Made by a program: the position numbers and the translations under genes. From Mobula hypostoma (lineage: Eukaryota), in the NCBI RefSeq assembly GCF_963921235.1, contig NC_086108.1, positions 18,290,001 through 18,354,000 on the forward strand: a DNA stretch of 64,000 bases. Direction: 5' to 3'. Positions 1 through 64,000 of the stretch are shown here, in pieces (position 1 is the first letter of the stretch; each line of letters opens with the position of its first letter). Below the pieces are notes generated by a model. It was not told the DNA's origin. It was given only the letters and a program-made list of their open reading frames with translations, and searched no databases.

Positions 1-1139
1 AAACACACAGCAGCCAGATCAGGTCACAGCCTCAGTGCCGCGGAGAAAGGGATGAACATTTACCGGAGAGTGAGGGAAATTAGCCCAACACTCACCTCTG
101 TCCTGACACTTGGGCTTTGGGCTTTCCAGTCTATCTGGGCTGACATTTAAGTTGTTCAAGCACTAGACAGAGCCACTTGCTAGGACCCAGATCCCGGTGC
201 CCAATATGCTTGGGCTGCCCATTCCAAAGCTATTCTCGATCTCACCAAATCAGCTGGGCGCTTGGAGCGATCCAGTCTCGCACCCAGGTTAGATGGATGG
301 ACATCAAACCTCTTACACACCGACTGCTCTCTAAATTGCTCACTCCACCTTTATGAACTCTGTCTGCAAACCCAGCTTGAACATGTTGTGCCGCACGGCT
401 CATCCTCCGAAACAGCTTCACCTCCACCTGCCTCCTCGCTGTCTGCAGCGATAGTTCACCAGAATATGCTTCAATATAGCTATTGTTTTCAGTCGAGTCT
501 CTTGCCTTAAGATCCACCAGTAAGGTATTGCACATCTTCGGAAGTGCCAATAACTTTTCTATTAATATAAAATTATTTGAATCAAATTCAATCAAACAAC
601 TGCAGATGCTATAAATCTGAAACAAAGACAGACTGCTGCAAACATTCCAGCAGCATCTATGGAGAGAGAATGACAGTAAATATTTCAGGTCTGACGCCCT
701 TCACCAGAATATGACCCACTAAGTTGAAGTGCTGCCGAAGTTGATAAACTGCAGAGAGATTAACCCTTACCACTGACAGCTCTTGTGTTCAAATAGATTT
801 ATTTCAAATGGATGTTCTGCCTAAAGTGATAAATTAACCCGCTGGGCTCTTAAACAAGGTCATGGGTGATTTTTATTTTATTTTCCAAACAGTTGATGAA
901 GGCTTTCAAACTTCAGGAGGTCTGCAGCTTCAATAATTTAAGCAGTTGTCTGCAAACGTGCAGCAGCTGTGTGGCAAGACTTTAACAAACATTTGGACTT
1001 TATACATTTGGGTTCATTTGCTATTTTCTGGAGATGGATCTACAAAGAGGAATCAACTTAATATCTGATAAAATGCTCAGACATTGGCTGCAGTCTCTAA
1101 ACAAAGCTTAGGGGTTTAACTGCATGAAGTTTTAACTGA

Positions 1140-1330
1140 AGTGAATTTTGTCAGTCCAGTGAGGTTGAAACACATAGGAATAAGCCCCCCTCTACCCAGC
1201 ATCTTGTTAACAAATGTACAGTCACTGGGGAACAAGATTGAGGATGGACGACGGGCAAGATTGCTGTATCAGAAGGAAATGGGATTGCTGTGTTCTATGT
1301 TTCACGGATACATGGCTCACTCCTGGGCTC
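1140..1330 (+). mobile_element. Rex1/Babar-like LINE fragment (APE endonuclease N-terminus)
   Basis: PPLPSILLTNVQSLGNKIED..RARL, same motif as the longer copy at ~23130-23200. Confidence 0.6.
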
Positions 1331-1394
1331 CTGTGTTTTTCTTTCAATTAGATTCTGGAGTTCCAAACCATAACAGTGGCAATGAGTAAGTTAA

Positions 1395-2520
1395 AAAACA
1401 AACCAGAGTCAACTACCTACCTGTTGAAGTGCAGAACATTTTTTTTCTAAGCAAGACGGGAGAGAGATGTTTGAGTTAAAAAAATGGCAGAAAATGGATG
1501 AAATCCACCCCATGAAGTCATTGCTACAGATTGGGAAGAAATGGGTATGGATAAAGCAGCATAAGGTGGTTTTCCAAAAGACAAAAGAAATGGTGACATC
1601 AGACACTGTAGCCACACATTATGATCCATATTGTCCAGTGATGCTTGCTGTGATGCCTCGCATTATGCTATAGGTCAGTCATGTCACATGTTATGAGTGA
1701 TGGAAATGAGTACCCTATAGCCTTTGCACCTTTGCATCACATTCCCTTACCGCTGCAGAGGAAAAAATTATGCATAGATTGACAGAGAGGCCTTGAGTCT
1801 GTAAAATGTCTCAACCAGTACATAGAACATAGAACAGCACAGCACAGTACAGGCCCTTCGGCCCACCTTGTTGTGCCAACCCTTAAACCCTGCCTCCCAT
1901 ATAACCCCACACCTTAAATTCCTCCATATACCTGTCAGTACTTGTATGGGAGAGAGGTTACTCTCATTACTGATCATCAACCATTAGTGTCCATTTTCAA
2001 TTCACAGAAGTGTGTTCCACTTACAGCAGCAGCACTAATATAGAGATGGGCTCTGTTTCTTGGAGGAGATAACTACAAGATCAAATTTCAGAGGAAAACT
2101 AGTTATGGAAATGCTGGCGCATTGTCCTGTTTACCCTTGGAAAAGGAAATACCTGAAAAATTTTCAAAAGAGGACATTCCTCTTGATGTATTCTCCTTAA
2201 TGCAAATCAAAAGTCTTCCTATTACAGCAGAGATGATCCAGAAAAGACCCCACACAGTCTCAGGTCTTGATGGCCAACTAAAATGGCTGAAACCTGCAGC
2301 AAAAATACCGGTTCCCCCATTTTTTACCAGCGCCAGGATGAACTTGCCTTATGTGGGAATAGAGAGTTGTTATACCGAACAAACTGTGAGCTACATGCTG
2401 GTCATCTTGGTATGGTCAAAATGAAAGCATTGGCTGTAAGCTGTTTCTGATGGCCAGGGATAGATCACCAGATCGAGCAGCTGGCCACGCACTGTTTGGG
2501 ATGCCAATAATTCCAGAAGA
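1395..2520 (+). mobile_element. Decayed Ty3/Gypsy pol fragment (RNase H to integrase Zn-binding region), interrupted by a CR1 3' tail at ~1821-1935
   Basis: Frameshifted motifs THYDP..PVMLA, PIAFA..SLTAAE..YA.IDREALSL, LITDHQPLVSIF, RWALFL, LHAGHLGMVKMKALA, WPGIDHQIEQLA. Confidence 0.75.
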
Positions 2521-3132
2521 ATTGGAGCTGATATACTACATGGGGCAAGTATAGAAAACATAGAAAAACATAGAAAACCTACAACACAATATAGGCCCTT
2601 TGTCCCACAATGCTGTGCCAAACATGTACTTACTTTAGAATTTACCTAGGGTTACCATAGCCCTCTATTTTTTTAAGCTCCATGCACCTATCCAGGAGTC
2701 TTTTCAAAGACCCTATCGTATCTGCCTTCACCACCGTTGCCGGCAGCCCATCCCAGGTACTCACCACTCTCTGCGTAAAAAAACTTACCTCTGACATTTC
2801 CTCTGAATCTACTTCCAAGCACCTTAAAACTGTGCCCTCTCATGTTAGCCATTTCAGCCCTGGGAAAAAGACTCTGCCTATCCGCACGATCAATACCTCT
2901 CATCATCTGATACACCTCTATCAGGTCACCTCTCATCCTCTGTCGCTCCAAGGAGAAAAGGCCAAGTTTACTCAATCTATTCTCATAGGGTATGCTCCCC
3001 AATCCAGGCAACATTCTAGTAAATCTCCTTTGCACCCTTTCTATAGTTTCCACATCCTTCCTGTAGCGAGGTGACCAGAACTGAGCACAATACTCCAAGT
3101 GAGGTCTGACCAGGGTCCTATATAGTTGTAAC

Positions 3133-5042
3133 CAATGTTCCCTCTAATTTTTAGTAGTCAGTGTGCGAAAAAATCTTATGTTGTGCAAATTTTTTTCCTG
3201 TGACAAAAGTATGTACGCACTGAATGCACACATGGGACAGTTTATGTTGGTTTACAAAATATTTGACATAAAACTGCAGAGAAGAACACCAAAATAACAT
3301 ACATATTTATATCACACACACAAAAAATGCTGGTGAACACAGCAGGCCGGGCAGCATCTAGAGGAAGAGGTGCAGTCGACGTTTCGGGCCGACACCCTTT
3401 GTCAGGACTAACTGAAAGAAGAGATAGTAAGAGATTTGAAAGTGGGAGGGGGAGGGGGAGATCCGAAATGATAGGAGAAGACAGGAGGGTAGAGATGGAC
3501 CCAAGAGCTGGAAAGCTGATTGGGAAAAGGGATACGAGGCTGGAGAAGAGAGAGGATCATGGGACGGGAGGCCTGCGAAGAGGTTGGGGGGAAGCCCAGA
3601 GGATGGGCAAGGAGTTATAGTGAAAGGGACAAAAAAAGAGAGAAAAAAGGGGAAAGAAAATAAATAAATAAATAAATAAATAAATAAACAACCAAACAAA
3701 CAAATAAATAAGGGATGGGACACGACGGGGGGGAGGGGCATTAACGGAAGTTAGAGAACTCAATGTTCATACCATCAGGTTGGAGATATTTAATTTTTAT
3801 CATATTTAAGTCACTCAGTTAGTTTTTCTCTCTCCTGTCTTTGGCATTTACCCATTCTTAGTAAACTCTATCTCGACTAATAGAACTTCCATCCTATTGA
3901 TAGCCTTTGATTCTCATTAACATATCCAAATGACATTCACCTAAACGATTTCTCAGCTTGTTTTTGAGTTGATTCATTAGGCTAAAACCTCATTCACAGT
4001 CCGCACTAGACACAAGAAAGGTTCCCCCAATGTCCATCAATCATGCAAGGTCACAAATCTGTTCATTTTGAAGTACAAATGCCACTATTTGAGCAAAGTT
4101 TGAAATCGGTTTGGATTTAATTTTTTCTTGCACGGAAAATTTGAAATCATTAAACTGTTACAATATTTTCAGCTAGAAATTCATGATATTTTAGACATAA
4201 GGCATTAACTTGTTCATTGCCAAATGTGAGGTCTGCAATTATGGAGAAATCAAAAGCTGACCATTCTAGTACCTCAAATTAGATCTCCTCTGAGTTTGAT
4301 CATTTTTGCTCTCGCTCATCTACACTCAACCGTAACATGCGTAGCACTCCTGTAACGGGTAATGACAGGTTCTGTTGCCTGAGCTTTTGTACACAGTCCA
4401 AATGTGATTTACTTGCCAAATGGCGCTTCAAAAAGTCAAGTTTCCAAATATCATCCCTCTTCTTTCCACTAGCAAATTCTCCAGCAACTTCCACATCACG
4501 ACAACAAATCAAACAGATAACTCCAGTTTCCGAATCATACATAAATATTTCTCGTAGCTGAATGTTCATGACCTCATGAGCTTTCAGTGTCACAGTTTCT
4601 ACTATATTGTTAAGCCATTCAACTTTAAACAGATTTGTAGTTCTTTTGCGCTTCACACCTTCGCTTCTTTTGAATTCGACATTGTGAATCAATATTTTTC
4701 CAATAAAAACTTAGTAAGCCATCTACAGGATTTGAAACAGATCTTTGTGAACTTTACGATATGAACACTGTCCGCCAAACATGGCTGCCCCCGTGATGCA
4801 GCTTTACAAACTGGAACAGGATAGGTGAGGTGACGTAAATTAGTGACGTGCATTGTGGTATTTGATAAACCGACTAACTAGTTAACAGAAACAGTTAGCT
4901 AAGAGATTATTTTGAGTAAGTATAATTATTAACTACTACATTATTTGAGGTAACTAACCTTTTATGCACACATTAATTTCCTTTGTGCACTGGTTGAAAA
5001 ACACGTATGCATGCACACGCACACAGCTTAGAGGGAACTATG
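3133..5042 (-). mobile_element. Internally deleted hAT DNA transposon (TTF-type Zn finger, ZNF862-like transposase remnants)
   Basis: 8-bp TSD GTTGTAAC (3125-3132, 5043-5050); TIRs CAATGTTCCCTCTAA / TTAGAGGGAACTATG; ORF 4300-4692 (FKVEWL..CLICC..LKRHLASKSH); hAT dimerization-like motif SSADCE*GFSLMNQLKNKLRNRL..HLDMLMRIK at ~3905-4015. Confidence 0.88.
3313..3786 (-). mobile_element. Penelope-like element 3' fragment nested in the hAT element; contains (AAAT)n and a hammerhead-like motif
   Basis: End of the GIY-YIG ORF (LQPDGMNIEFSNFR*) at ~3741-3786, followed by a tail closely similar to 38990-39480. Confidence 0.8.
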
Positions 5043-6289
5043 GTTGTAACATTACCTCTCGGCTCTTAAGTTCAATCCCACAGTTGATAAAGGCCAATGC
5101 ACTGTCTGCCTTCTTAACCATGGAGTCAACCTGCGCAGCAGCTTTGAGTGTCCTATGGACTTGGATCCCAAGATCCTTCTGATCCTCCACACTGTCTTAC
5201 CATTAATACTATATTCTGCCATCATATTTGACCTACCAAAATGAACCACCTTACACTTATCTGGGTTGAACTCCAACTGCCACTTTTCAGCCCAGTTTTG
5301 CATCCTATTAATTTCTGCTGTAACCTCTGACAGCCCTCCACCCTATCCACAACACCTCCAACCTTTGTGTCATCAGCAAATTTACTAACCCATCCCTCCA
5401 CTTCCTCAACTAGGTCATTTATAAAAATCACGAAGAGGTCCCAGAACAGATCCCCGAGGCACTCCACTGGTCACCGTCCTCCATGCAGAATATGACCCGC
5501 CTACAACCACTCTTTGCCTTCAGTGAGCAAGCCAGTTCTGGATCCACAAAGCAATGTCCCTTTGGAACCCATGCCTCCTTACTTTCTCAATAAGCCTTGC
5601 ATAGGGTACCTTATCAAATGCCTTGCTGAAATCCATATACACTACATCTACAGCTCTACCTTCATCAATGTGTTTCGTCACATCCTCAAAAAATTCATTC
5701 AAGGTCATAAGGCATGACCTGCCTTTGACAAAGCCATTAACATCCACTAGACTAATCTCCCATGAGACTAATAATTTTATACAATTTCTGAAATTTATAA
5801 CATGAGGCTGTTTTGACTCCTTGGACTGTATGTATAATGTGGCCAGTGCATCTACCATGAGATGCCAATTCCTCTTTAGATAGATCTGATATCTTTACCA
5901 TGCATAGCGTTGATAGGCTCTTGATGGTCTGTATAGACTTGGTTCAATACTGATAATTCAAAGGCAATCTAAGCTCCCTGACATTTAGCCTCTTAAGAAA
6001 CCAGATTTAATCCCTTCAGTGTTGGTGGCTTTACATGGGTCATAACTGATAGTCATTCCCTCCAACTCTTCCTTTCCACTAATTTTCTTTTCTCTGACAC
6101 TCTGAACATGCACCCTTACACAAAATTGCGGTTAAATGTTTTAATTTTGAGGCTTAGTGCAAGATTTAGTCTTGGGGATCTCCTTGAGAGGTCAAACATG
6201 TGAAAGGCACGATATTAGTGGGAATACTCTGAACCAATGGTAAAATGATAGGACAATGTGTGGAAACCCGGTCCTGCAGTCAACCACCC

Positions 6290-6570
6290 ATTTCCACTAA
6301 TCCTGTTTTATTCTCCCCACATTGGCATCAACTCCATATTCTCCCCCCCCCCACCCGATTATATCACTCCCCTACAAACCAGGGCAGCTTACAACAGCTG
6401 AACAACTTACAACCTGCATGTCTTTGGGATCTGAGAGGAAAGTGGAGCACTCTGGAGAAACCCTGTGGTCTTAAGGAGAACATGCAAACTCCACACAGAT
6501 AGAAGTTAGGATCAAGGCTTTTTCATGTGACCTGTGAGGCAACAGATCTACTAGCTGTGCCACAGTATTA
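6290..6570 (-). mobile_element. V-SINE/HE1-like SINE, decayed
   Basis: gcatgtctttggga..gaggaaa..ggagcac..ggagaaaccc..gagaacatgcaaactccacacaga core. Confidence 0.65.
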
Positions 6571-6669
6571 GTATATTCTGTTATCAGATGCTTCGGAAAA
6601 TTCAGAACTATAAATATTCAAAACCTTAGATCTAGAAACTTGTTCCTACATAAAACAGGAAGATCATAC

Positions 6670-9600
6670 AGTTTAACACATAGCTAAGGAGTTGGTGCAG
6701 AAAGGAGGGCTTTAGATTTTTGTATTATTTGGCTCTCTTCCAGGAAAGGTGGGACCTGTACAGAAGGGATGGTCTGCACATGAGCTGGAGGGGATCTAAT
6801 AGCCTAGTGGTAAGGTTTGCTTGTACTGCACAAGGGGGTTGCAGAACCAGTGCATCAGAACACATAGTGGCGTGGTTGTGAAGAAAGATGTTAAGCCTAC
6901 ATACAAAGTCAGGAAAGGTGGGACTAATGTCCTGGGTACGTATATTTCAATGCAAGGAGTATCATAGGAAAGGTGGGTGAGCTTAGGCATGGATCAGCAT
7001 GTGGAATTACGCCATTAGTGAGACTTGGTTGCAGGAGGGGCAGGACTGGCAGCTCAGTGTTCCAGGGTTCTGTTGTTTTAGATGTGATAAAGTGGGTGGA
7101 ATTAAAGAAGTCAGAGAAAATGTCACTGCAGTGTTCAGACAGGACAGACTAGAGAGTTCATCTGAAGAGTTTTATAGGTAGAACCGAGGATAAGAAATTT
7201 ATGACCATGTTAATGGAGTTATAATATGGACAACTCAGCAGTCCACAGGGTTTGTAGAAAGATCGTAGACTGTTGCAAGAAACATACAGTTGTGTTAGTA
7301 GGTGATTTTAACTTTCCACATATTTACTGTTAAAGAACTGGATGGGATGGGTTAAGAGTTCGACATATGTGTTCAGGAAAATTTCCTTAATACAGTAAAT
7401 ATATCAAAATCCTAATAAGAGAGAGTGCAATACTAGATCTCCTATTATGGAATGAGACAGGGCAGGTGATAAAGGTTTGTGAAGGGGAACACTTTGCATC
7501 TGGTGATCTAATGCCATTAGTTTCAAGTTATTTTGGAAAAGGATAGGTCTGGTCCTCGGGTTGATACTCTTCATTGGAGAAAGGCCAATTTTGCTGGTAT
7601 CAGAAAGGATCTGGCAAGTGTGGATTGAGACAAGCTGTTTACTGGCAAAGGTGTACTTGGTAAGTGACAGGCCTTCAAAGGTGAAAGCTTGAGAGTACTA
7701 AGCTTGTATGTGCCTTTCAGAATAAAAGGCAAGAATAAGAATAACAAGATAACAAGAAATATTGAAGCCCTGGTTAAAAAAAGGAGGTACATAGTGGGTA
7801 TAGGAACAAATGAGGTACTTCATAAGTATAAGAAATGCAAGAGAACGCTTAAGAAGGAAATCAGGGCTAAAGGAGGCATGAAATTGCTCTTGCAGACAAG
7901 CTGAAGGAGAATCCTAAGGGCTTCTACAAATATATTAAGAGCAAAAGGATTGCAAGGGACAAAATTGGTCCTCTGGAAGATCAGAATGTTAATCTATGCA
8001 TGGAGTCAAAAGAGATGTTAAATTGATCTTAAGTTCATTTTTTGCATCTGTATTTACTCAGGAGATGGATGCAAAATCTAAAGATGTGAGGCAATGTAGC
8101 AGCGAGGTTGTGGACCCTTTTCAGATTACAGAGGAAAAGGTGTATGCTGTCTTGAGGCAAATTAGAGAGAATAAATCCCCAGGGCCTGACAAGGTGTCCC
8201 TTCAGACCCTGTAGGAGGCAAATGCAGACATTACAGGGACCCTAGGAAAGATATTTAAATAGCCCTTAGTGAAAGGTCAGGTGCCGGAGGATTAGAGGTT
8301 AGCTAATATTGTTCCACTGTTCATGAAAGGCTCCAAGAATAAATTGGGGAATTATAGGCTGGTGAGCCCGACATCAGAAGTGGGAAAGTTATTGAAAGGT
8401 ATTCTAAGCTACTAGATATATAAGTATTTCGATAGACGAAAACTGATTAGGAACAGTCAACATGGCTTTGTGCATGGTATGTCATGTCCAGTCAATTTCA
8501 AGAGTTTTTTGAGGAAATTACCAGGAATTTTGATGAAGGCAAGGCAGTGAATTTTGTCTACATGGATAAGGTCCTGCATGGGAAGTTGGTCAACAAGGTT
8601 TAGTTGCTTGGCATTCACGATGAGGTAGTAAATTGGTTTAGTCATTGGCTTTGGGGGAAAACCAAAGAGTGGTGTAGAATGGTTGCTTCTCTGACTGGAG
8701 GCAGAATAACATTAGCTAACCCCCAATCCTCTAGTACCTCACCTGTTGCTAAGGATGATTTAAATATCTCTGCTAGAGCCCCTGCAATTTTTGCACTAGC
8801 GTTGCAGGGATCAGTGTTGGGTCCGTTGTTGTTTGACATCTATATCAATAATGTGGATGATAATGTGGTTAACTGGATCAGCAAATTTGCAGATGACATC
8901 AGGATTGGCCAAGCAGGGTAGGTCTTACATGGTGAGTGATCGGGCACTGAGCTGTGCAGTAGAACACAGAGATCTAGGTATACAGATCCATAATTCATTG
9001 AAAGTGGCATCACATGTAGATAGGATTATAGAGAAAGCTTTCAGCACATTAATCTTTGTAAATCAAAGTACGGAGTACAGGAGTTGGGATGTATATTAAA
9101 ATTGTATAAGACATTAGTGAGGCCTAATTTGGAGTATTGTGTGCAGTTTTGGTCACCTACCTACAGGAAAGATGAAAATAAGATTTAAAGTGTGCAGAAA
9201 AAATTTACAAGGGTGTTGCTGGGACTTGAGTACCTGTGTTATAGGGAAAGGTTCAATAAGGTTGGACCTTATTCCCTAGAATGTAGAAGATTGAGGGGAG
9301 GTTTAATAAAAGTATACAAAATTATGAGGGATACAGATAGTGTAAATGCAAGCAGGTTTCTCCACTGAGGTTGGGTGAAGCTACAACTGGAGGTCATGGG
9401 TTAAGGGTGAAAGGTGGAGTGTTTAAGGAAAACATGAGGGGAAACTCCTTCACTCAGAGGGTGGTGAGAGCATAGAAAGAGCTGCAGGTGCAAGTGGTGG
9501 ATGTGGGTTCGATTTCAACATTTAGGAGAAACTTGGATCGGTACATGGATGGGAGGGGTATGGAGGGCTATGGTCTGGGTGCAGGTCAATGGGACTGGGC

Positions 9601-9670
9601 AGATTAATGCTTCAGCATGGTTTAGATAGGCCAAATGGATTCTCTCTTTGCCGTAGTGTTCTATGACCCT
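6670..9670 (+). mobile_element. Decayed CR1 LINE (APE plus RT), many stops and frameshifts
   Basis: [41 protein letters not shown] and YCVQFWSP motifs. Confidence 0.9.
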
Positions 9671-10689
9671 AGGAGATCAGTTGTTTCATGGTTGCTGTTC
9701 AAGGCTAAGATGTTGCTTCCTGAATGGGAATTTACTGGAGACAGGAACCAAAAGACTTGAGAGATCATCAATTAGCATATCCCTTCTGGTTGTTCCACCA
9801 CAGAAGGTCCAAGCTTTCTCTGAGATATACTCTGTCCCCATTATCTTCAAATTTGCTGTTCATGGATTCAAATCCCATCTCAAACTGTTTTCCAACATGT
9901 ATATGTACATATGCTCTTGAATGAACCAGTCATTGCCTATATAAATAAGGCATCAGTTAATAGGTCTGTTTCGTCAAGTGACTCTCTTTTGCTCGTTGTT
10001 TTCAAACAGAAAGGCCATTTTACAAAGCTACACCAGTTTTGAAACTGACCCCACTGTTTTGTGGGTTTCAGTGGAATTAGTTAGTTAATATTTTTTCCTT
10101 TCTTAGTGTCTTGGCTTTTTAATCTACTTATTAATGGGCTCAAAAGATGTTTTAGTGTCATCAGCATTGCTTTGTTATCTCTGTTATGAATGTCACTCTC
10201 ACTTGTAGACAAGGATTTAGAGTGTACTGACTGTTGGAGAATAACACTGGTGAGTTTACCAACAGTCTTTGGAAATCTACAGGAGACTGTAGATGCTGGA
10301 ATTTAGAGTGCAAAATATTTTGCTGGAGGAACACATCAGACCAGACAGCATCTGTGGAAGCAGAGGAATCCCGTGCCTCTACAGATCTTCCTTGCCTTCC
10401 TGATCTCCTCCAGCAGCTGTATTTTGGAACAGTCTCTGGGAATGGTCATCAGCCACTGAGGTAAGAACACGCATGGTTCTGGGGCTGATGCAGTGGTTTG
10501 GGCCCAATATTCAGGACTTTCATGGTGGCTTCATTTGTAATTCTTTCCAGGTGAGCAATTTGATGTCTGGAGTATTGTAAAGTGGTCATTACCAGTAACA
10601 AGCGCAAACATACCCTGTAATTGTGGGTGCAGTGCTGGTGGAGCGATGGGAGCTCCACTGCCTCCTGGAAGGCAGTGACTGCTTGAAGG

Positions 10690-11640
10690 AGATCAGAATC
10701 AGGTTTATTTTCACTGACATATGCTGTGAAATATGTTGTTTTACATCAGCAGTAGAGTGCAATGCATAACAAATTACTATATGTTACAATATGAAGTAAA
10801 AGGAAGTAAATAGGTAGTGCATAAAAAGAGCAAAATAGTAAGGTGATATTCATGGGTTCATAGACCATTCAGAAATCTGATGGCAGTGGGGAAGAAGTTG
10901 TTCCTAAACGTTGAGTGTGGGTGTTCAGGTTGCTGTACAACCTCCCTGATGGTAGTAATGAGAATAAGGTATGTGTTGGTTGGTGAAGGTCCTTAATGAT
11001 GGATGCCGCCTTCTTGGGGCAGTGCCTTTTGAAGATGTCCTCAATGGTGGAGAGACTAGTGCCCATGATGGAGCGGGCTGAGTTTACAACCCTCTACAGC
11101 TTTTTCTGACCCTGTGTATTGGAGCCTCCATACCAGATGACGATGCCCTCCATGGGATATCAGTAGAAATTTGCTAGAGTCTTTGGTGACATACCAAATC
11201 TCCTCAAACTCCAAATGAAATATAGCCACTGCCATGCCTTCTTCATAACTACATTGATATATTGGGCCCAGGATAGATCTTCAGTGATGTTGATACCCAG
11301 GAACTTGAAACCGCTCACTCTTTCCACTGCTGACCTCTTGATGTGGACTGGTGAGTGTGTATTTGCAGATAATGGGGACAGAGTATATCTCAGAGAAAGG
11401 TTGGACCTTCTGTGGTGGAACAACCAGAAGGGATATGCTAATTGATGATCTCTCTAAGCTTCCACTTCCTAAAGTCCACAATCAATTGCTTGGTCATACT
11501 GACACTGAGTACATGACCGTTGTTGTGATACCAGTCAGCCAGTCCATCTATCACTCTCTTGAACATCTCTTTGCTACTATCTGAGATTCTGCCAACAATT
11601 GTTGAGTTATTGACAAATTTTTAGATGTGTTAGAGCTGTG
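10690..11640 (-). mobile_element. Rex1/Babar-like LINE 3' fragment
   Basis: VERVSGFKFLGINITEDLSW..KKAWQWLYFIWSLRRFGM..; (ATCAGA)n-like tail at ~10692. Confidence 0.8.
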
Positions 11641-13296
11641 CGGTCAAGAGTTCATCATTATTGTACAAGAGGTCCACTCAAGAATCTTATCACAGTGGGA
11701 CAAAAGCTGTCCTTTAGCCTGCTGGTAAATGTTTTCAAGCTTTTGCATCTTTTGCCTGATTGAAAGGGGAGAAAAGAAGAGGGCAGGGGTCTTTGATTAT
11801 GTTCGCTGCTTTCCTGAGGCAGCAAGAAGTATAATTACAGAGACCTCAGTAATCAATGTCCATTGTGTACAGCACATGGTGCTCCCTCTGTAATCAATGC
11901 CCTCTGTAGGCAGAGATTATAATCATTGTCTTCTCTAGACATGACCTCTGGATTGTGATCTCATTAGACAGTAGTCTTTGTGAACAGTGTGGATTGTGCT
12001 GTCTGTAGACATTGCCTCTGTAGACATGATCTGTCTTCACAGTCCTTCTCTGTGGGCAGTGTCTTTTGTAGGTCATGTTGTCAGAGTGCTCCTTATGGCC
12101 CACTGGTACATACTGTGTAGTGACATGAAACAGCTTCAAACTGGTACTCATTCAAGTTCCCTTTCAAGTTATCAGCTCTCCAGAGGAAAAAGGCCATTTG
12201 TGTTTCTTCAGCTCAGCCTGTGGCACAAAATTTCAGTGCCTTCACCGCCCCAACTTGATGCTTGAAGCAAGGCCATCATGTTGGAGCAAGACATGCAACT
12301 TCCACTGCATTGCTTGCACACCTGCTTCCAAGCCCACCCTCGCTGGACAGATTTGACACCTTTCAGGAATTCCTGAGCCAGTTTGGGAATTCTCAGGAAG
12401 GAGTAGCTTGGGTAACAAGTTATGCAAATAAAACTTCTTTCCAGCAGATTTGCAGGTTCAGAATCCCAAGACGAATGAGTGAAGTATCTCTGTTTCTTAG
12501 TCCATGGAAGTGATTGACATTGGGAATCTTGTAGTATCACCCATCGTTAAAACCTCTAGTCAACTAAAATGCTAAGTTGAAGTTATTCTCTTGTGTACAA
12601 GTATAGTGAGGTACAGGTACTGAGAAAAAATTACTTGCGGTATCATCACTAGCACATCAATTTAGACAATACAGGATATCGGTTATACATAGATTATATA
12701 TAGTGAAGAAAAAAAGACTGCAAAACAAAAAGTAAGTTAAACAACACAATCAGAGACAGTTCCAGATTAGTGCAAGAGGTGATTTGTATGGCTCCATTGC
12801 TGAGATAGTGTTAGAGTTATGCAGATTGGTTCAGGGATCTTTTGGTTGTAAGAGAGTAACTGTTCTTGAACCTGGTAGTGTGGGACTTGAGGCTTCTCTA
12901 CTTCCTGCTTGATGGTAGCAGTGAAAAAAGGCATAACCCAGATGGTTGATAATCCTCGATGGTAGATGCTGCCTTCTTGAGGGAGCACCTTCTGCAGGTG
13001 CTGAAGATTGTGGGGAGGGCTGTGCCATTGATGGACCAGGCTGTGTCCACTACGCTATTCAGCCTCTGTGTTACTGTGCGTTGGGATTACTGTGTTTTGT
13101 CATTGTGGATTCACTCAAGATGCTTCCATTGGTGCTTCTGCTGAAGTTTAGACAATTTGGTGACATACCCTTTCCAATGATTGTCCTAGGTAATATTGAA
13201 CCAGGTGGCCATTGGTCTTTCCCTGGAGTGGGTAGGGGGGATAGGCGGGCTTGGGGATTTACTCAGTGCACTAAAAGGCATTGCATTGTATTGCAG

Positions 13297-13547
13297 AGTT
13301 GAGTATTCGGGGAGCACAGGAAGAGGATCCACCAGACCCCCAGCTCCTGCGACTGGACAACATGCTGCTGGCAGAGGGTGTGGCTGGACCGGAGAAGGGC
13401 GGAGGTTCTGCCTCTACTGCTGCAGCTGCCGCTGCTGCCACCTCTGGGGGCTCGAGCACAGACAACTCAGCAGAGCACACTGACTACCGGGCTAAACTGA
13501 CACAAATCCGGCAGATCTACCACACAGAGCTTGAGAAGTACGAACAG
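13297..13547 (+). CDS. PBX: PBX-family (pre-B-cell leukemia homeobox, TALE class) internal coding exon, PBC-A/B region (equivalent to exon 3 of human PBX genes); paralog unresolved
   Basis: Translates (E)[83 protein letters not shown], the PBC domain with its poly-Ala linker. Acceptor ttgcag|AG at 13296/13297 (phase 1); donor CAG|gtaaac at 13547/13548 (phase 0); 251 nt. Confidence 0.95.
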
Positions 13548-14599
13548 GTAAACCTGCCAACCACCATCACCAGATGCCTACCCCATAGAGCTTGTCGACT
13601 GCTACAGGAGGGTAGAGTGTGAACCCAGGGTATAGGTCAAAATAGTGCTCTGAGAGGGAGGGCAATGGGAAGAATAAATTCCACCAATGGTGGGGGAGAG
13701 TTTGCTGCCGATTCTCAAGTTGGGGAACTCAGAATAAAAGTGTAGGTCTCCCCTCTCACTGTGAAAGGACGTCACCTATCTGTCCCTTGTTCGTGAGAGA
13801 GAGAGAGAGCCTGTGGCTTGTTGAATTATTGAGTGAACTACAGGTCACGGTCTCTCTTTGGGGGCTTTGCTATTGCTTGCTTGGTGGGTGGTGGATGCTG
13901 ATGCTTTCTGCTGAAATAAGTGGGGAAGAGGGAGGGGGGAGAGTTGATGCATTGGTGCTGTCTGTGTATGGGAGGGGGAGGGGTGCTTTGTGTTTCTAAT
14001 GCTTTTCTGTCATTCATTCTTTGGGGTTCTTTTCTGTTTTTGTGGATGTCTCTGAAGAGTAAGAATTTCAGGTAGTATACAGTATACATTCTGTGAGATA
14101 AAATAGAAACATTGAACCAATGAACCACTTAGGGTTCCTGTTGATACCCAATGCTGCCTGTACATGTGCATACACAGGGGAAGGAAGCACTGAAACACAA
14201 GGCCGACTCCTCCAACCCCACACAAAGCACACCTGCCCAGACTCTCATTCCATGCCTGACCACAGGCTTACTGAACTCCTTGGAGAGTGTCCTCAACAGG
14301 AGGGAGCTTTCTGCAAATGCTCATCCCATTAGGGGCCCACTGATTCAATGTACACCCATCTTTACACGACTTTAACCCAGCACCATCGCATCCCTCTGCC
14401 CCGAGCTCAGCTTCTGCCCTTTACCATCAGTACACATTGATTTATCTGGAGACAAAAAGGACCACAGGCTCAAGAGATTCTGCAGATGCTGAAAATCTTG
14501 AGCAACCCACGCAAAATTCTGGAGGAACTCAGCAGGTCAGGCAACATCTATGGAGAGGAAAAAGTTTCGGGCCAAGACCCTTCACCAGAACTCTTCATC

Positions 14600-15430
14600 G
14601 GGTCTCAGGAGACCCTTAGGGCTGTGTACTGTCCCCTCCTTTACTCCTTGTACACCGATGACTGTGTCACCACCCACAGCTCTAATCAGCTAATTAAATT
14701 TGCCAACAACACCACATTGACTGGCCTAATCTCAAACAATATAAGGTGGCCTACAGGGAAGAAGTCAACTCTCTGACACAGTGGTGTCAAGAAAATAACC
14801 TCTCCCTCAATGTTGCAAAAACAAAGGAGCTGGTTGTGGATTACAGGAGGATGGAGACGGGCTAATCCCTATTGACATCAATGGATCTGGGGTTGAGAGG
14901 GTAAACAACTTCAAATTCCTCGGCATCCACATCACCGAGAACCTCAAATGGTCTCTGTACACCAGCTGTGTGGTGAAAAAGGCACAACAGCGCCTCTTTC
15001 ACCTCAGTTGGTTGAGGAAGTTTGGTATGGGCCCCCAAATCCTATGAACTTGCTACAGGGGCACAATTGAGAGCATCCTGACGGGCTGTATCACTGCCTG
15101 GTATGGGAACTGTACCCCCCTTAATCACAAGGACTCTGCAGAGAGTGGTGCAGACAGCCCAGTGCATCTGTAGTTGTGAACTTCCCATGATTCAGGACAT
15201 TTACAAAGACAGGTGTGAAAAAAAGGACCCGTAGGATCATTGGGGACCCGAGTCACCCCAACCACAATCTATTCCAGCTGCTACCATCCGGGAAATGGTA
15301 TCGCAGCATAAAAGCCAGGACCAACAGGCTTCGGGAGAGCTTGTTCCACCAGGCCATCAGACTGATTAACACGCCGATCTGAGTATATTTCTATGTTACA
15401 TTGTCTGTTCTATTTATTATAGATTATTAT
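14600..15430 (+). mobile_element. Rex1/Babar-like LINE 3' fragment (RT end)
   Basis: PLLYSLYTDDC..IKFANNTT, FKFLGIHITE, KKAQQRLFHL..LRKFG. Confidence 0.8.
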
Positions 15431-16774
15431 AAGTTACTATAACCACTGCTCCCTGACCCTTAAGCATTATCATGGAAAAGGATAGAATCAGAGAGGACAG
15501 GAAAATTTTTAATTGGGGAAAGGCAAATTATGAAGCTATAAGGCTAGAACTTGTGGGTGTGAATTGGAATGATGTTTTTGCAGGGAAATGTACTATGGAC
15601 ATGTGTTTGATGTTTAGAGATCTCTTGCAGGATGTTAGGGATAAATTTGTCCCAGTGAGGAAGATAAAGAATGGTAGGGTGAAGGAACCATGGATGACAA
15701 GTGAGCTGGAAAATCTAGTCAGGTGGAAGAAGGCTGCATACACGAGGCTTAGGAAGCAAGGATCATATGGGTCTATTGAGGAATATAGGGTAGCAAGAAA
15801 GGAGCTTAAGAAGGGGCTGAGGAGAGCAAGAAGGGGACATGAGAAGGCCTTGGCGAGTAGGGTAAAGGAAAACCCTAAGGCATTCTTCAATTAGGTGAAG
15901 AACAAAATCACGACAGGAGTGAAGGTAGGACCGATTAGAGATAAAGGTGGGAAGATGTGCCTGGAGGCTGTGGAAGTGAGCAAGGTTCTCAATGAATACT
16001 TCTCTTCATTATTCACCAATGAGAGGGAACTTGATGACGGTGAGGACAATATGAGTGAGGTTGATGTTCTGGAGCATGTTGATATTAAGGAAGAGGAGGT
16101 GTTGAAGTTGTTAAAATACATTAGGACAGATCAGTCCCCGGGGCCTGACAGAATATTCCCCAGAATGCTCCACGAAGCAAGGGAAGAGATTGCTGAGCCT
16201 CTGGCTAGGATCTTTATGCCCTCGTTGTCCATGGGAATGGTACCGGAGGATTGGAGGGAGGTAAATGTTGCCCCTTGCTCAAAAAAGAGGATAGGGATAG
16301 GGATAAGGATAGTCCGGGTAATTATAGACCAGTGAGTCTTACATCTGTGGTGGGAAAGCTGTTGGAAAAGATTCTGAGATCGGATCTATGGGCATTTAGA
16401 GAATCATGGTCTGATCAGGGACAGTCAGCATGGCTTTGTGAAGGGCAGATCATGTCTAACAAGCCTGATAGAGTTCTTTGAGGAGGTGACCAGGCATATA
16501 GATGAGGATAGTGTGGTGGATGTGATCTACATGGATTTTAGTAAGGCATTTAATAAGGTTCCACACGGTAGGCTTATTCAGAAAGTCAGAAGGCATGGGA
16601 TCGTGGGAAGTTTGGCCAGGTGGATTCAGAATTGGCTTGCCTGCAGAAAGCAGAGGGTTGTGGTGGAGGGAGTACATTCAGATTGGAGGGTTGTGACTAG
16701 TGGTGTCCCACAAGGATCAGTTCTGGGACCTCTACTCTTCATGATTTTTACTAACGACCTAGATGTGTGGGTAG

Positions 16775-17415
16775 ATTATGAGGACATGCAGTCCTCTTTT
16801 ACTGTCATTTAGTAATGCATGCATTAAGAAATGATATAATGTTTTTCCAGAATGATATCACAGAAATACATGACAAACCGACTTAAAAACTAACAAAAGC
16901 CATATAATTATAAAATATAGTTACAACAGTGCAAAGCAATACCGTAATTTGATAAGAACAGACCATGGCACTGTAAAAGTCTCAAAGTCTCTTGAAAGTC
17001 CCATCATCCCACGCAGACAGTAAACCTCCAGCGCCGCAAACTTGCCGATGCAGCATCCTGGAAGCATCCGACCACAGTCCGACTCTGAGTCCGTCCGAAA
17101 ACTCCGAGCCTCCGACCAGCTCTCCGACACCGAGCACCGAACACCATCTCCGCTGAGCGCTTGGACCCCGGCCCCAGCAACAGGCAATAGGCAAAGCCAA
17201 GGATTTGGGCCTCCCCCTCCGGAGATTTTCGATCGCACAGTAGCAGCCGCAGCGAAGCAGGCATTTCAGAAGTTTCTTCAGGTGTTCTTCCATGCACACT
17301 GTCTCCATCAAATCCAGATAGTGCATGGTCCCCTAGTTAACACATACAATATTCATTCGGAACGGCCACGTGCGCTGCGTTGCACCGCTATCTTCTCCTC
17401 CCTCGTTAGAAGAGT
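16775..17415 (-). mobile_element. Non-autonomous SINE-like element inserted in CR1
   Basis: Interrupts the CR1 sequence between ...gatgtgtgggta and ...gaagggtgggttggc, with possible gtaga duplication. On the minus strand the 5' end reads GAAGATAGCGGTGCAACGCAGC; GC/CpG-rich body. Confidence 0.6.
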
Positions 17416-17466
17416 AGAAGGGTGGGTTGGCAAGTTTGCAGATGACACAAAGGTTGGTGGTGTTCT

Positions 17467-18120
17467 GGATTACAAATACCTGGGGATACGAATTGACAAT
17501 AAACTGGACTGGTCTAAGAACACTGAGGCTGTCTACAAGAAGGGTTAGAGCCGTCTCTATTTCCTGAGGAGACTGAGGTCCTTTAGCATCTGCCGGACGA
17601 TGCTGAGGATGGTCTACGAGTCTGTGGTGGCCAGTGCTATCATGTTTGCTGTTGTGTGCTGGGGCAGCAGGCTGAGGGTAGCAGACACCAACAGAATCAA
17701 CAAACTCATTCGTAAGGCCAGTGATGTTGTAGGGATGGAACTGGACTCTCTCACGGTGGTGTCTGAAAAGAGGATGCTGACCAAGTTGCATGCCATCTTG
17801 GACAATGTCTCCCATCCACTACATAATGTATTGGTTGGGCACAGGAGTACATTCAGCCAGAGACTCATTCCTCCGAGATGCAGCACAGATCGTCATAGGA
17901 AGTCATTCCTGCCTGTGGCCATCAAACTTTACAACTCCTCCCTTGGAGGGTCAGACACCTTGAGCCGATAGGCTGGTTCTGGACTTATTTCATAATTTAC
18001 TAGCATAATTTACATATTACTATTTAACTATTTATGGTTCTATTACTATTTATTATTTATGGTGCAACTGTAACGAAAACCATTTCCCCCGGGATCAATA
18101 AAGTATGACTATGACTATGA
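17467..18120 (+). mobile_element. Rex1/Babar-like LINE 3' fragment inserted in CR1
   Basis: YKYLGIRIDNKLDWSKNT..RLYFLRRLRSF..; ends in AATAAAG plus (TATGAC)n; the CR1 resumes at ~18120. Confidence 0.85.
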
Positions 18121-20689
18121 TAATATAGAGGATTGTCGAAGATTGCAGAGAGACATTGATAGGATGCAGAAGTGGGCTGAGAAGTGGCAGATGGAGTTCA
18201 ACCCAGAGAAGTGTGAGGTGGTACACTTTGGAAGGGCAACTCCAAGGCAGAGTACAAAGTAAATAGCAGAATACTTGGTAGTGTGGAGGAGCAGAGGGAT
18301 CTGGGGGTACACGTCCACAGATCCCTGAAAGTTGCCTCACAGGTGGATAGGGTAGTTAAGAAAGCTTATGGGGTGTTAGCTTTCATAAGTCGAGGGATAG
18401 AGTTTAAGAGTTGCGAGGTATCGATGCAGCTCTATAAGACTCTGGTTCGGCCACAATTGGAGTACTGTGTCCAGTTCTGGTCGCCTCACTATAGGAAGGA
18501 TGTGAAAGCATTGGAAAGGGTACAGGGGAGATTTACCAGGATGCTGCCTGGTTTAGAAAGTATGCATTATGATCAGAGATTAAGGGAGCTAGGACTTTAC
18601 TCTTTGGAGCGAAGGAGGATGAGAGCAGACATGATAGAGGTGTACAAGATATTAAGAGGAATAGATAGAGTGGACAGACAGTGCCTCTTCCCCAGGGCAC
18701 CACTGCTCAATACAAGAGGACATGGCTTTAAGGTAAGGGGTGGGAAGTTCAAGGGGGATATTAGAGGAAGGTTTTTTACTCAGAGAGTATTTGCCGCGTT
18801 GAATGCACTGCCTGAGTCAGTGGTGGAGGTAGATACACTAGTGAAATTTAAGAGACTACTAGACAAGTTATAAGGAGGAATTTAAGGTGGGGGGTTATTA
18901 TGGGAGGCAGGGTTTAAGGGTCAGCACAACATTATGGGCCAAAGGGCCTGTACTGCGCTGGGCTATGTTCTATGTTCTATAATTGCACATTGCACGTTCA
19001 GACGGAGACGTAACATAAAGATTTTTACTTCTCATGTATGTGAAGTATGTGAAAGAAATAAATAAAGTCAGTTCAATTCAATTCCTGGCCTGAAATATTG
19101 ACTGATTATTTCCCTCTGGTGACTGCAGGCACTGGAACCTGAAGCAAGGATCAAGATGAAGGAGGAAATGGACAGTTGATGTTTTGGGTGAAGATCTAAG
19201 GCTATCGCTTTTAAATGTTGATATTACATTTCCTTCCACAGATGCTACCTGACCCACTGAGGTACCCCAGTATCTTGTGTGTTGCACCTTGGTTTATCTA
19301 TTGCTCACCTGGCTGGTGAGAGTCTCTGCTTCACTCTGAGAGAGGAAGGGCTGATGAAAACAGAAAATGTGGACCCACATATGTAGAGAAGTGCCCCAAG
19401 GTCCTTAGAAAGCTATGTTTACATATCGCATTAACCGAGACACTAAACTGAAAGAAACTAACAAAGGTTCATGTTAAATTCGATGTAAGCATCCTATTTA
19501 AAATTTGATCTGAGGAAGAAAGGGTAGAGTATTTTAGTTTGAAGTTCTCATCACAGTGATGACACTTACAGATTACTGAGAGGAGTATTTCGCTAAGATT
19601 CACTTCAGTGTGTCAAGTGCTTGGGAGAAGATGAAAAGAGATTTACCAAATATTTTCTGACAATGCATTCAATTAAATGTGCACAGGCTTGTCTCAAGAC
19701 ATTCCACAGAAATACCTCAAAGTGTTCCATGTCTCTAGCATTACTGTAAGGGAAGTTGTTTGCCACATCTGTCAGGTGATGACCATTTTTTGCATGGCAT
19801 GATCCCACAAATGGCTTTGAGGGGAACGGACTGTTAATCTGTTTTGGAAGGTATTAATTGGAGGAGGAATCTCATCCTGACAGTTGAGTGTTCTTATTCT
19901 CTGCTGTAAAGAAGACAGAGAAGAACTGAAAGAGGAATCACTGTAAACCATGTACAGTGAGCTCCTGACTGTTTTTCAATGATATAGAATCACCCATATC
20001 ATTGCAGTCAAACATTTGGGAAAATATATGTTCATTCATAAATGTTAAGTGGAGAGCACTGTTTCCTTGACCTGCTGGAGTTCTCCTATATTTTCTCTTT
20101 TTGTCATATTTGCAGCATCTGTATTGGTTTTCTTGGCTGGAGCTGGGGCTGGGCAGAGACATGGGTATAGGGTAAATAGGTGTCCGGCCACAGTGTTGAT
20201 ACCATCGGCGGTGATTTAGGGGATTGATGGGTGTTCCAGTGCTGGAGACAGATCAACTGCAGGATAAGAGCTTCCACACCCACCTTCCCAATACATCATC
20301 ACAACCCCTCGCACCTATGGGAAATCCTGTGTACGCACAAGATGATAATACAATACATGATGCAACTCAGTCCCTAAAGTCCCACACTCACCCCTCCACC
20401 CCAGTGTCACCCCCACAGTCCCTTTGCCCTCCCACCACATTTATCCCACAAAGGGAGTGGCTGAGGGCTCTCCACTTCTTCCTTAAGCAGAGATCCAACC
20501 AGTTCCTCTCCACTAGTATGCTCATTAACCTTGCTGAACTTCACCTTGAACAACTTCTCATAGAATTGTACAGCACAGAAATAGGCCTTTTCGATCCTCC
20601 TCATTACTGACTATTGTGATACATGCCGATGCTAATCCCATTCTCTCACATAAGGCTCCTATCCCTCAATGGCATTCCTCTCCAAGTAC

Positions 20690-21215
20690 CAGTCTGAACA
20701 CCTACCATCACAACATGTCAACAGCAGATGCCATTTTATTGGCTCACCACTCAACTTTGGAACATCTGTACAGTAAAGATGCATACATTAGGATGCTCTT
20801 CATTAACCACAGCTCAGTATTCAATACTACCATCTTTTTGAAACTAATCAATAAGCTCCAGTTCATTTCCTCAATTGCAGTCCCCAGTGAGTACAGATTG
20901 GCAACAAGATCTCTTCTACAACCACCATCAACACAGGTGCGTTACAAGGCAATGTGCTTAGCCCCCGTTTTACGTGTTTTTATGCTTATCACTAAGTACA
21001 GATCCAATGTCATATATAAGTTTGTTGACAACATCATTGTTGTTGGCCGAATAAGTGGTGGTGACAAATTGGTGTATAGGAGGGAGATTGAAAATTTGGC
21101 TGAATGGTGCCAGAACAACCTCTCACTCAATGTCAGCAAAACCAAAGAATTAATTATTGACTACAGGATAAACCGGAGGTCTATGCACCAGTCCTGGTAT
21201 GGAAACAACTGTGCC
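20690..21215 (+). mobile_element. Rex1/Babar-like RT fragment, decayed
   Basis: STADAI..HSTLEHL..DAYIRMLFINHSSVFNT; KFVDN; AEWCQNNLSLNVSKTKELIIDY. Confidence 0.75.
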
Positions 21216-21218
21216 TAA

Positions 21219-22770
21219 GTCATAGAGTCATAGAACACTGCAGCACAGAATCGGGCCCTTCAGCCCATCTAGTCCATGCTGAGCCATTAATCTGCCTAGT
21301 CCCATCAACCTGCAACCGGACCATAGCCCTCCATACCCCTCCCATCCATATACCTATCCAAGTATCTCATAAATGTTGAAATCGAAAGGCTTCCATCACG
21401 TGCATTGGCAGCACATTCCACACCCCCACCAATCTCTGAGTGAAAAAGCTCCCCCTCATGTTTCCCTTAAGTGTTTCACCTTTCATGTTTTACCCATGAC
21501 CTCTATTGAAATAGCCTCCTTGCATTTACCCTATTTATACTCCTCATAATTTTGTATATCTCTATCAAATCTCTCCTCAATCTTCTACACTCTAGGTAAT
21601 GAAGTCCAAACCTATTCAAACTTATAACTCAGTTGCTCAAGTCCCAGCAACATCCTTATAAAATTTCTCAGTATTCTTTCAATCTTATTTGTATCTTTCC
21701 TGTAGGTATATGACCAACAACTGCACACAATCAACCAAATTACAATTTGGAGTAAAAATTATATAATTGTTACCATGTCTTATATAATTTCAACATAACA
21801 TCCCAACTCCTGCACTCAGTACATTCATTTACGAAAGTCAATGTGCCAAAAGCTTTTGTTATGACCCTATCATGTTACACCACTTTCATGGAATTATGGA
21901 TCTGTATTCTGAGATCCCTCTGCTCTACCATACTCCTCAGTGTCCTGTCATTCACTGTGTAAGAGCTACCCCGGTTGGTCCTCCCAAAGTACAGCACTTC
22001 ACACTTGTCTGCATTAAATTCTATTTGCCATTTTACAGCCCATTTTTTCAGCTGGTCTAGGTCCTACTTCAAGCTTCAATAGTCTTCCTCGCAATCCACT
22101 ATGCTCCCAATCTTGGTGTCTTCCACAAATTTGCTGATCCAGTTTTTTTTATAGGCATCCGTTAGTCTCGTGAGATCGTGGATTTGTGCCTTGGAAGGTT
22201 TCCAGGATGCAAGTTGCCCATGCTGCAAGTCTCCCCTCTCCACATCACAGATGTTGTCCAAGGGAAGGGCATTAGGACCCATACAGCTTGGCACCGGTGT
22301 CGTCGCAGAGCAATGTGTGATTAAGTGCCTTGCTCAAGGGCACAACATGCTGCCTCAGCCCAGGCTCGAACTAGTGACCTTCAGATCACTAGACGAACGC
22401 CTTAACCACTTGGCCACGTGACAAGTTTACCACATCCAGCTGATCCAGTTTACCACATTATCATCCAGATTCTTGATATACAGCAGATGACAAACACCAA
22501 TGAACCCAGCACTGATTCCTACAGCACACCACTAGTCACAGACTGCTAGTCGGAGAAGCAAACATCTACTACCAATCTCTAGCTTCTCCAATGAAGCAAA
22601 TGTCTAATTCAATTTAATACCTCAGCATGAATGCCAAGATTACGAACTTCCTTGACCAACCTCCCATGTGGGACCTTGTAAAAGGCTTTGCTAAAGTCCA
22701 CTCTATAGAAAAACTCTATATGATTAGTTGGACATGACCTGCCATGCACAAAGGAATGCTGACTATCCCC
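21219..22770 (-). mobile_element. Decayed CR1 LINE 3' portion
   Basis: CR1 tail (catagagtcatagaa..ggcccttcagccca) and RT remnants (WISKFVEDTKIG). Confidence 0.8.
22142..22420 (-). mobile_element. tRNA-derived SINE
   Basis: Minus-strand head CGTGGCCAAGTGGTTAAGGCG (A box) ... AGTTCGAGCC (B box); core cccttgagcaaggcacttaa; 3' A-tail (T run at 22143-22150). Confidence 0.8.
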
Positions 22771-22809
22771 AAAAAGTCCCAAATACTAATACCATTTTTT
22801 TTCCTTCAT

Positions 22810-25770
22810 CAAGCCAAGATGACGCCATGTACAGCAGCCGTGTTGTGTACTCCGAATTGGCATTGTCATTTTCTGCTTATCTCTCTACTTCTTTCTGAAC
22901 TTCTCTTACAAGAAGCTGGAAGACACATTAGATATGATCGATTGATTCTTGAACATCGGAAAGACAGCAATCAGTCTTAATATGCTACTTTTCTACCACT
23001 GGGTCCTCTTGCTCCCAGGACCCACAGGAGGTTCATTCACCACACTGGCATTGCCGAGGAAGTGGCGATGGAGGTGAGGAGGAACGGCCAGCGTCTAGGT
23101 TAGGTTAAGACGGCATGCAAATCGGCCACCGCTCTCTTGCATACTCCTGGCCAAAGTACAGTCCCTGGACAACAAGCTGTGTGAGCTGAGAGCCAGAATA
23201 TCCTACCAATGGGAAACAGAGCACTGTAGCATTTTATGATTTACTGTAACCTGGCTGTTGGAGGAGATACCGGACCAAGCCATTGAACCCATCGGGTTCT
23301 CTGTGTTTGGAGCAGACAGGTCTAAAGACCTGTCTGGGAAAAGTAAAAGTGGGGGAGTATGTTTCATGGGGAACAATGCTTGGTGTGACACAGGTAGCGT
23401 GCATACCCTCAAATCTTTTTGCACCCCAGGTCTGGAGTACCTTGTGCTGCTATGTCGACCTTTCTGACTGCCTAGAGAATTCACATCAGTTTTTATTACA
23501 GCTATGTACATTCCATCACAGTCCAATACCAACCTGGCTCTCAATGTGCTTTACAAAACCATCATCATCCATGAAACCACTCCCCCAGAGGCTGCTTTCA
23601 TCATCGCTGGAGACTTTAACCAAGTGTCCCTGACTACAGCTTACCCGAAGTTCTACCAGTACATCGAGTTGAGTACATGGGGAGGAAGCATACCCAACCA
23701 CTGCTACTCTCCCTTCTGCAATGCCTACAAACCACTTCTCTGCCCTCTTTTTGGAAAGTCTGATCATTCCTCCATCTTGCTCCTGCCCGCCTACAGGCAG
23801 AAACTGAAGCAGGAAGCAGTCATAGTGAAAACCATCCACTGCTGGTCCAACCAATCAGACTCAGCATCACAAGACTGCTTTGATAGCGTCACCTGGGAGA
23901 TATTTTGCACTGAGAACATCTCCAAATACATGCAAGTGGTCACAAGCTTCATTTGGAAGTGCATGGTTCCTCAAAAATTAGTTCAGGTCTACCCAAACCA
24001 GAAGCCTTGGATAAATAGTTCAGTGTGTGTTACTCTCAGCGTAAGGGATAAAGCCATCACCTCCTGAGACTAACAGGAACTCAACAGATGCCTCATGATT
24101 TATGAAGAGCCATCAAGGAGGCAAAACAGCAACACAGGGACAAAATCCAGTAACAACTCTGCAACAATTACACACGCTGCGTATGGCAAGGATGGTACAC
24201 CAGCAATGACTTCAAGAGGAAACACAGCAGTGCCACCTCAGTCCTGGATGAGCTAAGTGTTTTTTACCCTTCATTCGAGGTTGATAAGCCTGAACCCCCA
24301 AGGATAGCCACTGACGAGACTTGTACCTTGATCATCTCCGAAGGTGAGCTACATAGAACTTTCCCACATGTCAACGGCCGCAAGGCAGCAGGGCCAAACG
24401 GCATTCCAGGGCACGTCCTCAAAGTGTGTGCTGAACAGCTGGCTGGTGTGTTCACAGATATTTTTAATCTCTCCCTCTCCCAGTGTGTTGTGCCCTCCTG
24501 TTTCAAATTATCCATCATCGTCCTTGTACCTAAGAAAACCAAGGTAGCATCCCTGAACGATTGCCGCCCTATTGCACTCACCTCAATTATAAGCAAATGC
24601 TTTGAGAGGCTAGTTAAAGACTAAATCTGCAGCATGCTACTACCCACACTGGACCCCTTACAATTTGCCTGCTAACAGAACTGGTCTACCAATAATGCCA
24701 TAGTCATAGCACTACATATTGTCCTCACTCACTTGGAGAAGAGGGATGCATATGGTAGAATGGTGTTCCTGGACTACAGTTCAGCATTCAACACCACTAT
24801 TCCCTCCAGACTTGACAGGAAGTTCAGAGACACCAGTCTACACCCCACCTTGTGCAGCTGGATCCTAGACATCCTATTGGATCACCGACAGGTGGTCAGG
24901 ATAGGCTCCTTCACCTTTACCCCTCTGACCCTCAATACAGGTGCCCCTCAGGGTTGTGTTCTGGGTCCCCTCCTCTACTCCCTTTACACTCACGACTGTA
25001 CTGCCACACACAGCTCCAAACTGCTGATCACGTTCACAAATGACACGACTTTGATCAGCTTTATTTCTTGTGGTAATGAGAGAGCCTACAGAGGAGAGGT
25101 TGACACCCTGACACAGTGGGGCCAAGATAACAACCTCTTCCTCAATCCAAAAAACAGAAGAGCTGATCGTGGATTACAGGAGGAATGGAGACAGGCTCAC
25201 TCCAATCAACATCAATGAGACTGCAGTTGAGAGGGTGAGTAATTTCAAGTTCCTCTGTATACACATCACCGAAGATCTCACCTGGACTCTACACACTGGC
25301 TTTAGGGCAAAAAAAACATAACAGCATCTCTTCCACCTCAGGCGACTGAAGAAGTTTGGCATGGGCCCTCAAATCCTCAAGACATTCTACAGAGGCACCA
25401 CTAAGAGCATACTGACTGGCTGTATCACCACCTGGTACAGGAACTGCACCAACCTTGATTGCTGGGCACTGCTACACATCTGGACATCCCAGTGCACCTG
25501 TGGACATGAACTTCCTTCCATTGAGGACATTTACAGCTGCAGGTGCAGAAAGAAGCCCTGGATGATCATTGGGGTCACCAGTCACCCAACCATAAACTGT
25601 TTCAGCTGATTCCATCTGGCAAACGGTACCACAGCATTAAAGCCAGGACCAACAGACTATGAGACAGCTTCTTTCTACAAGCCTTTAGACTTTTAAATTC
25701 ACATGTCCATACATTGCGACTGAGTCATAAACACAAAGATTTTTATTCCCTCACATTGTGGGATAGATAA
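22810..25770 (+). mobile_element. Near full-length decayed Rex1/Babar-like LINE (APE-RT)
   Basis: 5' CAAGATGACGCC; APE (VTWL, YIP, AGDFN, SDH); RT ([41 protein letters not shown]); C-terminal KFG region. Confidence 0.88.
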
Positions 25771-25771
25771 A

Positions 25772-28700
25772 CAATAGACAATAGACAATAGGTGCAGGAG
25801 TAGGCCATTTGGCCCTTCGAGCCAGCACCGCCATTCACTGTGATCATGGCTGATCATCCACAATCAGTACTCCGTTCCTGCCTACTCCCCATATCCCTTG
25901 ACTCCGCTATCATTAAGAGCTCTATCTAACTCTTTTTTGAAAGCATCCAGAGAATTGGCCTCCACTGCCTTCTGAGGCAGAGCATTCCACAGATCCACAA
26001 CTCTCTGGGTGAAAAGGTTTTTCCTCAACTCCGTTCTAAATAGCCTACCCCTTATTCTCAAATTGTGGCCTCTGGTTCTGGACTCCCCAACATCGGGAAC
26101 ATATTTCCTACGTGTCCAATCCCTTAATAATCTTATATGTTTCAATCAGATCCCCTTGCATCCTTCAAAATTCCAGTGTATACAAGCTCAGTCACTCCAA
26201 TCTTTCAACATATGACAGTCCCGCCATCCCGGGAATTAACTTCGTGAACCTCCACTGCACTCCCTCAATAGCAAGAATGTCCTTCCTCAAATTTGGAGAC
26301 CAAAACTGTACACAATACTCCAGGTGTGGTCTCCCGAAGGCCCTGTGCAACTGCAGAAGGACTTCTTTGCTCCTATACTCAACTCCCCTTGCTATGAAGG
26401 CCAACATGCCATTAGCTTTCTTCACTGTCTGCTGTACCTGCATGCTTACTTTCAGTGACTGATGAACAAGGACACCAAGATCTCATTGTACTTCCCCTTT
26501 CCCTAACTTGACACCATTCAAATAGTAATCTGCCTTCCTGTTCTTGCCACCAAAGTGGGTAACCTCACATTTATCCACATTAAACTACATCTGCCATGCA
26601 TCTGCCCACTCACCCAACCTGTCCAAGTCATCCTGCATTATCTCAACATCCTCCGCACATTTCACACTGCCGCCCAGCTTTGTGTCATCTGCAAATTTGC
26701 TAATGTTACTTTTAATCCCTTCATCTAAATCATTAATGTATATTGTAAATAGCTGCGGTCCCAGCACGGAGCCTTGTGGTACCCCACTAGTCACTGCCTG
26801 CCATTCTGAAAAGGACCCACTAATCCCTACTCTTTGTTTCCTGTCTGCCAACCAATTTTCTATCCATGTCAGTACCCTACCCCCAATACCATGTGCTCTA
26901 ATTTTGCCCACTAATCTCCTATGTGAGACCTTATCAAAGGCTTTCTGAAAGTCTAGGTACACTACATCCACTGGCCCTCCCTTGTCCATTTTCATAGTTA
27001 CATGCTCAAAAAATTCCAGAAGATTAGTGAAGAATGATTTCCCCTTCGTAAATCCATGCTGACTCGGACTGATCCTGTTACTGTTATCCAAATGTGCCGC
27101 TATTTCATCCTATATAATTGATTCCAGCATCTTCCCCACCACTGATATCAGGCTAACTGGTCTATAATTCCCTGTTTTCTCTCTCCCTCCTTTCTTAAAA
27201 AGTGGGATAACATTAGCTACCTTCCAGTCCTCAGGAACTGATCCTGAATCTATAGAACAATGGAAAATAATTACCAATGCGTCCATGATTTCTAGAGCTA
27301 CCTCCTTAAGTACCCTGGGGTGTAGGCAATCAGGCCCTGGGGATTTATCAGCCTTCAGTCCCATCAGTCTATCCAACACCATTTTCTGTCTAATGTGAAT
27401 CTCCTTCAGTTCCTCCGTTACCCTAGGTCCTCTGGCCACTATTACATCTGGGAGATTGTTTGTTTCTTCCCTAGTGAAGACAGACCCAAAGTACCTGTTC
27501 AGCTCGTCTGCCATTTCCTTGTTCCCCATAATAAATTCACCCGTTTCTCTCTTCAAGGGCCCAACTTTGGCCTTAACTAATTTTTTCGTCTTCACATACC
27601 TAAAGAAGCTTTTACTATCCTCCTTTATATTCTTGGCTAGCTTGCCTTCGTATCTCATCTTTTCTCCCCCTATTGCCTTTTTAGTTATCCTCTGTTGCTC
27701 TTTAAAAGTTTACCAATCCTCTAGCTTCCTGCTCATCTTTGCTATGTTATACTTCTTCTCTTTTATTTTTATACTATCCTTGACTTACCTTGTCAGCCAC
27801 AGTCGCCCCTTACTCGCCTTAGAGTCTTTCTTCCTCTTTGGAATGAACTGATCTTGCACCTTCTGTATTATTCCCAGAAATACCTGCCATTGTTGTTCCA
27901 CTGTCATCCCTGTTCGGGTACCTTTCCAGTCAACTTTGGCCAGCTCCTCCCTCATGGCTCCATAGTCCCCTTTGTTCAACTGCTATACTGACACTTCCGA
28001 TTTTCCCTCCTCCCTCTCAAATTGTAGTTTAAAACTTACCATATTATGGTCACTACCTCCTAATGGCGCCTTTACCTCGAGTTCCCTTATCAAATCCGGT
28101 TCATTACACAACACTAAATCCAGAATTGCCTTCTCCTTGGCAGGCTCCAGTACAAGTTGCTCTAAGAATCCATCTCGGAGGCACTCCGCAAACTCCCTTT
28201 CTTTGGGTCCAGTACCAACTTGATTTTCCCAGTCTACCTGCATGTTAAAATCCCCCATAATAACCGTAGCATTACCTTTGCGACGTTGCAATTTTAACTC
28301 TTGATTCAACTTGCACCCTACATCCAGGCTACTGTTTGGGGGCCTGTAGATAACTCCCATTAGGGTCTTTCTACCCTTAGAATTTCTCAGTTCTATCCAT
28401 ACTGACTCTACATCTCCTGATTCTATGTCGCCCCTCGCAAGGGACTGAATTTCATTCCTCACCAATACAGCCACCCCACCCCCTCTGCCCACCTGTCTGT
28501 GCTTTCGATAGGACGTATTCCCTTGAATATTCATTTCCCAACCCTGGTTCTCTTGCAGCCATGTCTCTGTTATTCCTACAACATCATACTTGCCAATTTC
28601 CAACTGAGCCTCAAGCTCATCCACTTTATTTCTTATACTTTGTGTATTCCTATATAATACTTTTAATCCATTACTCCCCTCACCTGTCACATCGATTCCT

Positions 28701-28940
28701 ATTGCACTTGGCCATACTCGCCGATCCTTTCCTGAGCTTTCTGCACCACTAATTCTGTTGCTTTTCTTAACTTTCCTTATTCTCTCTTTCCCTTTAACTC
28801 CATTCTTATATTTCCAGTTCGTTCCCTCCCCCCCACTACTTAGTATAAACACAACCGTGTAGCAGTGGCAAACCTGCCTGCCAGAATGCCGGTCCCCCAC
28901 CTGTTAAGATGCAACCTGTCCCTTTTGTACAATTCATCCT
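25772..28940 (-). mobile_element. CR1 LINE with nearly complete ORF2 (APE plus RT), few disablements
   Basis: ORFs 27983-28900 (APE: GITETWL, GDFN, SDH), 27110-27658, 26585-27091 (FADD), 26192-26443, 25882-26145; (ATAGACA)n tail. Confidence 0.93.
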
Positions 28941-29279
28941 AAATAAATTCTGCCTCCACTCCATTAGCATACCTTCCAAAAACTTATCCCCTACAGATGT
29001 CAGGCTGACTGCTGTATGGTTTCCCAACTTATTCTCAGAGGAATACAATGGAACCACATTAGTTTTGCACTAATCCTCCAGCACCTCAACTGTGGCTAAG
29101 GATGTTGTAAATACCTCAGCTTCTGTCTCCTATGTAAATACAGATGCAAAAAAAAACATTTAGGAATCTCCCCCATCTCTTTCAGGGCAATGCATGGATT
29201 ACCATGCTGATCTTCAAAGGATTGATTTTGTCCTTTGCTGTAGTTTTTTTCTTAATCTATACAGAAGCCCATGGGATTC

Positions 29280-32200
29280 TGTCATGCCTTGGTCTGGCCA
29301 CCTGTGGGTGCCAGTGTCCACTAGGCTCCAATGCCTCTCCTCCCCTGATCATTAGATGATTATTTTCTCCTGCATCTTGTTTAAGTTATCTGTATACCTG
29401 TCCGTTGTTTTGTTTGTCTATTTAAGTTCCACCTGGTTTGTTTGTCTTTCCTCAGCATTGTGTATACCTGCCTTTTGTGTGGTGATTCTTGAGTCCTAGT
29501 CTGTGCTCTTTATATGACCCAACCCACAAGTAAAGCTTTGTTCAATTCCATCCTCGTCTCTGGTCTTCTCTGCGCTTAGGTCCACCTGCCTCTCCTGATA
29601 GTCCCTGGGGTGAAGATAACACCATAACAACCCCAGGTCAAACCCAACCTGGCAACTACCCATCCTGACAGCAAGACTGAGCCACAACATGGACATAGTA
29701 GAGTATGAGCCTTTCTGATCAGTGTTGGCCAGCTGGAAGTCATAGCACGGTGAGTGGACATGAGTGTGTGCTCAAGTAGATCTTAACAGCCTTGCGGATG
29801 CTCATCGAGATCATCCAGCTGAACTCGCTGCCACCCCAGCTCCCGAGTCTCCAAACCTTCCAACACCTGAGCAATTTGAAGGCAACCCAGGGACCTGTAG
29901 AAGATTTCTTATTCAGTGTTCTCTGGCTTTCGAGTTGCAACCTACCAAGTTCCCCTCTGACTGCTGAAAAGTGGCATATATCACCTCTCTCCTCTCTGGC
30001 AAAGCTCTCGCTTGTGCTACAATCTGGGAATAGAACTCTTCAAATTGTGCTGATGTATCCCTCTTCACCAGAAAGATGAAAAGGGTGTTTGAGCACCCAG
30101 TCAGTGGACAATAGGTGGCCAACCAACCTTTCCAACTTTGTAAGGGTACTTTGTCAGTGCGGCTGACTGCACCATTGAGTTCTGCAACCTTGCAGCAGAG
30201 AGTGGTTGGAACACTTTATAGCCCTCGTAGCCATGTTTCACCATGGGTTATCAGGTGAAATTAAAGATGAATTGGCAGCCAGAGATCCATTTAAAGATCT
30301 CGAGACTCTCATTGATACCTCCATCCAGGTTGGCAATTATCTCCAGGAAAGGAGAGGAAGGCACTGCAGTGAGTCCTCAAGGGCTGCCAGGTTCCAAGCC
30401 CCTCCAGCCTCATTGTCCTCAGTGCAGTCATGCACACCTTCCAACTTCCCTCAACTTCCTCTAGAGGAGCTGATACGACTGGGCTGAACCTGACTTTCTC
30501 CAGCTGAGGGGGATGGAGAATGAAGGGAAAGTGCTGTCTCTACAGTGGTGAGCCAGCCCATTTCCGTTCTGCATGTCCTAATCGGTCAAGAAAACATCCA
30601 GACTCATCCCAGGAAGAGAGATCTGTGACTGGTTCCACCATTCTTCCCAGGTCTGGGGTTGTGCTATCAACCTCCATTTCCTGTGGCTAACAAAAACATG
30701 CTCAGAGCCTTTGTGAATTCTGTTGCAGCAGGCAGTTTCTTCCTTCTAAGCTTAGGCCTGGCCCATGTTAACCAACTGGTGAAGCCAGAGCTCTGTGCAG
30801 AAGACCTCTAGGCCCTGGGAGGATCTGCCACCTCACTGCTCCCATCTGTCTGCATATAGAACAGCATACCAAGACTATCTAGTTTCACCTTATTCAGTCT
30901 CCTGAGTTCCCATTGATCCCTGGTTAGCCCTCCACAGCGCACAAATTGACTGGTCCATGGGGTACACTCCACAGATGGTCTTCTCACTGCCGGGCTGCCT
31001 CTTGCCCCTCCCAAGCCACCTCCTGTCTTTCCAAAGCTGTCCCGGGTTCCGCACAAGTATGAAGACCTGCTGGACATTTTTAGTAAGAAAAGGACCACAA
31101 CATTCCCACTTCATCACACCTATGACTGTACAATTGAGTTGCTACTTGGGACCTGTCCAGCCTGAGCAATACTCTACTCCCTGTCAGCTCCAAAAAGGGT
31201 GGCCATGGGGGAAGATGCCCTAGCATCTGTTTTCATCCACCCCTCCACATCGCCTGGTTCTTCTTCATGGTGAAAAAGGATGGTAGACTCCGACCATGTA
31301 TGGTTTATCAAGGCCTTGACAAGATCAGTGAAGAGCTGGTACTCCTTGCTACTGATGTCCATGGCATCCAAGTTATTGCAAGGAGCAACCATCTTGACTA
31401 AACTGGACCTCCGAAATGTATACAACCTGGTCTGCATTTGGGAGGATGTGGAGTAGATGCTTTTAAATGGCCATGATAAATATCTCATGATGCCATTCAG
31501 TTTAGTCAATACCCCAGCTGGTCTTCCAGGCCCTTATTAATGACATATTCTGAGAGATGCTAAATCACTTTGTATACTTCATGATATACTCAGCTTCTCC
31601 AAGACATACTATGAACACATTCAACATATTCTGAGTTCCTTAATGTTTACTCCAGAATCAACTAGCTGTCAAACTGGAGAAGTTGAGTTCCACATCTCTA
31701 CAGTCTCCTTCCTCGGGTTTATTTTCCTAAGGGGAACCTAGCAAGACCTAAGCCACAACCTTCCACAATCAAACAGCTCCGGTGTTTTCTGGGGTTCACT
31801 ATTACTGGACATTCATCCACACTTCCAGTTCCATTGCCTCTGCACCCCTTACTGCTCTGACTAAGAGAACCTTCGGCCAATTTTGTTGGACCCCAGACGC
31901 CGAGGTACTATAGCTTTCCAGGAATTGAAGCATTCCTTTTCAACAGCTCCTGTCCTTGTCCTCCCTGAAGTGCTGCCCTTCATTTTTGAAGTAGATGCTT
32001 CAGATGTTTCTTTCACAATGAACCCCACCTGACCAGAAACCCCATTTCTGTACTTTCTTCTCCTGATGGCTCTCTCCTGCAGAGAGGAATTATGATATGG
32101 GGAATAGAGAGCTGTTGGTGATCAAGTTAGCTCTGGGAGGAGTGGAGTCATTGACTGGAGGGGACCAAACATCCATTTGTAGTCTGGATAGACCATGAGA

Positions 32201-35200
32201 ACCTGGCTTCTATTCAAGAGGTGAAGTGGTTAAGTTCATGTCAGGGTCATTGGTCTCTCTTTTTTAACCATTTTGAATTTATCATTACTTCTGTTCTGGT
32301 TTGAAGAATTGGAAGTCCGATGCCCTTTCCAGGATTTTGAACAATCTGATTGCCATTCCAGAACCCATCCTCCAGAGGTTTACATTGATCACACTGGCCC
32401 AATGGGATGTTCAGACCATCCTCGAGAAGCAGACCCAGGGAACAGCCCACTGTGTTCCCTTTTAATCTCCAACACTGTCTGTTCAGATGTGTTACAGTGG
32501 GGCATGCATCACATATCATATAACCGTATAACAATTACAGCACAGAAACAGGCAATCACAGCCCTTCTAGTCTGTGCTGAACTCTTACTCTCACCTAGTC
32601 CCACCGACCTGCACTCAGCCCATAACCCTCCATTCCTTTCCTGTCCATATATCTATCCAATTTAACTTTAAACGACAACATCGAGCCTGCCTCAACCACT
32701 TCTGCTGGAAGCTCGTTCCACACAGCTACCATTCTCTGAGTAAAGAAGTTCCCCCTCATGTTACCCCTAAACTTTTGCCCTTTAACTCTCAACTCATGTC
32801 CTCTTTTTTGAATCTTCCCCATTCTCAATGGAAAAAGCCTATCCACGTCAACTCTATCAATCCCCCTCATAATTTTAAACACCTCTATCAAGTCCCCCAT
32901 CAACCTTCTACGTTCCAAAGAATAAAGACCTAACTTGTTCAACCTTTCTCTGTAACTTAGGAGATGAAACCCAGGCAACATTTTAGTAAACCTCCTCTGT
33001 ACTCTCTCAATTTTATCGACATCTTTCCTACAATTCGGTGACCAGAACTGTACACAGTACTCCAAATTTGGCCTTACCAATGCCTTATACAATTTCAACA
33101 TTACATTCCAACTCCTATACTCAATGCTCTGATTAATAAAGGCCAGCATACGAAAAGCTTTCTTCACCACCCTATCCACATGAGATTCTACCTTTAGGGA
33201 ATTATGCACCATTATTCCTAGATCCCTCTGTTCTACAGCATTCTTCAATGCCCTACCATTTACTATGTATGTCCTATTTTGATTAGTCCTTCCAAAATGT
33301 AGCACCTCACATTTTTCAGCATTAAACTCCATCTGCCATCTTTCAGCCCACTCTTCTAACTGGCCTAAATCTCTCTGCAAGCTTTGAAAACCTACTTCAT
33401 TATCCACAACGCCACCTATCTTAGTATCATCTGCATACTTACTAATCCAATTTACCACCTCATCATTGAGATCATTAACATATATGACAAACAACATTGG
33501 ACCCAGTACAGATCCCTGAAGCACACCGCTACACACCCTCCTTCAATCTGACACACAGTTATCCACCACTACTCTCTGGCGTCTCCTATCTAGCCACTGC
33601 TATATCCATTTTACTACTTCGATATTAATGCCTAATGATTGGGCCTTCCTAACTAACCTTCCGTGTGGAACCTTATCAAAGGCGTTACTGAAGTCCATAT
33701 AGACAAAATCCACCGCTCTACCCTCGTCAACTTTCTTAATAACCTCATCAAAAAATTCAGTAAGATTTGTCAGACATGACCTTCCACGCACAAATCCATG
33801 TTGACTGTTCCTAATCAGACCCTGTCTATCCAGATAATTATATATACCATCTCTAAGAATACTTTCCATCAATTTACCCACCTCTGACGTCAAACTCACA
33901 GGCCGATAATTGCTAGGTTTACTCTTGGAACCCTTTTTAAACAATGGAACCACATAAGCAATATGCCAATTCTCCGGCACCATCCCCGTTTCTAATGACA
34001 TTTGAAATATTTCTGTCAGTGCCCCTGCTATTTCCACACTAACTTCCCTCAAGGTCCTAGGGAATATCTTGTCCAGACCCGGAGACTATATAGTCCTTAA
34101 AAGCACCAGTACTTCCTCTTCTTTAATTGTCATACTTTCCATAACCAACCTTCTTGTTTCCTTTACCTTTCACAATTCAATATCCTTCTCCTTCGTTAAA
34201 ATGCGAAGAAAAGAAATTGTTCAAAATCTCCCCCATCTCTTTTGGCTCCGCACATAGCCGTCCACTCTGATTCTCTAAGGGACCAATTTTATCCCTCACT
34301 ATCCTTTTGCTATTAACATAACTGTAGAAACCCTTTGGATTTATTTTCACCTTACTTGCCAAAGCAGCCTCGTATATTCTTTTAGCTTTTCTAATTTCTT
34401 TCTTAAGATTCTTTTTACATTCTTTATATTCCTCAAGCATCTCATTAACTCCAAGCTGCCTTTTGTAAATCCCTCTCTTTTTCTGAACCAAGTTTCCAAT
34501 ATCCCTTGAAAACCATGCCTCTTTCAAACTTTTAACCTTTCCTTTCAACATAATAGGAACATAAAGATCCCGCACCCTCAAAATTTCACCTTTAAATGAC
34601 CTCCATTGCTCTATTACATCCTTCCCATTAAACAAATTGTCCCGATCCACTCCTTCTAAATCCTTTCGCATGTCCTCAAAGTTAGCCTTTCTCCAATCAA
34701 AAATCTCAATCCTAGGTCCAGTCCTATCCTTCTCCATAATTATATTGAAACTAATGATATTGTGATTATTGGTACCGAAGTGCTCCCCAACACATACCTC
34801 CGTCACCTGCCTTATCTCATTCCCTAACAGGAGATCCAACACTGCCCATTCTCTAGTTGGTACCTCTATGTATTGTTCCAAAAAACTATCTTGCACACAT
34901 TTGACAAACTCCAAACCATCCAGCCCTTTTACAGAATGGGCTTCCCAGTCTACGTGTGGAAAATTAAAATCTCCCACAATCACAACCTTGTGCTTACTAC
35001 AAATATCTGCTATTTCCTTACAAATTTGCTCCTCCAGTTCTCGGTCCCCATTAGGTGGTCTATAATACACCCCTATAAGCGTCAAAACACTTTTCCTATT
35101 CCTCAATTCCAACCCAAATAGCCTCTGTAGATGAGTCCACTAATCGATCCTGCCAGAGCACCTTTGTTATATTTTCTCTGACAAGCAATGCAACATCTCC

Positions 35201-36760
35201 ACCTCTTGCCCCTCCTATTCTATCACACCTGAAGCAACGAAATCCTGGAATATTTAGTTGCCAATCACACCCTTCCTGCAACGTTTCACTAATAGCTACA
35301 ACATCATATTTCCGGGTATCATTCCATGCTCTAAGCTCATCCACCTTTCTTACAATGCTCCTAGCATTAAAATAGATGCATTTAAGAAACTCTCCAACTC
35401 CTACTCTCTGTTTATCCTTAATGGAGCAAACAACTTTGTTATCTTTTAATTCCTTGCCCCTACATCTTTGGTCTGACTGCTCCTGATCTCTGTCCCCTGC
35501 CTAGCCTCCCTCTCACACTGTCTACCTGCTTTCTCTATTTGTGAACTAACCTCCTCTCTCCTAGTCTCTGGATCTCTGGACATCTGAGGACTGTTCAAAC
35601 AGCAGAGGTTATCAAGAGGCAGTTCTGGTGGCTGGGCATGGATCCGGACATTAAATCATTCATAGCAGCCTTTCACATCTGTGCTCAGAGCAGCGAACCA
35701 GATCATGTCCACAAAAGCTGCTACACCCACGTAAGATGGCGGCGCACATGGTCGTAGCAGACTCTCTGGCTCCAATCAATGGTGCAATTTCTTGGCCAGT
35801 TCATCCTGTTTATATTTTATATGATCATAAAACACTGCTGACACCTTTACTGCACACTACATATACTCTGAGTTAACTTCGTTGTGGGAATACTTTGTTT
35901 TTGTGTTGTGTGTGATGTGTTTTGTGGGTGCAATGTGGTCCAGAGGAGCATTGTTTCATTTGGTTCGATATATGTACAGTCAGAATACAATAAACTTGAG
36001 CTTTAACTGCCTGACCCTGGTCCCACATTTCCATCGACTTCATTCCCTGTCCATAGTGCGGACCGGTTCTCCAAGTCCTGCCACTTTGTGCCTCTACTCA
36101 AGCTTACCTCAGCTCGGGAGATGGCAAACCTCATGTTCCAACACATGTTTAGAGTAGTACATGGCCCTACCCAGGATGTCGTTTCTGACCAAGGCCTTCG
36201 GATTACCTCTTGATTTTAGAAGGCCTTCTATCAGCTCACTGGAGCTACAGTCAGCCTCTCATTGGGATTTCACCCCTGTCTTCTCCCAACTCCAAATGGC
36301 AGATGGACAGAACCATCCAGGACCTGGAGAAGACTGCGTTGGCCAACCCAATAATTTGGAGTGATTATTAGCTCTGGGCAGAGTTTGTTCCTAGCATTCT
36401 ATGTCACTCTCCCATTAAATGTCAGTTTAGTTATTCACACCTTCTATTTCCTGAGTCCAAGTCTGAGGTGGGAGTCCAATCTGCTGAATAGCTGATCCAT
36501 TGTGCTGGTGGAAGTGGAGGAAAGCTCGGGCATTCTGCTGAAGGTCTTTCTGCAGCAACAGCAGCATGCATACAACTGAAAGAGGCTGAGGCCTTTGTTC
36601 TGTGCTGGTCAAAGGGTCTGGTTCTCCAACAAGACCTTACTATAAGCATTGTGCCTTGGAAACTGGCGTCATACTACATTGGACCATTCAAGGTTCTCCA
36701 TCGGATCAACCCAGTCACTTACCATCTTCACTTACCATGCATAAAATGCCATTTGGGAAT
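29280..36760 (+). mobile_element. Decayed Sushi-like (chromovirus-type Ty3/Gypsy) LTR retrotransposon; 5' LTR ~29280-29670, no 3' LTR found; interrupted by CR1 (32520-35570) and a small element (35730-36010)
   Basis: LTR TGTCA...TGACA; Gag PEQFEGNPGTCRRFLIQCSLAFELQP and FHHGLSGEIKDELA; RT YDCTIELL, KKDGRLRPC, KLDLRNVYNLV; RNase H EVDAS, ERNYDMGNRELL; integrase DRFSKSCHFVPL, PQDVVSDQG, YIGPFKVLHRINPVTY. Confidence 0.85.
32520..35570 (-). mobile_element. CR1 LINE, nearly complete ORF2, inserted in the Sushi-like element
   Basis: ORFs 35096-35344 and 34177-35112 (APE), 33600-34052 and 32595-33536 (RT, YADD). Confidence 0.93.
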
Positions 36761-36978
36761 CTCATTCTCATCCACAGGACCTCCTCTCTGTTCCCGGTAC
36801 CAGTGAATCCTACACAACAGCTTGCCTTCTCTCCCTGCTTCCCTTCTGAGCCACAGGGCCAGATTCTATGCCAGAGACCTGACTACTATGGCTTTCCTCT
36901 GCTATGTCATCCCCCAAGGCAGTATACCTGTTATTGAGAGGAATAGCTGCAGGAGTACTCTTTACTGATAGGTACTTG

Positions 36979-37014
36979 AGTCCTGATGAAGGGCCTCGGC
37001 CTGAAATGTCGACT
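36979..37014 (+). ncRNA. Minimal type I hammerhead ribozyme-like motif (Penelope-derived), sense to the PBX pre-mRNA
   Basis: AGTC-CTGATGA-AGGGCCTCGGCCT-GAAA-TGTC-GACT: stem I AGTC/GACT, core CUGANGA/GAAA, GUC site. Confidence 0.6.
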
Positions 37015-37081
37015 GTTTACTCTTTTCCATAGACGCTGCCTGACCTCCTGAGTTCCTCCAGCATTTTGTGTATGTAGCTTG

Positions 37082-37687
37082 TGTAACCCTCAAGTTCGGC
37101 CAGCACGTGTTCGTGTAGGGGAAGACAGCTTCTGGCCCCGCCAAACTGAGAAATCTCATTTGTGTGGATGCTGTGTGATGTGTTGCCCGGTTATAAATCC
37201 GCACTGCAAAATATCAAACAGTACACCATATACAATTAAATGATTGAACTTTATAAATCTTAATCTGAATAGAAAAGTAAAAGGTCCCATTTTAAGGAAA
37301 AAAGTCAAAAGTGCACGTTGGAGCTCACTAATACGGCTATTCATCAACCATCGACCTCCTCTAAGCGTCGCCGACCTTCAGACCCTCGTTCCCAGTCCAC
37401 TCCATCCAGTGGTCTACCAGCTTTCTCCACACGCATCTTCCTTCTTCTTCTCTCCCTAACAAAAGGCCCTGAAAATCTTTCTTCCAGACTCACAAGAAAA
37501 AACAACATTTCTCCCATTGAATAATATACATTCCAAAGCCCTGTTATCTCTAATCATAACCCAAACATTGCTTCTACAGAGAAACCATTACATTAGTAGT
37601 GAAACATTGCAGAGAAACCATTACATTAGCAGTGAAACATTGCAGAAGGGCTATTACATTAGCAGTGAAACCTTATAGCATGTTACA
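37082..37687. mobile_element. Solo LTR (606 bp) inserted in a Penelope-derived tail
   Basis: Termini TGTAAC...GTTACA; 4-bp TSD CTTG (37078-37081, 37688-37691); the host repeat rejoins as tagCTTGgatttccagcatctgcaga. Confidence 0.85.
37575..37680. repeat. ~33-bp tandem repeat (about 3 copies) inside the solo LTR
   Basis: cagagaaaccattacattag(t/c)agtgaaacattg repeated. Confidence 0.85.
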
Positions 37688-38689
37688 CTTGGATTTCCAG
37701 CATCTGCAGATTTTGTCTTGTTTGTGATTGGATGACTACTCTGCAAAGTGTCTTCCAGGGATGCCTACCCTGAAGAAATTTAAATCTTCTCTTTGATGGG
37801 AGTTCAGTGAAACCCTCTCTCACTGCTCCCCCTCTTTGATGTCTGATGCCCTCTGATTCTTCAACCATGTGCTCACCCAGACCTGTTACCACAGCAGTCC
37901 TGATGAAGTGTCTCAGCCCAAATGTCAACTGTTTACTCTTTTCCATAGGTGCTGCCTGGTCTGCTGAGTTCCCTCAGCATTTTGTATGTGGTATTCTCTA
38001 CTGCCTGCCTATCCCTTTTCCCCCTCCCAACAGTCACCCAGTTACTTGTGTCTTGTATCTTAGGTGTAACTACATCCCTGATTTGCTTGTCAATTAACCC
38101 CTCAAAATCTCAAATGATCCAAAGTTTATCCAGCTCCAGTTTCAATAACTTAATGCAGTCTGTTAGAAGCTGCAGCTGGATGCACTTCCTGCAGGTATAG
38201 TCATCAGGGGCACTGGTGGTCTCTCTGCCTTCCCACATCCTGCAAAAGAAGCATTCCTACTGCTCTAACTGTGCAATAAGAAAGGAAGAAATTAAGTTAC
38301 TTGAAATCTGCCTACAGCCTCTGCCTCTCCTTGCCAAAGCCTCAAAACTCCTGACTCCAACACCATCCCACTCACACAAAATTGTCACTCTCATAATGGC
38401 TGCTCCACTTAAACCTGTGATCTGTGGAGAGCAGAATGTTTCAACTGACCCTGGACGCATTTGTTTTCAAATCTCACTCCTGTTATGCATAATAAGCCCG
38501 GCCATGTGACCTTTTAGGGGACAGTGACCACACTCCTTAACTTTCAGGATAGCTATAGTCATTGTAAGAAAGTTTTAATTTAGAGCAGGGCAAATTATGA
38601 GGGTGAAAGGAGGGAACTAAGAGTTAATTGGGAGCTCCTTTTCTCTGGCAAGTCCACATCAGACATGTGGAGGGTGTGGGAGATCCTGT

Positions 38690-39483
38690 GAGTCCTTCAC
38701 CTGTGAGTCGGTGTGCCCGGTGCGGCCTTCTATATATATGTTGGCGAGACCCGACGCAGGCCGGGAGACCATTTCGCTGAACACCTATGCTCTGTCCGCC
38801 AGAGAAATCAGGATCTCCCAGTGGCCACATATTTTAATTCCACGTTCCATTCCCATTCTGATACGTTTATCCACAGCCTCCTCTACTGTCAAGATGAAGC
38901 CACACTCAGGTTGGAGGAACAACACCTTGTATTCTATCTGGGTAGCCTCCAACCTGATGGCATGAACATTGACTTCTCTAACTTCTGTTAATGCCCTCCT
39001 CCCCTTCATACCCCACTCCTTATTTATTTATTTATCTATCTAGCTATTTATTTATTTATTTATTTATCTCTCCTCCCCCCCCCTTTTTTTTCTTTTTCTC
39101 TTTTTTCTCCCTCTGTCCCTCTCACTATAACTCCTTGCCTGCTCTCCAATCTCTGGGCTCCACTCCCCCATTCTTTCTCCCCAAGCTTCCTGTCCCATGA
39201 TCCTCTCCCTTCTCCAGTCTTGTATCCCTTTTGCCAATCAACTTTCCAGCTCTTAGCTCCCTCCCTCCCCCTTCTGTCTTCTCCTATCATTTCAGATCTC
39301 CCCCTCCCCCTCCCACTTTCAAATCTCTTACTATCTTTTCTTTCAGTTAGTCCTGACAGAGGGTCTCGGCCCAAAACATCGACTGTATCTCTTCCAATAG
39401 ATGCTGTCTGGCCTGCTGCGTTCACCAGCATTTTTTGTGTGTGTTGCTTGAATTTCCAGCATCTGCAGATTTCCTCATGTTTG
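38690..39483 (+). mobile_element. Penelope-like element 3' part: GIY-YIG endonuclease end plus tail with a degenerate hammerhead-like motif
   Basis: ORF 38713-38991 YVGETRRR..HFAEHL..PVATYFN..RLEEQHLVFYLGSLQPDGMNIDFSNF; (TTTA)n at ~39020-39066. Confidence 0.85.
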
Positions 39484-39484
39484 A

Positions 39485-41340
39485 GCCCTTCTGCATCCTA
39501 CCTGTTTCCTCAACACTACCTGCCCCTCCATCAATCTTCGTATCATCTGCAAACTTGGCAACAAAGCCATCTAATCCATCATCAATATCATTTATTTACA
39601 GCATAAAAAGAAGTGGTTCCAACACCGACCCCTGTGGAACACCTCTAGTCACTGGCAGCCAACCAGAAAAGGATCCTTTTATTCCTCGCTGCCTCCTACC
39701 AAGTAGCCAATGCACTAACCATATTAGTAACTTCCCTGAAATACCATGGGTTCTTAATTCGGTAAGCAGCCTCATGTGTGGCACCTTGTCAAAAGCCTTC
39801 TGAAAGTCCAAATATACAACATCCACTGCATCCCCTTTATCTATCCTAATTGTAATCCCCTCAAAGAATTCCAACAGGTTTGTCAGGCAAGGTTTTCCCT
39901 GAAGGAAACCATGCTGACTTTGTACTATATTGTCCTGTGTCACCAAGTACTCATCACCTCATTCTCAACAATTGACTCTACATCTTCCCAACTACTGAGG
40001 TCAGGCTAACTGGTCTACATTTTTCCTTTCTGCTGCCTTCCTGCTTACTTAGAGTGGAGTAACATTTGTAATTTTCCACTTCTCTAGCACCATGCCAAAG
40101 TCCAATGATTTTTTTAAAGATCATTTCTCATGCCACCACAATCTCTAACACTACCTCTTTCAGAACCCTAGGGTGCAGTCCTTCTGGTCTGGGTGACTTA
40201 TTTACCTTTAGGTCTTTCAGCTTTCTGAGCACCTTCTCTCTTGTAACAATAACTGCACCCACTTCTCTTCCTTCACACACTGCAACATCAGGCTTACTGC
40301 TTGTGTCTTCCACATGTAAGAATGACGCAAAATACTCATTCATCAGCCATCTCCTTGTCCCCCGTTATTATTTCTCTGCCTCATTTTCTAGTGTTCTATA
40401 TCCACTCTAATTTTTCTTTTATTTTTCATGCACTTGAAAAAACTTTTACTATCCATTTTGATATTATTTGCAAGCTTGCTTTCATATTTCATCTTTTCCC
40501 TTCTAATGATTCTTTTAGTTGCTCTCTGTAGGTTTTTAAAAACTTCCCAGTCCTTTATCTTCCCAATAATTTTTGCTTTGTTGTATGCCCTTTCTTTTGC
40601 TTTTACAATAGCTTTAACTTCCCTTGTCAGCCATGGTTGTACTATTTTGCCATTTGAGTATTTCTTCATTTTTGGAATACACATGTATTTTGGAATACAC
40701 CTTCCTCATTTTTCCTAGAATCGCATGCCATTGCTGCTCTGCTGACATCCCTGCCAGCAGCTCCTTCCAATCTACTTTGGCCAACTCCTCTCTCATAACA
40801 CTATAATTTCCCCTTCTCCACTGAAATACTGCTACATCAGACTTTACTTTCTCCCTAAAAAATTTCAAGTTGAGCTCAATCATATTCTGATCACTGGTTC
40901 CAAAGGGTTCTTTTCCTCTAAGTTCCCTAATCATCTCCGGTTCATTACACAACACTCAATCTGGTATAGATGATCCCCTAGTAGACTCAAACAATATACT
41001 GCTCTAAAAAGCTGTCTCTTAGGCATTCAACAAACTTTTTCTCTTGAGATCCATTACCAACCTGATTTTCCCAATTGACCTGCATGTTAAAATCTCCCAT
41101 GACTACCATAACATTTTGCCCTTTTGACTCGCCTTTTCTATTACCTGTGGTAACCTGTGGTCCACCTCCCAACCACTGTTGGGAGGCCTGTATATAACTG
41201 CCATCAACATCTTACCCTTCCAGTTTCTTAACTCAACCCACAAGGATTCAACATCTTCCGATCCTATGTCACACCTTTCTACTGATTTGATGCCATTCTT
41301 TACCAGTAGAGCCACACCACCCCGTCTGCCTACCTTCCTA
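39485..41340 (-). mobile_element. Decayed CR1 LINE (APE-RT)
   Basis: [26 protein letters not shown] motifs on the minus strand. Confidence 0.85.
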
Positions 41341-41964
41341 ACTAGGATAACTAGGGAGAGGGTTGGACCACACATGGATAAAGAGGGGAACATTTGCTTG
41401 GATGTGGAGAATGTGAGTGAAGTACCAGATGAGAATTTTGCTTCAGTATTTACCAAGGAAATGGAGGACTAGGAGATCAGTGCTGAGCGTATAAATATGT
41501 TAGGACGTTTAGAGTTCAAGGAGGAGGAAGTGTTGGGCCTTCTAATGAGTATTAATGTGGATATGTCTCCAGGGGATTTACACCAGGTTTTGAAGGAGGC
41601 AAGAGACAAGATTGCTGGGCCCTTGACCAGGATCTTTGTGTCTTCTCTAGCCATAGGTGAGGTCCCAGATGACTGGTGTGTGGCTAATGTTAAGCTTCTT
41701 TTTAAGAAGGGAACAAGGAAGAATTCTGGGAAGTATAGACTGATGAGTCTCACATCGGTTGTAGGGAAATTGTTGGAGAACATAATTAGGGATGGAGTAT
41801 ATGAGCATTTGGAATGGTCAGGCATAAAAGAATGCCGTGGAATTCACCTAATTAGGAGGAGCCAGCAAGGCTTTGTGTGGGTTAGGTCGTGTCTTACCAA
41901 CTTAATAGAGTTTTTTGACAAGGTGATGAGAGAGATTGATGAGGGTAGAGCAGTGGATGTTGTC

Positions 41965-42883
41965 TGTTACGTACCCCGTAACTGGGTTGCCAAACCAGCA
42001 GAAATGGATCACTCAGTTGGAGTCTGGATTACTGGAACTAAGAAAGTTTTATTAAAGAAACAAGCAACACAGTACTCTAATCAAAAGGATAATAACTGCA
42101 ACAGTTCAGCAATGATAAACACACATGTACACAGAATTAGGATAACAGGATCAATCAAGCTCTATCGTCGACTAGGGGTAAATGACCAGTTTCAAAGTGA
42201 CGCAAAGTTCAGTTCAATTGAGTTCAGTTCAGTTCACAGTAATCACTGCCGTGGCGATGGACGGGGGGTGGGGGGAGGGAAGGAGAGAGAGAGCAAAAGC
42301 GAATGAATATTCAAACGGCTTCCACACAGACCTTCGATATTCTTTGCAGTCAGCTTTCGGGAGAGCCCTTTGTAATGTCTTCTGAGGTCACCGACTGTGA
42401 CCCCTCCGTTTTCAGATACGATTGTTTCTCTGCAGTGAACCTGGCACCCAGGCAAGGGCAGACACACACCAGGTTCCCGCCGATCGTACCTTTCCACCCC
42501 GTGCGTCTATGTCTTGGTCCCGCGACCAGCCCTCCAAACCTCCAACCAACTTGTGGGAGGCGCACCGCTTCCAGGGTCTCATTACCTTGTGGTGTCGTGT
42601 GTGTCTTGCCTTAGCGATCCTGTCCCTTTTTATCCCCCTGCTGGGGTATCGCCTGTCCATCACTTCAAACAGTTCAGGGTTCAAAGAGAAGCCAATCTTG
42701 ACAGCTCTCAGACCGTGTCTCCTCCCGTTAATCTCTCCCGTCCCTTCATTAACATCTCCAAATGCTGCTCCATTGTTTTCCTTATCTCTCTTTCTCCTGA
42801 AGACAGGTGGCAGACCAACTGCTGATCCCACTGGTGCCAACACAGGACAGTTAACATCTTAGTCTATGTGTACTTTCGTCACA
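41965..42883 (-). repeat. 3' LTR (919 bp)
   Basis: Direct repeat of 46097-47009; preceded on the minus strand by the PPT-like AAAGTTGAGGGG (42884-42895). Confidence 0.95.
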
Positions 42884-43055
42884 CCCCTCAACTTTAAGGA
42901 TTTTTACCAGGGTAAAAATTACAAACATGAATACATTATTTGATACACACAAATATACATCTTCATCAGCTATTTGGCTAATACAGCGAATTTGAAGTTG
43001 TCAACACCTGACAGACAGTCAGCAATCACATTTTCTGTTCCTTTTATATGTGTTA

Positions 43056-44303
43056 TTAATAATCCCTTAAACCAGGCTCCAACTTAGCAAACTTCATAGT
43101 GGCCGAAAACACTGATGAATTGCGATCAATGTAACCTCTCATTGGGTTTCGTCCCGGACCACAATAACAAGGGTCGTCCCATCCCGACTTAGTTTTCTTT
43201 CGCAAGGGCTTAGTAGGAGGGGGAGGGGTAGTAACCGCAGAGTTATTGCAAAACTTCCTACAGTCCCCCACCATCTCCAAGAGCCTTCTGAGGGCCCTCT
43301 TGTCTGTCGGGGTTGGGATGTCAGAGATAGCCCGCACCTTAGCTTGCATCGCTGCCAGCTGCCCCTGTGTCACCACAATTCCCAGATAAGTGACCTTCGT
43401 GTGGCCGAACTCATTTTTTTCAAGGTTCACTATCAAGCTGGCTTCAGACAGCCGTATTACATCGCCAATACACACCTCTGTGTTCGTTAGCCCTTTCGTC
43501 ACTGAATTACTCATTCTATAGGGGTGTTGCTCACTAGGCTGACCTAGCGTGACAAACACCACCCAACGTCCCAGTTCTTTGCATCGCCTCGGGACAATCA
43601 AACACACGTGTGCGAGCCGTTTAATTACTTCTCCTATAGAGTCGCTTTGTTCGGGGATTAAGGGAGAGACCTTATCAGCAGAGCTGGCCAAAACAATAGC
43701 CTTCTCCCAACTGGTCGATACCATACTCATCTTTTCAAAATGGTTTTTTTCTCTTATCAGGGGGACCCTAGCTTCATTGATTTCCGCGCTAACACCAACT
43801 AGGTTTGTTAGCATATCAAAAGCCTGTGACTGTCTCAGTTCGCATCTGCCATAATCAATAACATCCTTCCTCCTGTGCAGCTGGTAAACCTCTTTCACGT
43901 TTCCACCAACTGTTTCCTCCAGCACCGCAAAATGTCCACCGAGGGGTACCTTGTGGGCCAGGTTAAAAATCTCATCCCCATAACTCTTTTGCACCACGCC
44001 CAATTCCTCATCTGCGGGTACGGTACTTGGTCTCCCTTTCTTCCTTAGCACTTCCTCCTCCACACAATAGCCTACTGGCTCCCTTCTTAACTCTGCGTCA
44101 GAGAGAGCTGTCTCCGCCAAAACCATCAGCTCCTCGTCTCGCTCCTGCGCCTGCACAAATTCTTTCCTGGCTAATGCTAAGTCTGTCTCAGCTCTCTCAC
44201 TACCTCTTGTTTCACTACACTCCTTCTTTTCACTTTCTACCTCCTCCTGGTACGTCTCAGCTAAATTTACTTCAGCAGTCCCGGGATGAACCTGTGAGTC
44301 CAT
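43056..44303 (-). pseudogene. Pol-remnant ORF (415 aa): eroded integrase Zn region, RT fragments and RNase H remnants; catalytic cores missing
   Basis: AHKVPLGGHF (IN Zn-region remnant), QHPYRM (RT start), VCIGDV where YxDD is expected, VNLEKNEFG..VTYLG..AKVRAI..PTP..LRRLL; ITHIKGTENVIADCLS lies just past the stop in another frame. Confidence 0.75.
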
Positions 44304-45997
44304 GGGCTGGCAGGCTGACCTGTCAATCTCACGGCTGGGAACACGATTCCTCCGGCGAGGTCATTACCGAGCAAGACTTCCACGCCTTTCATCGGTAATT
44401 CGGGCCTCACCCCGATTGTGACTAGTCCAGAGACCAGGTTGCTTTGTAGGTGTATCTGGTGCAAAGGGACTGCCTCTGTCCCTTCCCCAATACCTTTGAC
44501 CTTGACCTCCCCAGTCTGGGTCTCTGAACTAAACTCTAATACACTCTTCAATATCAATGACTGACACGCTCCCGTGTCTCTCCAGATCCGCATTGGAACT
44601 GGTTTTAACCCCTCCTTCACCGACACCAATCCGGCCGAGATAAACCTCTCGCGCCCTTCCTGAACTTTGGCAGACCTTTCCTCTCCTAGCAGTTCGTTTA
44701 CCAGCTCGATACAGCCAGTCAAAATCACCGTTTTTCCTTTTCCCGTCTCCTTCTTTGGGGCAAAGCACCTGGACGTAAAGTGTCCGACTTCCCCACAATT
44801 ATAACAAACGACCCCAGGAGACTTCCTACCAGACTGCTCCCGGTCTACCTTATTCTTCTCACTAGTCCCCAGCTTACTTTCTGACTTTTCTGGTGGACTC
44901 TCCCCGCCGTCCTGACTACCCTTCTGGTAGCCTTTACTCGGGGCAAACTTCATTTTATGCATCAATGTGTACTCATCCGCTAACTTAGCAGTTGCGGCTA
45001 ACGTGGCTGCCTCTTTCTCATCTAGGTAGGGCCTCATACCCTCAGGGACACAACCTTTAAACTGCTCAATCAGGATCAGCTGTAGCAGTCTGTCATAATC
45101 CCCATCTACCCCCTTCGAGGCGCACCAACGCTCACAATATGTCTGCATCTCACGGGCAAACTCTAAATACGTGCGGTCCCACTGCTTCCTCGCATTCCGG
45201 AACCTCTGCCGGTATGCCTCCGGGACCAACTCATAAATCCTGAGGATGGCCTCTTTCACCACCTCATACCTCTGGGCATCTTCCGCGGACAAAGCTGAGT
45301 AAGTTTGTTGGGCCTTCCCTTTAAGTACACTCTGAAGCAAAACAGCCCACTTATCCCTCGGCCAGTCCTGACTTGTAGCAACATTTTCGAAATGGAGAAA
45401 GTACCGATCCACATCGGTATCATCAAATGGGGGAACCAGCCTAACCTCCTGGGTCGCCCTGAACCCTCCACCTTGGTTCGGCATGGGCCCCTGCGCTGCC
45501 ATCATCTTTAACTTCTCCAGCTCAAATTCCCTTTCCCTCTGTTTCTCCAACTGCCTCTCTTCTCGCTCCAACTGTGTCTCTCTCTCTCTCTCTCCTGCCT
45601 TTCTAACTCTCTCTCTCTCCTGCCTTTCTAACTGTTTCTCTTTCTCCTGCCTTTCTAACTCTCTCTCTCTCTCTCTCTCTCTCTCCTGCCTTTCTAACTG
45701 CTTCTCTTCGTGTTCTAACTGCCGTACCCAGAACTCGTGCTCGAGTCTCAGTTTTTCAAGCTGTACCTGTACCGCGTCTCCAGCAGGCTTTTCGATAGAC
45801 ACCACCTCCAGCTCCCTTTGGGGAAACACACCTTTAGATACATAGTGCTCTACGATAGCTCTGTGTATCTCCTCTCTCCTCATTGTCGACTTCCCCTTAA
45901 CAAGATTCAACCGTTTGGCCACAGCTGCCAATTCCACTTTCCTGGCATCCTCTAATGCCTCCAAGGTTGGCGCCTTTAGAAATTCCTCAGTCTCCAT
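44267..45997 (-). CDS. Retrotransposon Gag-protease polyprotein with SCAN-like capsid domain, CCHC knuckle and aspartic protease (576 aa)
   Basis: E/R-rich coiled coil; LVPPFDD..YFLHFE..WP..W; PEAYRQRFR..LLQLILIEQF..LADEY (SCAN-like); CYNCGEVGHFTSRC; RDTGACQS..LLGNDL. Confidence 0.88.
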   Translation of the reverse strand: METEEFLKAPTLEALEDARKVELAAVAKRLNLVKGKSTMRREEIHRAIVEHYVSKGVFPQRELEVVSIEKPAGDAVQVQLEKLRLEHEFWVRQLEHEEKQLERQERERERERELERQEKEKQLERQERERVRKAGERERETQLEREERQLEKQREREFELEKLKMMAAQGPMPNQGGGFRATQEVRLVPPFDDTDVDRYFLHFENVATSQDWPRDKWAVLLQSVLKGKAQQTYSALSAEDAQRYEVVKEAILRIYELVPEAYRQRFRNARKQWDRTYLEFAREMQTYCERWCASKGVDGDYDRLLQLILIEQFKGCVPEGMRPYLDEKEAATLAATAKLADEYTLMHKMKFAPSKGYQKGSQDGGESPPEKSESKLGTSEKNKVDREQSGRKSPGVVCYNCGEVGHFTSRCFAPKKETGKGKTVILTGCIELVNELLGEERSAKVQEGRERFISAGLVSVKEGLKPVPMRIWRDTGACQSLILKSVLEFSSETQTGEVKVKGIGEGTEAVPLHQIHLQSNLVSGLVTIGVRPELPMKGVEVLLGNDLAGGIVFPAVRLTGQPASPWTHRFIPGLLK

Positions 45998-46066
45998 TTC
46001 TGCTGTTTGCCTTTTCTTTCTTTCGGGAATTTTAACCCAATCAATTTACTCCGTCCCAAATTTAGC

Positions 46067-46092
46067 GTTCAAAATCCCGGACGAGAACCCCA
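46067..46092 (-). promoter_or_regulatory. Primer-binding site complementary to the tRNA-Pro 3' end
   Basis: Minus strand TGGGGTTCTCGTCCGGGATTTTGAAC, 4 nt from the LTR, versus the tRNA-Pro complement TGGGGGCTCGTCCGGGATTTGAAC. Confidence 0.85.
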
Positions 46093-46096
46093 CTTA

Positions 46097-47009
46097 TGTT
46101 ACGTACCCCGTAACTGGGTTGCCAAACCAGCAGAAATGGATCACTCAGTTGGAGTCTGGATTACTGGAACTAAGAAAGTTTTATTAAAGAAGTAAGCAAC
46201 ACAGTACTCTAATCAAAAGGATAATAAATGCAACAGTTCAGCAATGATAAACACACATGTACACAGAATTAGGATAACAGGATCAATCAAGCTCTATCGT
46301 TGACTAGGGGTAAATGACCAGTTTCGAAGTGACGCAAAGTTCAGTTCAATTGAGTTCAGTTCAGTTCACAGTAATCACTGCCGTGGCGATGGACCGGGGG
46401 GTTGGGGGGGGTGAAGGAGAGAGAGAGCAAAAGCGAATGAATATTCAAACGGCTTCCACACAGACCTTCGATATTCTTTGCAGTCAGCTTTCGGGCGAGC
46501 CCTTTGTAATGTCTTCTGAGGTCACTGACTGTGACCCCTCCATTTTCAGATACGATCGTTTCTCTGCAGTGAACCTGGCACCCAGGCAAGGGCGGACACA
46601 CACCAGGTTCCCGCCGATCGTACCTTTCCACCCCGTGCGTCTATGGTTTGGTCCCGCGATCAGCCCTCCAAAACTCCCACCGACTTGTGGGACGTGCACC
46701 GTTTCCAGGGTCTCGTTACCTCGTGGTGTCGTGTGTGTCTTGCCTTAGCGAACCTGTCCCTTTTTATCCCCCTGCTGGGGTATCGCCGGTCCATCACTTC
46801 AAACAGTTCAGGGTTCAAAGATCTTGACAGCTCTCAGACCGTGTCTCCTTCCGTTAAACTCTCCCATCTCTTCATTAACATCTCCAAATGCTGCTCCATT
46901 GTTTTCCTTATCTCTCTTTCTCCTGAAGACAGGTGGCAGACCAACTGCTGATCCCACTGGTGCCAGCACAGGACAGTTAACATCTTAGTCTATCTGTACT
47001 TTTGTCACA
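46097..47009 (-). repeat. 5' LTR (913 bp)
   Basis: Direct repeat of 41965-42883 with scattered substitutions and small indels; followed on the minus strand by the PBS. Confidence 0.95.
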
Positions 47010-50000
47010 TGTCTATATGGATTTTAGTAAGGCATTTGACAAAGTCCCTCATGGGAGGCTAATCCATAAGATTAAGATGCATGGGGTCCACAGCATATTG
47101 GCTGTTTGGATTCAAACTGGCTTACGCATAGAAAAGAGGGTAGTGGTGAAAAGACTTAGTTGAGCTGGAGGTCTGTAATTATTGGTGTTCCACAGGGATC
47201 TGGATGAAATGATCCGGATGAAAATGTAGATGGGTGGTGAGTAAATTTGCAGATGATACCACAATTTGAGTTGAGTTGTAGAGTTGTGGATAGTATAGAA
47301 AACTGGCAAAGAATATAGCACAATATAGATCAGTTGCAAATAAGGGCAGAGAAATGGCAGATGGAGCTTAACCCAGAAAATTGTGAGGTGTTGCACCTCA
47401 GTAGGGCAAATGCAAGGAGACAGTACACAGTTAACAGCAGGGTCCGTAACAGTGTTGCTGAGCAGAGAGACCTTGAGATCCAAGTTCATATGTCCTTGAA
47501 AGTAGCTACACAGGTCAATAAGGTGGTTAAGAAGGCTTATGGAATGCTTGCTTTTATTAGTTGAGGCACTGAATTAAAAATCATAAGGTAACATTGCAAT
47601 TTTATAAAACTCTGATTAGGCCACATCTGGAATATTGCATCCAGTTCTGGTTACCCCACTATAGGAAGGATGATGAGATTTTGGAGAGGGTTGCAGAAGA
47701 GGTTTACCAGGATGCTACCTGGTTTAGAGGGCATGTGCTATCATGAGAGGCTGGATAAACTTGAGCTGTTTTCTCTGGAGTGGCAGAGGCTGAGGTAAGA
47801 TCTGATAGAGGTTTATAAGGTTATGAGAGGCATGGATAGAGTAGACAGGGAGTATCTGCTTCCCAGAGTAGAAATGTCCAATAGCAGAGGGTATGCATTG
47901 AAGGTGAGAGGAAGTCCATTCAAGGGGAATGTGAGGGGTAAGTTTTTTAGCCAGAGTCATGAATGCCTGGAATGTGCTGCCTGGTATGCTGGTAGAGGCA
48001 AATACCCATTAGGGGCATTTAAGAGACACTTACATGGATGTAAGGAACTGCAAAATGATGTCTCAACTCTTCAACTCAATACCTCAGTCTATGAAAGCCA
48101 GCATGCCAAATATCTTTTTCACTAACTTATGCACCTGTGTCACAACTTTCATAGAGCTATAGACTTTTATTCCAAGGCCTCTCTGTACGTCAACACTTGT
48201 AAAGTTACTGCCACTTACTTTATATATGCTATCAGAATTTACTGTATACTTCAAGAGTATTTCCTCACATTGATCTGAATTAAATTCCATTTGCCACCAA
48301 TCTGCCCAACTTTCCACTTGATAGTTTTAACTGATGATCCTTAGACAATCTCAGAAACCAGATCATAAAGCAATACAGCACAGGACAGGCCACTCTGCCC
48401 CACAGTGTTGTGTTGACCTTTTAACATACTCTTAAGATCAATCTAACTCTTCCCACCTACATAGCCTTTCATTTTCCTGTCATCCATGTAATTATCTAAG
48501 AATCTCTTAAATGTCCCTGATATATCTGCCTCTACCAACACCTTTGGCAGTGCATTCCATGCACCCACCGCTTTCTTTGTCAAAGCAAACTTACCTCTGA
48601 CATCCCCCTGTACTTTCCTCTAATCACCTAAAAATTATGTCCCTGCTATTAATCATTTTCAGCCTTGGAAAATGTCTTTGACTGTCAGACTCTGACTCAA
48701 ATTCATTTATTTATCACATATACATTGAGACATTAGGTGAAATATGTCATTTGTGTAACAACCAACACAACCTAATGAAGTGCTGGGGGCAGCCACACCT
48801 TCAGACATCAGCATAGCATGCCCACAATGTTCAGCAGAACAACGGCAACAAAACCTTTTTCTCTTTGCCGTCCACCCACCTTTATGTCAACTCATCTCCT
48901 CTCTCAAATTTAATCAGTGTACACCTATTATGATGCCTGATCTCATTATAGCACCAAGTATCAAATTGAGGCTTATTCTATGATGTCACAATTTGGCTCA
49001 ACCAATTAAAGATATATCAGCTCATTGAAAGATACTTGGATATCCACATTGAGAATAGGTTGATGAGTTAGGGCTATTCCCTTTGGAGAGGAAGGTGTTA
49101 AAGATAATAAAAGGCATAGACAAGAGTGAACAGCCAGATACGTTTTTCCTAGTTGCACAAATGGCCGATACGATGGGAGATAATTAAGGTGTTTGGAAGA
49201 ATGTACTTGCACATGGTGTCAGAGGTAGGTTTTTTTCACACAGAGCGGTGGGTGCATGAAACCCACTGTCAGGAGTGCTGGTACAGGCGGATACATTAGG
49301 CATATTTAAGAGATTCTTAGAAAAGCACATGGATGAACGAAAAATGGAAGGCTTGTAGGAGGGAAGTATTAGATTGATCTTAGAGTGGGTGAAAAGGTCA
49401 GCTCAATATTGTTGGCAGAAGGGCCTGTACTGTGTCTGATGTTCTATGTTCATCCACCCATTCATACAAACATACAGTCCTCCAATCCCAAGACAGGCCG
49501 AGCCTCCAGCCTCCAATGGATTCATGGACATTGGTTTTTGACTTCTCCAGTGGACTAATAGACCTAGGGCTTCGACTGTTGGGTCTCTACTTCTGGACTT
49601 TGGATTGACCTTCGAGCTTTGATCTTCAGTATTGACCTCAAGACTCACTGATGATGAATGAGGACCCTGGATGAGGACTCCAAACTTCAGGCTTCAAACT
49701 CCAGGCTCACTGATTCGCAAACTTAGGGGTCACCAGCTCTCTTATCTCCTGACTGCATGGATCTCCAATCCCACATGATTTGTTAGAGGGTAGATGGCAT
49801 TAAGTTGGAAAGAATGTAAAGGAAATTTCTGAGGATGTTGCCAGGACCTTAGTTATGGAGAGAGCTTGTGAAAGTTGGAATCTGTTTTGCAATGGTGTGT
49901 AGGGGAATGAGGAGTGATCTTATGGAGATGTATTTGAGGGACATAAAGAGGGTATTTGTACACAGGGTTAGAAAATCACCAACTAGAGGGCATAGGTTTT

Positions 50001-50530
50001 TGGTCAGAGGGGAGAGATTTAGTAGGAACCTGAAGGGCAACCTTTTCACCCAGAGGGTAGTCTGGATATGGAACGAACAGCCAGGGGGAGTGGTTGAAGG
50101 AGGTACATTAGCATTTAAAAGGTAAATGGATGGGAAACGTTTCGAGGGATATGGACCAAATTAAGATAAATGGAACTAGCTTAGGTGGGGATCTTGATGT
50201 GCGTGGATCATTTAGGCCAAAGGGCATGTTTCCATGCCATATAACTCCATGTTTGTGGTGTTCTATCCCCTGGTTCCATAGGGCTGGAAGCGTACATTTT
50301 TTAGAAAGAGGGAAAGAGATAGACCATAAGCACAAGAAATGCTGGAAATTGAAAGCAACACACACAAAATGCTAGAGAAACTAAGCAGGTCAGGAAATAA
50401 ACAATAAACATCTATGGAAATAAATAAACAGTCGCCGTTTTGGGCTAAGACCCTTCAGGACTGGAAAGGAAGGGGGAAGGCAACAGAATTAAAAAGGTGG
50501 TGGGGGGAGGCGGGAGTATAGCTAGAAGGT

Positions 50531-53180
50531 AACACTTTCAGTATGCTGGATGAACTCAGCAGGTCAGGCAGCATCAGTTAGAAATGATGAGTCGACGTTT
50601 CGGGCCAGAACCCTTCGTCAGGACTGAAGAATGAAAGGTGGGAAAGCTTGTAGCTTCAGTTGAAAGACTAGTAATTTGAAAGACAAAGGGATGGGGGAGG
50701 GGAAGTATTGACATCATAGCCCTGAAAACAATGGGTAGTAGAAGAAGGAGGCAGAACCACGAGGGAGCTGGGGGAGGGGGTAGAGTGAAATAGGGATAGA
50801 GGAAGGGAGGGGGAGGGAATTAGCGGAAGTTGGAGAATTCAATGTTCATACCAAGGGGCTGGAGACTACCTAGACGATATATGAGTGTTGCTCCTCCAAC
50901 TCATCATGGCAGTAGAGGAGGGCATGTATGGACATATCTGAATGGGAATGGGAAGCAGAGTTGAAGTGGGTGGCTACCGGGAGATCCTGTCTGTTGTGGT
51001 GGATGGAATGGAGGTGCTCAACGAAGAGGTCTCGAAATCTGTGTCAGGTTTCACCGATGTAGAGGAGGCCGCACCGGGAGCACCGGATGCAATAGATAAC
51101 CCCAACAGACGCACAAGTGAAGTGTTGTCTCACCTGGAAGGACTGTTTGGGGCCCTGAATGGTTGCAAGAGATGAGGTGTAGGGACAGGTGTAGCACTTA
51201 CGTTTACAGGGATGAGTGCCGGGTGGGAGATCAGTGGGGATGGATGTGTGGATAAGGGAGTCGCAGAGGGACCGATCCCTGCGGAAAGCGGAGTTCTGTT
51301 GAAGGTGGCAGAAATTGCGGAGGATAATGTGCTGGATCCGGAGGCTGGTGGGGTGGTAGGTAAGGACAAGGGGAACTCTGTCCCTGTTGTGGTTGCGGGA
51401 GGATGGGGTGAGGGCCGAAGTGTAGGAAATGGAGGAGATGTGGGTGAGGGCATCATTGATGACGGTAGAAGGGAAACCACGATCCTTAAAGAAAGAGGAC
51501 ATTTGAGATGTCCTGGAACGGAAAGCCTCATCCTCGGAGCAGATACGGCGGAGACGGAGGAACTGGGAATAGGGAATAGCATTTTTGCATGTGGTGGGGT
51601 GGGAAGAGGTGTAATCAAGGTAGTTATGAGAGTCAGTGGGCTTGTAGAAAATGTCAGTGGACAGTCTGTCTCCAGAGATGGGGACCGAGACATCGAGAAA
51701 GGGGAGAGAAGTGTCCGAGATAGAGCAAGTGAATTTGAGGGCTGGGTGGAAGTTTGAAGTAAAGTCGTTGAAATTGACCAGCTCAGCATGGGTGCAGGAA
51801 GCAGCATCAATGTAGTCATCAATGTACCGAAGGAAAAGTTGGGGAGCAGTACCAGAATAGGTTTGGAGCACAGACTATTCCACATAACCAACGAAGAGGA
51901 GACTATAAACTATGCAGACCCATAGTTTCTGCCTGTTCCTGTCCCACTGAACTTGTATCTGCCTACCTGGACTCCATTTTGTCACTCATAGTTCAGTCCC
52001 TCCCCACCTACATCCAGGATACATCCCATGCCCTTCACCTCTTCAATAACTTCCAATTCCCCGGTCCCAACTGCTACATTTTTACTATAGATGTCCAATC
52101 CTTATACACCTCCATTCCCCATCAAGAAGGCCTCAAAGCCCTCCACTACTTCCTGGATAATAGACCTCACCAGTTCCCCACCACCACTACCCTCCTCCGG
52201 TTGGTGGAACTGGTTCTCACACTTAATAACTTCTGTTTTGGCTCTTTCCACTTTCTTCAGACTAAGGGTGCAGCTATGGGAACTCGCATGGGACCCAGCT
52301 ACGCCTGCCTCTTCGTTGGTTATGTGAAACAGTTTGTGCTCTGAACCTATTCTGGTACTGCTCCCCAACTTTTCCTTCGGTACATTGACGACTACATTGG
52401 TGCTGCTTCCTGCACCCATGCTGAGCTGGTCAATTTCATCGACTTTACTTCAAACTTCCACCCAGCCCTCAAATTCACTTACTCTATCTCGGACTTCTCT
52501 CCCCTTTCTCGATGTCTCGGTCTCCATTCCTGGAGACAGACTGTCCACTGACATCTTCTACAAGTCCACTGACTCTCAAAACTACCTCAACTATACCTCT
52601 TCCCACCCCACCACATGCAAAAATGCCATTCCCTATTCCCAGTTCCTCCGTCTCCGCCACATCTGCTCCGAGGATGAGGCTTTTCATTCCAGGACATCTC
52701 AAATGTCTTCTTTCTTTAAGGATCGTGGCTTCCCTTCTACCGTCATCAATGATGCCCTCATCCGCATCTCCTCCATTTCCCGCACTTCGGCCCTCACCCC
52801 ATCCTCCCACAACCACAACAGGGACAGAGTTTCCCTTGTCCTTACCTACCACCCCACCAGCCTCCGGATCCAGCACATTATCCTCCGCAACTTCCGCCAC
52901 CTTCAACAGAACCCCACCACTAAGCACATCTTTCCCTCTCCACCCCTCTCCGCTTTCCGCAGGGATCGGTCCCTCCACGACTCCCTTATCCGCAAGTCCA
53001 TCCCCACTGATCTCCCACCCTGCACTTATACCTGTAAGCATAAGTGCTACACTTGTCCCTACACCTCATCTCTTGCAACCATTCAGGGCCCCAAACAGTC
53101 CTTCCAGGTGAGACAACACTTCACTTGTGAGTTTGTTGGAGTCATCTATTGCACCCAGTGCTTGTAGACTATATAGTGTT
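50531..53180. mobile_element. Penelope-like retroelement insertion with inverted structure (RT plus GIY-YIG)
   Basis: Minus arm ORF 51044-51871 (FLRYIDD..GVIYCIRCSRCGLLYIGET); plus arm 51979-53167 (DVQSLYTSIP, GAAMGTRMGPSYA, YIDD); 14-bp TSD at 50517-50530 and 53181-53194. Confidence 0.9.
50590..50625 (-). ncRNA. Minimal type I hammerhead ribozyme-like motif, best-preserved copy
   Basis: Minus strand AGTC-CTGACGA-AGGGTTCTGGCCC-GAAA-CGTC-GACT; stem I AGTC/GACT, stem II GGG/CCC, palindromic ACGT stem III, GUC site. Confidence 0.7.
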
Positions 53181-53985
53181 TATAGCTAGAAGGTGATAGG
53201 TGAATTCAAATGGATGGGAAAAGTCAAGAGCTGGAGAGGAAGGAATCTGATAGGAGAGGAGAGTGGACTATAGCAGAAAGGGAAGGAGGAGGGGATCCTG
53301 GGGTGGGGGGGGAGTGATAGGCAGGTGAGCAGAGGTAAGAGGCCAGAGTGGGGGATAGAAGACAAAGGGAGGGGGAGGGAAAAACTTTTTACTGGAAAGA
53401 GAATTCAATATTCATGCCATCAGATTGGCTACCCAAACTGAAAATAAGGTATTGTTCATCCACCCTGAATGTGGCCTCATCATAGCACAAGAGGAGGCCA
53501 TGGACTGACATGTCAGAACAGGAATAGGAATTGGAATTAAAATGTTTTGCCAGTGCTTTTGGCAAATGGAGTGGAGGTGCTTGACGAAGTAGTCCCTCAA
53601 TTTACAATGGGTCTCACCTGTACAGAGGTGGCCACATCGGGAGCACTGGACACAATAGACAACTCCAGCAGATTCAAGAGATAGAGGAAGTCATAATAGG
53701 GCTGACAGTCTGACATAGGATTCAAAATATATCACATGTACATCAAAACATTTGTGAAATGTGTGAGTTGAGTTATCAACCAACATACCCAAGTGTGTGT
53801 TGGTGGCAGTCTCCACACTTGCAGGCTGGCCCCAACACAGTGCAATGCCCACAATGCTCAGCAGATCAACACAGAACACAAGAAAGCAGAACACACAAGC
53901 AACAAAACAACAGTAAAACAAAGCAACACACATAAAAGTTGCTGGTGAACGCAGCAGGCCAGGCAGCATCTCTAGGAAGAGGTGC

Positions 53986-54021
53986 AGTCAACGTTTCAGG
54001 CCGAGACCCTTCGTCAGGACT
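53986..54021 (-). ncRNA. Minimal hammerhead ribozyme-like motif
   Basis: Minus strand AGTC-CTGACGA-AGGGTCTCGGCCT-GAAA-CGTT-GACT. Confidence 0.6.
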
Positions 54022-55309
54022 AACAAAGCCTTATTTTTCCCTCTCACTCAGATACATATATAATCCTCTCACCCCAAGACAAGCCATCTTCGTCCTCCTG
54101 CAGACTCAGATTCAGACTTGGACACACAGATATTGGGCCTTTGATTACCCCAGTGAACTCACCGAGATTCTCAGACCCAGGTCTTCCGCCAACGGGCTTC
54201 GATTTCCAGACTTCTGATTCGATCCTCAGGCCTCATTCCTTGGCAGTGACCACAGGACTCGCCGATCACCAAATGACAGGTGTCGAACTTTGGACTCACC
54301 GATGATGGAATCCTGAGCACTGGGTTCGAACTCCGATCTCACCAATTCGCAAACACAGGGAGTCATTAGACCTCTTTCCTCCTGCCTGCACAGAACTCCG
54401 CCTCCACTGACAACTCACTGACCTTCACCCATGCTGGTCTATTGGCCCAACATCCAGCTGGACATCCCGGCCCAGTATAAAGATGTCCCATGTCTGCGTT
54501 GCTCTCCTTTAAACACCAAGCGGAGACTTAAGTCTCTAGCCTCTCCTCTAATTCCCTCCAAGTCCCTGTCCCTAAACGGTAATCCCTAACCTGATCTCTA
54601 ATTCTCCTCTCTGTCACCTGAACCAATCTAAAAGACACAAAAATGCAACTAAACAAGACACAGAAAATGCTGGAGAAACTCAGTAGGCCAGGCAGCATCT
54701 CTGGAAAAAAATTATAATCGATGTTTCAGGCTGAAAGGGTCTCAGCCCGAAATGTCTGCTGTACTCTTTTCCACAGATGTCTCCTGGCCTGCTGAGTTCC
54801 TCCAGTATTTTGTGTGTGTTGGTTGGATTTCCAGCATCTTCAAATTTTCTTGTGTTTGTGAAAAAAAAACTAAAACCTAGCTGTGGCTTATTTTGAGGTC
54901 ACCATCTTGCTAAGCACTATGTTGAACAATGTGCCAAACTATTGGACAAATACAGAAAGATGGCTTAAATCAGCATTTAAAAAGACAAAGTTAACCAGGA
55001 ACAATTGACGTGAATCTGTGACTGGAGCCATTTACTCCTTTTCTCTTTCGCACAGACGCTAACTGACTTGCTGAGCATGTCTAGCATTTTCTTTTCAAAC
55101 GTTAGGGATATTTGTGTTTGACTATCGTGGACCAATTTTGTGAAGAGGGAACAAGAAGGATCAATGTGGGTATAATATTTGATGTAGTATATATCTATTC
55201 TTAACATTTGCTTCATATCCAACATCATTAGGAAAGTAAAAACACGTTTGCCAAGAAAATAAGTTAAATGTTTCGCTCAGTGGCAGAGTTTCTGTAAATC
55301 AGAGTAACA

Positions 55310-55620
55310 GTGCAACACTACTAGTAAAGATGCCACCTCACAATTACGTGACTAGGTTCACTCTTGATCTCAGATGCTGTCTGTGTGAAATCTGAACATT
55401 CTCTTGTGACAATTTGGGTTTTCCCCGGTTGCCCTAGTTACTCCCACATCCCTAAGACATGAAATTCGGTTGGTTAAATGGCCACCGTAGATTGTCCCTA
55501 GTGTGTGGATGAGCACAGAATCTGGGGGGAGTCAATGAGAATGTTTGAGAATTAAATGGAATGTGTAGGATTGGTGTGAGTGCAAGGGACCTGTGTCCAA
55601 GCAGTATGACTCTATAACGC
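55310..55620 (+). mobile_element. V-SINE/HE1-like SINE, decayed
   Basis: gctgtctgtgtg..cattctc..gggttttccccgg..ctcccacatccctaagacatg core. Confidence 0.6.
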
Positions 55621-56005
55621 GAATGTCCACCCATTATATAATATCAAAGCAACACATGCAGAATGCTGGAGGAACTCAGCAGTTCAGGCAGCATCTATGG
55701 AAAAGAATAAACAGTCAATGTTTCAGGCTGAGACCTTCCTTCAGGACTGAAGAAATAATATCATAATATCAAACTCTCCCACAATACATGATCCCCAAAA
55801 TTCAACACTACCCACAATAATTAGACCCTCCACAACATCACACTCATGGTTTGGGTGAAAGTATCTGGTGTATGTATTCCAGTATGAAAATATTCCAATG
55901 TGGGAGCTCAGAGACAGGTAGCTAAACTGTGACCTTAACTCAAGGTAGCAGCTTGTTTAACAGAGATGCGAGCCCTCTCACACCTTGCCACCTTGTTTGC
56001 GGTAG

Positions 56006-56197
<192 letters not shown>

Positions 56198-57649
56198 TAG
56201 GTGCATTTGGTGTATGTCACCCTATTGTGGTCCAAGAGAAAATAGGGCAGCTCTCTTCACCTTTGTACCACCACATCGCTTATTGTCCATTGTCTTGGTT
56301 TTCAGGTTGAGTACAGATAGCGACCATATTGGAATAAGAATGAAAAGTTGAGAGAAGTGATGTTGGAGAGGAGTACAGTATTTAAATGGTTTATTGTCCT
56401 ATGCACAAGTAGAGTGAGGTACAGGCACGATAAAACAAATTGCTTGCAGCATTGTCACAGTAACGTAGATTAAGACAACTTGCAGAATATGTCTGAGATT
56501 CAGCCCAGCATGGTGGTGTTATCTGCAGACTTGTAAATACATTGAGAGCAGAACCTGGTCAAAAAGGTCATGAGTATATAAGGAATACAGTAAGTTGCAG
56601 CATTGAGGGGTACTGATGATGACGATAATTGTGGCGGAGGTGTTGTTGCCTATTTACTGTTTGCAGTCTGTTGGTCAGGAAGACAAGGATCAGATTCAGA
56701 TTTATTATCGCTGGCATATGTCATGGAATTTGTTGTTTTGTGACAGCAGTATAGTGCCAGATGTAAAACTTACCTTAAGTTACAATAAGAAATATATCTC
56801 TTGCTGCCCCAGGAAAGCACCCAACATAATCAAAGTTCCCACCCACTCTCGACATACTCTCTTTTCCTCTCCCACAATCAGGAAGAGGATACAAATACAT
56901 GAAAGCACGTACAACCAGGCTCAAATACAGCTTCTGTCTCACTGTTATAAGACAATAGAATGGACCTTTTGTACATTAAGATGGGCTCTTTACTTCACAA
57001 TCTACCTCATTGTGGCCTTGCACTTTGCCTGCATTGCACTTTCTCTGTTTCTATGTTTCTATTCTGTTATTCTTTTGTACTACCTCAATGTACTGATGTG
57101 AATAAATAATCTGTATGAATGGCATGTAAGACAGTTTTTCACTGTATCTTGGTACATGTGACATTAATAAACCAATTTACCAATCTGTCACCTTCGGCGT
57201 TTTCCTCACTGAGAGCATTTGCCCAGGAGCTTCCCACAGACCATTGACACTGGAATGGCAACTTCTCCACAAGCTTTCAATTTTTATTTTGAAAATGGAG
57301 GCAGTGAGGCTATTAGTGTCCGATCTCCTTTACTTATTCACCCACCTTGCCTCAAAGATACCTGAATTCTATGTATTCATCAGCGAATATTCCATCTATT
57401 TGCCTCACTTACTGAGTTGAGCTTACTGAAGAAACTGTTCAACTCTGGGACGTGCAAGCCTAATCCTGCAACAACTACAGTTATTTTATAAGGCACTTTT
57501 GACATAATGTTATGAAACAAGATTTGGCAGAAGAGTTATAAATAGATGGCCAAAAGAGAGACCGACATTGGAGTTAGTCCAAATGAGATTTGCTGGGCTA
57601 ATTACTGGGCTGAGATGAGAGGGTTATGCTATCAAATGTGACTAAAGAA

Positions 57650-58800
57650 TTCGAATCAGATTTATTATTAATGACATATGTTGTGAGATTTGTTGTTTTG
57701 TGGCAGCAGTACAGCTCAATATATAAAAAACTTAAAGTTACAAAAAGTAATAACTAAATAAATTGTGCAAAAAGAAAACTTAAGAGTAAGGTAATGTTGA
57801 TGGGTTCATGAACCATTCAGAAATCCGATGGCGGAGAGGGAGAAACTGCTCTTAAAATGTCGAGTGTGTGCATTCAGACTCCTGTACCATTCCTCCTCAC
57901 TGACGGTAGTAAAGAGAAGAGGGCATGTCCTGGATGGTGACAGACACTGCCTTCTTGAGACACCACTTTCTGAAGGTGTCCCTGATGGAGGGGAGGCTAG
58001 TGCTCATGATGGATCTGGCTTAGTCTAAAAACACTCTGCAGCTTTTTTGATCCTGTGCATCCATACCAGACAGTGATACACCAGTCAGAATGTTCTCTAG
58101 GGTACAGCTACAGAAATTTGCCAGTGTCTTTGGTGACAAACCAAATTTCCTCAAGTTCCTAATGAAATATAGTCACTGTGTGCCTTCTTTATGATTGCAT
58201 CGGTATGATATTCCCAGGATAGATCCCCTGAGATGTTGACGCCCAGGAATTTGAAACAGCTTACCCTTTCCACAGCTGACCCCTTGATTAGGACTGATGT
58301 GTGTTCTCCAACCTTCCCCTTCCTGAGGTCCACAATAAATTCCTTGATCTTATTGAGTGTAAGATTAATGTTGCAACACCACTCAACCAGCTAATCTATC
58401 TCACTCCTGTATGCCTCCTCGTCACCATCTGAGATTCTGCCAACAACAAATATGTCATTGGCAAATTTACGGGCACCTTAGCTGTGTCTAGCCACACTGT
58501 GTTGAGTGTAGCGAAAGTAGAGCAGTGGGCAAAGCATGCATCCTTTAGGTGCGTCTGTCTTAATTGTTAGCAAGCAAGAGTAGTTACTTCCATTTCACAC
58601 TGACTGTAATTTCCTGATGAGAAAGTCAAGGATCCAGTTGCAGATGGAGGTACAGAGGCCAAAGTTTTGAAATTTGTAGATTAATAATGAAAGAATGGTG
58701 GTGTTGAACACTGAGCTGTAATCAATAAAGAGCAGCCTAATTGCTGCTATGATTGCTATTATCCTTGTGGTTCAAGGCCAAGTAGAAAGCCCAAGATTGC
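57650..58800 (-). mobile_element. Rex1/Babar-like LINE 3' fragment
   Basis: AVERVSCFKFLGVNISGDLSW..IIKKAH; similar to 10690-11640. Confidence 0.8.
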
Positions 58801-58968
58801 CAGGACTTTCAATGAGACTGAAAACAATTAGATTCAGAGAGTTAGAGGGTATAGAAGATGTTCGCAAGAATGATCTCAAGATTGAAAAGCCTAACCTATG
58901 AGAGGTGTTTGATGTTTTTGGGTTTGCATTTGATGGAGTTCAGAAAGATGAGGAGAGATCTCATTGAA

Positions 58969-59421
58969 GTCTCTCATTGAGGAAGATACTTTATACTTTA
59001 TTGTTGCCAAACAATTGGTACTGGAACATACAATCATCACAGTGATATTTGATTCTGCGCTACACGCTCCCTGGATTACAAATATTAAAATATTGAAGAT
59101 ATTAAAAATAGTTAAAATTAGTAAATATTAACAATTTTAATTATAAATCATAAATAGAAAATAGAAAACTGGGAAGTAAGGTAGTGCAAAAAAAAACGAG
59201 AGGCAGGTCCGGATATTTGGAGGGTACGGCCCAGATCTGGGTCAGGATCCGTTCAGCAGTCTTATCACAGTTGGAAAGAAGCTGTTCCCAAATCTGACCG
59301 TACGAGTCTTCAAGCTCCTGAACCTTCTCCCGAAGGGAAGAGGGACGAAAAGTCTGTTGGCTGGGTGGGTCGTGTCCTTGATTATGCTGGCAGCACTGCT
59401 CCGACAGCGTGCGGTATAAAG
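58969..59421 (-). mobile_element. Rex1-like 3' fragment with a 20-bp TSD, inserted in a CR1 remnant
   Basis: TGAGGAGAGATCTCATTGAA at 58949-58968 and 59422-59441. Confidence 0.75.
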
Positions 59422-60639
59422 TGAGGAGAGATCTCATTGAATGCCTTGATACTGTGGACATTTCCATTAGTAGGAGAGTCTAGGATCTGTAGGAACAGCC
59501 TCAGAGTGAAAGGACATCCTATTAGTACTGAGAGGAGGAAGAATTTCTTCTACTAGAGGGTGATGAACCTTTGGAATTTGTTGCCACGGACAGCTGTAGA
59601 GGCCAAGTCATTTAAGACATAGCCTTTTGTTTGGTAAAGAGATTGATAGTTACTGGGAGAAGGTAGTGGAATGAGTTAAAAATTTCAGCCACAATTGAAT
59701 GCCAGGGCAGACTCGATGGCCAAATTCTGCTTCTACATCTTATGGTCCTATCAGTATTTTTTAAGATGGTGATCTTATTGAGACAAATGAGATCCTGTGG
59801 GGCTTGCATGTAATGTAGATATGAGACGTCTCAGCTCATGGCTAAGTCTCAAATCAAGGATGTTGTTAGTAGATTAGAGTATGATTGTTTGTAAATGAAG
59901 TATAACATCAGTTTATGTAGATATAATTGAAGCCAAATCCTGCTGCTGTTCTCTGGTGCTCTGAGAGCTTGGTCTGTGAAGTAGATTTTAAATTGTGATA
60001 TAACAGATGAAAGGGAGGGACAGGAACAAGGCGTTAAGGAGGAAATTTCAGGGCTCAGAGTGCCAAAGGTCTAGTAACAATGGCGAACAGCAGAACAGCC
60101 AGAGCTGAAGGGCTGGAGGAGACTGCAGAAACCAGAAGCATGAGAGCCAGCAGAGATTTGAAAACAAGTTCAAACCTGAGACTTTGCCAGACTAACCTTG
60201 TAGGTCAGTGATAGATGAACGTGTGACTGAAATTTTGTATTCACTCAGCAGAGGTTTAGTTGTTAGAATTATTCCCCAGATATTTTTTTTCTATGACTGC
60301 AGTGCTGTTATTTCAGGGGTCAGAATGACAGCACTGGGCTGACCAAGGCACTTTTTTTTCAAGCTGCAACCAGTATGTACATTTTCAGTCATCCTGTTAC
60401 AGGAAAGGCATCATGAAGCTGGAAAGAATGAAGAGAAGATTTGAGGATACTGTCAGGACTTGAAGGCATGAGTTATAGAGAGAGGTTGGACAGGTTAGGA
60501 CTTCATTCCTTGAATGTAGGAAAGGGCATAGGTTGAAGCTGACAGAGGAAAGATTTAAAAGGGATTCGTGGAGCAACTTTTCCACACAGAGTTTCATGGG
60601 TAGTGAGGAAGGCGCAAGACAGGTGTATTCTAAAAAAGA

Positions 60640-62352
60640 AGAAATTTTCGAATGGAAAAAGGAAGACATCAGCAGTATACCGGACAGTCAAGGGTGGCAG
60701 AGAAGAAAAGTGTGCGCAGTCACAATTACGACAGAGAAAGTACTCAGGAAGCTGAATAGGCTAAAGGTAGATAAATCTCCTGGATCAGATGGAATGCACC
60801 CTCGTGTTCTGAAGGAAGTAGCTGTGGAGATTGCGGAGGCATTAGCGATGATCTTTCAAAAGTCGATAGATTCTGGCATGGTTCCGAAGGACTGGAAGAT
60901 TGCAAATGTCACTCCGCTATTTAAGAAGGGGGCCAGGAAGCAAAAAGGAAATTATAGACCTGTTAGCTTGACATCAGTGGTTGGGAAGTTGTTGGGAGTC
61001 GATTGTCAAGGATGAGGTTACAGAGTACCTGGAGGCATATGACAAGGTAGGCAGAACTCAGCATGGATTCCTTAAAGGAAAATCCTGCCTGACAAACCTA
61101 TTACAATTTTTTGAGGAAATTACCAGTAGGCTAGACAAGGGAGATGCAGTGGATGTTGTATATTTGGATTTTCAGAAGGCCTTTGACAAGGTGCTACACA
61201 TGAGACTACTTAACAAGATAAGAGCCCATGGAATTACGGGAAAGTTACATACGTGGATAGAGCGTTGGCTGATTGGCAGGAAACAGAGAGTGGGAATAAA
61301 GGGATCCTATTCTGGTTAGCTGCCAGTTACCAGTGGTGTTCCACAGGGGTCCGTGTTGGGGCCACTTCTTTATACATTGTACATCAACGATTTGGATTAT
61401 GGAATAAATGGCTTTGTGGCTAAGTTTGCTAATGATACGAAGATAGGTGGAGGGGCCGGTAGTGCTGAGGAAATGGAGAGTCTGCAGAGAGACTTGGATT
61501 GGAAGAATGGGCAAAGAAGTGGCAAATGAAATACAATGTTGGAAAGTGTATGGTTATGCACTTTGGCAGAAGAAATAAATGGGCAGACTATTATTTAAAT
61601 GGGGAAAGAATTCAAAGTTCTGAGATGCAACGGGACTTGGGACTCCTCGTACAGGATACCCTTAAGGTTAACCTGCAGGTTGAGTCGGTGGTGAAGAAAG
61701 CGAATGCAATGTTGGCATTCATTTCTAGAGGAATAGAGTATAGGAGCAGGGATGTGATGTTGAGGCTCTATAAGGCGTTGGTGAGACCTCACTTGGAGTA
61801 CTGTGAGTAATGTTTTAGTCTCCTTATTTAAGAAAGAATGTGCTGACGTTGGAGAGGGTACAGAGAAGATTCACTGGAATGATTCCGGGAATGAGAGGGT
61901 TAACATATGAGGAACGTTTGTCTGCTCTTGGACTGTATTCCTTGGAGTTTAGAAGATTGAGGGGAGACCTCATAGAAACATTTCGCACGTTGAAAGGCAT
62001 GGACAGAGTGGATGTGGCAAAGTTGTTTCCCATGATGGGGGAGTCTAGTATGAGAGGGCATGACTTAAGGATTGAAGGGCGCCCATTCAGAACAGAAATG
62101 CGAAGAATTTTTTTAGTCAGAGCGTGGTGAATCTATGGAATTTGTTGCCACGGGCAGCAGTGGAGGCCAAGTCATTGGGTATATTTAAGGCAGACATTGA
62201 TAGGTACCTGAGTAGCTAGGGCATCAAAGGTTACGGTGAGAAGGCGGGAGAGTGGGATTAAATGGGAGAATGGATCAGATCATCATAAAATGGTGGAGCA
62301 GACTCAATGGGCCGAATGGCTGACTTCTGCTCCTTTGTCTTATGGTCTTATA
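60640..62352 (+). mobile_element. CR1 LINE (RT and 3' tail)
   Basis: KSPGSDGMHPRVLKE, YLDFQKAFDKV, RPHLEYC; tail gctcctttgtcttatggtctta. Confidence 0.9.
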
Positions 62353-63800
62353 CATAGAAACATAGAAACATAGAAAATAGGTGCAGGAGTAGGCCATTCG
62401 GCCCTTCGAGCCTGCACCGCCATTTATTATGATCATGGCTGATCATCCAACTCAGAACCCAGCCTTCCCTCCATACCCCCTGACCCCTGTAGCCACAAGG
62501 GCCATATCTAACTTCCTTTTAAACATAGCTAATGAACTGGCCTCAACAGTTTGCTGTGGCAGAGAATTCCACAGATTCACCACTCTCTGTGTGAAGAAGT
62601 TTTTCCTAACCTCGGTCCTAAAAGGCTTCCCCTCTATCCTCAAACTGTGACCCCTCGTTCTAGACCTCCCCAACATCGGGAACAATCTTCCTGCATCTAG
62701 CCTGTCCAATCCCTTTAGGATCTTATACGTTTCAATCAGATCCCCCCTCAATCTTCTAAATTCCAACGAGTACAAGCCCAGTTCATCCAGTCTTTCTTCA
62801 TATGAAAGACCTGCCATCCCAGGAATCAATCTGGTGAACCTTCTTTGTACTCCCTCTATGGCAAAGATGTCTTTCCTCAGATTAGGGGACCAAAACTGCA
62901 CACAATACTCCAGGTGTGGTCTCACCAAGGCCTTGTACAACTGCAGTAGTACCTCCCTGCTCCTGTACTCGAATCCTCTCGCTATAAATGCCAGCATACC
63001 GTTCGCCTTTTTCACCGCCTGCTGTACCTGCATGCCCACTTTCAATGACTGGTGTATAATGACACCCAGGTCTCGTTGCACCTCCCCTTTTCCTAATCGG
63101 CCACCATTCAGATAATAATCTGTTTTCCTATTTTTGCCACCAAAGTGGATAACTTCACATTTATCCACATTAAATTGCATCTGCCATGAGTTTGCCCACT
63201 CACCCAACCTATCCAAGTCACCCTGCATCCTCTTAGCATCCTCCTCACTGCTAACACTGCCACCCAGCTTCGTGTCATCCGCAAACTTGGAGATGCTGCA
63301 TTTAATTCCCTCATCCAAGTCATTAATATATATTGTAAACAACTGGGGTCCCAGCACTGAGCCTTGCGGTACCCCACTAGTCACCGCCTGCCATTCTGAA
63401 AAGGTCCCGTTTATTCCCACTCTTTGCTTCCTGTCTGCTAACCAATTCTCCACCCACACCAATACCTTACCCCCAATACCGTGTGCTTTAAGTTTGCACA
63501 CTAATCTCCTATGTGGGACCTTGTCAAAAGCCTTTTGAAAATCCAAATATACCACATCCACTGGTTCTCCCCTATCCACTCTACTAGTTACATCCTCAAA
63601 AAATTCTATGAGATTCGTCAGACATGATTTTCCTTTCACAAATCCATGCTGACTTTGTCCGATCATTTCACCGCTTTCCAAATGTGCTGTTATCACATCC
63701 TTGATAACTGACTCCAGCAGTTTCCCCACCACCGACGTTAGGCTAACCGGCCTATAATTCCCCGGTTTCTCTCTCCCTCCTTTTTTAAAAAGTGGGGTTA
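62353..63800 (-). mobile_element. Young 5'-truncated CR1 LINE with an uninterrupted RT C-terminal ORF (~450 aa), tail-to-tail with the preceding CR1
   Basis: ORF 62452-63876 is intact from TPLFKKG through FADD to the end; (ATAGAAAC)n tail at 62354-62378. Confidence 0.93.
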
Positions 63801-63894
63801 TGGTATATGAAACAAGCTGCCTGAGGAAGTGGTTGAGGTGGGTACAATAATTTAAGAGACATTTGAACAGGTACATTGATAGGAAGGCTTAGAG

Positions 63895-63974
63895 CAGGGG
63901 TTCCCAATCTGTGGTGAGCCAACTTCTTGGTTAATGGTAGGGGTCCATCGCATAATAAAGGTTGGGAGCCCTTG
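63895..63974. mobile_element. 80-bp hAT (Charlie-type) MITE
   Basis: TIRs CAGGGGTTCCCAA / TTGGGAGCCCTTG; 8-bp TSD GCTTAGAG (63887-63894, 63975-63982). Confidence 0.85.
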
Positions 63975-64000
63975 GCTTAGAGGGATATGGGCCAAATGCA

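What the first reader, a model, noticed from the sequence alone, without database searches (positions are those of the whole stretch)
41965..47009. Complete non-autonomous SCAN-bearing Gmr1-like LTR element with an intact Gag-protease
Seen: two ~915-bp LTRs, TGTC TSD, tRNA-Pro PBS, PPT, and a stop-free 576-aa ORF with coiled coil, capsid/SCAN-like domain, CCHC knuckle and DTG protease. Established: Gmr1-like gypsy elements carry integrase before RT and are the proposed donors of the SCAN domain of vertebrate SCAN-zinc-finger genes. Inference: this is a relatively recent, structurally complete copy of a family that encodes its own capsid and protease but needs RT and integrase in trans. It sits antisense in a PBX intron.
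Basis: partly seen in the sequence, partly recalled or inferred. Interest (0 to 1): 0.7.

Follow-up and report, generated by a model that had tools for sequence, protein, structure and literature searches.

The report
Enzyme-less SCAN retrotransposon family in rays
This is one aged, broken copy of an abundant devil-ray jumping-gene family that kept its capsid and protease but cut its copying enzymes down to a dead stub that still stays in reading frame, so it must borrow those enzymes from another element.

Summary
The element is real: LTRs of 913 and 919 bp (K2P 3.7%), TGTC target duplication inside a CR1, imperfect Pro-like PBS, antisense in a 42.5-kb PBX intron. The 576-aa ORF has SCAN, CCHC and a retropepsin fold. 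So the 576-aa end is a frame break, not the family's stop. Gag-protease diverges about half as fast as the stub (8-10% vs 18-22%), which points to selection in cis. Eight of nine stub junctions keep frame, one M. birostris protein is a half-deleted intermediate, and stingray relatives keep a different open junk tail. Likely mechanism: own Gag packages own RNA, a helper supplies RT and integrase, as in mouse IAP 1-delta-1. The helper was not found; no genome was held. This copy is old-grade and decaying. New variant of a known kind.

The parts
41961..41964 (.). Target-site duplication TGTC, left copy
41965..42883 (-). 3' LTR, 919 nt, TG...CA
42884..42895 (-). Short polypurine tract (10 of 12 purines)
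43009..43062 (-). C-terminal piece of RNase H, 15 of 18 identical to the Pristis polyprotein P0124, in a third frame: the one out-of-frame junction of the stub
43056..44360 (-). Stop-free 434-aa frame; from about 44,306 down it is the pol stub: pre-integrase linker, integrase zinc-binding start (no CC pair), integrase C-end and linker, RT start, degenerate RT motif C, RT thumb, RNase H piece. Junctions near 43,990, 43,922, 43,845 (integrase core lost, about 285 aa), 43,808, 43,515 (RT core lost, 128 aa), 43,454 (18 aa), 43,166 (87 aa of RNase H)
   Evidence: no Pfam family at E<=0.1
44300..44312 (-). Frame break between protease and pol stub in this copy; relatives read through
44339..44668 (-). 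Retropepsin-type protease, aa 444-553, DTG at aa 474
44765..44809 (-). CCHC zinc knuckle, aa 397-411
44954..45223 (-). SCAN / capsid C-terminal domain, aa 259-348
45224..45475 (-). Helical capsid N-terminal part, aa 175-258 (well predicted; no solved match listed for it)
   Evidence: assignment by position is inference
45537..45707 (-). CT-rich repeat array coding an E/R/Q/K coiled-coil-like stretch, length-variable in frame among relatives
44267..45997 (-). 576-aa Gag-protease ORF including its stop
46074..46092 (-). Imperfect tRNA-Pro-like primer-binding site after a 4-nt spacer
   Evidence: tRNA identity recalled, not tested
46097..47009 (-). 5' LTR, 913 nt, TG...CA; AATAAA at LTR position 825
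47010..47013 (.). Target-site duplication TGTC, right copy
41473..41964 (+). CR1 LINE RT interrupted by the element; continues from 47,014
   Evidence: (RVT_1 E 0.022, below cut-off)
13296..13547 (+). PBX-family exon (PBC profile 56-118), upstream of the host intron
56007..56197 (+). Next PBX-family exon (PBC profile 120-180)

Best explanation
A fixed or long-resident, decaying copy of a high-copy non-autonomous Gmr1-like LTR family of devil rays. SHOWN: the family's single ORF is Gag (coiled coil, capsid/SCAN, CCHC), protease and a ~420-aa pol stub without integrase core, RT core or most RNase H; the deletions are shared across copies and species and arose stepwise; Gag-protease changes about half as fast as the stub; this copy has a frame break after the protease. 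INFERRED (about 0.8): the element's own Gag-protease is needed in cis to package its RNA, and a helper polyprotein co-assembling in the same particle supplies RT, RNase H and integrase. INFERRED (about 0.5): the stub is kept open not for its sequence but because translation through to near the 3' LTR favours the RNA (stability against premature-stop decay, or cis recruitment as in IAP 1-delta-1); the protease would trim the stub off. The antisense position in PBX is what purifying selection on intronic insertions usually leaves (general knowledge); no function for the host is indicated.
For: Collinear pol remnants in IN-before-RT order against full-length relatives. Of 36 Mobula-named relatives scored, 19 carry the integrase-core junction (16 M. 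hypostoma, 3 M. birostris), 14 the 18-aa RT junction, 11 the RNase H junction, 9 the same C-terminus; only P0019 continues into an integrase core; most others end before these points. Four distinct loci give one 966-1004-aa ORF. Contigs of runs X5, X18, X19 bridge the junctions near 43,845, 43,515, 43,454 and 43,166; every bin of the stub has summed depth above 100,000 in X1 and X5 against 12.7 for a contig identical to the flank; 133 contigs with unlike flanks leave the LTR edge in X1. Core vs stub differences, window against four relatives: 8.4-9.7% vs 18.3-22.0%, Fisher p 1.5e-6 to 2e-3; same direction in 10 of 10 pairs, p<0.05 in 8. P0247 has three large deletions but not three later indels. 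8 of 9 junctions keep frame; the exception is the last, 84 nt before the old-frame stop; by hand, P about 0.001 at one third each. 2.9-7.5 stops expected on subfamily-level branches, none seen. Stingray sister proteins carry a different open tail, a degenerate repeat of capsid-end to protease (5 HSP-bearing candidates tested plus one: 4 of 6 show it). IAP 1-delta-1 precedent (PMC6466679, PMC7411935 passages).
Against: No helper was found: no full-length Mobula polyprotein among the 120 best of 996 longer hits; best full-length matches to P0247 were 43% and 38%. All relatives but the window copy are annotated proteins, which favours open frames. Many have broken tails; P0004 and P0006 share one frameshifted tail though not sisters (1% of bootstrap trees), and P0003 and P0025 shift at a similar place, so either homopolymer slippage recurs or shortened frames can spread. 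The strict A-versus-B stop test alone is not significant (P0 0.055). Counting only the four large deletions and the terminal one, P is 0.045. No DNA of other whole copies, so no true dN/dS; the listed family variants are few (core 4 synonymous:1 non-synonymous, stub 4:8). Three of the copies closest to this one are annotated from an internal Met, so a break upstream of the stub may be common in this grade. No expression data: X18 is only guessed to be RNA.
Confidence: 0.8

Rival explanations
1. Non-autonomous family, but the open stub is an accident: it was packaged by helper proteins or by its own Gag regardless of tail frame, and in-frame junctions reflect chance, microhomology and annotation bias.
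For: A-versus-B stop test P0 0.055; four large deletions alone P 0.045; shared frameshifted tails in P0004/P0006 and P0003/P0025; microhomology at the RT-core junction; sample drawn from annotated proteins.
Against: Four indels that arose after loss of autonomy (absent from P0247) are all in frame; with the stem, 5.2-7.5 stops expected (P0 0.006-0.0006); of the 12 best-supported indels shown (57 in all), the 8 outside the coding part include all multi-contig ones and the 4 inside come from single contigs (LTRs have higher depth, which biases this); convergent open tails in stingrays.
Confidence: 0.3
2. The stub is a working protein module: its RT-thumb and integrase N-terminal remnants dimerise with, recruit or poison the helper's pol, tilting reverse transcription to the parasite's RNA.
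For: RT-thumb piece still 63% identical to P0124 over 73 aa; frame kept; IAP fusion protein acts in cis.
Against: Stub diverges twice as fast as Gag-protease; subfamily substitutions are not conservative (mean BLOSUM -0.07, n=44); it lost Pfam recognition that the intermediate still has; stingray relatives use an unrelated tail.
Confidence: 0.15
3. An ordinary autonomous Gmr1-like element that lost pol by deletions after inserting here.
For: The copy does decay: LTR divergence 3.7%, a frame break, private changes near the neutral ratio (4 synonymous:9 non-synonymous of 13 listed; 30% synonymous expected).
Against: Identical junctions at many loci in two named species and in runs of three organism labels.
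Confidence: 0.02
4. A domesticated SCAN/Gag gene or an antisense regulator of PBX.
For: Stop-free ORFs; SCAN was co-opted from Gmr1-like capsid once in amniotes (bioRxiv 2025.03.03.638093, PMC4592553 passages).
Against: Both LTRs and TSD kept, many paralogues, neutral-looking private changes, no zinc-finger array; absence of stops is unremarkable at this age (expected 1.2 and 1.0, P0 0.31 and 0.37).
Confidence: 0.03

Closest known systems
Gmr1-like Ty3/gypsy LTR retrotransposons (bioRxiv 2025.03.03.638093, 9 passages read; PMC4592553, 7 passages; Emerson and Thomas 2011 seen only as their citation)
   Same: SCAN-like capsid C-terminal domain followed by protease, integrase, RT/RNase H in that order; single ORF; LTRs with 4-bp TSD; abundant in fishes.
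   Different: Integrase core, RT core and most RNase H are deleted in the whole family; non-autonomous.
Mouse IAP 1-delta-1 (PMC6466679, 5 passages; PMC7411935, 3 passages; Saito et al. 2008 not held)
   Same: Non-autonomous, deletion gives one in-frame gag-pol fusion ORF, very successful, needs enzymes in trans; the fusion is reported to act in cis.
   Different: [quoted passage not shown]
Plant TR-GAG elements (PMC8704663, 5 passages)
   Same: Two LTRs, one ORF with Gag, transposes with a helper's enzymes.
   Different: Plant, Gag only; here a vertebrate gypsy-type element with protease and a long open pol stub.
SCAN-zinc-finger host genes
   Same: Share the SCAN fold (Pfam; weak sequence matches to ZNF24, ZNF42 and PEG3 SCAN at E 0.03-0.45).
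   Different: No C2H2 array or KRAB; this is the mobile donor class, not a co-opted gene.

Membership tests
Gmr1-like LTR retrotransposon | Paired TG...CA LTRs with target-site duplication | tested here: met
Gmr1-like LTR retrotransposon | SCAN-like capsid C-terminal domain | tested here: met
   PF02023 50.3 bits over cut-off 27; PEG10 CA-CTD Z 10.1, 84 aligned, rmsd 2.9
Gmr1-like LTR retrotransposon | Domain order protease, integrase, RT, RNase H | tested here: met
   Remnants collinear with P0124/P0127, whose Pfam order is SCAN, H2C2, rve, RVT_1, RNase H
Gmr1-like LTR retrotransposon | Single gag-pol ORF | tested here: met
   Met for the family (four 966-1004-aa ORFs); broken in this copy
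Gmr1-like LTR retrotransposon | RT phylogeny within the Gmr1 clade | tested here: inconclusive
   RT core is deleted; by proxy the Gag-protease tree joins the family to full-length IN-before-RT proteins (33 rows, midpoint root, no named Gmr1 reference)
Gmr1-like LTR retrotransposon | tRNA primer-binding site | tested here: inconclusive
   Pro-like 19-mer next to the 5' LTR, compared with a recalled PBS only
Autonomous LTR retrotransposon | Intact integrase core, RT catalytic motif and RNase H | tested here: not met
Non-autonomous LTR family | Same internal deletions in many independent insertions | tested here: met
Non-autonomous LTR family | Identified autonomous partner sharing LTR ends and PBS | not testable with these tools
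   No genome held; protein searches gave no close full-length partner
TR-GAG | Single ORF encoding Gag only | tested here: not met
   Protease and pol stub present
IAP 1-delta-1 type (works-like only) | Deletion yields an in-frame gag-pol fusion | tested here: met
IAP 1-delta-1 type (works-like only) | Translation of the fusion promotes retrotransposition in cis | not testable with these tools
   Only indirect frame statistics
SCAN-zinc-finger host gene | C2H2 zinc-finger array downstream of SCAN | tested here: not met
   Pfam on both frames

The most novel reading that the evidence does not exclude
In stingrays and devil rays, single-ORF LTR parasites are under a general rule: keep Gag-protease intact and keep translating to near the 3' LTR, whatever the tail says. 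This family met the rule by trimming pol stepwise in frame, its stingray sisters by an in-frame duplicate of gag-protease, and other gypsy families of this genome (unchecked scan notes) by in-frame host mRNA pieces. If its own autonomous lineage is extinct, the family would also be a capsid-autonomous parasite borrowing RT and integrase from a helper only about 45-50% identical in Gag. That would make reading-frame-filtered gene capture a by-product of retrotransposon RNA quality control and give a natural series for testing it.
Probability: 0.35. Interest if true: 0.7.

Novelty: new variant of a known kind. Interest (0 to 1): 0.45.

Why it matters
The single insertion is ordinary. The family is of interest because it is a vertebrate, high-copy, Gag-protease-retaining non-autonomous Gmr1-like lineage with a visible series of deletion intermediates, which lets one measure what a parasite of a retrotransposon must still supply in cis (capsid, protease, an open frame). 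It also supplies many SCAN-bearing ORFs inside host introns, the raw material proposed for SCAN capture, and it contaminates annotation: family copies carry host gene names in RefSeq.

Tried and rejected
Whole-genome search: no genome held, so no copy count, no solo-LTR count and no direct partner search. Pfam finds nothing in the stub at E<=0.1; one hit at E 0.14 (Mago nashi) is rejected as chance. Sequence search of solved structures gave only weak SCAN and nucleocapsid matches (best E 0.0025). No RNA holder listed among 24 runs; not evidence on expression. Summed contig depth was not converted into a copy number, as the tool warns against it. Whether organism B or E has this very insertion could not be told: no junction-spanning record was listed (tables cut). 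The idea that LTR divergence is inflated by mixing of subfamilies: at 5 of 8 listed sites the two LTRs differ and the 5' LTR has the common family letter, at 3 both LTRs share a rarer letter, which fits ordinary post-insertion change (8 sites only). An apparent sister grouping of P0004 and P0006 was an artefact of their shared off-frame tail and vanished after trimming (P0250 and P0013 left out there). Absolute dating with the epaulette-shark rate of 7e-10 per generation (PMC10587355, 7 passages) gives implausibly large ages and was not adopted. Literature: no description of this family or of non-autonomous Gmr1-like elements in rays in the listings (open-access library only; one search showed 20 of 23; Repbase, Dfam and subscription journals not searchable; supplements of the bioRxiv preprint, which survey 68 vertebrate genomes, were not seen and may bear on this). 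Earlier scan notes: none by sequence, words or nearness. No complex prediction was run.
Full report
Observation. The 5,045-bp element at 41,965-47,009 is real and lies on the minus strand. Its LTRs are 913 and 919 nt, begin TG and end CA, and differ at 33 of 911 aligned sites, 12 of them CpG transitions (K2P 0.037). TGTC flanks both ends, and the insertion splits a CR1 reverse-transcriptase motif that rejoins cleanly. The polypurine tract is short. No other copy lies in the window. Two consecutive PBC-domain exons on the plus strand bracket it, so it is antisense in a 42,459-nt intron of a PBX-family gene.

The first ORF. The 576-aa frame is stop-free. Pfam gives SCAN (E 2e-13) and zf-CCHC above their cut-offs and the retroviral protease below it. 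A model of residues 175-565, built on a 50-sequence alignment (mean pLDDT 73.6), matches retroviral and Ddi1 proteases over the C-terminal domain (Foldseek E 3e-4; VIA Z 10.6, 93 aligned, rmsd 4.3) and the PEG10 capsid C-terminal domain over the SCAN region (Z 10.1, 84 aligned, rmsd 2.9).

A second stop-free frame, 44,360-43,056 (434 aa), overlaps the end of the first. It has no Pfam hit, but against full-length relatives with the order SCAN, integrase, RT, RNase H (P0124 of Pristis, P0127) it is a collinear mosaic: pre-integrase linker, start of the integrase zinc-binding domain, integrase C-end and linker, first residues of RT, a degenerate catalytic motif C, RT thumb, and a piece of RNase H. 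About 285 aa of integrase, 128 and 18 aa of RT and 87 aa of RNase H are gone. All matched blocks lie in one frame except the last 18 residues of RNase H, which lie in a third frame just past the stop; the old frame would have ended 84 nt further on.

Family, not decay. The nearest named proteins are from Mobula hypostoma and M. birostris, 87-92% identical in Gag-protease and 85-93% in the stub. Of 36 such relatives scored with junction patterns, 19 have the integrase-core junction (16 and 3 by species), 14 the 18-aa RT junction, 11 the RNase H junction and 9 the same last seven residues; most of the rest end earlier, and one (P0019) runs on into an integrase core. Twenty-three of the 36 read from protease into the stub without a break, and four different loci give one ORF of 966-1004 aa. 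The window copy's 576-aa end is therefore a frame break near 44,306. Whether it is unique to this copy is open: three of its closest relatives are annotated from an internal Met. I laid 4 of 24 listed runs on 41,780-45,525. Run X1 holds a contig identical to the left flank at depth 12.7, while summed depth over every stub bin exceeds 100,000 in X1 and X5; this is no copy number, but 133 contigs with unlike flanks leave the LTR edge in X1. Contigs of X5, X18 and X19 bridge the large junctions, most without gaps. The runs carry three organism labels.

Selection. Between the window copy and four long relatives, capsid-to-protease differs at 8.4-9.7% of 381 residues and the stub at 18.3-22.0% of about 260 (Fisher p 1.5e-6 to 2e-3); across all 10 pairs the direction is the same and 8 reach p<0.05, though the pairs are not independent. 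Since these lineages already shared the deletions, Gag-protease was constrained while the element was non-autonomous, which implies use in cis (inference). Among variants listed (40 shown, 542 not), family-level ones were 4 synonymous to 1 non-synonymous in the core and 4 to 8 in the stub, and those near-private to this copy 4 to 9, close to the neutral 30%; small numbers. That this copy has no stop is unremarkable (P0 0.31 and 0.37).

The open stub. P0247 of M. birostris has the integrase-core, RT-core and RNase H deletions but still holds an 18-aa and a 7-aa piece and lacks a one-codon insertion, and Pfam still recognises its H2C2 and RT remnants: a half-way form. Eight of nine junctions keep frame; by hand, P is about 0.001 if each has one chance in three, and 0.045 if only the four large deletions and the terminal one are counted. 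Four indels that postdate P0247 are all in frame. Subfamily-level amino-acid changes number 44 between two subfamilies and 69 more against P0247; at 0.066 stops per missense change, 2.9 to 7.5 stops were expected and none is seen (P0 0.055 to 0.0006). The substitutions are not conservative (mean BLOSUM -0.07), so frame rather than sequence seems kept. Against: the relatives are annotated proteins, biased to open frames; several have broken tails, and two non-sister copies share one. A sister clade from Hypanus and Hemitrygon has a different open tail, a degenerate second copy of capsid-end to protease (4 of 6 proteins tested). Unchecked scan notes describe other pol-less gypsy families of this genome with in-frame host pieces; I did not test them.

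Helper. None found. The 120 best of 996 longer homologues include no Mobula full-length protein; the best named one is Pristis at 48%. A search of 1.84 billion representatives with P0247 gave full-length matches at 43% or less and P0019 at 73% over 152 residues. P0019 and the Hypanus P0014, both with integrase core, show that a closer autonomous lineage existed. Repeat masking in annotation makes this weak evidence of absence.

Age. The copy sits at the base of the family in both trees, with 7 of 341 private residues in the stub against 0-6 of 344 in the younger subfamily. With a slow shark clock (7e-10 per generation in PMC10587355, passages), 3.7% LTR divergence is not recent; at an assumed 1-2e-9 per site per year and without CpG sites it would be roughly 6-12 million years (my assumption, not a measurement).

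Mechanism. Most likely the family RNA is translated into Gag-protease-stub, which captures its own RNA and co-assembles with a helper's full polyprotein; the helper reverse-transcribes and integrates; the protease trims the stub. Anatomy, sharing and rate contrast are shown; co-assembly, trimming and the reason for the open frame are inferred. The closest working precedent is mouse IAP 1-delta-1, whose in-frame gag-pol fusion is reported to help retrotransposition in cis (PMC6466679 and PMC7411935, passages; the primary paper was not held). Plant TR-GAG elements are the Gag-only parallel (PMC8704663, passages). Gmr1-like order and the SCAN link come from bioRxiv 2025.03.03.638093 and PMC4592553 (passages).

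Verdict. Observation confirmed; interpretation partly supported. Gmr1-like membership is met on LTRs, SCAN, domain order and single ORF, with RT phylogeny inconclusive. I found no description of this family in the listings, but repeat databases could not be searched. New variant of a known kind; interest 0.45, rising to about 0.7 if frame selection on junk tails proves general in rays (probability about 0.35).

Noticed in passing
P0017, P0021, P0023, P0027 (Hypanus sabinus, Hemitrygon akajei proteins): A sister Gmr1-like lineage whose open tail is a degenerate second copy of capsid-end to protease instead of pol: probably a second non-autonomous family (4 of 6 tested; P0022 and P0024 gave no second match).
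   Followed up: partly
P0005, P0009, P0254, P0258: Family ORFs carry host gene names in RefSeq (MACC1, phosphatidylserine decarboxylase, UBE2G2, PPM1L), most likely intronic copies annotated as isoforms.
   Followed up: no
P0247 (M. birostris); run X18 record 10 at window 43,461-43,699: Half-deleted intermediate of the family; one diverged X18 contig leaves the window sequence near the 18-aa junction and may be of the same type.
   Followed up: partly
window 62,452-63,888 (-): 478-aa stop-free CR1 RT frame (RVT_1 E 4e-34), a comparatively young LINE copy.
   Followed up: partly
window 51,044-53,167: Two similar RT-plus-downstream pieces on opposite strands that look Penelope-like (recalled resemblance); only a weak RVT_1 hit, E 3e-4.
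   Followed up: partly
window 42,903-42,920: Short perfect inverted repeat (eight-base arms) just upstream of the PPT (seen); role unknown.
   Followed up: no
window 41,965-47,009: CpG observed/expected is about 0.6 across the element against 0.24-0.30 in the flanks: less decayed than the surrounding LINE debris.
   Followed up: no
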